A DNA stretch of 62,609 nt, the filler included, from Globobulimina sp. (taxonomy: Eukaryota), in NCBI GenBank assembly GCA_003354225.1. It is 29 parts of 29 records of this genome, joined end to end, with 100 filler letters (N's around TTAATTAATTAA, not from the genome) between each part and the next. Parts side by side here need not be neighbours in the genome. Positions count along the whole stretch, not along the records: positions 1 to 2,064 come from PIVH01009308.1; 28 more parts are not named here. The stretch is one strand, 5' to 3'. Position 1 is the stretch's first letter; the number at the start of each line of letters is the position of its first letter. Below are positions 1-62,609 of the stretch, in pieces. The notes under the pieces are model-generated. The model was given only the letters and a program-made list of their open reading frames with translations. It made no database searches and was not told where the DNA came from. The translations under genes and the position numbers were made by a program.

Positions 1-762
1 ATTTATTCTATTGATCCACATAAAATTGCTGTCATTGTCGCTATAATCGCAACTCACATTATCTGCTACGCGACGACTTAAACGCCAATGATTCCAAAAC
101 GACACCGGAGCGTAATTATGCACTGTAAACATTCTTCTTTTTGTGATATTATCAATTTTTACAAACTCATGGAACATTTGCAATTCTGCGACATTGGCTA
201 AGTGCGTTAATACTGTTTTCGACGCAATCGAATGTAAAGTCGTCCATAATTGCTTCATTTCTGTTAATTCCGTGTGATTTGCCAATCTAAGCGTCGCCTT
301 TTCTTTTTTTATTAATTGAATCGTCGTACGTCGTAATATCGCACTGTGCGCTTTTTTCGATTTTGGTGTTGAAATTACGAGCTCTTTTATTTTTGTCTCT
401 AATTTAAACGGATCTCTATAATGTAGAGCACAAATATTATAATAGTCGATGTGATGAGATTTCCACAGTAATTTTCGACCGAGATTGCGATATAATTTGT
501 ATATTTGCCACACGTCACTGGTAAAATACATGCTTGCGCGGAAATAAATTCTCTGATGTTTTAATATAAAATTGTTATTTGTGATATTTTCTGATGAATG
601 AGATTGAATAAATGATGATACTGTCGACCGATGAGGCAATGCTCTAAAATTGCAGCTCATACGTGACTGCATGGTACGAACACGATTTCTCAAATAGAGA
701 GAGGTGAACGACCGCACGTGAACTCCAAATCGGTTGGGCCTAATTCTGCACGTTATATCCAT
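1..762 (-). CDS. Penelope-like element (PLE) reverse-transcriptase ORF, N-terminal region; runs off the window start
   Basis: Manual translation from ATG at 762 gives 254 stop-free codons (absent from the ORF track). Segment YRNLGRKLLWKSHHIDYYNICALHYRDPFKLETKI...AILRRTTIQLIKKE resembles the PLE N-terminal pattern H..F...C.....P..L.....IL......L..E. Confidence 0.6.
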   Translation of the reverse strand, partial: MDITCRIRPNRFGVHVRSFTSLYLRNRVRTMQSRMSCNFRALPHRSTVSSFIQSHSSENITNNNFILKHQRIYFRASMYFTSDVWQIYKLYRNLGRKLLWKSHHIDYYNICALHYRDPFKLETKIKELVISTPKSKKAHSAILRRTTIQLIKKEKATLRLANHTELTEMKQLWTTLHSIASKTVLTHLANVAELQMFHEFVKIDNITKRRMFTVHNYAPVSFWNHWRLSRRVADNVSCDYSDNDSNFMWINRIN

Positions 763-848
763 AAAGGACTGTTATTAATAATGCAATTAAACAATATAAT
801 TGATAGTAGATTATAGTACGAATTAGTTTAATCTGTTTGTTATTTGTT

Positions 849-890
849 CACTGAGCTTTCGGCTAACTTAAAGTAGCCATTGTCAAAGTG
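849..890 (-). ncRNA. Minimal type I hammerhead ribozyme, U3-A8 core variant
   Basis: Minus strand reads CACU-UUGACAA-U-GGCUA(cuuuaagu)UAGCC-GAAA-GC-UC-AGUG: stem I CACU/AGUG, stem II GGCUA/UAGCC, palindromic AGCU stem III, UC cleavage site. Confidence 0.7.
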
Positions 891-1222
891 TTTTTAATTG
901 AAGTTTATTAACACAAACAATTACACAAAAAACTTACAAACACTTAAACAAAATACCACACAGATAATCACACGTGAAAAAAATATATATATCACAGTTG
1001 CAAACCAACGCAAATTAATGAATCAAAACACAAACTGATTCTTAAATAAAAGTAATAAAAAATAAAGCCGAAACTAAAAAATTAAAACCAATGTAATTCA
1101 CGTAACAAAATTTAAAAATAAAACACAAAAAACTATCCGCAACATACAAATAAAGCGGGTGTAATAGCAACATACATGAAATACAATAATAAAATGATAA
1201 AAAATCTAATAAACTCCAACAG

Positions 1223-2064
1223 CTATAACATCGATGCGAACTGTTTGTCTTGATCTTCGTCACTCGAATTCAATAAATTTTGTTTCTCCCACTCAGCCCA
1301 CTTAGTTTTGAATGGAATGTATGGCTTTGGATCGATTCTAATCTCCATTGTATCATTAATAGCATCTAAATCTTCGTCGAATAAATCCAGAAAATCGTTT
1401 CCCGTTTCTACTGCGTTGAATGTCAAATCCAGATCCAAATTTATGTCGTTTGTATGTACAATAATTGAATTCTCATCAAAATGCATTGAATCCCACACTT
1501 TTTCATCCAACTCATTCAATGTCTTCTTTTTCAAATTGTTATTTTCAATCGATATCTCTGACATGTTTTGTATTTTTGTATTTAAATTATTGCTTAATAC
1601 ATTTTTTTGTTTTATATAATTCTCTAAATCAAATGTTTGTTTTTGTAGACGGGGCGGGATATCACCGTCTTGTTCCAACACTCGATTTGTTAAAGCAACC
1701 AATGTTTTGTTAATTTCTGTGTTTAATTCTGATAATTTTGATTCTTCATTTTCTAATAATGTCATATCTAAATTTATGTCGTTGACATTATTAAAATTAT
1801 CCCAATCGATATCAATTAACGTGTCATTTTCTGATATTTTTGATAGATTAATACCAGTAAAAGAAGATGATAATTTATTTGGATTTTTATTGAAGAAAGA
1901 AGCAAAATGTAGCTCTTTTTTCAATTTCGTAATCTCTTTATTTGTTTTTACTTTGTCTTTTTCTAAAATCCGTGTGATTTTATCTAATTCCTTCACTCTC
2001 AAATCCCTCTCCAAATCCATTAATTGTTGATCGACTTTTTTAGTGAAGTCTCGTGTAAATGTTC
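1223..2064 (-). CDS. Coiled-coil/acidic protein, 5' truncated; probable accessory ORF of the PLE
   Basis: 265-aa ORF stays open upstream to the contig edge; heptad-rich; co-oriented with the hammerhead and the PLE-like ORF. Confidence 0.6.
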
Positions 2065-2164
2065 NNNNNNNNNNNNNNNNNNNNNNNNNNNNNNNNNNNN
2101 NNNNNNNNTTAATTAATTAANNNNNNNNNNNNNNNNNNNNNNNNNNNNNNNNNNNNNNNNNNNN
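2065..2164. other. Artificial contig linker (N44-TTAATTAATTAA-N44, stops in all six frames); first of 28 copies spaced about every 2.16 kb, last at 60449-60548
   Basis: Identical 100-nt spacer repeated throughout; intervening contigs are 2061-2064 bp in descending length order. Confidence 0.99.
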
Positions 2165-2198
2165 ACAAAGATGAGCCAAATATTAAATAATAAGCACT

Positions 2199-2498
2199 TT
2201 ATTGATTGTCGTTAAAATAGAAATAAGGCGCATAATGTTCCAAAATAGCAACGGCATTTTCCTTTTGTAGCGTTCCTAGTAACTTCCGATAGATAAAACA
2301 TTTCTGTTGATTCTTATCCAAATTCTTATCTTCACATTTTGCATCAATGATATAATTCAGCGTTTGCCTACTTTCGTAGTTCACGCCTCCCATACACTCA
2401 AATATGAGCGGTTTGTACTTGTAATTTAGATTATCATTGTCGATAATTGCTTGGTATTTTCTTGTTTTGGACGCATAGTAAGAATCGGCGCAAACCAA
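2199..2498 (-). mobile_element. 3' fragment of an RLE-type (CRE-like) non-LTR retrotransposon, endonuclease C-terminus
   Basis: K..KY ... YKPLIFECMGG ... LQKENAVAIL pattern typical of restriction-like endonuclease tails. Confidence 0.7.
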
Positions 2499-2584
2499 TC
2501 TATTTTCTTAGTGTTTTGAAGATTTTTAAATGTTGCTTGCAGTGTAAAAAATATATCAAAAACAAAAGCTGAGTGCTCAAAGCC

Positions 2585-4132
2585 ATGGCAGAAGAAAAGA
2601 TTGAGGATTTATCCATACCATCAGTGAAATTACAAATGATTGTATTCCATAACAAAGAATTTGGCCTTCCAATTGATATTGAAGTTGACTGTAATTGTAA
2701 TGTATTAAAATTAAAAGAGATTTGTTTTAATCAACAAAAGCAATTAACAAAGCTATATGATGTTGGTTTATTATACAAAGATAATCAAAATGTTGTATGT
2801 TTGCTACAAAATAACAATGAAACATTAACCACTGATCTCCATATAAAGACAAATGAAATTATTTATGTATTTCGCGTGAATGACGTATTAATTGCTTCTG
2901 CGTATTTATATCATTTATTTGAAACAGATTCAAATACCAAAATATTATCGAAACATTACATTCAGATTAAATATAACAAATTATTACTAACAGACACCAC
3001 AAAATTAGCATATAATCAAATAATAATTATAAATAATAATAAATCGATGGGTGATTTGAGAAAGATACTGTCCGCAAAATTAAATATAAACAGTGAAGAA
3101 TGTGTATTGAGAAAGAAATATAACGATTCAGAATTGAAAAATAATAAAATGTTATTGAAAAACTGCAGACTTCATTCGGGAATAATCTTTGTTGAAAAAG
3201 GAAAACCTTTGCATGAAAATGAATATTTATTCCAATTATTCAAAAACGATGAATACGATAAAAAATCACATGCAGTTTCTGGTTTTATTCGAGAAATTAC
3301 TTTGAAATTTACTCATGAAAATGATAAATATTTAATATTTACTGTACCTCAATCAGTCAATGATTTATGTTTCAATTTTTTTTATGAAAAATCTATGCAA
3401 AAAACATTGGATTATTTAGGAGATATAATATTGGATAAAAACATGAAAATTGACGATATAAAACATAAAATCTATAAAAAATTTAGTTTTCAAGTGCCTC
3501 ATCCTTCATTTATGAGAATACGTGATTTTGTTAAAGAATTCAATAAATATAAGATGTGCTATGAATATGTGTTGCGAGATGTTTATTATTCGGAATTGAC
3601 ATTACATGAAAACTTAAAATCGCGAATTAAAGATTTCCAACAAATTGCTATTCAAAGGATAGAGTGTGCGGAGAAGGATAAATTGAATAAAAACAAACAT
3701 TTATTATTAAATATATGTCCGTATTATCCGAATCAACGGCAAATTGGAAACATTGTTGAAATGCAATTTGATAAGAAATGCAAAATTAGCACTGATTTAA
3801 GAATAAAATTCGCTGAATTTAGTGGCATTCCATGGAAAAGTATCATTGTTAAATGTTTTCCAAAACCAAATCGATTAAATGATATTCAAGATGTACATAA
3901 TTTATTTTATAATACAAGTCAGGAAGCATACGATATTATGAATCATGGAATTGATTCTAATTCAACACTGTCATCTAATCCGTGGAAATGCAAAAATGGA
4001 TATTTTATTATATATTCTTGTCACAAAACAAAGGCTCATTTTGAAAGTTATTTACATTCCAAAAAAAATGATAATCAAAACACCAAAGAAAACCAAAAAA
4101 AAGCAAAAAACAAAAATTGTGCCATAATGTAA
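2585..4132 (+). CDS. Protein with multiple ubiquitin-like folds (USP47/USP40 C-terminal-like); no protease domain seen
   Basis: Repeated Ubl-like segments (VLKLKEIC, MGDLRKILSAKL, IDDIKHKIYKK); first ATG at 2585. Confidence 0.55.
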   Translation: MAEEKIEDLSIPSVKLQMIVFHNKEFGLPIDIEVDCNCNVLKLKEICFNQQKQLTKLYDVGLLYKDNQNVVCLLQNNNETLTTDLHIKTNEIIYVFRVNDVLIASAYLYHLFETDSNTKILSKHYIQIKYNKLLLTDTTKLAYNQIIIINNNKSMGDLRKILSAKLNINSEECVLRKKYNDSELKNNKMLLKNCRLHSGIIFVEKGKPLHENEYLFQLFKNDEYDKKSHAVSGFIREITLKFTHENDKYLIFTVPQSVNDLCFNFFYEKSMQKTLDYLGDIILDKNMKIDDIKHKIYKKFSFQVPHPSFMRIRDFVKEFNKYKMCYEYVLRDVYYSELTLHENLKSRIKDFQQIAIQRIECAEKDKLNKNKHLLLNICPYYPNQRQIGNIVEMQFDKKCKISTDLRIKFAEFSGIPWKSIIVKCFPKPNRLNDIQDVHNLFYNTSQEAYDIMNHGIDSNSTLSSNPWKCKNGYFIIYSCHKTKAHFESYLHSKKNDNQNTKENQKKAKNKNCAIM

Positions 4133-4338
4133 ACGATATGTGCCATATTTATCAAGTCTTTGTGATTTGGTTATATTTTATTTATATTTATGTTCAGAAT
4201 TTGAAAATGCTGCAGCCTGCCATACCAANNNNNNNNNNNNNNNNNNNNNNNNNNNNNNNNNNNNNNNNNNNNTTAATTAATTAANNNNNNNNNNNNNNNN
4301 NNNNNNNNNNNNNNNNNNNNNNNNNNNNTCTGAAATGA

Positions 4339-4438
4339 TTCAAAAAGATCCATAATTGACCCATTATGATACATTTTGATTCGTTTTCACGTATCAAAAT
4401 GTATCATGTGATGCGTATCAAATATGGATCTTTTTGAA
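4339..4438. repeat. 100-bp nested inverted repeat (foldback/MITE-like), probably intronic
   Basis: TTCAAAAAGATCCATA 4339-4354 vs TATGGATCTTTTTGAA 4423-4438; inner arms 4366-4384 and 4389-4407 with one mismatch. Confidence 0.8.
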
Positions 4439-4447
4439 CAGCCTTAG

Positions 4448-4759
4448 TCATTACATCCAGGTGTTGTTATAACTGAATTATGGTGGAATTTGGATTGGAA
4501 GTTTCTTATTCCGCTTGGATTGGGATATGGAATTGTCGCTAAAGACACATCGCAAGGCGCTGCCACCACAGTTAGGACTGCCACTATTTCCGATGCGGAG
4601 TTCAAGAAATCAGCAGGAGGTTATTGGGAGGATTGTAATCCAGCAACCGGGAATGTTAGGAATGACTTACTTGAACATAATGTGGATGAAAATGGGAAAT
4701 CAGCACAGTTGTTGTTATGGGAAATGACACAGAATTTGTTGAATAAGAAATTGAAGTAA
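4448..4759 (+). CDS. Last exon of a short-chain dehydrogenase/reductase (retinol dehydrogenase/WWOX-like)
   Basis: SLHPGVVITEL...SQGAATTV...GGYWEDC...LWEMTQ after a TAG acceptor at 4445-4447. Confidence 0.8.
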   Translation, partial: SLHPGVVITELWWNLDWKFLIPLGLGYGIVAKDTSQGAATTVRTATISDAEFKKSAGGYWEDCNPATGNVRNDLLEHNVDENGKSAQLLLWEMTQNLLNKKLK

Positions 4760-4949
4760 TGGTGATCATCACTTAGTTTTTTTACCTTTTTAATAATCTG
4801 AGATTGTTATTTTTTACATTTATATATTTAATCAGTATACACTTTTTGTATACATTTCACATATGAACAAATTGTGCAAACAGTTATAGTACAGGTATAA
4901 TGAAAAGTGATTACGAAAATCGTTGCAACTGAAAACTTTCCGTCCAAAG

Positions 4950-6266
4950 ATGGGTAACGGGATTTGCTCTTGTAACATCGCGAAGGAGAATGGAAACCAA
5001 GCATATCTTGATAAAGCATTGCAAAATGAACAGATTCGTCCAATGCAAACAAAATTAAAAGAAAGGATGTCAAAATCTGACACTACTGACACTACTAAAA
5101 CATACACAAAGAACACTGATAAAGTAATGAATTCAAAGAAAAGTGAACAAGAACCAGAATCAGATAATAATCAAATGGCAATCACAAATAAAGAGGACAC
5201 AAAAACAGATATTTGCAGTGAATTACAAGACGAAGATAGCAGTCCAATTCAAACAGAATTAGAAGGAAGAATGGCAAACAAAAACACTTTAAATTCTATT
5301 ACTAACACAAATGACACAGATTACATCAATGAATTGCGTGAATCAATTAATACAACGCAATCTGAATCGGAATCAGAATCAGAATCTGAATCTGACTCTG
5401 AACAATTTACTTTAATTAATAAAGATGATTATAATAATAAAGGAACAGAAATAATAAATAAACTGTGTATTTGTTCACGCAATGAACAAAATATATCATT
5501 GTTATTTGAAAATGAACGCTATACATTTGATAAATGCCATATGTTAAATATTACTTATACGGATATATCGATATTTAATTTACATGTTTATAAATTTATA
5601 AATTTACGTCATTTGGAGATATTTAAGCCACAAATAAATGGAGAAATGTATAATTTAATGAATGAAATATTTGCAGAGTCGTCTCTGCATTTGATATCAT
5701 TTAAATTTACTGCATCCATAAAATATTGTTATTCAAATTGTGCTTATAACTCAGTGTTAAATGTTGCAGAAAGTATTGAATGGTTAACACTGAAAAATAT
5801 TGGATGTGATATCAATATCTCAGCGTGTCATAATTTAATATCCATTCAATTGTTACAAAATATGAAATATGGACAGATTACATGGCCAATTTATGATGCA
5901 AATAATAAAGATATCAATATATGTTTTGCGACGTTATGTGATGGCAATGATATTTGTGATAATGAATGGAGTGATAAATGTATTGCCAATGAGTTAAATA
6001 TAAAATATATTTGTTTATTGAAGGAAAGTTTTATTGATTATACAATTGGATATAATGAGAATGAAATGATTGGAAAATATGAATTTGATTTTGAGGATGA
6101 TCGGAAATGTATCATTTTGAATGAATTTGAATTGAACTCAGGTGAGTTATATACAAAAATTATGAATTATAAGTTTAGAGATGATGTTCGATTGAAAAGT
6201 GAAAAATTAATGTTGTTTAATGATTGTGTTTGGATTAAACAAATTGGAAATATTAAGTATTATTGA
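4950..6266 (+). CDS. Putatively myristoylated/palmitoylated protein with duplicated acidic N-terminus and degenerate LRR-like C-terminus
   Basis: MGNGICSC start; internal repeat PMQTKLKERM/PIQTELEGRM; NLRHLEI, SIEWLTL, NLISIQL strands. Confidence 0.6.
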   Translation: MGNGICSCNIAKENGNQAYLDKALQNEQIRPMQTKLKERMSKSDTTDTTKTYTKNTDKVMNSKKSEQEPESDNNQMAITNKEDTKTDICSELQDEDSSPIQTELEGRMANKNTLNSITNTNDTDYINELRESINTTQSESESESESESDSEQFTLINKDDYNNKGTEIINKLCICSRNEQNISLLFENERYTFDKCHMLNITYTDISIFNLHVYKFINLRHLEIFKPQINGEMYNLMNEIFAESSLHLISFKFTASIKYCYSNCAYNSVLNVAESIEWLTLKNIGCDINISACHNLISIQLLQNMKYGQITWPIYDANNKDINICFATLCDGNDICDNEWSDKCIANELNIKYICLLKESFIDYTIGYNENEMIGKYEFDFEDDRKCIILNEFELNSGELYTKIMNYKFRDDVRLKSEKLMLFNDCVWIKQIGNIKYY

Positions 6267-6944
6267 GTTTCAACGTTTAAGTTTAGTTAATGTCGAATCA
6301 TTTTGCACGTTGTATAATTTATAATAACAGTGGATACATTTGGGATTTTTGCAATATGCCCCTCAAGTTGGGCAGCAATGGTTTCAAGAACNNNNNNNNN
6401 NNNNNNNNNNNNNNNNNNNNNNNNNNNNNNNNNNNTTAATTAATTAANNNNNNNNNNNNNNNNNNNNNNNNNNNNNNNNNNNNNNNNNNNNAGCGATTAC
6501 AAGCTCGCAAGTCGTTTAACTCTGGGATGGTGGATCTGTCCGCAGCAGTTAAAAAACAGCAAGAAAAGTTTTGTAGAAATAACATATAAATTTGTCGCAA
6601 TTTCGAAACACACACACACAAAAACACAAAAACGCAAACACAGACGCAAATCACTGATAGATATCAAAAGCAATACCGGTGTCAATGACGAATATTCGTC
6701 TGATTCATCCACGCATAGCTCATCCACACATACTTCATCTTACACACATTCCAACTCTCAATCGCAAACACAAGAAAACCTAACAAACTTAGAACACCCC
6801 TATATAGACGACGGTGGCTCGGATGAAGATGACGTCGACGCAGACTCTGCATTCTCCAAACACTCCTCCACGAACAGTCCAATTGCGAACAATGCCATAA
6901 CTGGCCGCTATTCCACATACATCAATAAATATGTCCATGATGAT

Positions 6945-8554
6945 ATGCCTATGCCTATGCCCGTTATGCCGACAACATCCACCAATCGAGTCACTTTTGC
7001 TGCATTACCAAGCGATAAAAAAGGACGAGGCCGTGTTACTTTTGCAACCAACGTAGATAACGAGGACCACAAATCCAACAAATCCGATTCCTCCTCGTTA
7101 ACCTCGCAAAGCGAGGACTTATTGGACGACTTCTTTAACGATAAAGCTAATTATGACATAGATGCCGCTCTCTTGTCTTCTGCGCATAGCTTACGGGACA
7201 GCGGCGACAATGTCAACAAAGCGCGCAAATCAAAATTTCTTAAATATGGCGCAAACTTTCTCCAATCCACGCTACAATTATCTGCCATTGGTATCGATGA
7301 CAATGAGGCCACCAATTTGATCAATACGCCCGGTGCGCCCTTACCCCAATTTAATGAATTAGAACTCACTCTGGATTACAGTCATACTGCTTCCACCACG
7401 GAGTTTGATCAACATTTATGGCTCCCCGTCAGTGATCGAAGTGATAGTTCCGAGGACAGTTTTATGACCGACAAAGCCCGAAAACGCACTCGAAAATCGA
7501 GGAAAAAGAGCCGCAGAGAGAAGAAACGAATTACGGCCTATCGACAGAAATCCGCCAACACGACGGGCACCAACCACACAGAGCGGAGTGTGGGCGGATA
7601 CGACGTTGATGCCAAGGAAATTGCCGATGAAATTGATCGCTTTAAGCAGTCCATAATGGACGATGACGATGAGGACGCGTATCATTTAGATCTGGATGAC
7701 AGTTTTGATGATTTGGAGGACGACGATACTTTGGATAGCAGTCTTGAGGACAATTTGTCGATGCATTCCTCGTATCATACGCCTATGCGGCAAAAGGGCG
7801 ATCGGATGTGGTTCCGCCACCAAATGGGACACTTGAAAGAGTTGAAGCAGTTCTTTCGAGAGATGGACAAAGATGGCGACTGCACCATCTCTTTCGACGA
7901 ATTCACAAAGTTTCTGAGTAAGTATGGCGTGAATAAGAAATTCAAACCGGAGGAAATTGAGCGCTTTTTTTTGAAAATTACCTATGCCAAATTCGACCCA
8001 GACGAACCCAACGCGATTGAGGACAAACTGGCCGATATTACCATATCGCCGGCATTGATGTCGCATAGTTATAAAACTGAGGAGGAGCTCACGCAAACGG
8101 AGCAAGACAAAAAATCGGGGCAACGCAAGTCCGGACTGGGTAAGAAAACTTCCATTTTTTTCAAGAAATCCAAGTCCGCCGCGCCCAATGGCGAGGTGGA
8201 TATGGCGACGTTTTTATTTTATTTTAGTTACCTGATTGACTCACAAGCCATGAACCAAAAGAACATTTTGGATGACATGGTGTTGTCCACTACGCATACG
8301 GAGAGAGATACGGATTATCAAAGCATGGAGTTATCGCATAAGCGATCGTTGATATTACCGGATAAAGTCACCAAAGATTATAAAGCTAAGCACAAAGCTG
8401 CGGTGGCTATGGCTGCGGACAAAGCGAAGCACAAAAACAAGGCTGGAGGGGACAATAAAAAAAATAAAAAAAACAGCACGAGTGCAAATAATATCGATAT
8501 GCGTATTGACGCCTCGTTGTTGTTTGCAACGCGCGCGAAGAAGGGAGCGAAACG
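6945..8554 (+). CDS. EF-hand protein with long low-complexity regions, 3' truncated
   Basis: Canonical EF loop DKDGDCTISFDEF; ORF open to the contig end. Confidence 0.75.
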
Positions 8555-8725
8555 NNNNNNNNNNNNNNNNNNNNNNNNNNNNNNNNNNNNNNNNNNNNTT
8601 AATTAATTAANNNNNNNNNNNNNNNNNNNNNNNNNNNNNNNNNNNNNNNNNNNNACCAACCTTGTAATCGGTTGCCATTTAAGCATCAAACTTGAGTTTT
8701 AGCACAGAAAATTGTTGAGAGAGAC

Positions 8726-9930
8726 ATGTCAGTCATGAAGTCAATCCGGAATGTATTTTCCAACAAAAAAAATAGGTACCAAACTGGCGCAGATACCATA
8801 GATTATAACATGGGGCTTTCGGAGCAAAGAGCAAAGAAAACCATTCGAATCTTATTATTAGGTCCCGGCGACAGTGGTAAAACCACCATTGTAAAGCAAA
8901 TGAAAAAGATCCATGAGACCTTAACCGAGGAAGACATCGCCATCATGGCGCCCTACATTCAGGACGCCGTCATTGGATATATCAAATTATTATGTTTCCA
9001 ATGCAAAGAATTGTACGAAAAAGACGACGAAAAAACTAAAGTTGAAGAAAAAAACGAATCATTACGCAAAGAAATATTAGATTTGCATTCGCCATATGAG
9101 CTAAACCAAGCTTTAGCCGATCAAATAGCAAAAATGTGGGCTGATGTTAAGTCGCCAAACTAGTCACACTACGCAAAATCGCATAAAATCCACAAAAAAA
9201 CTACACAAATCTAAACATACAGCAAGCAATCAAAGAAACGTTACGTTTGCGGGCCAAATTTCAGATCCACGACAACGTGGCACATTTTTTGAACAGAATT
9301 GATGATATTTGCCGCGCGGATTACGTGCCGACGTTTGATGATTTCCTGAGGATTCGGACCCGCAGCACCGGCTTTGCCATGGAAAAAGTGTCTGCAATGA
9401 TTGATAATTTCGGCGAGTTTTGCTTTGAGTTCACCGATGTCGGCGGGCAACGCAGTGAACGCAAGAAATGGATGAAAATCGTGGTGGATCAGATCCAGGC
9501 GGTTTTGTTTGTGGTCGCCATCAGTGAGTTTGACTTAAAATGTTTCGAAGACAATGAGACAAATCGATTGGTTGAAGCACTTAACTTATTTAAGGAGATT
9601 GTGGGTGGCAAATTTTTCAATGGCAAGTCTGTGTTGGTCTTCTTTAATAAATACGATTTATTTAAGGAGAAAATCTTAAAAACGCCAATAACCGTTGCTT
9701 TTGACGACTTTCCTACGGACGAGAAATCGGACCCATTTGATGAGAATCAGGTGGTTAAGTTCATAGCGAGCAAGTTTTTGCAGTGTTTTGACGGCAAAAA
9801 TATCAAATTAGCCACGCCGTTGCATATTCATAGAACGAGTGCGTTGGACACGAATAATATACAGAAGGTGTTTAGGGATATTACGTTGGATTTGGTCAAG
9901 TTGAATTTGAAAGAATGTGGAATGATATAA
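8726..9930 (+). CDS. Heterotrimeric G-protein alpha subunit, two exons (intron 9146-9222)
   Basis: GPGDSGKT, RTRSTG, DVGGQRSERKKW, NKYD and TSALD motifs; a GT..AG intron joins the two ORFs in frame. Confidence 0.95.
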
Positions 9931-10274
9931 ATTAAAGAGGAATGGAATCCATTGTGTACAATATTGTTTTTGTTTTGTTTTGTTTGTTTTTTTGTTTTCT
10001 TGTTTCAACATAATATTATTGTTTTAAGAGTGTTTTGATGGCTTTTTATATTTTCTATATCGACTATATGAGATTTTTTGTGTGTTGCGCGTTCTAAAAT
10101 GGACAGATAAAAGTTAAAAAAAGATAAAATGTTAATTAAAAATCATGAAAATGCATGAAAAGTATTTTCAGTGGAAATCACACTTGAACTGTTTTCTGTG
10201 AAAACCAAACTAAACCAAATCAAACCAACCAAACCTTTCAGATTCATATTTTATCCATATCACCAGAGAACGTT

Positions 10275-10717
10275 ATGTCCGACGAGCCAGTATGCATATT
10301 ATCCACCGGCCAGGCCGTACCCGATTCAATTTTCACATTAGCAGACTTTATTGAATTACAAAAATCAGCGGCTGACTTTGCCATCTCCAAATTGGACAAA
10401 AATGATATGTCTCAAAATCAGCGTATCAAAGACATCGAGAATAACTTCGCTTGGGTCGAGCGCTGTGCTAAGAACTCAGCCATCGATAAGCGACACGGCA
10501 TCATCCCCGACGATGGCAAGCGATTACAAGATTTTTATGAGAAATACGAGTATAACCCGCCCTATAACTTACGTGCCAAATATTGGCGCAGATATTGCCC
10601 AGAATTGGCGATGACGGCAGTCAAACAGGCATTGGCTGAATGGGGCGGTGATAAAAACAAAATAACGCATGTTGTATCGCACAGTACCACCGGTTGGGAC
10701 GTGCCTGGCTTGTCGCA
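10275..10717 (+). CDS. Type III polyketide synthase (chalcone synthase-like), N-terminal part, 3' truncated
   Basis: ILSTGQAVP, IDKRH and ELAMTAVKQALAEWGGDKNKITHVVSHSTTGWDVPG match the CHS N-terminal domain. Confidence 0.85.
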
Positions 10718-10817
10718 NNNNNNNNNNNNNNNNNNNNNNNNNNNNNNNNNNNNNNNNNNNNTTAATTAATTAANNNNNNNNNNNNNNNNNNNNNNNNNNN
10801 NNNNNNNNNNNNNNNNN

Positions 10818-12722
10818 AGGCGAGATTGGAGGCAGAGAAGAAGCGGCAGGAAGAGTTGGAGAGATTGCGTGAGGAACAAAAGCGTAAAAAAGAGGAAGAA
10901 GAGAAGAAGCGGTTGGAAGCAGAGGCGGCGCAAATGAAATTAGAACGGGAAGAGGCGAGAAAAAGACAGGAACAGAAATCCATCACAATCAAAGCGGAAA
11001 AGAAAGAGGCCGAACGCGAGCAGCATGACAAAAAAAGAGAGAAACGGGAAAAGGGGGTACGGTCCAAGAGAGAGGACAGACGGCGCAAAGAAGAGCGGCG
11101 GAGAGAGAAGGAAGAGGACGCGTACATTGCTAAGAACTTTGCGGAAATGGTGACCGAATCTGACGATTCTGGCTCGGATTCATTTAGCAGCGATTCCGGA
11201 TCTGACCCACCTGTCACTATCAAGGAGCAATTGAAGCAATTTGACAAGATTGCGGCCACTGGGCAGTTATTCTTGAAATATACCGGGAAACGCAGACGAA
11301 AGCCACAGGATAGGATTGTTAAGGTGTCGTTTGATAATAAATATAAACCGAAACAAATATCGTGGGGCTCGGGCTCGCGGCATATTGATTTCAGTGAGAT
11401 ATTGTACATCGCGTGGGGTCATTGGACGCCTGTTAAGTTTGAAACTGATTCTTTTTTTTAGCCTGAAATATTTTTTTTTCACTCAGTTTGAAACTGAAAA
11501 ATTGATATAATGTTTGGAAATATTTCAGTTTGAAACTGAGTGAATTTGAGTTGAAACTATTTTTGTGAAATTAATCTTTTTTTTTTTTGATTGGTTGGAA
11601 TGTGTAGGTATTTGAGGCACGGAAAGACCAATTGGACGCAAAATTGTGTTTTAGTGTGGTTGGAAAGCAGCAGATATTGGATGTGCAGGCGCAGAGTAAG
11701 GAGATGGCGGAATTGTGGGTGAAAGGGTTGCGTAAATTGATAGGACATACGGACGAGAAATCGGATAAATTGTCGAAACAAGCCATGGAAAGTGGCAATT
11801 TGCCCGGTTTTAATAAAAATAAAGATATGTCCGAGTCGAAGAGAGCGGAGAGAGAACATAAGAAAAGAACGAAATCGTTGATGTTACTGCAACAGGATTT
11901 ATTTGTGATGACTACAACCACAGTGTTTCGAAATTTGGAAGAAGAGAGAATATGGGACATTGATCAATCGGTCAGAGAGAGATTTAACGCCAAATCGTTA
12001 TATGAATTAGGTCCGTTTCAATATAAATATGCGCATTTGTTGCAGTTTCAAACTGAAAGAAAATATTGGCACATTTTTGAACTTAATTTCACTTTGAAAC
12101 TGCAAAAATGTGCAATTTTTTTTTGTCAGCATTGCGAGAGGATATACCATGGCGACAATGGAACCATTGGGTTCGAGAGAAGATCGTGACGTATTTACGT
12201 GAAAATAATCGCATTGCGAATCCACAGCAATACGGTGGTGCCGGCGGTGGAGCAGGAGGCGGAGGAGCAGGAGGTGTTGGATATGGTGGTCCGCCGCAGC
12301 CGCAGTATGGCCAGCAAATGATGTACAATCAGCAACAATCGCAGTATGGCAATATGGGCGGACATAGACAGCAATCTTCTTATGGCAATTTGCCGGGCAC
12401 TGGTTACGGGCAGCCACAACCGCCGATGCATCAACAGCAGCAAAGCTATGGACAGCCGCTGCCTCCCATGCACCAACCGAGTCAATATGGGCAAGTCGGA
12501 CAGCCGCCGATGCAAATCCCGCAAAACATGAATATGCCGAAAATGAATACGAGTTGGAATGTGTCACAGCAGCAAACCGGGAATATAAATATGGGCGGAC
12601 AGCAAGCACCGATGCATGGAGGAGGTGGCGCGCCGCCGCAACAAACGCCCGCTGGAGGCGCGGGTGCGGGCGGTGGCGGTGGCGGCGGGAAGCAAGGTGA
12701 TGGCGAATGTTCTTTAATGTAA
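10818..12722 (+). CDS. Coiled-coil + PH-domain protein with Gly/Gln/Pro-rich tail and CaaX box (CSLM); 5' truncated; introns 11432-11607 and 12011-12129
   Basis: PH-like GQLFLKY...CFSVVG...LDVQAQSKEMAELWVKGL; two GT..AG introns restore one reading frame. Confidence 0.85.
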
Positions 12723-12980
12723 AGTATAGCAAAGTTTTTTTTCTAAAAAAAGAAAGGAGGCATGCATTACTTAACAAATATATATATACTTTTTTTTGTG
12801 TTTTCTGTTTTTTTTTTTATGTGGTGAGTTTGATGAATAAATGGTGTGAAGATATAGTTTATGTCGTCTTCAGTTCAGATNNNNNNNNNNNNNNNNNNNN
12901 NNNNNNNNNNNNNNNNNNNNNNNNTTAATTAATTAANNNNNNNNNNNNNNNNNNNNNNNNNNNNNNNNNNNNNNNNNNNN

Positions 12981-13815
12981 AAACACGCTTCGTTTGACAA
13001 TTGTATCATCCATAAAGCAGCTCCAATGCTCATTAATTGCAATTTGGATCTTGAAAAGTTTGCTATCGAGGCATGTTCGGATAATCCCTGTTCCAACCAT
13101 TTATTTGCTACCTCTAGGTTTGCCGTATTATTTTCAATACTTTGTGTGGTTAGGAACAATTTCCATTCATTATCTTCATAATATTCATATTCGCCACACT
13201 CAATATGCTTGATATCAGACACCAAATGTTTATAATTGTTATTGTTATCTATAGCTATCTGATAGGGTCTGCCTGCACCATTGCTGCCGCATTGTTTTAT
13301 ATATTTAATAATCTCCGTTTGAGAATCATTTGTATCGACTTCGAAACAATAATCATAGTATCTATTGTTGCTATGATTTGCGTTGATATCTTGAAATTGC
13401 GGCATTGTTAAACAATAACAAGAGATAGAAATTGAATTTGAAGCAGTTGAATTGAGCGAATATATTATTGATAATTCTTCATTGTACAATGCCATACATT
13501 CATCAATGCAATCTTTGCTATCTGCCACTTTGTTTAGTGTCACGTTACCTATTTAATTGTGTCAGTGGTTTATTATATGAAAACAAAAAGAGGTTATCCC
13601 ATACCACAAACATCCAGTGTTTGAGCAGGATCTATGATCCAATCACATTCTTTCTGGTTTTGTTCAATTATATAATCCGCTGTGAATACAATCCCCATCG
13701 CGATGCAAACAATAACGACGACACTGCCTAACAACACGGCTGCTACTTTATCGGTGCCTGAACATTTACAATTGCATCTCTTATTTACAGGTCTATATGA
13801 ATATGTGTTTGCCAT
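12981..13815 (-). CDS. Membrane-anchored protein with Cys-rich region and ferritin-like domain; intron 13549-13604; 3' truncated
   Basis: N-terminal TM helix; GRPY motif followed by WLEQGLSEHASIANFSR..LQLMSIGA. Confidence 0.7.
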
Positions 13816-13931
13816 TCAGGAATGATTGTCGCTAACGGAAAGTTTTTTTTATGGGATCGACGATTTAACATTTAATATATATTTTGGTTGAAAAAATAAA
13901 AGTCATCTGTTTGTTACAAAATAATTACAAT

Positions 13932-14918
13932 TTACCTTTGCAAACTATTGAAATAGTTTATATACAATGTGTTTTTATATATTGCATTAAATCTAATACT
14001 TTCTACTATGTTATGTGTTTTAATCAATCGATAAATGACTATTAATTCCTGTCGACTCAGTTCCAAACACATTTGTGAATAATGCGGAGATATATCATTG
14101 ATATATTTTACCACAAATTCGTTTCCAATTCCAATAATTGTTTTTGTTCTATTAACAATTGAGGTATATTCAATAACAAAATTACGATCCTGTTTAAATT
14201 TTGAACTTAACCCATCCATACATTCTCTAAGTATGTCCACTGTTGATTGTGGTTTATAAAACATAGCAATTATCATTAACACATCATCATTTATAAAAAC
14301 ATTATATTTATCACCATTTATCCTCATAAAGGATGCAATAATCAGCTCACAATATTGACTAAATGGATGTGGTTCCATTATTATTTGCTTTTCAAATCGC
14401 TGTACGCCAACGTCATATGAACTTAATATGTTTCTAATCTTACAATATTTAGTATTCATACACAACATCGCATCACGAGAGTATGTCATTCGTTGCAGAA
14501 ATTCGTTTGAAATACTAATCATTTCGTCCATAAATTGAGAATCACTCAATTTAGACATTTCTTGCACTTTCAAACGAATTGTTTGTAAATAAGTTTGCAA
14601 ACATTTTAAATATTCATCGTACACTAAATCACCATGTTTGTGGAAAACCAATAAATAAGTAAATAGATAAGGTTTTTCAAAACGTAGTTCACGAGCTCTG
14701 CCAACAAATATTTTGTCCAAACAATCGCTCAAAAGTGCCAGCACTGCTTTAACTTGCGTACTGCTCAAATCTTCACTTTGGAAAATCAGATGATCCATCT
14801 TTACTGCTTCTCTTCTTCGTTTATGAGCCACAGCAGGATCATCACCACTTTCTGCAGACATTTTTCTCTTTTTTGGATTCGAAGACATGATGCTTTTGAG
14901 TGCTTTGTGAACTGACAT
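13932..14918 (-). CDS. Truncated cullin-like protein (Cul3-like N-terminal repeat only)
   Basis: LRFEKPYLFTYLLVFHKHGDLVY...SRDAMLCMNTKY...YDVGVQRF resembles cullin repeat 1; 328 aa with no cullin homology or neddylation domain. Confidence 0.7.
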   Translation of the reverse strand: MSVHKALKSIMSSNPKKRKMSAESGDDPAVAHKRRREAVKMDHLIFQSEDLSSTQVKAVLALLSDCLDKIFVGRARELRFEKPYLFTYLLVFHKHGDLVYDEYLKCLQTYLQTIRLKVQEMSKLSDSQFMDEMISISNEFLQRMTYSRDAMLCMNTKYCKIRNILSSYDVGVQRFEKQIIMEPHPFSQYCELIIASFMRINGDKYNVFINDDVLMIIAMFYKPQSTVDILRECMDGLSSKFKQDRNFVIEYTSIVNRTKTIIGIGNEFVVKYINDISPHYSQMCLELSRQELIVIYRLIKTHNIVESIRFNAIYKNTLYINYFNSLQR

Positions 14919-15224
14919 TTAATTAATTCATCAAAAAACATCTTTTAACAAACCATCTTTTAACAAACAACACAAACAACACAAACTCCGGCCATCGTCA
15001 TCAAACAATACTACTATACAAGTATGGCAATGTGCGATATAAGNNNNNNNNNNNNNNNNNNNNNNNNNNNNNNNNNNNNNNNNNNNNTTAATTAATTAAN
15101 NNNNNNNNNNNNNNNNNNNNNNNNNNNNNNNNNNNNNNNNNNNTTACCAAAACCAGTCCCGTTGTGTCACTTTAACTTGTCTTGTCATTGTTCGTGTACA
15201 TACGCCACTCAGCTGTCACCGAAC

Positions 15225-15429
15225 GAATAGATTTGTACAAAATTCTATGTAAATATCTATGAATAGATTTGTAAAAAATTCTATGTAACTTTTTAAATTT
15301 ACATCCTGTAAACATTTACTACATAACAATTGTCATTATAATAACATTACATGTATTACAATGTAATTTAAATTTACATCCTGTAACATTTACTACATAA
15401 CAATTGTCATTAACATTACATGTATTACA
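15225..15429. repeat. Two pairs of direct repeats (28 bp and about 65 bp)
   Basis: GAATAGATTTGTA(C/A)AAAATTCTATGTAA at 15225 and 15261; TTTAAATTTACATCCTGTAA...CATGTATTACA at 15292 and 15367. Confidence 0.85.
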
Positions 15430-15708
15430 CACTAACTCAGGGTTCAGACAAGTTTGGGATAATCATTTTCCATTCTTTTCACATTGACCAAAAACCGCAA
15501 TTCCAGAGGAAATCAAAAAAGTTACTAAAGATGAATCTGACCGAAGGTCAGAGATTTTGAGAAAATCAACATTTTCCAGCTGTATTCCAGGCTGTGTCTG
15601 AACCCTGCACATATACATTCGAGTGATGTCGACCAAAGTAAATAAGATGCAATTAACGATCATTCATGTGTCTGTATCTCTTCATTATCATCTAAAATAA
15701 TACCATAC

Positions 15709-15813
15709 CGGATAGCATCGGTGGCGCGAATGGCTGCTTTCCGCCTGATGTAACCATGGTCGTGCTGGTACGGAAACTGTCGGATAGCATCGGTGGCGCG
15801 AATGGCTGCTTTC
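15709..15813. repeat. 33-bp perfect direct repeat with 72-bp period
   Basis: CGGATAGCATCGGTGGCGCGAATGGCTGCTTTC at 15709 and 15781. Confidence 0.9.
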
Positions 15814-15887
15814 AGAGTAACTAAACCAGCTAGTTGTCTGGACTTCGACTGAAATGTACAATGGTGGCTTAATTTTATATATCGATG

Positions 15888-16015
15888 TGTGGTGCCAAAA
15901 TGACTCAACTCCAGAAAAATCGCTAAATTTTAAATACAATAGTTATAAGGGTTTGAAAGCGTTTTATAATACAATTTTGAGAAATAAATTGGAGTTGAGT
16001 CATTTTGGCACCACA
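15888..16015. mobile_element. MITE-like element with 26-bp perfect terminal inverted repeats
   Basis: TGTGGTGCCAAAATGACTCAACTCCA 15888-15913 and its reverse complement 15990-16015; flanks extend the symmetry (TATATATCGATG/CATCGATATATA). Confidence 0.55.
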
Positions 16016-17369
16016 ACATCGATATATATATACACGTACCATATTTCTTCAAATAGGACGCACGATATACTGTATAAAAGACAGCGAAAATTTGATTATT
16101 AAATCACTTACCATTCTTTTACAAGATTTCTTATGCTTGAAATGGGATTGCTTCTTTGCAAAGTGTTTATCGAAAGTAGACCACCGAAATGGGTGGATAT
16201 CAAAATGGGCAGTGTGGATGTGACAAGCTAAATTCCATTTACTGATGTTGGTGGTAGTAGAAAAATGCTTTAAACATATGTCACAGGAAATTCCGCAGTT
16301 CGACTGAAATGTAGAATGATATTTTATATTATAGAAAATATTTCCTGCCATGATGCGATAATTATATTTTATAGAAAATATTTTCGAGAAAACGGTTTTC
16401 GAGAAAATATAGGTTTACACAGGTACATACTAAGGTACAGGTGTACAAACATTTACCTAATGTACATACCTGTATATCAGGAAAACACAAACAATACACA
16501 TTTTTGAAATCATTATAATCATATTCATCAGAATTGTTGTATTCGCTATCTAAATGACATTTGACATGATCACTCTTTGACACAATGCGAAGTTCAATAG
16601 CCAAATTCAAACAGAGGCGACAACAGATACTATAAAAGTAAACTTTTGGTATTCTCTTCTTAACATAGGAGTGGTTGGTCGGCAGGCCTGGGAGGGGGTG
16701 GAACTTAGGAGGGCAAGCCGACCGATTGACCATTTTGGGGGCGGGTCATCCGTTACCCAAGCCCCCCAGACCTGTCTCTTATTAATATGTACATTTACCC
16801 CATTTTCTCAACCAAATTAGGAGCAGACATAGCACCACGATGAAATATGTACCATACGTTCCAGTGAATGAGGATATTCTAAAAACAAATTGGCCAGACA
16901 AACTCCAGATCCAAATTTCAAGAATACCGAGACTATCAAGAATTTCAAGATTCGCTATGTTCATTTATTCATTTCATTCTAGATTCATTTTCGCAATGTT
17001 CGAAAAACTGACAATGTTCAATGTTCGAAAAATGACATAATCAAACTGAGTGAAACATAGTAAAATTTATGCTATTTTTTTGACAATTTTATGAATCTTG
17101 ATATTCTTGCTACTTTTAATATCGATACCAGCAATACAATATATTCAAGATAGAAAAAATACCGAGATTTATCAAGAATTTGGCAACTTCTAAATCGCAC
17201 CTCCACNNNNNNNNNNNNNNNNNNNNNNNNNNNNNNNNNNNNNNNNNNNNTTAATTAATTAANNNNNNNNNNNNNNNNNNNNNNNNNNNNNNNNNNNNNN
17301 NNNNNNCACCACATTTGATGCCATGAATAAGACTGTTTTTGTGAACTGGCGATGTGAACTGGCGACAAC

Positions 17370-19190
17370 ATGACACATTATTTACATAAAGTGTTTAATA
17401 CGACAGAAGAACGTGAAATTTATGTATGGATAATTACAGTTTTATCCATTTTATCTGCGATTGTTTCAACATATGGTTTAATAATATTTTGGAAAAAAAG
17501 AAGTCAGCCATTTATTAAAAAAAGGCATCCTGCGCTAGTTTTTGTGTCTTCTATATGTTTCATAGTGATACTTGCGTTGGAAAGACCATTATCTGGTTTT
17601 GTACGTTTATCCATCACAGCATCAGAACCATTACAATGGATACGTTGGATAATACATGTAATATTTAATCAGACTCTCGTTATTTGTATTTTATTTCGAG
17701 TGTATATTACTTGTTTCGATATACATTTTGCAAAAGCTAATGCAGCTCAATTATGGGTAAAATATATTGATATACAAAGCAAACGCAAAAAAACATCATT
17801 TATTGTATCTAAATACAATAAATACGGCAACTTACACAAAATACATCGATATATTATTGGTTTAATTGTATTTGTTACATTGCTTACAATCATTCTAACT
17901 ATAATTCATTCACAATATGGTTTTGTTGCTAATGCCACATTTTTTATTGCATTTACCATTATTGTATGTATAATGTGGTTATATACCCCCGCATATTTGG
18001 ATCATTTTAAGATAAGAGTCGAAATACGTATCGTAGCATCGGTTACAGCTTGTTTAGTTTTCATAAATTTAGCATATTTTATAATATCTATTACCACCGA
18101 CATCTCCTTTAAACAATGGTTCATTATACAATGTTTTGCTGTTTTTTTCTTATCAATTTTATCATTCACACAAACATTTTGGGTATTACATAAATTTAAA
18201 CGTGCAAAAGAAACACAAGAAACTCGAGAGCGAGAGAACAGCGCCAGTGAATTTTCTAGACGTCCCAGCACTGACAATGCTGATGACATACTTGAATTAG
18301 ATATCATTGATATCGTTGCCGAAGATATTGGATTTGAATGCTTTATGAGTCACTTAAATAAGGAGTTTAGTATGGAAAATTTATTAGGTGTCATAGAAAT
18401 GACTCAATATAAATCAAGATATCGTCAGATTCGTTCAATTAAAGAAGATATTAAAAATGGTATTGATCCACAATTAAACAGAGGTTCTATGAGAATTACA
18501 AAGGTTATGCTTAAAGTAATAAAATCATTATCTGTGCAAACCGAACACGCAAAAGAAATAAAACAAATCGATGCTGATATTGAGACTCAGACTGTGGATG
18601 AGATAGATATTGAGACTGAGAGTGTGAATGATATTGATATTGAGACTGTGAATGATATTGATATTGAGAGTGTGAATCAGATTTTACCCACAACAAAGTT
18701 AAAAAAATCCATATCAAAGTTGAAACGTAATGCGACTAAAATAAATATAACTGAACAATTGGTGGAATTACCAGAGAGTATGCCATTTAGTACTATTGTC
18801 TATGGAGAAAAGTATGATGCAGATGATGTAGAAGAAAATATTGAAACAATAAAGAATTTGGATTTAGAAACGGAGGCAAAGCGGATTATCCATGAATTAT
18901 ATTTGAAATATATTTATGTTGGATCTGAAATGGAATTAAATCTGTCCCATAGATTACGGAAACGCTGTTTAGAGAAATTAACTTATATGGATCATATGGA
19001 TGATATTGAGTTGGAACATATGTTCGATAAATCAATTGCCGCGGTGTTGAAGTTGATGCAAGATTCGTACTTAAGGTTTAAAGAAACAAAAGAATTTATT
19101 CGTTATGAAGAAAAAGCCAAAAAAAAGATTAGAAATAATAGTATAATCAAATCGGAAAATCTCGGTGGAATGTTTAGTGATCTTTTGTGA
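17370..19190 (+). CDS. 7TM-RGS protein (seven TM helices plus RGS domain with an insertion)
   Basis: About seven hydrophobic segments; GFECFMSHLNKEFSMENLL and LYLKYIYVGSEMELNLS RGS motifs; short DI(D/E)-type tandem repeats near 18575-18680. Confidence 0.9.
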   Translation: MTHYLHKVFNTTEEREIYVWIITVLSILSAIVSTYGLIIFWKKRSQPFIKKRHPALVFVSSICFIVILALERPLSGFVRLSITASEPLQWIRWIIHVIFNQTLVICILFRVYITCFDIHFAKANAAQLWVKYIDIQSKRKKTSFIVSKYNKYGNLHKIHRYIIGLIVFVTLLTIILTIIHSQYGFVANATFFIAFTIIVCIMWLYTPAYLDHFKIRVEIRIVASVTACLVFINLAYFIISITTDISFKQWFIIQCFAVFFLSILSFTQTFWVLHKFKRAKETQETRERENSASEFSRRPSTDNADDILELDIIDIVAEDIGFECFMSHLNKEFSMENLLGVIEMTQYKSRYRQIRSIKEDIKNGIDPQLNRGSMRITKVMLKVIKSLSVQTEHAKEIKQIDADIETQTVDEIDIETESVNDIDIETVNDIDIESVNQILPTTKLKKSISKLKRNATKINITEQLVELPESMPFSTIVYGEKYDADDVEENIETIKNLDLETEAKRIIHELYLKYIYVGSEMELNLSHRLRKRCLEKLTYMDHMDDIELEHMFDKSIAAVLKLMQDSYLRFKETKEFIRYEEKAKKKIRNNSIIKSENLGGMFSDLL

Positions 19191-19269
19191 GTGTGACTGC
19201 GTGTATAATGTTACTAGTAGAGTTTTTGTTGTTGATTTTAATACCTGCTACAAACTACAATAACTAACC

Positions 19270-19314
19270 ATGTCAATTATGGAATATAATGGCGGTGCCG
19301 TGGTCGCAATGAAA
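19270..19314 (+). CDS. PSMB3: Proteasome subunit beta type-3, first exon
   Basis: MSIMEYNGGAVVAMK followed by a GTAAGT donor; not in the ORF track. Confidence 0.9.
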
Positions 19315-19469
19315 GTAAGTCAATTATACACAGATAAACAATAAAGGAAAACAAAACAAAACATAAAAANNNNNNNNNNNNNNNNNNNNNNNNNNNNNNN
19401 NNNNNNNNNNNNNTTAATTAATTAANNNNNNNNNNNNNNNNNNNNNNNNNNNNNNNNNNNNNNNNNNNN

Positions 19470-20567
19470 TTTTTCCAAATTTGCATTTGTTGCTAATAAT
19501 ATTTCATTGGATTGACATAATTTATCTTTTATATCACTTATTTGTTCATTTAATCGATGTTTATCTTCGGAAAATTGATTTATTTTGCTTTCAAAATCTG
19601 TAATTTTTTCATTTAACATTACCACTTCATTTTGTTTTTTATTTGTCTCCGTTCTTAATTCAATTATAGTTGAACTCCATCTATTTTCTGATTTGTTTAT
19701 ATTCTCTTCTTCTTTTACCTTTTCTTCGAACTCTGATAAATGTTTACGTAAATCTTGATTTTCTGTTTCATATTTTGTACAGACTTCGTTTTCTTTTGCA
19801 ATGTCCATTTCTAATTTTTTGTATTTAAGCTCCCATCCACGAATAATATCTTTAAAATTAAAATTCTCATTTTTTAACGTTGTTAAATCTTCAGATTTTA
19901 ATGTTATACTTTCTTCACATTCAATTAATTGGATTTCTATTTTTTTATGATTTTCTTCATAAATATTTGTTTGTTTTGTGCTATTTGCAACGTCTTTTTT
20001 TAAACATCCTATTATTTCTTTTAATGTATCAATTTCCGTTCTTGATTCAATTCTAAATTCACGATATTTATCAGATGTTGTTTCATATAAACCGTTCTTT
20101 TCTGTTAATTTCTCATTTAATTTTTCAACATTATGCTCTAATTTTAATTTATCCGCTAAATGTGAGTTGTGTGCAGATTCACGTTCTTGTTCATATTTTC
20201 TTACGTTTTCAGACAATTCTTGATTTGATGATGTTTCTCGAGCTAATTCCATTGTTAATTCTTCATTTTTCTTCTTTAAATTTTCTGTTTCTTCCTCTAT
20301 TGTTCTGATTTTTTTCTTAAATTTTGTCCCCAATGCTTTCCCAGCAAACCTTTTCGATGTTTGCTTTTCTTTCATAACTTGCAATTCTAATTCTAAAAAA
20401 TAAATTTGTTGTTGTAAGTTTGTAATATATTCACCTTGAAGATAATTATCATCATCATCCAATACTCCTTTCCCCGCATCTCGATTTGTTGAGCCTGTTT
20501 TTCTTAATCCACCGCGGCGGATATTTGATGTTGTACTTTTTCCGCTTCTGCTTTTTCTGGATTTCAT
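19470..20567 (-). CDS. Long coiled-coil protein, 3' truncated
   Basis: ATG at 20567 (MKSRKSRS); YITNLQQQIYFLELE then extended heptads. Confidence 0.75.
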
Positions 20568-20599
20568 CGTTATATTGAACGAACAGTTTTTTTTAAGCA

Positions 20600-21532
20600 A
20601 TGTCCACACTTAAAACATACACAAATGAATCAAAAACGGTTGATTTGATATCAAAGGAAGATTTACGTCCAACAAGTAATGAGTTCCTGCAGCTATTCTG
20701 CACTGATTCTGATTATGATTTTTTGCAAAAGTTCCACTTAATGTACGATGATGTTCGAGCATTAAGATTGAAAGCATATGATGAAAATACAAGTATTGAG
20801 CACACAATGTTATGTTTATTGAGAATCTCAGAATTACAAACATTTACTATTTCTATTCAATTGCCCATAATATTATTTTTACAGGAAAAACAAAACTATG
20901 TTAACGCATATACCCATTCATTATATTCAATGCAAAACACCAACTTTACACAAAATGAACTAACTGACCCAAACAACCAGGCAAAGGTGAAAATGTTATA
21001 CGAGTGCCACGTCGAAAATTTATATCATGTCACTAAATATGAGCAAGTAATTGAAATTGGATCACAATTTTTGTCCACCTATCCATATATAATCAGTGCT
21101 CGCATATTTCATATGTCGTTTTTTGCAAACGTGAAACTCAAAAATTGGCCAAAAGCATTAGTTGATATCACCAGAACAATTTCAATACATCCGAATAATG
21201 CGACATTTTTCAATCATCGCTGCTTTGTATACTGTGAAATGGGGAACTTTGAGAAAGCATTGGACGATGCAAATAATTGCATCGGAATTGAGCCAGATCA
21301 CCAAATTGGACTAAATAATCGTGGTTCGGTACTGAATGATTTAGCAAGATATGAATTGGCGATTATTGATTTGGATAAAGCAGTCAAAGTAACAGAGGCT
21401 AAAAATGCAAATGCATTTCGACATCGTGCATTCAGTTATTATAAGTTAGGAAAATATGAGGATGCAATAAGTGATATCAATCAAGCGTTGGGCATCGATA
21501 ATCAATATGAGGATGCAAAAAAGTTAAAGAAA
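20600..21532 (+). CDS. TPR-repeat protein, 3' truncated
   Basis: Consecutive TPR units (FFNHRCFVYCEMGNFEKALDD, LNNRGSVL, AFRHRAFSYYKLGKYEDAISD). Confidence 0.9.
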
Positions 21533-21632
21533 NNNNNNNNNNNNNNNNNNNNNNNNNNNNNNNNNNNNNNNNNNNNTTAATTAATTAANNNNNNNNNNNN
21601 NNNNNNNNNNNNNNNNNNNNNNNNNNNNNNNN

Positions 21633-23695
21633 CACAGATACGGATTGTATGTATCTGGAAATAATTTCGTGCGAGTTGATTGATATTGGACCATATTATA
21701 GCTCGTCCGGATTATTTCTTATGGCATATAGCGAGTTGCGAATTCCATTTGTTTTGGTATCAGCGGAATTATTGATTAAAGATACATTATTTTCATATGT
21801 TGCGCCATATCAATTTAGTATGTTTGGCTCAGAGTGGTGGTTTGATATTTTAGCTGAAGCTGACAGTGATGAAAGAAAGATAACATTAATAAACAATGTA
21901 TTTGAAATTAATGATGAAAATGTGGTCCGACCATACCCAACAAATCAAACTTTACATTATTTGGAGGAATTAGATTGGCAACGCGCTGAGTCCGATGAAA
22001 ATTATACCGTAGATATTGATCTCACCAAATATTTTGTAGTTGATGGTGTCATGGAGGTACGCGATAATATTGACATGACAATGATAAATAATGAATTCAG
22101 AGTGAATGAGAATAATTCATACGTAACAGATACAGTATTAATGGATGTCGGTATCGCATGGATTTACATTGAAAATTATAATGGTTCTGTATGTCTGTCA
22201 GGCAATGAATTTACAAACCATGCCCTGTATGTACACAGTGGGAATGTAACGTCCTGTGTAAAACCTCAGTTAATTGAATATTTTGATGTGGGAGATTGTG
22301 ATTCGTATGGTACATTTGGTTCTATTTCAGATGCAGCATTGGTTTATAATCAGCGACAACCGAATATATTTAATATCAATAATAATAATATGACTTCTAT
22401 TGTTGTGGCAGATTTCGATTCATACATTGGTTTGGATAATAACATTGTACGTATACAAAAACAGCTCAATCACACAGATATTCTTCATATTGTAGATGGG
22501 AATTATTTATTTGTAGACACAATCATTAATACAACAACAAGTCATGATATTAAAATCAATGACGATTGTGATGTTGTGTGTTATTCCGTTGTTGATAATG
22601 ATTTACATTTAGTATCAACATTACACGTTGTCTGAGATCTTGAGTCAAACAATTCTTATAATAATACAGTATCAATTAATGAAATAAGTGGACTGCAATA
22701 TAAATCATATTGGTCGCCATATTGGATTGAGATTGTAGCACAAAATGACGGTTTGTATATCCCAGGAAATAAACTATTATTAAATTATTCAATATATGAT
22801 GAATATTACAATAAAATTGATGCAGTAAATTGGGAATTTATAATTAACTTCGAATTCAAATCAATTAATTCTGAAGAGTTCTTTTTAATTTCTTCATTTC
22901 AAATACTGATTAATTCTGATGGAGAATGTCCACAATGTCGAAATGGAATATCATTTTCTGCGGTGACCTTAGATTTGTTAAACCAAACCTATTCATTTAC
23001 TGGTTCTGTTGCCAATAATTATATTATCATTGAAGATCCGTTCAGCATAACAGTCGGTCGTTGTCCATCAGGGTTTGGTGCATCGGGAACAAACCAGTGT
23101 GATATTTGTGCGAGAGGCTATTTCAATTTATTACCAACCACAAATGCATGTTATTATTGCAATGAAAATGAAATCGATGGGATTACGTGTCCTGGAAAAG
23201 ATAGTATTGTCATTGAGTATAATTATTGGATCATGGTTTATCAATTTAGTGCTGTCGATGGTGATATATTTGGTGCAGAATATATTGTGAGCAGTAAATG
23301 TATGAATTATATATATTTATATCTTTGCTTTTTTTTAAATTAAAACAATCACTGAGATCACAATAACTATTTCTTTACACAGGTCCAGGCCAATATTGTT
23401 GCCAACAGACAAATGGATGCGATTTGTTGTATGATTTAGAATTTATATGTGCAGAAAATAGAGACTTTAATACCGCTTTATGTGGTCAATGTATCACAGG
23501 TTTCTCTGAAGTATATGGTACCGCCAAATGTATGATATGCGATGTAACGTATGTACTCAGATTACTTGTGCCTATTTTATACGGACTTTTCTGGGCATTG
23601 TTCATTTTGATTAGCAAGCCATCAAAAAAAAAAAATATGGAATCCAACAATAGTAAATGTAGCTCGTGTAAGTCGTGTTTTAGTACTGAAAAATT
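21633..23695 (+). CDS. Internal part of a large Cys-rich membrane/surface protein; in-frame TGA at 22633-22635; intron 23300-23382
   Basis: ORFs at 21649 and 22753 share a frame, separated by one TGA; CPSGFG..QCDICARGYF and LCGQCITGFSEVYG..C repeats, then a TM helix. Confidence 0.7.
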
Positions 23696-23796
23696 NNNNN
23701 NNNNNNNNNNNNNNNNNNNNNNNNNNNNNNNNNNNNNNNTTAATTAATTAANNNNNNNNNNNNNNNNNNNNNNNNNNNNNNNNNNNNNNNNNNNNT

Positions 23797-25263
23797 TGGA
23801 GCTCAAACTCGAGCGAGAAAGAGAAAAAAGAAGAGGAAAAGGATGCGGATCCGCCGCAGAGTGAGAAGATCAAATACATTAAAAAGAGAAAAATAGACCG
23901 ACAGTACATTAAGCGGATGCTGCGCCATATTAATAAAAACATTAAGAGGGAGCACCAGATCGCCAATCCCAAGAAATTGAAGAAATCCAAGTTATTGTTG
24001 GTAGTGTTTGGCAAAATCTTTGATGCCATCCAAAACCGACAGGCCTTTGATGTGCAGAATGATTACATTTCGCAGGCGCTCACCAACCAGCAATTGAATA
24101 ATCCGACGGAGTTATTAGAGATTTTGGAGACGCGCGACGCGGAATGGAAGCAACGATTGCAATGTTTGCAGTACATCGAGTCCAACATCTCCATCAACGA
24201 GAATCTCTCGCCATTGTTCGACGAAGAAGCCTTTTTATTGCTGATCTTGGGTTGGACCACGCAATTATACGACGAGCGCAGTCGCATCACGCAGACCGCC
24301 GCGGAGTTGTTCCCTTCGTTATTGACGCAGTTGCTGTCCGCCATGGACACTCCGGCCATCGTGTTCGACCAAGAAAACGGCTGTCTCTCGTGCATACTGG
24401 ACGGGCTCTTCACGTTGCTCAAGAATAAGAGGGCCCGCACCCTGGCCGACATCGCCCACGACGTCTTGATAGAAACCATCAACATATTGTCGACGGTGGC
24501 GGGCGACTTGGACGAGACCGCATATATGAAAATCATCAAATTCCTGGAGAAGCACAGCCGATACGACCAGGAGAAGCATGAAAAGGTCCGTGGCGGCTGT
24601 ATACTGTATGCGTTGTTTGTGGTTTATGGCACTGAGACGGGTGGCAAGATTGATAATTTCCTGCAGGTGGAAGCGCAGCAATTATCGAAGAGTGTCAGCT
24701 TTGACTCGGCGAGCGATAACGAGGCGGATGTGGATGATGGGAAGGCGCCGGATTCGGAGCGCAATGTCAAAAAAAAGGAAAAGGAAAAGAAAAAGGATGC
24801 ACGCAATGTGAAAATGGCCAAGTTTGCGCAGCGAGCGTTTTTGTTTAAGGATGATGCATTTATGCAAATATTTGCCAGTATGATTGGGAATGGCATCGAG
24901 GACCGATCCAAGGAGACACGCGATAAAACTATGAAAGTGTTGAAAAAAATCGAGTCGCGCCACAGTGATATTCTTGAGCGATATATTGATGAGTATCAAA
25001 TGAAAAAATATCAGAAGTGGTTGAGATTTAACCAGCCGAAAAAGAAAGGGAAGAAAGGGAAGAAAGGCGGGAAAAAGAGGGAGCGGATTCAGATTCGGAG
25101 GGTCAAGACCCAGGGACATAAACGTATGCATATGCTCAACAAACAAGGTGTTGGCGCCAAATCTGCGCAAAATAGTAACAGTAATCATAATATTAATATT
25201 AATAATAACGATGAGAATGTTGATACAAATATTAATGTTCCAAATGGGACGTCGACACAATGA
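23797..25263 (+). CDS. CLASP/TOG-like HEAT-domain protein, 5' truncated
   Basis: EWKQRLQCLQ and QLYDERSRITQTAA motifs; frame open to the contig start. Confidence 0.7.
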   Translation, partial: WSSNSSEKEKKEEEKDADPPQSEKIKYIKKRKIDRQYIKRMLRHINKNIKREHQIANPKKLKKSKLLLVVFGKIFDAIQNRQAFDVQNDYISQALTNQQLNNPTELLEILETRDAEWKQRLQCLQYIESNISINENLSPLFDEEAFLLLILGWTTQLYDERSRITQTAAELFPSLLTQLLSAMDTPAIVFDQENGCLSCILDGLFTLLKNKRARTLADIAHDVLIETINILSTVAGDLDETAYMKIIKFLEKHSRYDQEKHEKVRGGCILYALFVVYGTETGGKIDNFLQVEAQQLSKSVSFDSASDNEADVDDGKAPDSERNVKKKEKEKKKDARNVKMAKFAQRAFLFKDDAFMQIFASMIGNGIEDRSKETRDKTMKVLKKIESRHSDILERYIDEYQMKKYQKWLRFNQPKKKGKKGKKGGKKRERIQIRRVKTQGHKRMHMLNKQGVGAKSAQNSNSNHNININNNDENVDTNINVPNGTSTQ

Positions 25264-25958
25264 TTCGATATATTGATTATAATTTTCTTCTTTGTTTTGT
25301 TCTAAATGTAATGCTTTATTTTGTGATGCATTTCTATGAAGTGTTGCATATTTTGATTGTTTTTCTTTGTTTAATTTATTTATTTATTATATCTCTCCAC
25401 ATTGTTTGTAAATATTATTTCATTTTGTTTGGGAAAATTTAAGTCGATATTCAGTTGATTTTTTCCGTCTACAATCAATATTTAACAGACTAAACGAATA
25501 AATACTGAATTATGTCACCGTATATATATGCAAAAGGACATAATAAACAATTACTTACATTTTTTGTAGCACATTAAGTTTTTAATTGAGTTGATAACCT
25601 TGAGATCGTTGCTGAGACGAATGAAATGGCACTGAATTAGTGACTTTACTTTCTTTTCACTTAAATGCACTTTGTCTTTTGTGTATGCCACACAAACACT
25701 CCTTCAAATATTCACCTTCTAGCATTTTTTCATTTATATAAATGTTTGAGTTTGTTGTGACTGTGGATTGCCCCAAATTATTTATTCAAATATCAATTTT
25801 TTTCTTTTGCTTTTCTTTGTGTGCTATGGCTGTGGATTGCCAATTAAATATCACTTAANNNNNNNNNNNNNNNNNNNNNNNNNNNNNNNNNNNNNNNNNN
25901 NNTTAATTAATTAANNNNNNNNNNNNNNNNNNNNNNNNNNNNNNNNNNNNNNNNNNNN

Positions 25959-26116
25959 TTTATGATGAATCGCGATCTGTAATTAAGACATTCTTAGAAA
26001 ATGTTGTCAAAGACGCAGTGACTTACACCGAATATTCGAAAAGAAAGACTGTCACTGCTTTGGATGTTGTGTATGCACTAAAAAGACAAGGAAGAACCAT
26101 CTATGGCTTCAACTAA
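25959..26116 (+). CDS. H4: Histone H4, C-terminal half (divergent)
   Basis: [51 protein letters not shown]-stop; not in the ORF track. Confidence 0.97.
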
Positions 26117-26170
26117 AACTAAAACTAAATTTATATCTCATATTACTTATTTATTTTTTATTTTTTACCA

Positions 26171-26192
26171 GGTGTTTTTCAACACCACCAAA
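26171..26192 (+). promoter_or_regulatory. Histone mRNA 3' stem-loop
   Basis: GGTGTT-TTTC-AACACC followed by ACCAAA, 54 nt after the H4 stop; 6-bp stem and 4-nt loop as in the consensus. Confidence 0.85.
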
Positions 26193-26595
26193 CGAATTAA
26201 GTACATTGTTCTTTTCATTTTAAATAAACGTACATATAAATACTGCGTTCTTTTTTGATTAGGTATCACTTTCAAGTTTCAATGAAAATTAAATGTGTTA
26301 TAATTAATATATTCAGATCATTTGGAACCGGAATAGATTGTAATTATTAATAATTTAAAGTGTATGCATTCACAATTGTGATGAAATAACATGGATTATA
26401 TATAATATGTTTGATATTTGCATAAAAAATATCTTTGCATGACATTTCCAAAAAGTCGATGTCAGAAAACTGCAGTGTGTCGAAAAATGTTCACTGTTTA
26501 TTCCCATACTTTCATGGCGGGAATAAACCAGATGTTTATATATCACATTAATTGAAATGGTAGATTCATATAACAAAACAGTCAAAGTCAAAAAG

Positions 26596-26668
26596 GGGGT
26601 ACTGGCGCAATCGGAAGCGCGTAACGTTCGCAACGTTAAGGCACCGGGATCGAAACCCGGGTACTCCA
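26596..26668 (+). tRNA. trnA-CGC: tRNA-Ala (anticodon CGC)
   Basis: Cloverleaf with GGGGTAC/GTACTCC acceptor including G3:U70; anticodon loop TTCGCAA; T-arm CCGGG-ATCGAAA-CCCGG. Confidence 0.95.
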
Positions 26669-27557
26669 TATATTTATTTATTCTCATTTAAATATACTTT
26701 TCTTTTTTTTGTTTTGATTTAATATTACATACAAATAATAAAAATGTGCTGAAAACCATATCTTTCTCAGATTGTAGTATTACAATATCATCGCCATCAG
26801 TTGTCATGGCCGGTAGTAATATGATTTCATACATATTCATATCACCATTGCTTCTCTTGGTTGTCATCCTCAGATAATACAATACAATTTGACATCTTAA
26901 TGTGTTGTCAATATGAATCGATTGTTTGCAATCTGATAAACATCATTTGAGTCAAACATGAATGTTTTCAGAGCAGAGCTAGCTAGCTAGCTAGCTAGAA
27001 TTAAGCATCTTAAATGTCGTTTTTTTGGTGTCAAATGTTTGAGAAGATTGGAAAATATTTATATTCATTTGCATGATGAATTGCATCGTATTTACCATTG
27101 ATGGTCGCATCGTATTTAGCATCAAAACCAGAAGAAAAACTGCAACAACATATTCCATTACAAAATACACACAAAGCAAAAGCTGTGACTCAGACTTATT
27201 CGATCAATGAATGATAAATAAAGGAGATAAAGGATAATATTGGAAGGAAATGATGATTTTATGATGATTTATGCGTGCAATTTGAAATTGAGATATATGA
27301 TTCTGGCAAGCTAATTTTTTTATTTTTCATATTGAAGCATTATTTTTTATTGTTTGCAATGAGGAAAAGAGAGAATCGGATTTTTTGTAATAAAACCTGG
27401 TGCTGCCAATAGATTTGTGTTAAAAAGTCCGAAATTATAAAAAATAAAAAAAATTATTAGCATCATATTCAAGCATCACAGCACAAAAAACAACCAATCA
27501 ACAATCAATTAACAATAAATCAATCTCAATCTCATTTTTCGAATTAATTAATTAATT

Positions 27558-28021
27558 ATGTCATCCCCAAAATTTATTTTTATGATTTGTAAAGCAATCG
27601 GTGGCACCAAATCAGGCAACAAAGGCGCCTCAAGAGCAGCCATCGCAAATTATATTATTGAGAACTTCGGAAAGAGCGCCGGTGGATTATTCAACGCCGC
27701 ATTACGCAGAGCATTGAAGAAAGGAATGGAAGCTGGTGTACTCAAACAAGGTGCCACTGCGCAGAGATTCAAGTTTGGTGACAATGTGAAATCAATCACA
27801 AATCCACCAAAAGCAAAGAAGCCAAAAAAAAAGAAAGTCACAAAGAAAAAGAAAAAGGTCACCAAAAAGAAAAAGAAAGTCACCAAGAAAAAGAAGAAAG
27901 TGACAAAAAAGAAAAAAACAACAAAAAAAAAGAAACCAGCCACCAAAAAGAAAGCAGCTAAAAAATCGGCAAAAAAGAAAACAACCAAAAAGAAAAAAAC
28001 AGCAAGAAAATCAAAGAAATA
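27558..28021 (+). CDS. H1: Linker histone H1 (winged-helix globular domain plus Lys-rich tail)
   Basis: GASRAAIANYI...LRRALKKG...GVLKQG...RFK followed by KKKKVT repeats; contig ends in TA, probably the stop codon. Confidence 0.92.
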
Positions 28022-28122
28022 NNNNNNNNNNNNNNNNNNNNNNNNNNNNNNNNNNNNNNNNNNNNTTAATTAATTAANNNNNNNNNNNNNNNNNNNNNNN
28101 NNNNNNNNNNNNNNNNNNNNNA

Positions 28123-28520
28123 AGAAGCCGTGCCTCGACTAGGGAACTGATTGTTGTTTCCGATTTTCAACGCAGCGCCGTCGAAGCCGGCGAGAGAGGA
28201 CGACGCGACAGCGGCGTCGACTTCGTCGCCCGTGCCGTCACCACCGGCGGCGAAGTGAACGCCTCCCTCGCCGCCGTCACCCTGACACGCCAATCGCTGG
28301 GTGCGGGCGAAGCCGTCCAGTTGACCGCGCGCATCGTCAACACGGGTCCGCTACCGGTAGTGGACGCTGCTCTCATCATGGACGTGAACGGGCAGGAACG
28401 GGAGCGGCGGACCCTGTCTCTTGCTCCCGGCGAAAGCCGCGACGGGAATTTTCGCCTGGTGCTGGCCGCCGATGAACTCCTGCCGGTGCGCATCCATCTG
28501 AGCGACGACGCCTTGCAAGC
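28123..28520 (+). CDS. GC-rich bacterial-type fragment (VWA end + CARDB/Ig-like domain, BatA-family-like)
   Basis: RELIVVSDFQ...LTARIVNTG...LSLAPGES...DDAL; far higher GC than its surroundings. Confidence 0.65.
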
Positions 28521-28827
28521 CGCGAGAAATACGGATACGAAGAAGATTGAGGCGGAATTAAAACGGAAGAAAATAGCAGCACAACAAAAATGGAAATCGC
28601 AATCATCAATGTTAAGGGAAGCAATTCGAAATTCCAAAGCCATCGAAGACGCGTTGAAAGCTGGCAAATCATTAGCGGATATCCCAAAAATGACGTCTTC
28701 TGTGCCTGACTGTAGGGTGCCATGTCCTCACTGTGGAAGAAAATTTGCTGAAGAAACTGCGAAAAGACATATTCCAAAATGTCAAAATATTAAAGCAAGA
28801 CCAAAGGCTTTGAAAAGAAGAAAGTGA
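28521..28827 (+). CDS. C-terminus of a C2HC zinc-finger protein (ZC2HC1-like)
   Basis: KWKSQSSMLREAI and CPHCGRKFAEETAKRHIPKC. Confidence 0.85.
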
Positions 28828-28950
28828 TTTGTTTTTAGATAGATTTCTTTTATTCACATTTTACGCACCTTCTTATTTATTTAATATTTCTACAATTTTA
28901 CTATTTGAAATTTCTTGTTTGCGCATGCGGCAGCCGCAAAATGCATTGCA

Positions 28951-28977
28951 TTCAGAATTTTCGTCGAAAATTCTGAA
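28951..28977. repeat. Near-perfect palindrome between convergent genes
   Basis: TTCAGAATTTTCG-T-CGAAAATTCTGAA (13-bp arms). Confidence 0.85.
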
Positions 28978-29127
28978 CTAAATGCGAGCTGTATTCAAGA
29001 TTTCTTTGTTATAGTTTGTTATGAATGACATGGGTGTTTCATGTTTTAATAGCAAACTTAATCTGTCTGAAGGTCCGATTTCAGACTTGCGCGTAACTAA
29101 AATTATAAATAAACATTTAGTTTACGT

Positions 29128-29802
29128 TTAATGCGGAAATTGTACTTGTGTTTCACATATTAAGTTTAAACCAGAGTTTTGTAACAATTCTCTGGAAATT
29201 CTCAATCGGAGTGAATCCAGCTTTGACAAATCCAAATGTACCACTCCGTGTTCCTCACTATTCCATTCACCGATTCTTCTTATGGTTATATTGCATATTT
29301 GTAAATACGCTTCAACGGAATTATATTTTTTTTTCCATTTTTTCATTTGCGTTGCATTAACATATAAATAAGGATGATACGAATCAAATATCTCAATAAC
29401 AATTGTAAATATTTTACGTTCATCCCACTGAAAATTACTCCAATTTGTCGGATATATGGTTTGTTTTTTATCGCCGTATTTTAATGTAAAACCACAAACT
29501 TTAAATTGTTTTTGTATTGTTTCCATTAACGATTTCCAAGTACCAGTTATTGGACAATATAAAACTTGTTTTATTATCTTTTCATATTTCAATCTCATAA
29601 TTGATGGTTTTGCATAGAAAAATAGAACCAAATCTTGAATGTTTTGTGGCATAAATAATGTTTTATTGTTTAAACTCAAATATGCTTCGACTATTAAGAT
29701 ATGTCCAACATTAATGTTGCTTGGATCGATTCTATGTTTATTTAACTGTTCCATGGTCACATTTGAAATTGTTTTGCAAACAGAAAATTTAGTTACACCC
29801 AT
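29128..29802 (-). CDS. Hypothetical protein with recurrent box motif (start may be the ATG at 29754)
   Basis: 224-aa ORF; LIVEAYL...MPQNIQDLVLFFY. Confidence 0.6.
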   Translation of the reverse strand: MGVTKFSVCKTISNVTMEQLNKHRIDPSNINVGHILIVEAYLSLNNKTLFMPQNIQDLVLFFYAKPSIMRLKYEKIIKQVLYCPITGTWKSLMETIQKQFKVCGFTLKYGDKKQTIYPTNWSNFQWDERKIFTIVIEIFDSYHPYLYVNATQMKKWKKKYNSVEAYLQICNITIRRIGEWNSEEHGVVHLDLSKLDSLRLRISRELLQNSGLNLICETQVQFPH

Positions 29803-29809
29803 AATTATA

Positions 29810-30184
29810 ATGGGAAGTTTATTATCTGCCAGAAACGTTTCAAATCGATCGTCAGTGCTGTCAGACTCAGAGAGATTAAATTATTTAGTTACGATGTATA
29901 TTTACATGTCATTTCTAAAGCATAATGATTATAAATATCCGTCATCATTGACACTGATTATTATAAAATATTTGGGAAACATATTCGTTGGATTTGATGT
30001 TGTTCATAAAAAATATCAACATTTCTTGCAAAATGAAGGTAAAATAATCAAAGTGAATCAACGAGATGGCATTTTTAATTTGGTTACCATTGGTTGTTCA
30101 AAACCATTTGATAGCGGCATCAATGAAGTCAGAATAAAATGTGTAAAACCAGCGTATGATCAAATTGGACGTTCAAATGGCCGT
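29810..30184 (+). CDS. Putatively myristoylated protein with recurrent box motif and SPRY-like start; 3' truncated
   Basis: MGSLLS start; YLVTMYI...YPSSLTLIIIKYLG; GCSKPFDSGINEVRIKC. Confidence 0.6.
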
Positions 30185-30770
30185 NNNNNNNNNNNNNNNN
30201 NNNNNNNNNNNNNNNNNNNNNNNNNNNNTTAATTAATTAANNNNNNNNNNNNNNNNNNNNNNNNNNNNNNNNNNNNNNNNNNNNTTACAATTTAATAATT
30301 GTAAGTATAAATAAATACAAACATAAATACATCGAACAACCATTAAATTGTATTTTCAGTTATATTAAATAAATTGTGGAATTGATCACAGAGAACATTA
30401 CACCCGTCTGTCGGATCCAATACGTCCATTGGTCGACTCCTAAAATAGGTTCAGCATTATTTACGGCCCAACGTTGCCTATGTTGTGGATATAGCAGATT
30501 GCTCACTTTTTTGTCTTTTTTGTCTATTTCGGGTTATGTAGATTTTTCGAAAGCAAATTCTATTCACATTAATTTCTTGAATTATCAAATATACAGATGT
30601 GGAATCCAGTTTTTTGTCATGATCATCTTGGTAGTTTTCAGTTCGGCAGTAGTTTTTCTCATCTTTAGCATGGCAACTGAACAGGTATTTTTTTCAAACA
30701 TTTTTAGCGTTTAACATTTGTTTATATCAATTAAGGTCAAGGTACACATGATTATTCAATCAAACGTACA

Positions 30771-31760
30771 TTGACTGCGTACTTCGCGAGCCAGGCACAG
30801 TACATTTACAACAACAGTTTGCGGCAATGCATCGAAGGTATGACCAAAGCAGGCACCATTTCGATGGATTGGACGCTGGGCAATGCGTTGACGGCCTATT
30901 GTTTCGCAAAGAAAAATGATTGGGAGTCGGCCATGAATTCGATAGACCCGATTCCCACCAAATTGTACGACGCTGTCATCTTACAATGCGCCTCGATGCT
31001 AAGTGACAGCGTCTCGGAGGACATCGAAATGAACAAACAAATATCGGCGCAAATGTTCATTGGCCGCATCAATAACTTACGCTTCATCGCGAAAAAGAGC
31101 GACGAAGCGTGGAAGGAGTTAATCGATGAATATTTATGCCATTTTAAGCACGATTTTAATGGCTTGGTGACTTTGGCGGACATTTGGCTGAGTCGCGGGG
31201 CGTATAAATGTGCGTATTTTGTCTATTTCCGCATTTATAAGTTGTTCCCCGTGCGATATGGATGCAATTTTATACTCCGCCTGAAATTCGCGGAGTGTAT
31301 GCGGCTCAATGGTTTGCAGTCGGAATCTTTGGCGGAATTCCGCGATGTTTACGGCTCGTTTGATCACAAAGACAAAGGTATCGGCGAGGAACTGTCGGCG
31401 ATGTCGGATTTATTGCTTGGCTATGCTTTGTTGTGTCTGAGTGTCGGCGACTTCGAGACTGCCGAAATGTTGCTAAAAAAAAGCAATCGGAGGCACATTT
31501 TGCATAAATTGGCGAGTGCGCATTTGACATTGTTGTCGCAGGGCGATGTGGCGGCGGTTTATGATGATTTTAAGGAGGAATGCGGCGACAATCCGTTGTT
31601 GTTGGCGTGTGTGGTCCGTGCGGGGAAGTTGATCGATGCCGACGTGGCCGGCTTGGAAAGCAAATTAAAAGGGCTCATCGGGGGCAAATATGGTCAGATT
31701 GCGGTGGTGAAGGAATATTGCGAGTTGTCAGATATCCGTCAGAAACATCATTGCGTTTAA
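30771..31760 (+). CDS. TPR-like alpha-solenoid protein (weak resemblance to EMC2 and COP-epsilon segments); true start uncertain
   Basis: 329-aa ORF; ELIDEYLCHFKHDFNGLVTLADIW..GAYKCAYF helical repeat. Confidence 0.5.
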   Translation: MTAYFASQAQYIYNNSLRQCIEGMTKAGTISMDWTLGNALTAYCFAKKNDWESAMNSIDPIPTKLYDAVILQCASMLSDSVSEDIEMNKQISAQMFIGRINNLRFIAKKSDEAWKELIDEYLCHFKHDFNGLVTLADIWLSRGAYKCAYFVYFRIYKLFPVRYGCNFILRLKFAECMRLNGLQSESLAEFRDVYGSFDHKDKGIGEELSAMSDLLLGYALLCLSVGDFETAEMLLKKSNRRHILHKLASAHLTLLSQGDVAAVYDDFKEECGDNPLLLACVVRAGKLIDADVAGLESKLKGLIGGKYGQIAVVKEYCELSDIRQKHHCV

Positions 31761-32085
31761 TTGCGGATTTAAATCGTTAAAATCTACATTTATAAATTTA
31801 ATAATAAAACAGACAAAAACAAACACGCCAAATCTTATGATATTGATAATGCAGTGCCAACAATTGATAATTTTATAGGACATCTCAAACAATGCAACAC
31901 ATCAACTCTCAAAAAAGCAGCATTATCCAACGTCATTGCGAAAGTCATTGAATATGTGTTGATTAACAAAGTACAATATTTTATGTTGTTTCAAGTGTTG
32001 CGACTGTGTGAGTTTAACTTTTAACAGATAACGTCACGCGAATAAGACTCACATTTTTAGATACAAATCATTTCATAAATAACAA

Positions 32086-32347
32086 TCACACACAGTCAAA
32101 AATTAATAAATCTTGCCTATCACCAGAATAATCACTTGTTTGTTGAATTGATATTTTAATTTTTGGATATTTAATATTTAATGATGATGAGATTGATGAA
32201 TATACAAAATATAACCAACTTCGTCTCCCTTTATAATAATCCTTCCATACGCCATATAATGAACATTTTATTTTATTTCTTTTTCTTGTTTCACTTAAAA
32301 TATCCAATAAACCACATAATGAAAATTGATATGAATATTCTCCATTC
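32086..32347 (-). CDS. C-terminus of an unknown protein, paralogous to 45420-45737
   Basis: KCSLYGVWKD...SWLYFVY...TSDYSGDRQDLLIFDCV. Confidence 0.65.
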
Positions 32348-32447
32348 NNNNNNNNNNNNNNNNNNNNNNNNNNNNNNNNNNNNNNNNNNNNTTAATTAAT
32401 TAANNNNNNNNNNNNNNNNNNNNNNNNNNNNNNNNNNNNNNNNNNNN

Positions 32448-32575
32448 TTTCTATCTTTCTCTGAATATGAATATAAATAATCTCCTTTTAACACCATCCA
32501 TCTTCTTCTGAATTGCTTTAAATATTTTGATTGTTTGTCGAGATAACCTTCTTTGATGATGACAGGATCTGCCAT
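32448..32575 (-). CDS. PH-domain protein N-terminus, 3' truncated
   Basis: MADPVIIKEGYLDKQSKYLKQFRRRWMVLKGDYLYSY. Confidence 0.9.
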
Positions 32576-32842
32576 CACGTTGTTCTAATAAGTTTGCACT
32601 GCAAAGTTGGCAAACACCATGCACACTTTGTGGAAATGTGGGGAAAGGTTTTTATTTTTGTTTTATTTTATTAAAACAAAAAAACTTTTTACACTTTAAT
32701 TTCAAACTAATCTTTAACATATACTGATTCGAAACTTAGTCTTTTCTAGAAGCTATCACCACAAACACAAATAGATATATTAAAAAACCTACCATAAATT
32801 TTTTTCAAAAATCCCAACAAACTTTCAAAAATTTTCCTCACC

Positions 32843-34179
32843 ATGGCGTTGATAGCAAGCCATATAATTTACGTAATATACACAGCATTCATTTTGCATA
32901 TTTGCCATGCATCAGAATCAGAAACATGTGAGATATCAAATGATGGACTATCACCATGCACGCCTTTATGTGAAACCGAACAATGGATATCACAAAATGG
33001 GTCAATCCCAGGATATCATGTATTATGCATTACCAAAGACGACACCAATGCATTAAATATCGAATTCTATCGGGATGGAACACCGACTACATCCCATTCA
33101 GGTCAATATGTATCAAATGCAAAAGATTACAAATCATTACGTATTGAGTTAGAACGTATATTAAAAATTCACCACACGGACAAAAAACGAGTCTCTATTC
33201 CTGATGCAAAGGATAAACCAAACCGATGGGGCACATTCAAACCAAATGGTGTTCGTGTATTAGATTTCGATTTATGTATTGGTACACTGTTAGTCTTCGA
33301 AGGCGGTATCTTTATTTATCCAGCAATCCATACCGGTTTCATACGCGATGTACATATAAAAGGCAGCGACGCTGAACAAGCTAAAATATTTACGGTATTG
33401 TTTCCAGCTCAAATACAAATTAAATATACGTAACCTGTGAAATATGAAATGTCTGAGCACGGAATTACTGCTATTGAGTCCATACAGTTGTACGTATATT
33501 TAATTTGCAGTTGACAACGTTGAGTGTGCATCCTCCAGTATTTTTGGTAGAAAATTTTATTGAAAAGTCTGACTGTGATCATATTGTATCGATTTCCGAA
33601 GCCCATATGCAAATATCTACGGTGCACCACATGCATAATACCGATGGAGACGCAGCCAAATGGAGGACCTCTACCACTCACTGGTTGCGACAAACTGACG
33701 ACATTACTGAAAGAATTAAGGTTCATTGTGCTAAATTATTAAAAATGCCAAAGGAAAATCAAGAGGTGATCCAAGTATTACGATATGAAGAAAGTGAGCA
33801 ATATGACAGTCATTGGGATTATTTTGAGCCATCGTTGTATAAAGGAACGGCAATGGAAAATAAAATCCGCGGAGGAAGGAATCGCATAGCTACGTTGTTT
33901 TGGTATATGAGCGATGTTTTTGATGGCGGCTGGACATATTTTCCACGTTCTGGTAACTTGCCACATCCATCAAGTCTTAAATTGAAAAAAATAAGTGATT
34001 GTCAAAGTGGTGGGTTGCGAGTGGAACCAAGAAAAGGCGCAGTTATTTTGTTTTATAATATGAAGGCAAATGGTGAGGTTGATCCACTGTCTCTGCATGG
34101 CGCATGTCCGGTGGGTCAAGGTTATGTGAAATGGGGTGCGAATATATGGTATTGGTCAAAGAATGCTGCGTTTTATTGA
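32843..34179 (+). CDS. Prolyl 4-hydroxylase (2OG-Fe(II) dioxygenase) with signal peptide; intron 33395-33510
   Basis: QVLRY..YDSHWDYF, RNRIATLFWYMSDV..GG.T.FP and SLHGACPV..KW motifs. Confidence 0.92.
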
Positions 34180-34322
34180 CACGATTTTAAAAATGATGTT
34201 GTTGGATCGTAGTTTTTAGGATTTTTGAATGCATAGCACACTTTTTAAAAAGTATTCATTTCCTTCTCCAAAGTTCAAACAAGAAATCGTATCTACGGAT
34301 AAAACTCATAAAAGCGTCAACA

Positions 34323-34509
34323 ATGTGGTCCACCTGCATTAAAGAAATCAGAGCAGTCAATGATTATTTAGATTCAGAATGTATGGTATTGATTGAAAAT
34401 AAATTGAAAGAAATGGTATCAAATTGTGAACGGATTCAACGAGATTTTCATAAGCAAATTAATTCAAAAATAAAGATTGAAACACATAATAATCAAATTA
34501 TCAAAAAAG
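34323..34509 (+). CDS. Hypothetical protein N-terminus, truncated
   Basis: ATG-initiated ORF open to the contig end. Confidence 0.4.
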
Positions 34510-34609
34510 NNNNNNNNNNNNNNNNNNNNNNNNNNNNNNNNNNNNNNNNNNNNTTAATTAATTAANNNNNNNNNNNNNNNNNNNNNNNNNNNNNNNNNNN
34601 NNNNNNNNN

Positions 34610-34823
34610 CAAATCCTGTATTTTTTTTCAGTGAAATAAACTCTCGATGGGTTTTAAAATAATAAACCAACGATTCAAACTGCTCTTTTTCTTCTTCATC
34701 TTGTACTTGTTTGTTTGTTTTGGATTTTGTGAACAAGTAAACTACAATAAATCCAATAATAATGGTAATACTTAATGAAAATAAATATGTTGACATTCGG
34801 ATTGTTGCATTTTTTGGATTCAT
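34610..34823 (-). CDS. N-terminally membrane-anchored protein, truncated
   Basis: Hydrophobic LFSLSITIIIGFIVVYLF followed by a charged segment. Confidence 0.5.
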
Positions 34824-34867
34824 TTAAGCAGTTTTCAACCTGAGTCAAGCTTGCAGTGAGTGTTTGA

Positions 34868-36671
34868 ATGGGCGGCTTACTAAATTCAAATACTGTCCAT
34901 GGTCATGATACCATATCATTAAACGATACCATATCATCATTAAGAAAACTATGTGGTACACATACTATAAACTTGAATGATGAATTTTGGAGCAAAGACG
35001 TGAACCAAATGGCAGCAAATCTGCATGAGCTAGATTGTAAAATGCAACACATTGAACAAGAAATGATGACATTATGCAATAATTTTGTAATAAATAATAT
35101 CCAAACCCGAAACCTAAACACTTTAATTCAACACATTACCAATTTGTTTCGTGTAATTTTGAAAAATGATAAATCTGAAAACAGCTCACATCATTTAATA
35201 ATATCCATCAATTTATTACTATTAATTCGTGTATTTATCAAATACTTTGTTGAAGTCTCCTCATTCAATCAATTATCATTACAATTCTCTCAAAAAGACA
35301 TTCCAATTATTTCTAAATTCTATCAAACATTAATATGTATTTTACAACATTTTTTACCCGATTTATTGCATGCAAAATATCAAGAAAATGAACAAAAAAT
35401 TAATGAACATGAACACCATAATTATTCCGCAAAAATCCAGGATTTATACTTAGAAATAACATCCTTTATATTATCCATATCATCAACGCAGTTATTTATT
35501 AATCCACAATTCAATGATATCTATATAGCAAACACTGAAATGCATAACAGACATTTTTTACTGCAGCAATTATTAAACTTATCCGTCAATGATCTAACCA
35601 CTTTAAATCATGTATTAATATGTATCATATCACATAATCATCAAACAAATGGCAACAGTCTCAACACGGACATGTACACAACACCAGACATTACAGACAC
35701 ATATTCGTCAGTCACCACGCAAGAAAGTCTCAGTTTGGGCTTAAGCGACAATGACATGTCCATTGGCAATGAATGTGACGATAAAAATGAACAAAATGGA
35801 AGTAACTTTTTAATGAATATTGGAAGAAATATATTTGATTTGTTTTATAACGGATGGAGTTCATATTTCATTGAATATGATATATTGCACGATAGCCCAT
35901 TAAAGGAACATTGTGTGCTGATTTTATTACTTTTAACACATCAAAAATGGTATGTTTTATATTTTTTTATAGCAAAATAGTTTGTTTTTGTTGTTTTTAA
36001 GCAGTGGAATGCCTAAGAATACTATGTACAGTCTAATGAGCCAACTGCATGATGGCAGTATTGAAGCGAATGCACAATGTATGAGGTTGACATTCAATGA
36101 ATATTCAAATCATTTGTTGTTAGATATTTCGTTTCAACATTTATTCGAATCGATATTAAAATCATTGAATGAGACTGTAACTAATAAAAAAGCATTCAAT
36201 TTAGATAAATATTCATATATTATACCAGCAAATAACAATCAACAAAATGAAAATGAAATAACACCAAATAAATGTAGAGGGAATATATCATTTTCAACCG
36301 CATTACTTTTGTTATACACATTGATATCAAACAACAATAAGTTTAAAGAATATATATTTGCATTTACTGAAATTGATAAGTTGATACTGCCGCTATTGCA
36401 TTATATAAATTATATTTGTTATCAACAAATTGATTTGCGATTATCATCGTTATCACATACCATCTATGTGCTGCTTATTGTATTATTTATATTTTCTGAG
36501 GATGCGTTTTTTAAAGAAACTGCTTTTAATCAAATTATATATGATAATGATAGGAATAAACATAAACATTATTCCGTAAGTATGCATCTTACAAATATTG
36601 AATCAAAAGAAAGGATTTCATGGTATAAAAAAGTTGTTATTTTGAAGATAAATAATCAATCAAAGAGAAGG
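34868..36671 (+). CDS. DYM: Dymeclin-like protein; intron about 35950-36004; 3' truncated
   Basis: MG start; LLLYTLISNNNKFKEYI, IYVLLIVLFIFSED..F and ISWYK motifs. Confidence 0.85.
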
Positions 36672-38746
36672 NNNNNNNNNNNNNNNNNNNNNNNNNNNNN
36701 NNNNNNNNNNNNNNNTTAATTAATTAANNNNNNNNNNNNNNNNNNNNNNNNNNNNNNNNNNNNNNNNNNNNCCACCACAATTAAGCACACATTATGTCAA
36801 TAAAAAGAGAGTGAGCCGACAATTAAAACCACAATTAGAAGATGTGACATCTGATGGATCTGTAACATCGGTAAGTTTATTAAATGCATTGAGTCCACTA
36901 CAGCGAATTGGGAATAATGATATTGTTAATAAGGAAATTGACTATCTTGATGTTGGTCACTATGGACAGGATTCGACGAGTTGCAGTTTACGAACGGCGG
37001 CGAGTTTTGTAACTGCATCTTCTACCTTCTCTTCCATCACGCATCAAACATGTATAAGTTACATTTATTCCAATTACATCAAATGTCTTCCCTTTCAGTT
37101 CTAAAATCCAATCCAAATCATTTGCTTTGCCCACAACTGATTGAGTAATATTTATAAAACATTCAGAAAAATATAATCCGCATAACCAACTAACTTCGTT
37201 GAAGCTGATATTGCCTGCATATTAATGTCTGTATCTTCAACACATGTGCAACTTTATCATATATATATATTTAAATTGAAAATGATTAAAATTAAATTTT
37301 AAATCTGGATTCCCCATCGATCGGACGTCGACATTAACGCCAACAAATTATCCAACAATGTTGCAACATATTCATTCATTCATTCCTGCCCAATCTCCAA
37401 TGTCTAAGTACAATTTATTAATATTTTGGAGCGCCAACCCGATCTTAACTCTAATATTTTTATAGTACTGCCAGTTATATAATTATTTAGTGTCTTTTCA
37501 TATATATTGGCTTTCAGTGATTTTGTCCTTGAATACCAAGGATGATGATAATGTTTGTGGTCTATGAATAATTCTAAATAATACAATGAATTGGGGTCTC
37601 TTGCCGCGATATTTAAACATCGACAGACTTTTTGAACTTGAATTAAATAATTCTTTTTCTTTTAGAAAATTAAAAGCTACAATTTTTAAATCTTTTGGGA
37701 CGCTTAGAAACGTTAATGGTTGTTTTTCATCATTTTCTTTTTTATCTTCGTCGTTTGAGTCAATGGCACTTTTTGAAATGCTGTCATCTAAATTTATTAA
37801 TTGTTTTCAATGGGTGAGGATGATAAAATATTTTGAAATATATGAGAGGAAATATCCGTTGATTTGGTGCATTAAATATGATATTTGATTCAATTGATTG
37901 GTCAACAATTGCAAATTAACTATGATTGAACTTTATGTCTAGCCCTCGCTCACATAATTGTAATGCCTATGTTTTTCATGGGAACGTGGGTTGTTCAGTT
38001 CTTTTGATATTGGACGTGATCTTTCTGTGATAATTTATGTTTATGAAAAGTGTCTATAGGTTAAGTCCGTTTTGATATTGATGCACATCTAAACTAACAG
38101 CAATTCTTTGTATTGAATTAAAACTTCCCTCTCATTCTATAAAATGTTGCCTCTCCGCGCACAAAAGAAGTGTGAACTAAAAAGTTAATATGGATTGAAT
38201 AAATCGATAGATGCGTAATATACGATATATATATTAATATAAACCGTTTTTGTTTCAAAAATCCGAACATATTTTGTAAAATCGTTATGTTTGCTTTGTT
38301 ATCAACGGCTAATAATTGACATTAATTGCAACATAATAATATTTAAACCATTTACATTTGTGATTTAATAATCACTCTGAATATTTTGAACTAGTCTCAA
38401 TTTCTCCGATATTACTTATTGACAAATATTGCAACATTTGTGTATTTTGTATGATTATAATATCATATTTATTATCTTTGTCGTTAATTTGCATTGATTT
38501 TCTTTACAATAAATCTTGAAAATGGTCCATTTTAAGAAAATGTAAGAAAGTATGTTTTTTATCACAAAACTGTAGCTATACTTTCAAAATCATCTCGGTG
38601 GCTCAAACCTCGTTACTTTGTGAACAAAATAATTAATACCACCTGATGAGTCTCCACAACATCAACATGAATAAAAACAGTGGTATGTTTGCAACGTTTT
38701 TCTTTCTGATGAGTGAAAACACATTAATATATATATATATATATAT

Positions 38747-38833
38747 AACCAACCCTAACCAACCCTAACCAACCCTAACCAACCCTACCCAATCCTAACC
38801 AATCCTAACCAATCCTAACCAATCCTAACCAAT
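38747..38833. repeat. Telomere-like 10-mer tandem repeat (AACCCTAACC then AATCCTAACC) preceded by (TA)n
   Basis: About four units of each variant running to the contig end. Confidence 0.9.
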
Positions 38834-38933
38834 NNNNNNNNNNNNNNNNNNNNNNNNNNNNNNNNNNNNNNNNNNNNTTAATTAATTAANNNNNNNNNNN
38901 NNNNNNNNNNNNNNNNNNNNNNNNNNNNNNNNN

Positions 38934-40995
38934 AATATACTTTTTGGGTTATTTGCTGGCATTTTATTAATAATTCATGGCACTAAAGATTTAAACAACG
39001 ATTTAACAGACTATACCGGGATAATTGAGATTGTTTTTGGCAGTTTTATTTTAGCGTTGGTATTATTGATAACTGCCTGGTTTCGTTCATATCGCAATTC
39101 GTTACAGACTGACGTCGAAATGATGGCGGAAGCAATTGAAACCATTCACGCTTTGTGGTCGATTCTCCTTTTTTGTGCCATTTATGCGCTTTTTATTTAT
39201 GCCTTTTTTGTGTATTGGGTTGTTTGTGCCTTATTTATTTATTCTGTGCCGGATCCAAAACACGAGACAATTCCGTCCGAATTAATTATGAGTGGTGCTA
39301 TGCCGATGGCGGATAATGATAATGGGACTTATGTGGTGTTTAGTACTTCGGATTACAAATATTTATTGATTTATCATATGATATTTGCATTGTATATATT
39401 ATTTGTATTCTGCTATTTTGCTTATTTAATATCAGCATATATCATTTTGGTTTGGTATGTTTTTGATAAGAAGAAAAAAAAAACTTTTCCGCAATTTCGC
39501 AAAATTTGTCAGGCAGTCGGTACTGTTGCTTGGTATCATATTGGTACAGCTTCGTTTGCTGCATTATCATTATTTTTTTGCTCCGATATATATCCAATTT
39601 GTAAATATGGTAAAAAGAAGATTTGTAAAAATAGTAAATGTTGTAAAAAGAGGCCGGTTCATGATAATGATGATAATGATGAAAAATATGATGACCAAGA
39701 AACCTTAACAACCGTACAAATGGTTAATAAAGAGCTTAAAGACAAATTAGATAAAGAGCTTAAAGGCAAAGAGCTTAAAGTTCATGATAATGATGAAAAA
39801 CATGATGGTAATAATGATGATAAAGAGAGAAAAAAGAGAATGTACAATGATATTAAAAACGAAGTATTTCCATTGATTGAAGAAAAAATACGAAATATGT
39901 CCATTGAATATGCGATTTCCGAGGCGATTTCTCGAAAAATGGAAAGTATTGCATGTCGACATTATTATATTAAACCACAAAAACACGGAGCTCCTGACAC
40001 CAAAAATATATTACACGAAATAAGGGGAAATATAACAAAATTCAATTATGAAAAATTAATAGAAGAGGATATTGAGGCGCTTATTGATGCAAAATACGAA
40101 AAATTACATAAAGAGCTGGAGGTTAAACGAGAGATACATGGAATGGCAGAAGATTCGAAATCTCATGAAAGCGACGCACAAGAATCAAGAAAACCGTATG
40201 GATATAATTTAGATGATATGGATCCAATTCGCAAAGAAGGTTTAACTTTTACAGCATTGCATGGCACGCACTTTCGATTGAGTTCGTATGACGCATCAAA
40301 ATTAGAAAAGGAAAATATTACTCGGTTAGCCAATGTTGACGCATATAATGAGCGGTTTGGACGGTTAGGGATTGCCACTGTTAATACTGCGATTATTGTG
40401 ATATCGATGTTCATTTTAGATTTTGAGCAGGATAATATATCCTCGTTTATTATGCCAGCAAGCATTGTATTTCTGGTATCTTACACCATCGCTTATATTT
40501 TCACCCTGATATTAGAAGTGACTGTGGGTACTTTATTAATTTGTGTGCAATTGGACATCGATGAGGTACAATGGAATAGGAATTTTGCTATAAATGAGGG
40601 CAAAATAAAACAAAACGTTACGCGATTAGGCAATGGTTTGACTGCGATGTTATCCGAACATTTGTTGATTATGGAATTAAAAGAGCGGGATGTGAATGAA
40701 AAAATTACTGTGGAAGAGGTGACGAAATATGTTAAAAATAATATTATATTAAAAAAACATAATATGCAAAATTTAGATGAGACGCAGAAAAGAAAAAAAA
40801 TATGGATTTTACGGTGGATGTTGCGAATGACCAAAAAGTATGCATTGGAAACGGAGAGGCAGTTATTAGAGACTATTGATGCTCCGATGAAGTTGACTCA
40901 ATATTTAATTGATGTTATTTTAGTAGAAAATTATTTTAATAAACAATATAAAGAAATTAAGCCAAATCAAGAAAGAGCCCGAAGAAAATGCGAAG
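38934..40995 (+). CDS. Choline transporter-like (CTL/SLC44) protein with a large hydrophilic insertion; both ends truncated
   Basis: YHIGTASFAAL, ALHGTHFRLSS and TLLICVQLD motifs; multiple TM helices. Confidence 0.8.
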
Positions 40996-41095
40996 NNNNN
41001 NNNNNNNNNNNNNNNNNNNNNNNNNNNNNNNNNNNNNNNTTAATTAATTAANNNNNNNNNNNNNNNNNNNNNNNNNNNNNNNNNNNNNNNNNNNN

Positions 41096-42231
41096 TGCAG
41101 TTTGTCTCTGTTTATACTTTAAAATGATAATTGTTATAATTTTTTTTTAATTTTTCAAACCGAAAACGGATAAATAATAAATTTAACTGTTGCAATTTTT
41201 ATATCAGTTTGTGTTTCTTGTTTCTGCTTAAAAAAAAAACAATATAAGTGCAAAAAATGCATATAACAAAAAAAAAGAATATAAAACCACCTGATTCTGT
41301 GCATATGCATCATCATAAGCTCCCATAATATTAAATAATGATTCTTGCAACAAACTAGGCACTGTTTCAGGCAAACAGTGATCTGATTTATTATTTATAT
41401 TTGAGGGTGATTCTGGTGATTGGATGGTAATTGTTGGTGAGGCATTTGTGCTGACGGACGGAAGTGATGGTGACTGTTGTGACGATATTTTTATATTTGT
41501 ATTTTTCGCATTCGTTGTATTATCAGCAGTTAATGTTGTTGGTATTATAGGTTTACATGTCTTTGTTTGTTGAATACATAATGTTGTTGCCATTAATAAA
41601 TATTCTCCGTTTTTAGCTGCATCATCATTATATTTTGTTTCTGTGAGCGTTATCTTTGGTGGTTGTCCGACTGTTTTTGTATTGTTTGGATGGCATAAAA
41701 TATGTGAACCGCTGTTGTTACTCAAAGGATTTAACATAAGATGGGAATGTAACATATGGACATCATGTATTGTTGCGAATGCTCTTTGTAGATTTGGATG
41801 GGTACTTTTACGTTTTTGTGTTACTTGAAAATCTATAAAATAAATATTTGTAATATAAATAATATAATTATGGGGCAATGGGAAAAAATAAATTAAACAA
41901 AAACGTATAAAGTTGGTACCTAATTTGTTATTGCAATTGCTATTTATTTCATATAATGTTTTTTTTGTATTATGTTGTTGGATTCTGATTCAATGAATAA
42001 ACAAAGTGAAATTACGTAAGAATTAGTGTTTCTGTTTCAAATGTTGTACAAATTAACTAATTAAGCATACGTTTGGATTTCATTATTAATATTATTATTT
42101 TTATAACTTATATTCGTTTGTGTTGCCTCAAATCTCACGTCATTGGTTTTTTTAATAATTTTATTTGTTTTGTTTGGATCATACGAATACAGGAGATCCA
42201 TTTTATGAGTATGGTGAATGTGTTCTTGCAT
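41096..42231 (-). CDS. Probable multi-exon hypothetical gene (Ser/Thr/Pro-rich)
   Basis: ATG at 42231, putative GT-AG introns and a long open exon at about 41290-41824. Confidence 0.4.
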
Positions 42232-42361
42232 TTAACGAAAGGATTGTTTGATTTTGAACCGTTTTTTTTTGTTGTCTTCCCTTTTGAGTTTTGAAAAAGA
42301 TCAAAAAACAAATTGACGCAGATGATTATTTTCTCTCTTGGTCAGTCTCAATTCATTGTGC

Positions 42362-42934
42362 ATGTATTTAAAAAATGGAGTAACAAGTGATGAGTTCGCA
42401 TTTGCAGCTCAACCAGAATCAAAAATCGGTGATCTCAAACAATTTATCATAAAACAAGAACCTTTTCCGCCATCAATTTCATTAGTACTATCACATTATG
42501 TGAATGGAAAACAATTACCTGATGATGACAACTTACTATTATCAGAATCAGGATTGCAATTCGTTACTGTTGGCGCAGGAGGTGATGAAACGTGTATTAT
42601 TTACAATTTTGAGACAGCTGAAATAAAAGTAAACTCATCAGTTACAGCGGGTGATTATGTAAATTGCATTGTTATTGTTGGCTGTAATCACTTTGTTCAA
42701 AATTTACGGAGTTGTATTGAGGAAAATTTAGCTGTCGATAATCTCCCAAACTTACCAACAAACACAATTATTGAAGTGATGCCACCCATTGGAAACACTC
42801 GTTTCCTATCAGACTTACCTGAATTTGTAATGCACGCAACAGACACATCATTTGCAAAGTTATTCGACATAAATTCTGCTAAAAGAATAAAGTTTGACGT
42901 GGATATAACGAATATGGAACAGAAACTCATATAA
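42362..42934 (+). CDS. Ubiquitin-like domain protein
   Basis: PESKIGDLKQFI...NGKQLPDDDNLLLSESGL Ubl signature. Confidence 0.6.
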   Translation: MYLKNGVTSDEFAFAAQPESKIGDLKQFIIKQEPFPPSISLVLSHYVNGKQLPDDDNLLLSESGLQFVTVGAGGDETCIIYNFETAEIKVNSSVTAGDYVNCIVIVGCNHFVQNLRSCIEENLAVDNLPNLPTNTIIEVMPPIGNTRFLSDLPEFVMHATDTSFAKLFDINSAKRIKFDVDITNMEQKLI

Positions 42935-43257
42935 TTAAAGGAGAATTCCAAGGTACATTGGACGATTTATATAAACAATGTGGCCACAAAATTAAAATAG
43001 TGATCCATCAAATTCGTGCAAATATAACACTTGCGATGCCTGATGCATATACATTACGTTTTATACGTTTATTCTGACATTTTCATTTATTATGTCTTTT
43101 CGGACTCAGCTGATTGATTGTTTGAAATCATATCACCAAAAAAGTCGAAAGTCGAAANNNNNNNNNNNNNNNNNNNNNNNNNNNNNNNNNNNNNNNNNNN
43201 NTTAATTAATTAANNNNNNNNNNNNNNNNNNNNNNNNNNNNNNNNNNNNNNNNNNNN

Positions 43258-44351
43258 GTTATCATTTCCGTATGCGTTCTGTCCGAATCTCCGCTGCAAT
43301 TTATAATGTACTTTCCGATATTTAGAATATTTTTGGTGGACCGATAATTATTAACCAATTGCACCTCTAAATAGTCTGGAAATGTGTTTTTAAATTTTGT
43401 ATGAAAATTCTGTGAGCCTCGCCATGAAAATATAGTTTGATCATTGTCTCCGACCACCATTATCGACTTGAAATCTCTCCGCTTTTTATATCTGTGCAAA
43501 ATGAGCGTTTTTGCAATTAAAAACTGGATACAATTCGTGTCCTGAAACTCGTCAATCACAAAATGCGAATATTTATTTGTGCTGACAATAATATCCAAGA
43601 TTTTGCTGCGTTTGTTACTGTTAAATAACTGCATGGTTTTCAATAATAAGTCATTAAAATCTAATTTATTTTGCGATGTTAATTCTTTCTCATATTCTAA
43701 ATATATTTTTGCTGCCAACTCATATAATTTGATCATCTCATTTCGTTGATTGTTATTCAATTTATTATTGTAATCAAAATCTTTTCTATCCACTCTCTCC
43801 ATGAATTCTTGTGCGTTTTCAATGTGTCTCTTTGCGGCGGCGATGATATTTTCTATTCTGTGGATCGCGATTTTGTCACGATTTAATTTCTCCTGTTTTA
43901 TAAATGATAATATTTGTTTATTCTGCTTCAGTATTTGTGTGATTATTGGTTGTGTTTTCGTTAATATTCCAAAGTTGCGATTTAATCCGATATATTCGCC
44001 ATATTTCCTTAGGATTTTTAAACAAAATGCATGGAAAGTTTCACATTGAACTTTTGAATAAATTGCATTTTTGTCATGGTTGTTATTATTGTGTGTAATT
44101 AATGTACGCATTATTCTATCTTGCATTTCTTTTGCGGCCTTATTTGTAAATGTCAATGCTATGATACAGTTGGTTGCTATATTTCTATTTGTGATTAGAT
44201 ATTTGATCCGTTCAACAATTACTCGCGTTTTGCCTGCTCCCGGACCTGCATTCACCCAAATTGGCAATATATCCGCGCAAACTGCTTCCCGTTGTCGATC
44301 GTCTAAATGGCTAAGTTCGTCAATGGGAGTTAGTTTAGTACGCTTGGACAT
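43258..44351 (-). CDS. UvrD/PcrA/Srs2-family SF1 helicase, N-terminal half
   Basis: AGPGAGKT, TFTNKAA, TFHAF, DEFQD, VGDNDQTIFSWRG and NYRST motifs. Confidence 0.95.
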
Positions 44352-44477
44352 GATGCACAGCGCAATCGTATGAGTTGTTAAGGTGCGTCCATGTTCAAAC
44401 AGTTTAGTAAAATGATATTATTTAAGTTTTTTATTATAGTGACAATAATGAAAAACTGTAACAACCACACAACAAAA

Positions 44478-45158
44478 TTACTGATTATCTAACTTATTGT
44501 GCAATTTGTCGGTATTTTTTATAATATTGGTAAAATCGTTTAAGTTTAGCTTGCCATCTTTATCTTGATCGACAATGTCAATTAAAATTTGTATATCTTT
44601 ATCTGTGATTTTATTATATCCAAACTTGATTAGTATATTTTTTAAGATTGAAATGTCAGCATATCCGTTGTCATTTGGATCGAATATGGTTTTGAATGAT
44701 TCCTGGACCGGATCAAAATTTACTAATTCATTATCGATTAGAATGTTGTATAAATCGTCAATATTTATTGTCGATCTGTTGTTCATCAAAGATTTGTATT
44801 CTTTTGATGATGGCCCACTTCCTCCGGATTTGTAAAATATTGACAATCTATTTCTTAAATCTGTTTCTGTCAAATATTTCTTATTCGAGACATCCAAAAA
44901 TTCAAACAATGTTTTTAGTTCTTTTTTATCGATCAGTATTCCTCCTTTCTCATTGCGTCGGATATGATTTGTTCTCTTTTTTGACCTTTTTTTCGGTGAT
45001 ACTAATTCTGCCATTTTCAAATGTATTGCTCTGAGCTCATAATTAATAAAATCAATGTCATTATCATGTAACGATGCAATCATACAATTTTGCCCAATAA
45101 TTGCTATCGTTTCTGACAAATCAAAATTAGGATGGATTACATTTATAGGTTTGTCCAT
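44478..45158 (-). CDS. Calmodulin/centrin-like EF-hand protein
   Basis: DPNDNGYAD and DQDKDGKLNLNDF EF-hand loops. Confidence 0.85.
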   Translation of the reverse strand: MDKPINVIHPNFDLSETIAIIGQNCMIASLHDNDIDFINYELRAIHLKMAELVSPKKRSKKRTNHIRRNEKGGILIDKKELKTLFEFLDVSNKKYLTETDLRNRLSIFYKSGGSGPSSKEYKSLMNNRSTINIDDLYNILIDNELVNFDPVQESFKTIFDPNDNGYADISILKNILIKFGYNKITDKDIQILIDIVDQDKDGKLNLNDFTNIIKNTDKLHNKLDNQ

Positions 45159-45419
45159 AATGGATGTCCGATTAAATCATATAACAGTATAATATTTGTC
45201 AATATTGCAAACTGAATGTAGGATAACGTTACACCTGCACTGTTCGCACAGAGTGATCATCGTCAAAATAGTTTTTTGATCACCGTCAAAATGTGAAAAA
45301 AGTTCGGAATAAAGTATGTNNNNNNNNNNNNNNNNNNNNNNNNNNNNNNNNNNNNNNNNNNNNTTAATTAATTAANNNNNNNNNNNNNNNNNNNNNNNNN
45401 NNNNNNNNNNNNNNNNNNN

Positions 45420-45737
45420 TTGAATATGTTTATAAATTTACAACATGTTATTATTTATGCGACGGAGGGGCGGGGTATAAAATCATATTCATTTTCATTT
45501 TCCGCGTTGTTGGAATTATTGAGTGATTTATCATCATTGAAAAATAACAATAAGTTGAAATGCACAATAAATGGAGTTTGGAAAGATAGAAAGAATAAAA
45601 AAGATGGTAAACAAAGTTGGATTTATTATCAATATTCAGCATCACCCACTAAATCATCATCATTTACATCCTCATTGAAGAGTGCTACTGATTATGCCGG
45701 AGATTATAATGATATCTTAACATTTGAATCAGTGTGA
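45420..45737 (+). CDS. C-terminus of an unknown protein, paralogous to 32086-32347
   Basis: KCTINGVWKD...SWIYYQY...ATDYAGDYNDILTFESV. Confidence 0.65.
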   Translation: MNMFINLQHVIIYATEGRGIKSYSFSFSALLELLSDLSSLKNNNKLKCTINGVWKDRKNKKDGKQSWIYYQYSASPTKSSSFTSSLKSATDYAGDYNDILTFESV

Positions 45738-45852
45738 AATCATAAAACATAATTATATGCTATTTATTATACATTTTTTGTTTGCTTTTTTTGTTTTGTG
45801 TTGTATTTATTGTACTCTTTTCTCTGCATAGCAACAATATAACAAAATGTAT

Positions 45853-47100
45853 TTAAAAAAACTTTTTCTTGTTTTTCTTAGGTTTATTGCGAATGTTATT
45901 ATTTTTATTATTAACATTGCTGTTTGTCGACAAAATTTCATCTCCAAATGTCATATTTGCCATACTACTAAAATCACCACCTTCTAACTCAATATCCCAA
46001 TCCATAAAATTACTATCATTGCCATCATTGTTTTTATTCTTTTTATTACCAGTACTTTTATCATCATTTCCTAAAATTTGAATATCCTCACTTTCATCAT
46101 CATCATCATAGTCATTATCCACACTCATTCCTTTTTTTTTATTTTTGTCACTTTCATTTTCCTTATTACATACTTGACAAATCTCGATCCCATTCAATTG
46201 ATTCACATTCACATTGACAAACGTACAGTGTTTGCATGTCCATTCATTCATTGCCTCTGTAACTTGCACTTGATTCCGATGCAATTTTTCCTTTTCTTGC
46301 CTAATCACACTCGGTTCAATATATATCGATCCTTGTTTCTCTGCGCCAAAACCGCATAATCTCTCCTTTTGCGTCAACTTTCTCCGAACACGCACTAAAA
46401 ACGAATCATCCTCATCTGAATTATCATTGTTATCATACGAAATCGCTATATTTCGTCGCTTCGCATTTGCATTATTATTAACGTTGTTATTTCCTCTCAA
46501 ATTAACAGTATTTGCACGCATTCCGTTGTTATTATTATTAATCTCTGAACTCACCGCATTATTATCACTGTTGCTATTATTATTATTATTGTTGGGATCA
46601 TCGGATTTTTTCTCTTCGTTTCGTGTCTGATTCGTACCTTTTAATATGACAGCATTTGCATTGTTTAATAGCAAATAACCCCTCCGGACATAAACATTTT
46701 TAATGACAATTTTTGAGTGCAACGTGAGATCTAAACTCAACCCATTTATTGCTTGATATACCATGCCATAAATATTGGAACGACCATCGGTCAATTTCAA
46801 ACGTAATAATTTCGGATTTAGCAATGGATCGATATTTTTATTTTCAAATTTCGGTGCACATAAATTAATTATTTCATCAATCTGTAACACATATTCACCG
46901 ATCCATTCTCGTTTATTAAATGTATTAAAATTATTGGGTATGAATGGTTGTCCCCAATCTACGATATCACCGCATAACAATTGTTGCATGATCGTATTAC
47001 GAGAATGTGTGTTTTGTTGATTAATACAGGCATTCAACCAATCATGTTGTACATTGAACCCTTTATTTCGAAATGCATTTAATAACGCAGTCGATGACAT
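45853..47100 (-). CDS. RMI1/TDRD3-like N-terminal OB-fold protein with a RanBP2/NZF-type zinc finger
   Basis: VLQIDEIINL, LLRLKLTDG, KIVIKNVYVRRGYLLL; WTCKHCTFVN...CQVC. Confidence 0.8.
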   Translation of the reverse strand: MSSTALLNAFRNKGFNVQHDWLNACINQQNTHSRNTIMQQLLCGDIVDWGQPFIPNNFNTFNKREWIGEYVLQIDEIINLCAPKFENKNIDPLLNPKLLRLKLTDGRSNIYGMVYQAINGLSLDLTLHSKIVIKNVYVRRGYLLLNNANAVILKGTNQTRNEEKKSDDPNNNNNNSNSDNNAVSSEINNNNNGMRANTVNLRGNNNVNNNANAKRRNIAISYDNNDNSDEDDSFLVRVRRKLTQKERLCGFGAEKQGSIYIEPSVIRQEKEKLHRNQVQVTEAMNEWTCKHCTFVNVNVNQLNGIEICQVCNKENESDKNKKKGMSVDNDYDDDDESEDIQILGNDDKSTGNKKNKNNDGNDSNFMDWDIELEGGDFSSMANMTFGDEILSTNSNVNNKNNNIRNKPKKNKKKFF

Positions 47101-47184
47101 TACTCACGTTTCAAAAAAAAAACTTTCAACAAAAAAACCTAGCCAAATAAAACAGAAGCCATATCACAATACCTCTGCGCAAAG

Positions 47185-47481
47185 ATGATTTATCAAATTT
47201 TATTGGCCGGATTGATATATGTAAGTAGTGGAGACCGATTACTGTTACAATCATCGATTAACTGTTGTTATAATGGGGCATCATGCTCCTCCATTAGCGG
47301 AGTAGCCAGCGTTTGTGCAACAACTTACAATATTTGTACAGGTAATTAAATGTTTCTGTTTATCCGTATAATATATATTACCTTTGTATATCCCACACGA
47401 AGTTCGATGTGATTACGCTGGCACTAACACGTGTTCGTTAGCTGGAAATCAAATCGGCGTAGCCTTAACCTGTCAGCAAGA
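47185..47481 (+). CDS. Secreted Cys-rich protein N-terminus; intron 47342-47402
   Basis: MIYQILLAGLIYVSSG signal-like start, then CC...C...C...C; the intron restores the frame; not in the ORF track. Confidence 0.55.
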
Positions 47482-47645
47482 NNNNNNNNNNNNNNNNNNN
47501 NNNNNNNNNNNNNNNNNNNNNNNNNTTAATTAATTAANNNNNNNNNNNNNNNNNNNNNNNNNNNNNNNNNNNNNNNNNNNNTTGAGAGGTGATAACATTG
47601 ATTTTAACGAAGTAAGCTAGTCATTAGTGTACAAATATACAAATG

Positions 47646-49165
47646 TTATCCATATTTATGTGGGTCATAAATTGGTATTTTTGCTTGTGGAGTAATAACA
47701 AAATTATCTCTGGTAAACTTATATTGCCATTCAAGTGGTCGAAAATGTAGAAAAGCATTAATCCATTTTGATCCATTATATGTTGATGGTCGGCCATGTA
47801 TTAACCGACTCGATTCATAAAATGTCATTGTACACGGCGCGTCCTCCAAATAATGCCTTTTTTTGTCCCATCCATACACTTCAATGGGCCATGCTACATT
47901 TAATGGGGAATGATTCAAATGCAATATGGTGGAAATAACATGTGTCTCTATCTTATCACAGTGCCCTTTTAGCACCGCACCAGTCGAATATTCTCGAAGT
48001 CCGTATAAAATGGAATATTTTAATTCTGTATTGGTCCATTCCTCCAATAACGGCTTAATAATATTGGCAATCCATAGTTTTTTCCTGCTCGGTATATGTA
48101 TCATTCTCATCGGGACTTCGTCCGCATTAATTAATGGATTGTCGGCGGGGAAGTTTTCTTGTACTGATCGGTGCTTATTTTGCTCATAAAAATCAGTTAA
48201 ATATTCACAGATTTCTTGTGGCATTTTTCTATGATCAAAGCCTAACTTTGTAAATTTGGGAACAAGTGGTGGTATTTGTACATTCTATTTAATATTATTT
48301 TACTTTTCTGATTGATTGACATATGGAAAATATATACATTACATACCCATAAATATCTACGTCGGGTCATCCAAATGCGTTGTTTTCGAAATGCAATGGC
48401 ATCAATCATATGTTGTTTGAATTTATCTGCATTCACAATATTAATATCTGCGCTTTCCTCATTGATAAATATCTCATCATTTACAGCATTTATATCCATA
48501 CGATTTATAATTTCATGCTTCATATTCCATACAACCACAACATCGGATATTTGTAGCAACACTGTGTCGGATTCAGATGGTTTAATTTCAGAGAGATAGG
48601 CTTCGTTTATAATATCGGGGATATCATTCACTGTTTTCTGTGTTTCTAATGATAAATATATATTTTGTTGCAAGTTATTGGTGAATGTTACATTGATTTG
48701 CAACATGTTCCACGCCCATTCATTAAATGTGCCATCAGTGTTTGCATTATATTTAATCACTGCTTGTGCCCATTTTGCAGGTTGATATAATATGGTCGGA
48801 CACCATTGATGCAAAGGAGTATTCTGTGTGGATATGTTATATCTTACGAATAAATCCCAGCTCTTTGCTTCCCACTCATACCATGGTACGTTTTGAGCTG
48901 CGTTGCGGTCAAATTCTGCAATTAATAAATGTATTGGTGATGGTAAGGATCTGTCTGAAAATGCAAATTCGTGATACAATGGTGTTTTGCATTGTGTTTC
49001 ATACAATGCTATGATTGCGGGAGTCTTTGCAGGCACATCATACTGATATGCATTTGATACAATTAAATCATCCAAATGTTCAGCAGACCACAAAGGATAA
49101 ATATCACACAAAATGACAAGACTTAAATAGCAATATACTGTCAGAAGTGACCTGGAAAGCAACAT
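47646..49165 (-). CDS. Secreted 2OG-Fe(II) dioxygenase (prolyl hydroxylase-like); intron 48285-48346
   Basis: Signal-like MLLSRSLLTV; YGLREY..GAVLKGHCD..THVIS and YESSRLIHGRP (HxD...H). Confidence 0.8.
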
Positions 49166-49310
49166 GATTTTACCACTCAATTTAGAAAAAAACTGCTTTT
49201 GTAAATAAATATACGTAAATATAGAGATAAAATGTGTGAGATAAAAACACCACAATACAATGTTTGAAAGAATGATATAAAAATATATAGTCAATCAAAA
49301 CCTTTTTTTT

Positions 49311-49643
49311 TTACACAATCGTACTACATAGTTTTTGGTCGATTGCATTTGTTTCTTGATGTGCTTTTTGTAAAATATACAGTAGTTTCAGGAATTGATT
49401 TTTTTGCATTTGGCTATAAATTTGATTCTTTGCATTTGTTCCTAAATTTGAGCCAATAATATCATTAATTTGTATATCCCGCAGACACCAAATGTACTGA
49501 ATATATGTCTGATTATTTGGATTAATGCCAACCGGAATAACATGCAAAATTTCATCTTGTTTAATTTGTGCATTTTGAATCAGCTCATACTCACTTTCCG
49601 TGAATGCCTTTCTTTCTGTTTCCAATTCAATATATTCCAAATA
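49311..49643 (-). CDS. C-terminus of an unknown protein
   Basis: 109-aa ORF open from the contig edge. Confidence 0.45.
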   Translation of the reverse strand, partial: YLEYIELETERKAFTESEYELIQNAQIKQDEILHVIPVGINPNNQTYIQYIWCLRDIQINDIIGSNLGTNAKNQIYSQMQKNQFLKLLYILQKAHQETNAIDQKLCSTIV

Positions 49644-49743
49644 NNNNNNNNNNNNNNNNNNNNNNNNNNNNNNNNNNNNNNNNNNNNTTAATTAATTAAN
49701 NNNNNNNNNNNNNNNNNNNNNNNNNNNNNNNNNNNNNNNNNNN

Positions 49744-50252
49744 ATATGATATCTGTAACAAAATTGATGTCACACATTTATGCAACAAACTTACAGTTTG
49801 ATAAAATGGATGAAATAAGAAATGAAATACGAAATGATATAAAACACAAAAACGTGTATGGTATGTCTCATATTTATATAAATGGAGAAATACACAAATA
49901 TATTGCTGGTGATATTGTTTTTGATGATGAATTGTTAAATTTATCATTAAAATTGAAAGAATTGTATGACTTCACACATGATTTTAATGCCATCACAAAG
50001 CGATTGAATACAACGAAGGAGAAAGAAATTGAACTATGTAGACACAGTGAGAAATTAGCATTAATGCATGGATTAATAAATGCAGATAATAAATATCAAA
50101 TTGTGATCAACAATAATTTAAGAATGTGTAACGATTGCCATACATTTATAAAACTAGTGTCAAAACTGTATGATAGAAACATCATTGTGTCTGATCCAAA
50201 TCATGTTCACTTGTTTAAAAATGATAAATGTAGTTGTAATGATTATTATTAA
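49744..50252 (+). CDS. C-terminus of a PPR-DYW protein (E+/DYW cytidine deaminase-like domain, ending DYY)
   Basis: GMSHIYINGEIHKYIAGD, HSEKLAL, NLRMCNDCH, DPNHVHLFKNDKCSCNDYY. Confidence 0.95.
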
Positions 50253-50399
50253 TATAGCAATTAATATAGCAATTAATATAGCATTATTAGCTGAGAACGA
50301 GGGGGGCAATGACTAGCTCAGAAATTTCTAGAATTTAATTAAAAACGCATTTTCATGCTGGCTTGTTTCCGCTTGCTTTAATCAATAATCATTGTCAAC

Positions 50400-51804
50400 A
50401 TGAAACAGCAGACAGGTTTGCGGGTTATACGGAAAGCGGTTGAAATTTCTTGATTTTTCTTTTTTAAAATAACAGACATAGCAAGAAGCCTATACAAATT
50501 ATCCAAATCGTCATTAACAGTGTCTCCAAATATAGACAAGACTGCTACGCAACTGATACAAAATTTGTTGAAAGTGAATGAAGAACGCAACAATTCAAAA
50601 AACAGAAACATTTACATTGTTGATAATGCATTAAAAATATACAATGAAACAAAAGAAGAGTTAAAAAATTACACATTAATCAATTCTTTATTAAAAATAT
50701 TTTCTCATTTCAAACAACCTGAAAAAATATCGACTGTTTGGAATAAAATTAATATTTTGGCAAATGAGAATCATGCAATATCATATCCATTGTTATTTGA
50801 TTGCTGTATCAAATCAAATCCAATAAATGTCAACGATGCAATGCAATGTTTGGAATGGATGAAATTTCAAAACTATCGTTTACATTTTGATGAAATGCAA
50901 TTATTTTCAAAGAATGCATCAAAACTTATAACAAAATGTAGTCAAAACAATGCTGATATTAACCAAATAAAATATATTCATTCTTTAGTTGATAACATGG
51001 ATGATATTTACATCAAAACTGCATTGATTAATGCATATGGTATCACTGCAAAAACACACCAATATTCATACAATGTGTTTGAATCAATACAGGAGAATGA
51101 CAAAAACAATGTTGTTATTGGAGCCATTATGAAAGTATTAATCGAGCATCACAATGCACAAAATTTACAAAAAGTATTACATATTTATGATAAATATAAT
51201 TCATTCTCATTGATCGATGATATATCAAATATCTTTGCCGTCAAAGCCTGTATTTTGTCGGATAACTTTGAGAAAGGAAAGGAAATCATAAATAACATGA
51301 CAAATCTGAATAATACAAGACTTAATAATGTATTAATTGATTTTTATTCATATTTTGGCGATTTAACAAAAGCTGCGCAGATATTTAACGATAACAATAG
51401 TAAAAAAGATGTAATTTCTGTCGCTGCTCTAATGAAAGGATATGTCAATAATAATTATAATCAGCAAGCATTAAAAGTGTATGATGATAATATTGCATTA
51501 AATGATGATATCTGTCATGTACTGGCCATTAAAGCTTGTATATCTGACAATAATTTTGAAAAAGGACAAGAGATTGAACAGAATTTATCTTCAAACCATT
51601 CCATTGTGGCTAAAACGAGTTTGATTGATTTTTATTTTCATTTTGGATGCATTGAGAAAGCTGAAAATATATTCAATTCCATCCATGCCAATACAATTGA
51701 TATCATTGCAGTTAATGCAATGATGACGGGATATATCGCAGCTAATATGTATGATAAAAGCTTATTATTATATAATAAATATTGTGATTTACATAATGAT
51801 GCAT
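50400..51804 (+). CDS. PLS-like pentatricopeptide repeat protein; probable intron 50416-50475; 3' truncated
   Basis: Repeats such as KTALINAYG, NVLIDFYSYFGDLTKAAQIF, AALMKGY, LAIKAC, TSLIDFYFHFGCIEKAENIF. Confidence 0.9.
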
Positions 51805-51920
51805 NNNNNNNNNNNNNNNNNNNNNNNNNNNNNNNNNNNNNNNNNNNNTTAATTAATTAANNNNNNNNNNNNNNNNNNNNNNNNNNNNNNNNNNNNNNNN
51901 NNNNCAAACTTAAAGCAAAC

Positions 51921-53777
51921 ATGTCAGAACGAAATGTAATTAACACATTAGGTGAAGTTCCATTATTATCAGCATGTAGCAAAGCACAATTAACTGAATT
52001 AGCGACAAGAATGACACGCCGTCATTACAAAAAAGATTCGAATTTAATGGAGGAAGGAAGTGAAGGCGATGAGTTCTTTATTCTCGCAACAGGTAATTGC
52101 TCAGTAATTGTTAAACAAGCAAATGAATCTGAACCAAAATGTATTGCAACATTACATGCTGGGGATTATTGCGGTGAACAAGCTTTATTAGACAATAATC
52201 CACGGAATGCAACAATCCGTGCAAATTCAGATGTTACTGTATTGGTTGTAACTCGTGCTGTGTTTCAAACATTAATTCAAAATGATTTCGGGATTACTTT
52301 CGCAAAAAGAAAAGCGATTTGCGCAAATTATGCAGAAAGTAAACAATCATCTGAACCTGAAAATGTCACAAAATCACCGATTGAACGCAAATGGATTTTT
52401 TACACAGTTTCTGGGAATATTTTATTTGCAGAACTTACAACTGCACAAAAAAGAGCAGTCATTGATTGTATGTATAAAAAAACAATACGTTTGGGTGAAT
52501 GTGTGATAAATGAAGGTGATTTAAATGGTGATTTATTTTATGTTATCAGAGAAGGTAAATTTGAGATTAGTAAAAAAAAAGAAGGTTTAATTAAATTATT
52601 ATGCCCAGGTGATTGTTGTGGGGAATTAGCATTGTTATATGGTGCACCAAGGGCAGCAACAGTTAAATGTTCAAGTACAGATGGAGGAGTTGTTTGGTGT
52701 TTACATAGGAGTGATTTACATAAAGCTATAGTGAATGAAACAAATAAAGAAAGTAAACAACATATTAAATTTTTAAAAAAAGTGCCATTATTATCCTCAT
52801 TATTAAGTACAGAAATTGTTCATATTAATGATGCATTAGAACAAGAAATATTTAATAAAAATGATATCATAATAAAACAAGGTGATGTGGGGAATAAATT
52901 TTATATAATTGAAGAGGGCCAAGCAAAAGTAATTAAAGATGAAGACGAAAGTAAACAAGTTGGTTTATTAAGCAATGGTGATTATTTTGGTGAAAGATCA
53001 TTAATTAAAAATGATAAAAGAGCAGCAACTATTATTGCAGATAGTGCACAATTAATATTATTGAGTTTAACGCGTGAAAAATTTAATGATTTATTAGGTT
53101 CTTTGGAAGATTTAATGCAAAGAAATATGAAGGAATATAAACGTAATTTGAAGTTAATGATACAACTTCGAAGACAAAAATCGAAGGAACGAAGGTCAAA
53201 TATGAAATTTAGTGCGTCAGTAAAAGATTTAAAAGTAATTGGCATATTAGGTCGTGGTGGATATGGTTTAGTAAAATTAGTTAGTGATCCAATCAATAAT
53301 AAATCTTTTGCTTTAAAAGAAGTCAGAAAAGAAAAAGTTATTAAAAGCAGTCAAATTAAACATATAAATGATGAAAGAAAATTAATGTTGGAAATGGATT
53401 CACCATTTTTAGTTCGACTGTGGAGAACATATCAAGATGACTATAAAGTATATTTTGTATTGGATGCATGTTTAGGAGGTGATTTATTTACAATTTTAAG
53501 AAAGTCACATTCATTTAAAGAACATGTGGCTAAATTTTATGCTGGATGTGTCATTGAAGGATTTGAGCATTTACATTCAATGAATATGGCTTACAGAGAT
53601 TTAAAACCAGAAAATTTAGTCTTAAATAGTGATGGATATTTGAAAATTACTGATTTCGGTTTTTGCAAAGTATTAGATGATGAATGTGGAAAAACATTTA
53701 CTTTATGTGGTACACCGGATTATCTTGCACCCGAAATTATATTAGGGCGTGGTCATGATTTAGGTGTTGATTTTTGG
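51921..53777 (+). CDS. PKG: cGMP-dependent protein kinase (three cNMP-binding domains + AGC kinase), broken at subdomain IX
   Basis: Three GE.AL/SL...R.AT cNMP motifs; GRGGYG, YRDLKPEN, DFG, CGTPDYLAPE. Confidence 0.9.
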
Positions 53778-53882
53778 CTAGAACCACAAACTGCATTGCA
53801 TTCTCTCCTAGATGGAACCGTTTTCAGCATACACGATAACTCAAATGATAAGGATTATGGACCAACTATTATTTTAGAACAT
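53760..53882 (+). other. Bacterial M23 peptidase-like fragment joined in frame to PKG (probable chimera)
   Basis: LGVDFWLEPQTALHSLLDGTVFSIHDNSNDKDYGPTIILEH resembles M23 HLGxD...DG.V......DYGPTIILEH. Confidence 0.6.
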
Positions 53883-54077
53883 GTCGTTAGACTGCTAACG
53901 ACATTAAATCATTAATCTCGTATACTTGAGGGGGAACAGTAATGAAAAGAAACATGCTTAAAGTGNNNNNNNNNNNNNNNNNNNNNNNNNNNNNNNNNNN
54001 NNNNNNNNNTTAATTAATTAANNNNNNNNNNNNNNNNNNNNNNNNNNNNNNNNNNNNNNNNNNNNATTAAAATCAAA

Positions 54078-55565
54078 TTATAAAATTATTGCATTTCTTG
54101 GGATGAAACATGATACAATCATACCAATAACAATACATACAGCCAAAACATAAAATGCTTTCTGATATTCTTCCTCCGTAATCTGCTGAGTTTTATCTGT
54201 ATGAACAATATCCAACAATTTACCAACAACATAACTCGAAATAGAAATTATGATAACACAAAAGGATGAAACTAATCCTGATGCTAAATCTGACGATTTA
54301 TTAGCATCATTTACTTGTCGTATTCCTGCAAAAATAATTGGAATTATACCTAATGATGATCCATGAAGAAATGTACAAACATATAAGCTACCCCATGAAT
54401 GGTGTTCTTTTGGAACATATATAACCAATAAAATTAAACTCGACAGAACAAAGCCAATAACACAGAGTTGTCTGTCAAGATAAGGATACAGATGCGAATT
54501 ACCATACTTTTTACCCACAGTACCAAATATTAATGACCCTATGGCAGCGCCAATAAATGTCACTACTGCGATTATCTGCGCATTGTGATCATCCATAGCC
54601 AGCGATGAGTCCGCAAATTTTGTCAACAAAAATTCTTTTAACCATAAACCAGCTAAAACCGGTTGGGGAATGCAAATGAAACTATATACAAATGCAAATA
54701 AATAAGTATACTTATTTGACAACGCGTGCAATATTTTTGTGTAAAATGTTTGTGTTGATGTTGCCTGCTGAACTTCAGCTACTTCCATTGTAATCTTTGT
54801 ATCATTTGTACCATTTGTATCAGTTTGGGTGGTCTGCATAGATTTAGTCAAATGATGTCTTGGCAGCAACCAATGTTTCAATCCAAAATGCTTTTTACTA
54901 ACTTTGCTTATTTCGCCGCTTTCAAATGTGATTGCTTTAAAAATTGATTCACGGTCAATCGCAAAAGCAATCAATAATATTAAACATAAAAATTGCATGA
55001 TCAAACCCAAAATGACATGCGGTTCCCTCCATATTTGATGTTGTTTGTATAACTGTAATTGTGCAATGGTTACCAATGGAGCACAATTTCCAACCATCAA
55101 TGCTATGCCAGAAAACAGTGAGACATAATTGAGAGAGAAATACTGTTGAATTATTGATAGCGTTGCCAGAAAACAGGTCGATTGGCCAATTCCCATCACA
55201 AATCTGACTATGATCAATGAGTGATACGATCTGCATAAATAAATTGATTGTGCGCAAAAACTTGATAAAATGACAGGAAAAATCAATACAATCTCTGATG
55301 AGATTGTTGATAAAATTATTCCAGTTGGTATTTGTAATGGACCATAACTCCAAAAAAATGATGTGACAGCTATTGTAATTTGTTTCTTGCTCATGCCAAA
55401 TGGGTCATTTTCAAATACAGGAGTTAAGGGTTGAAAACTATTCCGTAAGAATACTTCTGATCCATACAATAAAATGCAGCAACTCACAACAATGTATCTG
55501 TACCAAATAAACAAAAATTAATTGTTGAGTTCGCAAACTAAAAGTTATTAAACATACCTGAGCAT
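54078..55565 (-). CDS. MFS transporter; 8-nt first exon, intron 55498-55557
   Basis: About 12 TM helices; FFWSYGPLQIPTG and RFVMGIG motifs. Confidence 0.9.
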
Positions 55566-55654
55566 TAAGAATTGTTTTACGTTTTAATTCGCAGACTGTA
55601 AAGTTTTCTGAAAAACGTGCAGCTGCTCCTCCGTAAAACTAAAAAATTACTACA

Positions 55655-56126
55655 ATGCAACAAGCGTTTAATTTTGAGGAAATTAAATCTATCCATAAGT
55701 CCATAAAATATTCTGTTTATGGTTATATTCGGAGACAACAAAATTTATTTCCTTCAGTTAATCCCTATTATAATATCTCTGAATTAATTCATTTTATGGT
55801 ACTATTTTATTACAACGAGCCTGAATGCTTTGCAATAAATAACACCAAAATATTTAATTATGCCAGGACAGAATCCCAAAGTGATTACGCATTTATTGGT
55901 CACGCAGTATTTGGCAAACTGAGAATAGAAAGACAATTAATACAAGAATTTGAATGGATCATTGAAATCGATGAAAGCTATCAAGGAGTATTTGGTATTT
56001 TTGATGATACAAACAATGCATCAGATAATTGTTCAAGTACCGCACCACTGCAATTCAATGCAAATTGTATAACTGTTGGTGCGCGTAATGGTGGATGGGG
56101 TGGCTATCGATTTAGTGAACACGACA
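55655..56126 (+). CDS. Protein with recurrent box motif and SPRY-like start; 3' truncated
   Basis: YSVYGYIRR...NISELIHFMVLFYY, then VFGK..I....EFEWIIEI. Confidence 0.65.
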
Positions 56127-56688
56127 NNNNNNNNNNNNNNNNNNNNNNNNNNNNNNNNNNNNNNNNNNNNTTAATTAATTAANNNNNNNNNNNNNNNNNN
56201 NNNNNNNNNNNNNNNNNNNNNNNNNNCAGTCTTCCACACTAATAACATATTCTTTTGTGCCATATACAGTATATATTGGTTTATTGTTCGCTATTGCTGG
56301 TTCATCATTCCCTTCGCTAATGATTGTTCGCTGATAATTTGTTTATATAATCTGGTTCATCATTCCCTTACTTTATTACCATGCCAAATCTGAGTGTTGC
56401 TGCTGGATATTAATAAATTAGATTTGAACATATTTCAGATCACATATCGTTTTCAGGATTCGAGCACAAATATCAAGGCTGAGAAAAAAAAGTTTATAAT
56501 GTGATTTTTTCTTACCTTAAAAAAACTTTCTGCCGTTGCCACCGTGAACATTGAGTATATATCTACACAGGAATAACCATTTGGTTTCTTGATTATCTCC
56601 TCATTATTACATATTATCAAGGAATCTATCATTGTTGTTTCGAGTCATTTATATAATCAATTAAAAAGTGTAAATACCCTCCGACAAA

Positions 56689-58287
56689 ATGGCAGATCAA
56701 AAAGAAAAAGAAGCAAAAAAAAAGAAGGCAAAAGCTAAAAAAAAAGAATTAGCCACTTTAGATATTGTAATGAGTGGATGTAAAACCGAGAAAGAAAAGA
56801 CTTTGGCCAAACATTTAGGCTCTCAAATCCAAAAAAATAACCAAAAAGAGGGCGAAAATAAAGCCCTAGCTGCAAAACTAAAAAGTGCTTTGATGAAAAT
56901 CGACAAATTAGAAAAAACCAATAAAAAATCACGAGACGCGGTGTACAAAGAACAAAAAATACGAACCGGCGCTGTTTCAGATCAACACAGAGTACGTACC
57001 CCAAAATATGCGATTATGCGTACAACGCACCACAAACATCTAAAAAATAAACATAAATAAACCCCCAAACATCTCCAGATCAAAGCAGCAATGGCCAAGA
57101 TCCAAAAAGCAGTGTCCGCCCGTTTGAAATTATTAGGCATCGATTTCGAAAATATAACCTCGATCGGCGAGGCTTTAGACGCTTCGTTGAAGGCCATCAA
57201 TAGTTTGGTGGCGCAGTTACAGGAAAAAGATATGTTCATCGCCAAGTTAGAGAGTCAGATCGCGTCCTTAAAGAAGACCATCGAGTCGCAAAAAGACAAA
57301 ATAAATTACTTAGAAAAGAAATTAAATGCCCAAAAGAAGATCATCGCCGACTTAAAGGACAAATTAAAGGAACGCGACGCCCGCATCGAGGCGTTGGAGG
57401 CAGAAAACGAAGCCTTAAAAGCGAAAAACGCGCAGTTGGAGGCTGATTTGGATGCGCTCGGCGACGAATATGCCAAATATAAAGCCGAGGCAGAGGCAAA
57501 AATGGCTCACGTTAACCCCTGTTTTTTTTTACTTGCGAAATTGCGTATAAATCCATGATATTTGTAGATGGGGAAAACTATCCAAGACGCAGAGGACGAG
57601 AATAAAGAGAAAAGCTCTCGAATCGAAGAGTTAATGGCGAAGATCGCCGAGTTAGAGGCGGAGAATAAAGAGCAACGCAGCACCATCAAGGACCAAACCG
57701 CGAGGATCAAAGAGTTGGAGCGGGCGTTGGCCGAAGCGGCCAAAGAGTTGGAGGCGAAAGATGAGCGGATTCGGGAGTTGTTGGCCGAGATTGAACGGTT
57801 AAAAGCGCGCATTGCCGAATTGGAGCAGATTCAAAAAGAAAACGAAGCGACCATCGACAAACAGAGTGACCGCATTGCGGCGTTGGAGGCATTGTTGGCA
57901 GAGAGAGACGCAGAGATTGAAGAGTTGAAACGGCGCAAAAAGATCGAGATTGATGAGCGCGATGCGGAGATCTCCGATTTGCGCGGCGAGATTGAACGGT
58001 TGAAGCGAGAGATTGAGCGGTTGCTGAAAATCATCAATTATCCACGCAAGAAAGTGGAGGTTCAGACTGATATCAGTGGCGCCATTGACTTGCAGTTGAA
58101 TGATTATCCGCGATTATTGAAAGAGATTGTTGCGCTCAAATTGTTGTTGGAGAAGAAGAATAAACGGATCCGCGACTTGGAAGAGGAGAATAGAATGTTG
58201 ATGAGCGATTTGCAGTATTTATTTAAGAAAGCCGTGGCGTTCTATAGCGATCGGAGTACGCATACCGGGCAAGTATGTAATTTGCAA
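56689..58287 (+). CDS. Long coiled-coil protein; introns 56992-57078 and 57511-57567; 3' truncated
   Basis: Three ORFs joined in frame by GT..AG introns; IAELEAEN-type heptads. Confidence 0.85.
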
Positions 58288-58387
58288 NNNNNNNNNNNNN
58301 NNNNNNNNNNNNNNNNNNNNNNNNNNNNNNNTTAATTAATTAANNNNNNNNNNNNNNNNNNNNNNNNNNNNNNNNNNNNNNNNNNNN

Positions 58388-60448
58388 TAAAACCATGCCT
58401 TGTGCCCCGGACTTAGGCTCACAAAGTTGTGTGGGATCCGTGGCTGCCTTCAGTTGTGCGCTGCCCGCGTCCTTGCCAATCATTGCTGCAATCGTTGTGA
58501 TGGAATTGCATACTGTGATGGGTCGAATGTCGCAGATAACGCCGTTCTTCATTTTGTTGGCAGGAATTAATTTTGCGCCATAGATGTACGCAGATACTTC
58601 TTCGTTGATTTTGCCGTTGCAGATAAGTAGAAATAGCGCTGTGAGGGCTTTTTGTAGTTCAGTGCCTGTCCGGTTCTTCCACATTTGATCTATGTGGTTA
58701 TTGGATATGCCAATGAGGCCCGCGGACGCACAGATGTTCAATTTCTTGATGTTTTTGGTGATGTTCTCTACTTCAATGGCAGACACGCCATGTTTGCTCG
58801 TTAATGGTCGAGGTGGCACGGGATTTCCTTTGGGGAATTTCGACCGTAACAATGCTAACTTGTCAGGGTCGTCCATATCGGCAATTCCCTTACTATCGAT
58901 CATACGGAGCGCGTCTTTAACGTGACCCATTTCGAGTAGCTTCTTGATGCGGTCCCTCACGTACTTTGATAGGCCGCCTGGATTTTGTTGTGGTTTTGTG
59001 TGGCCTTTTTGTTTGTTTTTATTTTTCTCGGCATCTTCTTTGTTGGCTTGAACAATTTCTTGGAACATTCTGAGCGTTTCGCCCTTCATGATCCGTTTAA
59101 TACGTTCTTCCAATTTGTTAAGATTACGGTTGGCGTTGCCGCGTCCACCACGTTTAAATTTTGCAAGACAAACGCGGGCAAACATAGCCAATTCCAGCCA
59201 CGATGTCAAGTCGTTCTTGTTCACTACATTCCATATCGAATGGCAAAAGGCCTTAATGACTAATTTAGACATTCGTGTCGGAATATTTTCGATCCACCGT
59301 AATTTGCTAAACCATATGTCGTAAAATGTCGGGATGTTGACAACCTCAATGGCGACGCTTGCTGCCGCAGAATAATTCCCGTCATCTTCTTTAATGTCCG
59401 ATACTGCGCGATTCAAATCGTTATTGTTCTGACTGTTCCCGGAACGATCTGCGAATGATTTAAATGTTTTCATTGTGTTCTTCCGCTTACAATCAACACA
59501 CTGGTCTGACGCGCTCGCTTTGTCAATTATGTCGATACACACCGTGTCGGCGCACCTTTTCTTACCGAAAGCTAATAGATATTGGCTCACTGCATGGGCG
59601 TCGTCGTCACCGTTGTGCTTATAATGCTTGTTTAATGTGCTAAATTGCTTCCAAATCTTCTTACTGCATTTGCACGCAGCAATGTCGCACTTATATGTTG
59701 GTTTAGCGCCTTCTTTCAGGTGGCACGGGTTACATACCCATGTGCTATAAAATGGAATTTGTTGTTCTGGCATGCCGATGCTAGCTGCTGTAACCAATGC
59801 GTTGCATACATGGCATTTAAGCTGCTCCGGTTTAGATTTCGGTTGTGTCTCAATGTGCTCTCCCAGATTGCCACCATTCTTCTCCTCTGCCACTGCCTGC
59901 GATAACTGATTTGGTTCGGTTCCACTTGGGGCGATATCAACGTCATCGTCAGATTCAGATACTTCTAAACCTTTCGTGTCGCGATGCCGCTCCGTAGGAT
60001 CAATCCTCCTCTTCTTCTGCGCGGGTGCCGCAAAAGACTGCTCGCACTGATATTTGTGTTTACGTTTGCGATTTTTACGCGCTTTAAGTCGCTGCGCGAT
60101 GCTCAAACTGGTTGCCGTTAGCTTATCCTCTTCGAACCACTGGTTTGGTGTAAATGAGACTAATGATGCGTCCATCTGCGTCTTTGATGTATAATATAAG
60201 CGTTTGTGGTGGTTATTGAGGAATTTCGGCGTAACTGACCAGTCGGTTATAAGACTAAAGTGCACGTGGTTGCGTTCTTGATATTTGGCATATGACTCAC
60301 CATCATACGCTTCGAACGGATCTCGTTCGTCTATTGGGGGGAATTTAATGTTAAATGTTTGATTTTGTTTAGTTGTGGTTGGCTGGGGCTCACTGCCTTG
60401 ATTATTGCCATTTGATTTGTTCTCGGAACATTCCGGGTCGTCACCTTC
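58388..60448 (-). mobile_element. CRE-like non-LTR retrotransposon ORF: Cys/His fingers followed by the RT N-terminus
   Basis: Whole contig is open on the minus strand; KRGGR, LRSKFPKG, SAGLIGISNNHI and GAKLIPANK...IRPITV (RT domains 0-2). Confidence 0.85.
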
Positions 60449-61351
60449 NNNNNNNNNNNNNNNNNNNNNNNNNNNNNNNNNNNNNNNNNNNNTTAATTAA
60501 TTAANNNNNNNNNNNNNNNNNNNNNNNNNNNNNNNNNNNNNNNNNNNNATGGAATTTGAGAATATATATCGTAATCTATACAATTTATAAAACGATATTG
60601 CATCAACCAATGATATTTAATCAAAAATAATAAGAAATTGAAACAATATTCAATATATAATGGACAATCATTCATTCATTCGATAAATTTATATTAAATT
60701 AATTAAAAAAGCAATATTCTATCATGGACCAATGAGATTCAATTAAAATAATAAGAAAATTCAAACAATATTCAAACAATATTCAACATATAATACAAAT
60801 TCAATCAAAAAAGAAAAAAATGGATTCAAATTTATGCGATGGAATTTGGAATGTATACAATTTTTATAATTATATTCAATATAAATTCAATCAATAAATG
60901 GATATACAATTAATTGGAATATCGATATTCTATCACAAACCAATCACATTTAATGAAAGCAATAATAAAATCGTAATTTACAGGATTAATTTAAGTCATT
61001 TTAGGACAAATTTAATTAAAATAAATCATGGAAATTCAAATTTATTCAAAATATATACAATTTTACGAATGGAATCTGCTTCAAATGGACCATAAATCCA
61101 AAGTCAAATCAATTCAAAATATGAAATATAAAGACTCATTCACTCAAATCTGTTGAATCAATAAAGAAATCATCAAAAAACACCCACAAATGTATATTAA
61201 AATTGTGGATTAAATTGTAATTTATAAAGCAAATGTGTTCTTTTTCCGGATAAAAACATTTTTGTACGTATTTATTTCAGATCTTCTAGTTTCTTGCAAA
61301 ACTATTGACTTACTCAAAAAAACGAAAGTTTACATCATAATAAAATGATCT

Positions 61352-61411
61352 GCTGAATAATCAAATTATTTGCAGAATAATCAAATTATTTGCAGAATAA
61401 TCAAATTATTT
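61352..61411. repeat. 20-bp tandem repeat, three copies
   Basis: GC(T/A)GAATAATCAAATTATTT repeated three times. Confidence 0.85.
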
Positions 61412-61762
61412 ATATACATAAAAAAAAGCCTAATCATCCTTGCATTAACAAACACGCACAAAGAGACCCATCAAAAGGTCATGCAAATATTAAAAATTAA
61501 CAAAACAAAATTCAACAAAAGGCGATGCAAATAATAAAAATACACATACACATAACAAATACACATAAAACACAATAACAAAACGAAACAGAATTAAACA
61601 AAACATATAAAATAAATAACAAATTTAAAATAAAACACAGAATAAAATTAAAACAAGATACAAAACGGAAAGAAATTATCCTTAGACAAACACCATACGC
61701 CAAAGAGATCACAATCACACATAATATATAATATATAATACAAACCTTGAGGGCTATCGCCA

Positions 61763-61830
61763 GTGCAACAACAGGATTTGAACCTGTATCCCTGGCGATC
61801 GCCAGTGCTCTATATTTGAGCTATGTGCAC
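61763..61830 (-). ncRNA. tRNA-like element or tRNA pseudogene with collapsed anticodon loop
   Basis: D arm TAGCTCAAATATAGAGC and T arm ACAGG-TTCAAAT-CCTGT intact; anticodon arm is the palindrome CTGGCGATCGCCAG. Confidence 0.7.
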
Positions 61831-62609
61831 ACATAAAACAACCTGCAACCACTTCGTTCACATAATTAGCAAAATACAATGGGCATGCATCGATCTTGAA
61901 GTGTCAGCCATGCTGACATGCGTCGATGGTGATGTAAAATAAGATGTTGATTGTTGAGGTTAAACTAAAACTTCACAAGCTACAAATAAGATGACTGGAA
62001 TCATGGCGTTAAAGTTTAACAGAAACAAATGGAATTCAAGTCGCAACAGCCAAACATTTGAACGCAAGTATCTAATATAATATTATTTTATGGTGAAAAA
62101 TTGGATAGGAGATATAGTGGATACGGATAATAATATTTATATTGAATTTTATATTATAAAAATGGTATTTACTGAAATTTTGGGATAAAAAGGCACTTTC
62201 TATGGGATTAACATCGTTTTTTATAATGGAAATATTGGTGCTATATCGGACATATATGCATCAAATTGAAGCTGAGATGGAGCTTTTTAAAGTTATCAAA
62301 TAATATTGATTTTATTTTTATTTATATATGGATTTGGTATGGATTTGATATGGAAAAATTGGATGTGAAATATGATGAAAAGTCATGAAAAAAGGCAAGT
62401 GCATATTATTGTGGTCTTACATTTTTGTTTGCCATCCTCTTGTATGCACCACCAAACAAATAAATTAAAAAAACAAATATTATATATTACTTAAACAATT
62501 TATGGATGAAGAAAAACCCCACCAATTGTAGGCGCTACCTCTGCTTCATGCCATTCATGAAAACAATCTCTACCAGTTGTCACCAATGAACAAAATCCAA
62601 TGTTTGAAA

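Follow-up and report, generated by a model that had tools for sequence, protein, structure and literature searches.

We found that the most strongly recurring block of contig 1 coincides with a hammerhead-like fold. In our preferred reading, to which we give about even chances of being right, contig 1 is a copy of a dispersed hammerhead element that carries one open reading frame (ORF B) in a probable foraminiferan, and the second open reading frame (ORF A) is an unrelated host gene. Judged from the sequence, the best-conserved piece of this element is best read as a putative Penelope-type minimal (dimer-type) hammerhead of the U3-A8 variant. The best reading of the repeat family is that it is Penelope-like (PLE-like) in its ribozyme only, and its reading as a retroelement is only half shown.

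The window is the whole 62.6-kb stretch of DNA that was analysed, made up of 29 unrelated genomic contigs of ~2.06 kb with N44-TTAATTAATTAA-N44 linkers between them. Because these are separate contigs, nothing past position 2064 counts as context for contig 1 (1–2064). Neither blastn nor tblastn found a copy of contig 1 among the 28 remaining contigs. Contig 1 itself has no meaningful internal repeats, no long direct repeat and no tRNA genes, and Pfam RVT and GIY-YIG had no match in the 51 ORFs scanned of the window's 73 ORFs of at least 110 aa. The features of contig 1 are as follows.

1226–2062 (stop codon 1225–1223), minus strand: C-terminal part of ORF A (279 codons), which runs off the contig (ORF call)
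891–1222, minus strand: U-rich spacer, the 3' flank of ORF A and the upstream flank of the repeat core (composition, depth)
849–890, minus strand: type I minimal hammerhead-like motif (fold, descriptor, features in PMC4209133)
848–893, minus strand: most strongly recurring block, coinciding with the hammerhead fold (contigs from sequencing runs)
771–847, minus strand: variable segment between conserved blocks (joints and loose ends among run contigs)
725–770, minus strand: second recurring block, with the leader's final 8 nt, ATG 762–760 and ORF B codons 1 to 12–13
1–762, minus strand: N-terminal part of ORF B (254 codons), which runs off the contig (ORF call, one homologue)

Structure of the hammerhead-like motif

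The initial annotation had placed a hammerhead at 890–849. A fold is present there and beats shuffled sequences by descriptor, but it is not canonical and has no Rfam match. Helix I (890–887/852–849) has 4 bp and leads into the core UUGACAA (886–880), in which U886 and A881 take the positions U3 and A8. An unpaired extra U879 lies between the core and helix II (878–874/865–861), whose 5 bp begin with the pair G10.1-C11.1 (G878-C861) and enclose an 8-nt loop (873–866); helix II has 6 bp if the U879-G860 pair of the MFE fold is counted. The GAA at 860–858 is followed by the self-complementary palindrome AGCU (857–854, positions 15.1–16.1) and by C17 at 853, with the predicted cut between 853 and 852. 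The GAA-A and U16.1-C17 of the canonical hammerhead are present, whereas the first box differs from the canonical CUGANGA by C3>U, G8>A and the extra U before helix II. The two core positions off the canonical, the 4-bp helix I and the 5-bp helix II count against the best reading. A scan for the canonical hammerhead core gave no site in the window, and an Rfam cmscan of 1–2064 on both strands (E ≤ 10) returned five matches, all far below gathering and none of them a hammerhead.

A descriptor based on the published features of minimal hammerheads, and written after the motif had been seen, matches one site in the 62.6-kb window, at 890–849, with no match in any of the 28 remaining contigs. The same descriptor is expected to match a mean of 0.013 times per Markov-shuffled window (300 shuffles). 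An earlier descriptor without the bulge between 9 and 10.1 missed the motif (0 sites in the window; 0.0 and 0.04 in shuffles). The hammerhead-shaped fold is more than a chance occurrence. A cofold of two motif copies gave an extended duplex, which is uninformative on the active fold. Contig 1 has no second hammerhead with which a dimer could form, and the block, used as a DNA pattern, had 0 matches in metagenome contigs.

The locus might hold nothing mobile, in which case two ordinary tandem genes would flank a chance hammerhead-like intergenic hairpin. A gene A, a 460-nt spacer and a gene B are expected in a compact protist genome anyway, and the missing Rfam match, the non-canonical core and the folding energies agree with such a hairpin. 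The motif is mildly unusual in its folding energy (z −1.96; 9 of 200 shuffles fold as well), and its 196-nt context is no better than shuffles (z −1.11). However, the motif occurs at an expectation of 0.013 per window, and its 46 nt are the contig's most recurrent piece, with several flanks, in all four sequencing runs. We consider the tandem-gene explanation very improbable, and it is already disfavoured.

Recurrence of the hammerhead block

The recurrence was observed in public contigs of four sequencing runs (X1–X4), which come from one sample of one study that may also have supplied the assembly itself; summed contig depth in these data does not equal copy number. Further copies do turn up, since block 848–893 recurs with different flanks in all four runs of this sample. 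The initial assignment to the minimal hammerheads of the PLE type is borne out by the architecture, and the motif lies in a multi-copy repeat. In each of the four runs the block is covered by short pieces, with depths of 90–166, and in X1 its bin sum is 578, compared with ~5 in the flanking sequence. On each side there are three different flank consensuses, and several sequences abut at 847/848 and at 892/893. In X1, 42 of 52 contig pieces are less than 99% alike to the window, and the contig pieces listed as unlike the window all fall within 725–895. One 2793-nt contig of depth 89 has the hammerhead block at its own positions 2705–2750, which is 43 nt from its end, and a repeated stretch of ~2.7 kb precedes the block in this contig.

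Block 725–770 is represented by pieces of depth 62–245 in X2–X4 and is not high in X1 (bin sum 10). The variable segment between the two blocks (771–847) is shorter or missing in other copies and contains a further recurring block at 806–841. Joints of 770 to 848 are found in three X3 contigs, with sides of only 26 letters, and a joint of 771 to 848 in one X1 contig with a side of 34 letters; loose ends lie at 770 and at 806–809. An intron at 771–847 was rejected, as the segment ends in AC..AC on the gene strand and in GT..GT on the other. Among the sequencing runs listed, no RNA run contains the locus.

The two open reading frames

ORF B begins at ATG 762; an in-frame stop precedes it with no other ATG in between, and the frame holds 254 codons without a stop as far as base 1. 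This agrees with the initial annotation, which had noted an ORF of at least 254 aa 86 nt after the hammerhead: the ATG lies exactly 86 nt beyond the fold and 90 nt past the predicted cut. The encoded protein is basic (K+R 16%, D+E 7%), and its AF2 model, made from a two-sequence alignment, is all-helical and poor (pLDDT 48.9). A single homologue was found among 1.84 billion representatives, a protein of 229 aa from Bolivina argentea (P0001; E 1e-17, 29–30% identity). The start MDI..NRFG.H.RS is common to both proteins, which supports ATG 762 as the start codon. Since the only relative of ORF B comes from this foraminiferan, the organism is probably rhizarian, in agreement with the initial annotation. 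The recurring block 725–770 holds the ATG, and the encoded protein is conserved in the transcript-derived protein of Bolivina; thus, ORF B is tied to the repeat and is a real gene. The body of ORF B shows unique-level depth only, at a likeness of at least 90%. Beyond a loose end at 606, a similar sequence of ~75–80% identity follows (by eye, over 30 letters), and these letters suggest that diverged paralogues of ORF B may exist. None of the run contigs extends beyond base 1. A spliced-leader or snRNA gene, considered for the Sm-like string GAUUUGG at 731–725, was rejected, as the string encodes the RFG conserved in Bolivina and no Rfam snRNA was found.

ORF B had been taken for an RT-type protein with a PLE-like N-terminal motif, a view that the searches do not uphold. 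In a regex search, G.K[FY], DK[GT], GIY, YIG, [FY].DD and a CxC motif were all absent from its 254 aa, and the one DKT of P0001, at residue 153, is aligned with nothing conserved. Neither an RT nor a GIY-YIG signal is present, the sole homologue has 229 aa, and no profile or sequence search linked ORF B to any RT. Specifically, Pfam gave no family and NCBIfam gave noise, the two-sequence profile had no match at E ≤ 10 among PDB sequences, and no homologue was found among longer proteins (5076 candidates). Pattern searches gave 599 matches in JGI metagenome contigs and 24 in IMG/VR, none of which was confirmed. As GIY-YIG is missing from the N-terminal 254 aa, the Naiad/Chlamys layout is excluded. 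Contig 1, which ends within ORF B, shows neither an RT or endonuclease nor a terminal repeat or target-site duplication; any RT core would lie beyond its end. A P-element-type, TNP-like identity of ORF B was also dropped: its best ESM Atlas score of 0.84 is at chance level by the tool's own figures, the clusters carry such domains only in part, and P0001 scored 0.76 with no family.

ORF A is acidic (D+E 20%) and helical. The minus-strand coiled-coil ORF of the initial annotation is retained as an open, helical ORF (2062–1226), and its coiled-coil nature is plausible from a single-sequence AF2 model of low confidence (pLDDT 46.8), which predicts three long helices (2–58, 88–130 and 137–191). 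No homologues of ORF A were found at near lengths (1280 candidates) or longer lengths (4606 candidates); Pfam gave only BORCS6, sub-threshold, and NCBIfam sub-threshold noise. The run contigs over ORF A consist of the window's own sequence and one ~96% variant, in which 10 of the 16 listed differences are synonymous; judged from these substitutions, the variant copy is under purifying selection. Another copy of the 3' end of ORF A has a different downstream flank from base 1224, right after the stop codon. The U-rich spacer reported initially is present at 1222–891 (54% U on the minus strand), with a word depth of ~5–6, close to the ORF level. ORF A and the spacer are at unique-level depth, and ORF A lacks the recurrence with different flanks that the hammerhead block has. 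On the best reading of these sequences, ORF A is probably a neighbouring low-copy gene outside the repeat. The flanks just upstream of 893 in other copies are diverged look-alikes of the spacer.

The initial annotation had combined these features into one polycistronic, ribozyme-punctuated, Athena/Terminon-like PLE, with ORF A as its coiled-coil accessory ORF and ORF B as the N-terminus of its RT protein. ORF A, the hammerhead and ORF B do lie on one strand in the described order, the hammerhead type is known from PLEs (PMC4209133), and Terminons combine coiled-coil ORFs with hammerheads (PMC6431247). Moreover, the spacer-like diverged flanks upstream of 893 may mean that the repeat extends upstream in diverged form, and one high-depth contig has the 2.7-kb repeated stretch ahead of the block. 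Nevertheless, we regard this architecture as improbable: ORF A and the spacer are at unique-level depth and the 3' end of ORF A is differently flanked in another copy, ORF B has neither GxKF/Y nor DKG (as described in PMC8557442) nor an RT signal, and there is no reverse-complement telomere-like repeat after the hammerhead. ORF A, with its low-copy behaviour and different 3' flank, is not supported as an accessory ORF, and neither is the multi-ORF Athena-like arrangement.

Alternatively, a short non-autonomous element of ~170–180 nt with one hammerhead (a solo or 5'-truncated pseudo-LTR, retrozyme- or SINE-like) might lie before ORF B, or be co-opted as its leader, with ORF B belonging to a host multigene family unconnected with transposition. 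In favour of this alternative, the high depth is confined to ~725–895 and the ORF B body is at unique level. It also has precedents, as most minimal hammerheads of animals are single and thought to be truncated PLEs (PMC4209133), and animal retrozymes are described as non-autonomous PLE derivatives (bioRxiv 10.64898/2026.07.22.740005). On the other hand, block 725–770 encodes an N-terminus conserved in Bolivina, so the ORF start is no chance by-product of an insertion, and the 2.8-kb high-depth contig with the block argues for longer repeat units. We consider the short element unlikely.

If contig 1 is a copy of a dispersed hammerhead element carrying ORF B, as we prefer, its transcription would proceed by read-through or start in tandem or adjacent copies. 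The palindromic AGCU could then allow two hammerheads to pair, with helix III formed between them and cleavage 3' of C853. Cleavage would release an RNA with its 5' end 90 nt before the ORF B start, comparable to what has been proposed for PLE and retrozyme transcripts. A more far-reaching proposal, which we regard as rather unlikely, is that this is the first family of dimer-type minimal hammerheads to be found outside animals, located in Foraminifera in the 5' leader of a repeated gene whose basic protein shows no detectable kinship to PLE, RT or other transposon proteins. If true, there would be either a deep unrecognised PLE-related clade or another element or gene family that trims its mRNA 5' end from read-through transcripts by a PLE-type ribozyme.

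Comparison with known hammerhead elements

A literature search by title and abstract found no paper linking hammerheads or PLEs to Foraminifera. The main text of PMC8557442 does not contain the word 'Rhizaria'; its supplements may list rhizarian PLEs. A genuine foraminiferan family, if confirmed, would widen the host range of the minimal hammerhead type and would provide an entry point to the repeats of a group with barely assembled genomes. If genuine, its 46-nt ribozyme block would be conserved far more strongly than the element's coding part, and if no RT is attached, a PLE-type ribozyme would be serving another kind of gene.

Among the endonuclease-lacking Athena/Terminon PLEs of bdelloid rotifers, Terminons have a 3'-terminal hammerhead that is directly followed by reverse-complement telomeric repeats, and they carry coiled-coil ORFs (PMC6431247). 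Contig 1 differs in having an A-rich leader and an ORF after its hammerhead and no telomere-like repeat. The window's only telomere-like repeat (10-nt unit, 38746–38833) is not copied in contig 1 when up to 3 mismatches in 20 are allowed, and the host telomere repeat may differ from this unit.

The PLEs used for comparison (PMC8557442) comprise the EN+ Penelope/Poseidon, Neptune, Nematis and Hydra elements as well as Naiad/Chlamys, whose EN is N-terminal. As in these PLEs, the hammerhead lies in a non-coding region adjoining an ORF start and belongs to a repeated family, and the 2.7-kb repeated stretch before the block has the size of a PLE, given that Hydra elements are smaller than 3 kb (PMC8557442). 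Unlike PLEs, the 254 residues of ORF B include no RT, GIY-YIG, GxKF/Y, DKG (PMC8557442) or CxC. As for pseudo-LTRs, contig 1 has one hammerhead, and the position of the block 43 nt from the end of the 2.8-kb contig fits such a structure without proving it.

The non-LTR retrozymes and SINE-like repeats of animals carry type I hammerheads and probably derive from PLE pseudo-LTRs (bioRxiv 10.64898/2026.07.22.740005). Contig 1 resembles them in having a short recurring unit around a type I hammerhead. However, those repeats are non-coding and often in tandem, whereas here the recurring part enters the start of a conserved protein and has no tandem copy.

Minimal hammerheads are described as a mass feature of metazoan PLEs, with a helix I of 4–5 bp, a helix II of 6–8 bp and a helix III that is absent or has 1–2 bp, and the hammerheads of protist PLEs are reported to be of the monomer type with a large helix III (PMC4209133). 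In animal genomes, single minimal hammerheads, thought to be truncated PLEs, are the majority (PMC4209133). Cervera & de la Pena (2014; PMC4209133) reported the U3-A8 covariant core for ~1,300 Schistosoma motifs, and in S. mansoni it is found with Cercyon PLEs. In contrast to the metazoan PLE hammerheads, the motif of contig 1 is found in a protist host with no PLE ORF beside it, and its helix II (5 bp) is shorter than those of S. mansoni (7–8 bp) and D. virilis (6 bp; PMC4209133). Nonetheless, the motif shows all four hallmarks of minimal hammerheads that the search in PMC4209133 did not itself impose. Like the motifs described there, it is of type I with a 4-bp helix I, U3-A8 in place of C3-G8 and GAA; it has an extra nucleotide between A9 and 10.1 and a G10.1-C11.1 pair; and its helix III is reduced to the palindromic AGCU, which would allow a dimer. 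PMC4209133 describes large families with many copies in a genome, mostly as single motifs and with compensatory changes and covariation, and the motif of contig 1 recurs with different flanks.

Composition of the window and layout of contig 1

The 62,609 bases of the window comprise 29 pieces of 2,061–2,064 nt sorted from longest to shortest, with 56 runs of 44 N in pairs flanking the string TTAATTAATTAA (linkers 2065–2164, 4229–4328 and so on). The window represents several loci, not one, and adjacent pieces are not neighbours in the genome. Common eukaryotic genes (G-alpha, cGMP-dependent kinase, MFS transporter, RMI1, PPR/DYW and linker histone) are found on the pieces, which have no poly(A) ends; the pieces are therefore small contigs from the genome of a single AT-rich eukaryote (GC 26–43% per 2 kb). 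The G-protein alpha subunit is encoded in two adjacent ORFs, 8696–9160 and 9187–9927 (profile positions 4–122 and 122–329), a split consistent with a frameshift or a short intron. At 10188–10715, an ORF carries a chalcone/stilbene-synthase N-terminal domain (type III polyketide synthase-like, E 5e-08); its contig has a higher GC of about 39%. A UvrD/REP-type helicase N-terminal domain (43258–44417, E 4e-61) is encoded by a contig whose GC is as low as that of the rest. At 49746–50249 and 50454–51803, one contig encodes both a DYW-type nucleic-acid deaminase domain (E 4e-26) and an ORF of PPR repeats, suggesting a PPR-DYW RNA-editing-type factor in this protist. One contig terminates at 38746–38833 in a 10-nt unit repeated 8.8 times (TAACCAATCC register; earlier units CCTAACCAAC), a candidate telomere-like repeat with no further occurrence anywhere in the window.

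The finding is restricted to contig 1 (1–2064), which the initial annotation had read as a multi-ORF Penelope-like element (PLE) with a coiled-coil ORF, a hammerhead and a reverse transcriptase (RT)-type ORF. We rechecked ORF A, the U-rich stretch, the fold and ORF B, and the coordinates first assigned to them are all correct. The ATG at 762 is the first past the in-frame stop and lies 86 nt beyond the fold end at 849.

Features of contig 1 in window positions. X1–X4 are four sequencing runs of one public sample.
2062..1226, minus: ORF A, 279 codons, open at the contig edge, stop at 1225-1223
332 nt following ORF A, minus: spacer, 54% U
890-849, minus: hammerhead-like fold, folds as a three-way junction
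890-887 / 852-849, minus: helix I, 4 bp
U886 and A881, minus: U3-A8 pair
U879, minus: extra nucleotide
opening at G878-C861, minus: helix II, 5 bp
860-858, minus: GAA
857-854, minus: AGCU
C853, minus: predicted cleavage nucleotide
848-893, minus: hammerhead block, 46 nt (fold plus 4 nt), short pieces at depth 90-166 in 4/4 runs
806-841, minus: further recurring block in public contigs
725-770, minus: recurring block with the ORF B start, depth 62-245 in X2-X4, not raised in X1
762 (ATG) to base 1, minus: ORF B, 254 codons, running off the contig, preceded by an in-frame stop at 774-772

The hammerhead motif and its recurrence

By its sequence, the motif is not a canonical hammerhead. A 2-kb search of contig 1 gave no match to the Rfam hammerhead families even at E ≤ 10, the first catalytic box is UUGACAA versus the expected CUGANGA, and one extra U (U879) stands ahead of helix II. 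Cervera and de la Peña (2014) described minimal hammerheads of PLEs and reported that the core also occurs naturally as a covariant with U3-A8 in place of C3-G8, a form that yielded about 1,300 motifs in Schistosoma mansoni (PMC4209133). The contig 1 motif has the full set of minimal-hammerhead features listed from that paper, the U3-A8 core included. The hammerhead first annotated here thus holds as one with PLE minimal-type features, but not as one of canonical type. The fold is only mildly more stable than its shuffles (z −1.96; 9 of 200 fold equally well). A first descriptor, written without the bulge, missed the motif. A descriptor of PLE-type features run on both strands found one site in the window, the contig 1 motif, and none in the other 28 contigs. 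Shuffling the window with a first-order Markov model (300 shuffles) gave a mean of 0.013 sites per shuffle, or 0.010 with a helix II of 5 bp required; these figures are generous to the motif because the descriptor was composed after the motif was seen.

Recurrence was assessed in one public sample (four runs from a single study, which may be the source of the assembly itself) by aligning Logan contigs to 1–2064 at ≥90% likeness; summed contig depth does not equal copy number. Over most of contig 1, coverage comes from single pieces that match the window exactly, with a word depth of about 3–5. The region 725–895 stands out: in X1, 52 pieces aligned, just 10 of them ≥99% alike, and among the 30 pieces listed from all four runs, those differing from the window cluster at 725–895. 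The bin sum of the hammerhead block in X1 is 578. Its neighbours differ between pieces, with three consensuses per side, and upstream of it TTCAATT and a similar T/G-rich run are common to three of the four versions (the window counted). The copies are therefore diverged homologues in which the ribozyme-shaped core is kept much better than the flanks. A 2,793-nt contig of depth 89 holds the block at 2705–2750 in gene orientation, so that at least one repeat unit has 2.7 kb repeated before the hammerhead and an end or branch 43 nt after it. A joint from 770 to 848, skipping 77 nt, occurs in three contigs of X3 (26-letter sides) and one of X1 (34-letter side); we rejected an intron here, since the 77 nt do not have intron-like ends.

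ORF B and ORF A

ORF B is basic (K+R 16%, D+E 7%) and is predicted to be all-helical, with low confidence (pLDDT 48.9). An exhaustive HMMER search through 1.84 billion representatives gave a single relative (E 1e-17), a 229-aa EukProt protein of the foraminiferan Bolivina argentea that is the sole member of its cluster. The two proteins are 29% identical over 232 columns and have the start MDI..NRFG.H.RS in common. This match supports the start codon of ORF B, its reality as a gene and its foraminiferal (rhizarian) origin, the last in line with the lineage first suggested. We found no longer, fused relatives of ORF B and none in metagenome or viral contigs. It contains no Pfam family, no PDB sequence matched its profile, and Atlas look-alikes of ORF B and its relative are at chance level and disagree between both proteins. 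GxKF/Y and DKG, the motifs named for the PLE N-terminus in PMC8557442, are both absent from its 254 codons, as are GIY, YIG and YxDD, and the PLE-like N-terminal motif attributed to ORF B is accordingly not confirmed. None of the searches made, profile searches included, links ORF B to RT or PLEs, which leaves the multi-ORF PLE with an RT-type ORF unproven. The recurring block 725–770 includes the ATG and the first 12–13 codons of ORF B, and a loose end at 606 runs on as a look-alike of roughly 75–80% identity (by eye, 30 letters); this makes ORF B an apparent member of a family whose diverged copies have a conserved leader in common.

ORF A is acidic (D+E 20%), its single-sequence AF2 model (low confidence, pLDDT 46.8) has three long helices, and no homologues were found in either of the two length classes searched. 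X2 and X3 contain a second version of 1340–1739 with 17 differences in 394 nt (about 96% alike), perhaps an allele or a paralogue of recent origin. Ten of the 16 listed differences (1321–1586; four of the 16 only in a further short X3 piece) are synonymous, which shows ORF A to be a real gene. ORF A and the spacer are at unique-level depth in the public contigs; the sole extra pieces on ORF A are the ~96% variant, under purifying selection, and one piece matching from 1224 upward, with 235 unrelated letters past the stop codon. This pattern resembles a host gene of low copy number that has an allele or paralogue, and is unlike an accessory ORF travelling with a block of ~100-fold higher summed depth. 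The inclusion of ORF A in the element is thus disfavoured, and a diverged ORF A-like ORF may lie upstream of other hammerhead copies, whose upstream flanks look distantly alike.

Comparison with known elements

The motif fails the tests of the canonical Rfam hammerhead families and, in sequence and fold, shows the features of the PLE minimal hammerhead (PMC4209133) except for a slightly short helix II. The element itself is not fileable as a PLE: no RT or endonuclease is visible on contig 1, the N-terminal motifs of PMC8557442 are absent from ORF B, and no pseudo-LTRs were identified. In Athena/Terminon elements, reverse-complement telomeric repeats follow the hammerhead (PMC6431247). Contig 1 differs in that no reverse-complement telomere-like repeat was found after its hammerhead and the recurrence does not extend to ORF A, and this layout is therefore disfavoured. 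Within the literature collection searched, we found no paper linking hammerheads or PLEs to Foraminifera, and the main text of PMC8557442 has no occurrence of 'Rhizaria'. Contig 1 probably carries a hammerhead-bearing repeat whose lineage and ORF are both previously undescribed for such elements.

What the locus shows is a minimal hammerhead of PLE-type shape that recurs and keeps a fixed position 90 nt (852 to 763) ahead of an ORF start that is conserved. In the likeliest mechanism, transcripts would run into the element from further upstream or across adjacent copies; two hammerhead copies would then pair via AGCU, with a cut 3' of C853, and the cut would free an RNA starting 90 nt ahead of ORF B. 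Such a release would agree with the role in processing that PMC4209133 proposes for the hammerheads of PLEs.
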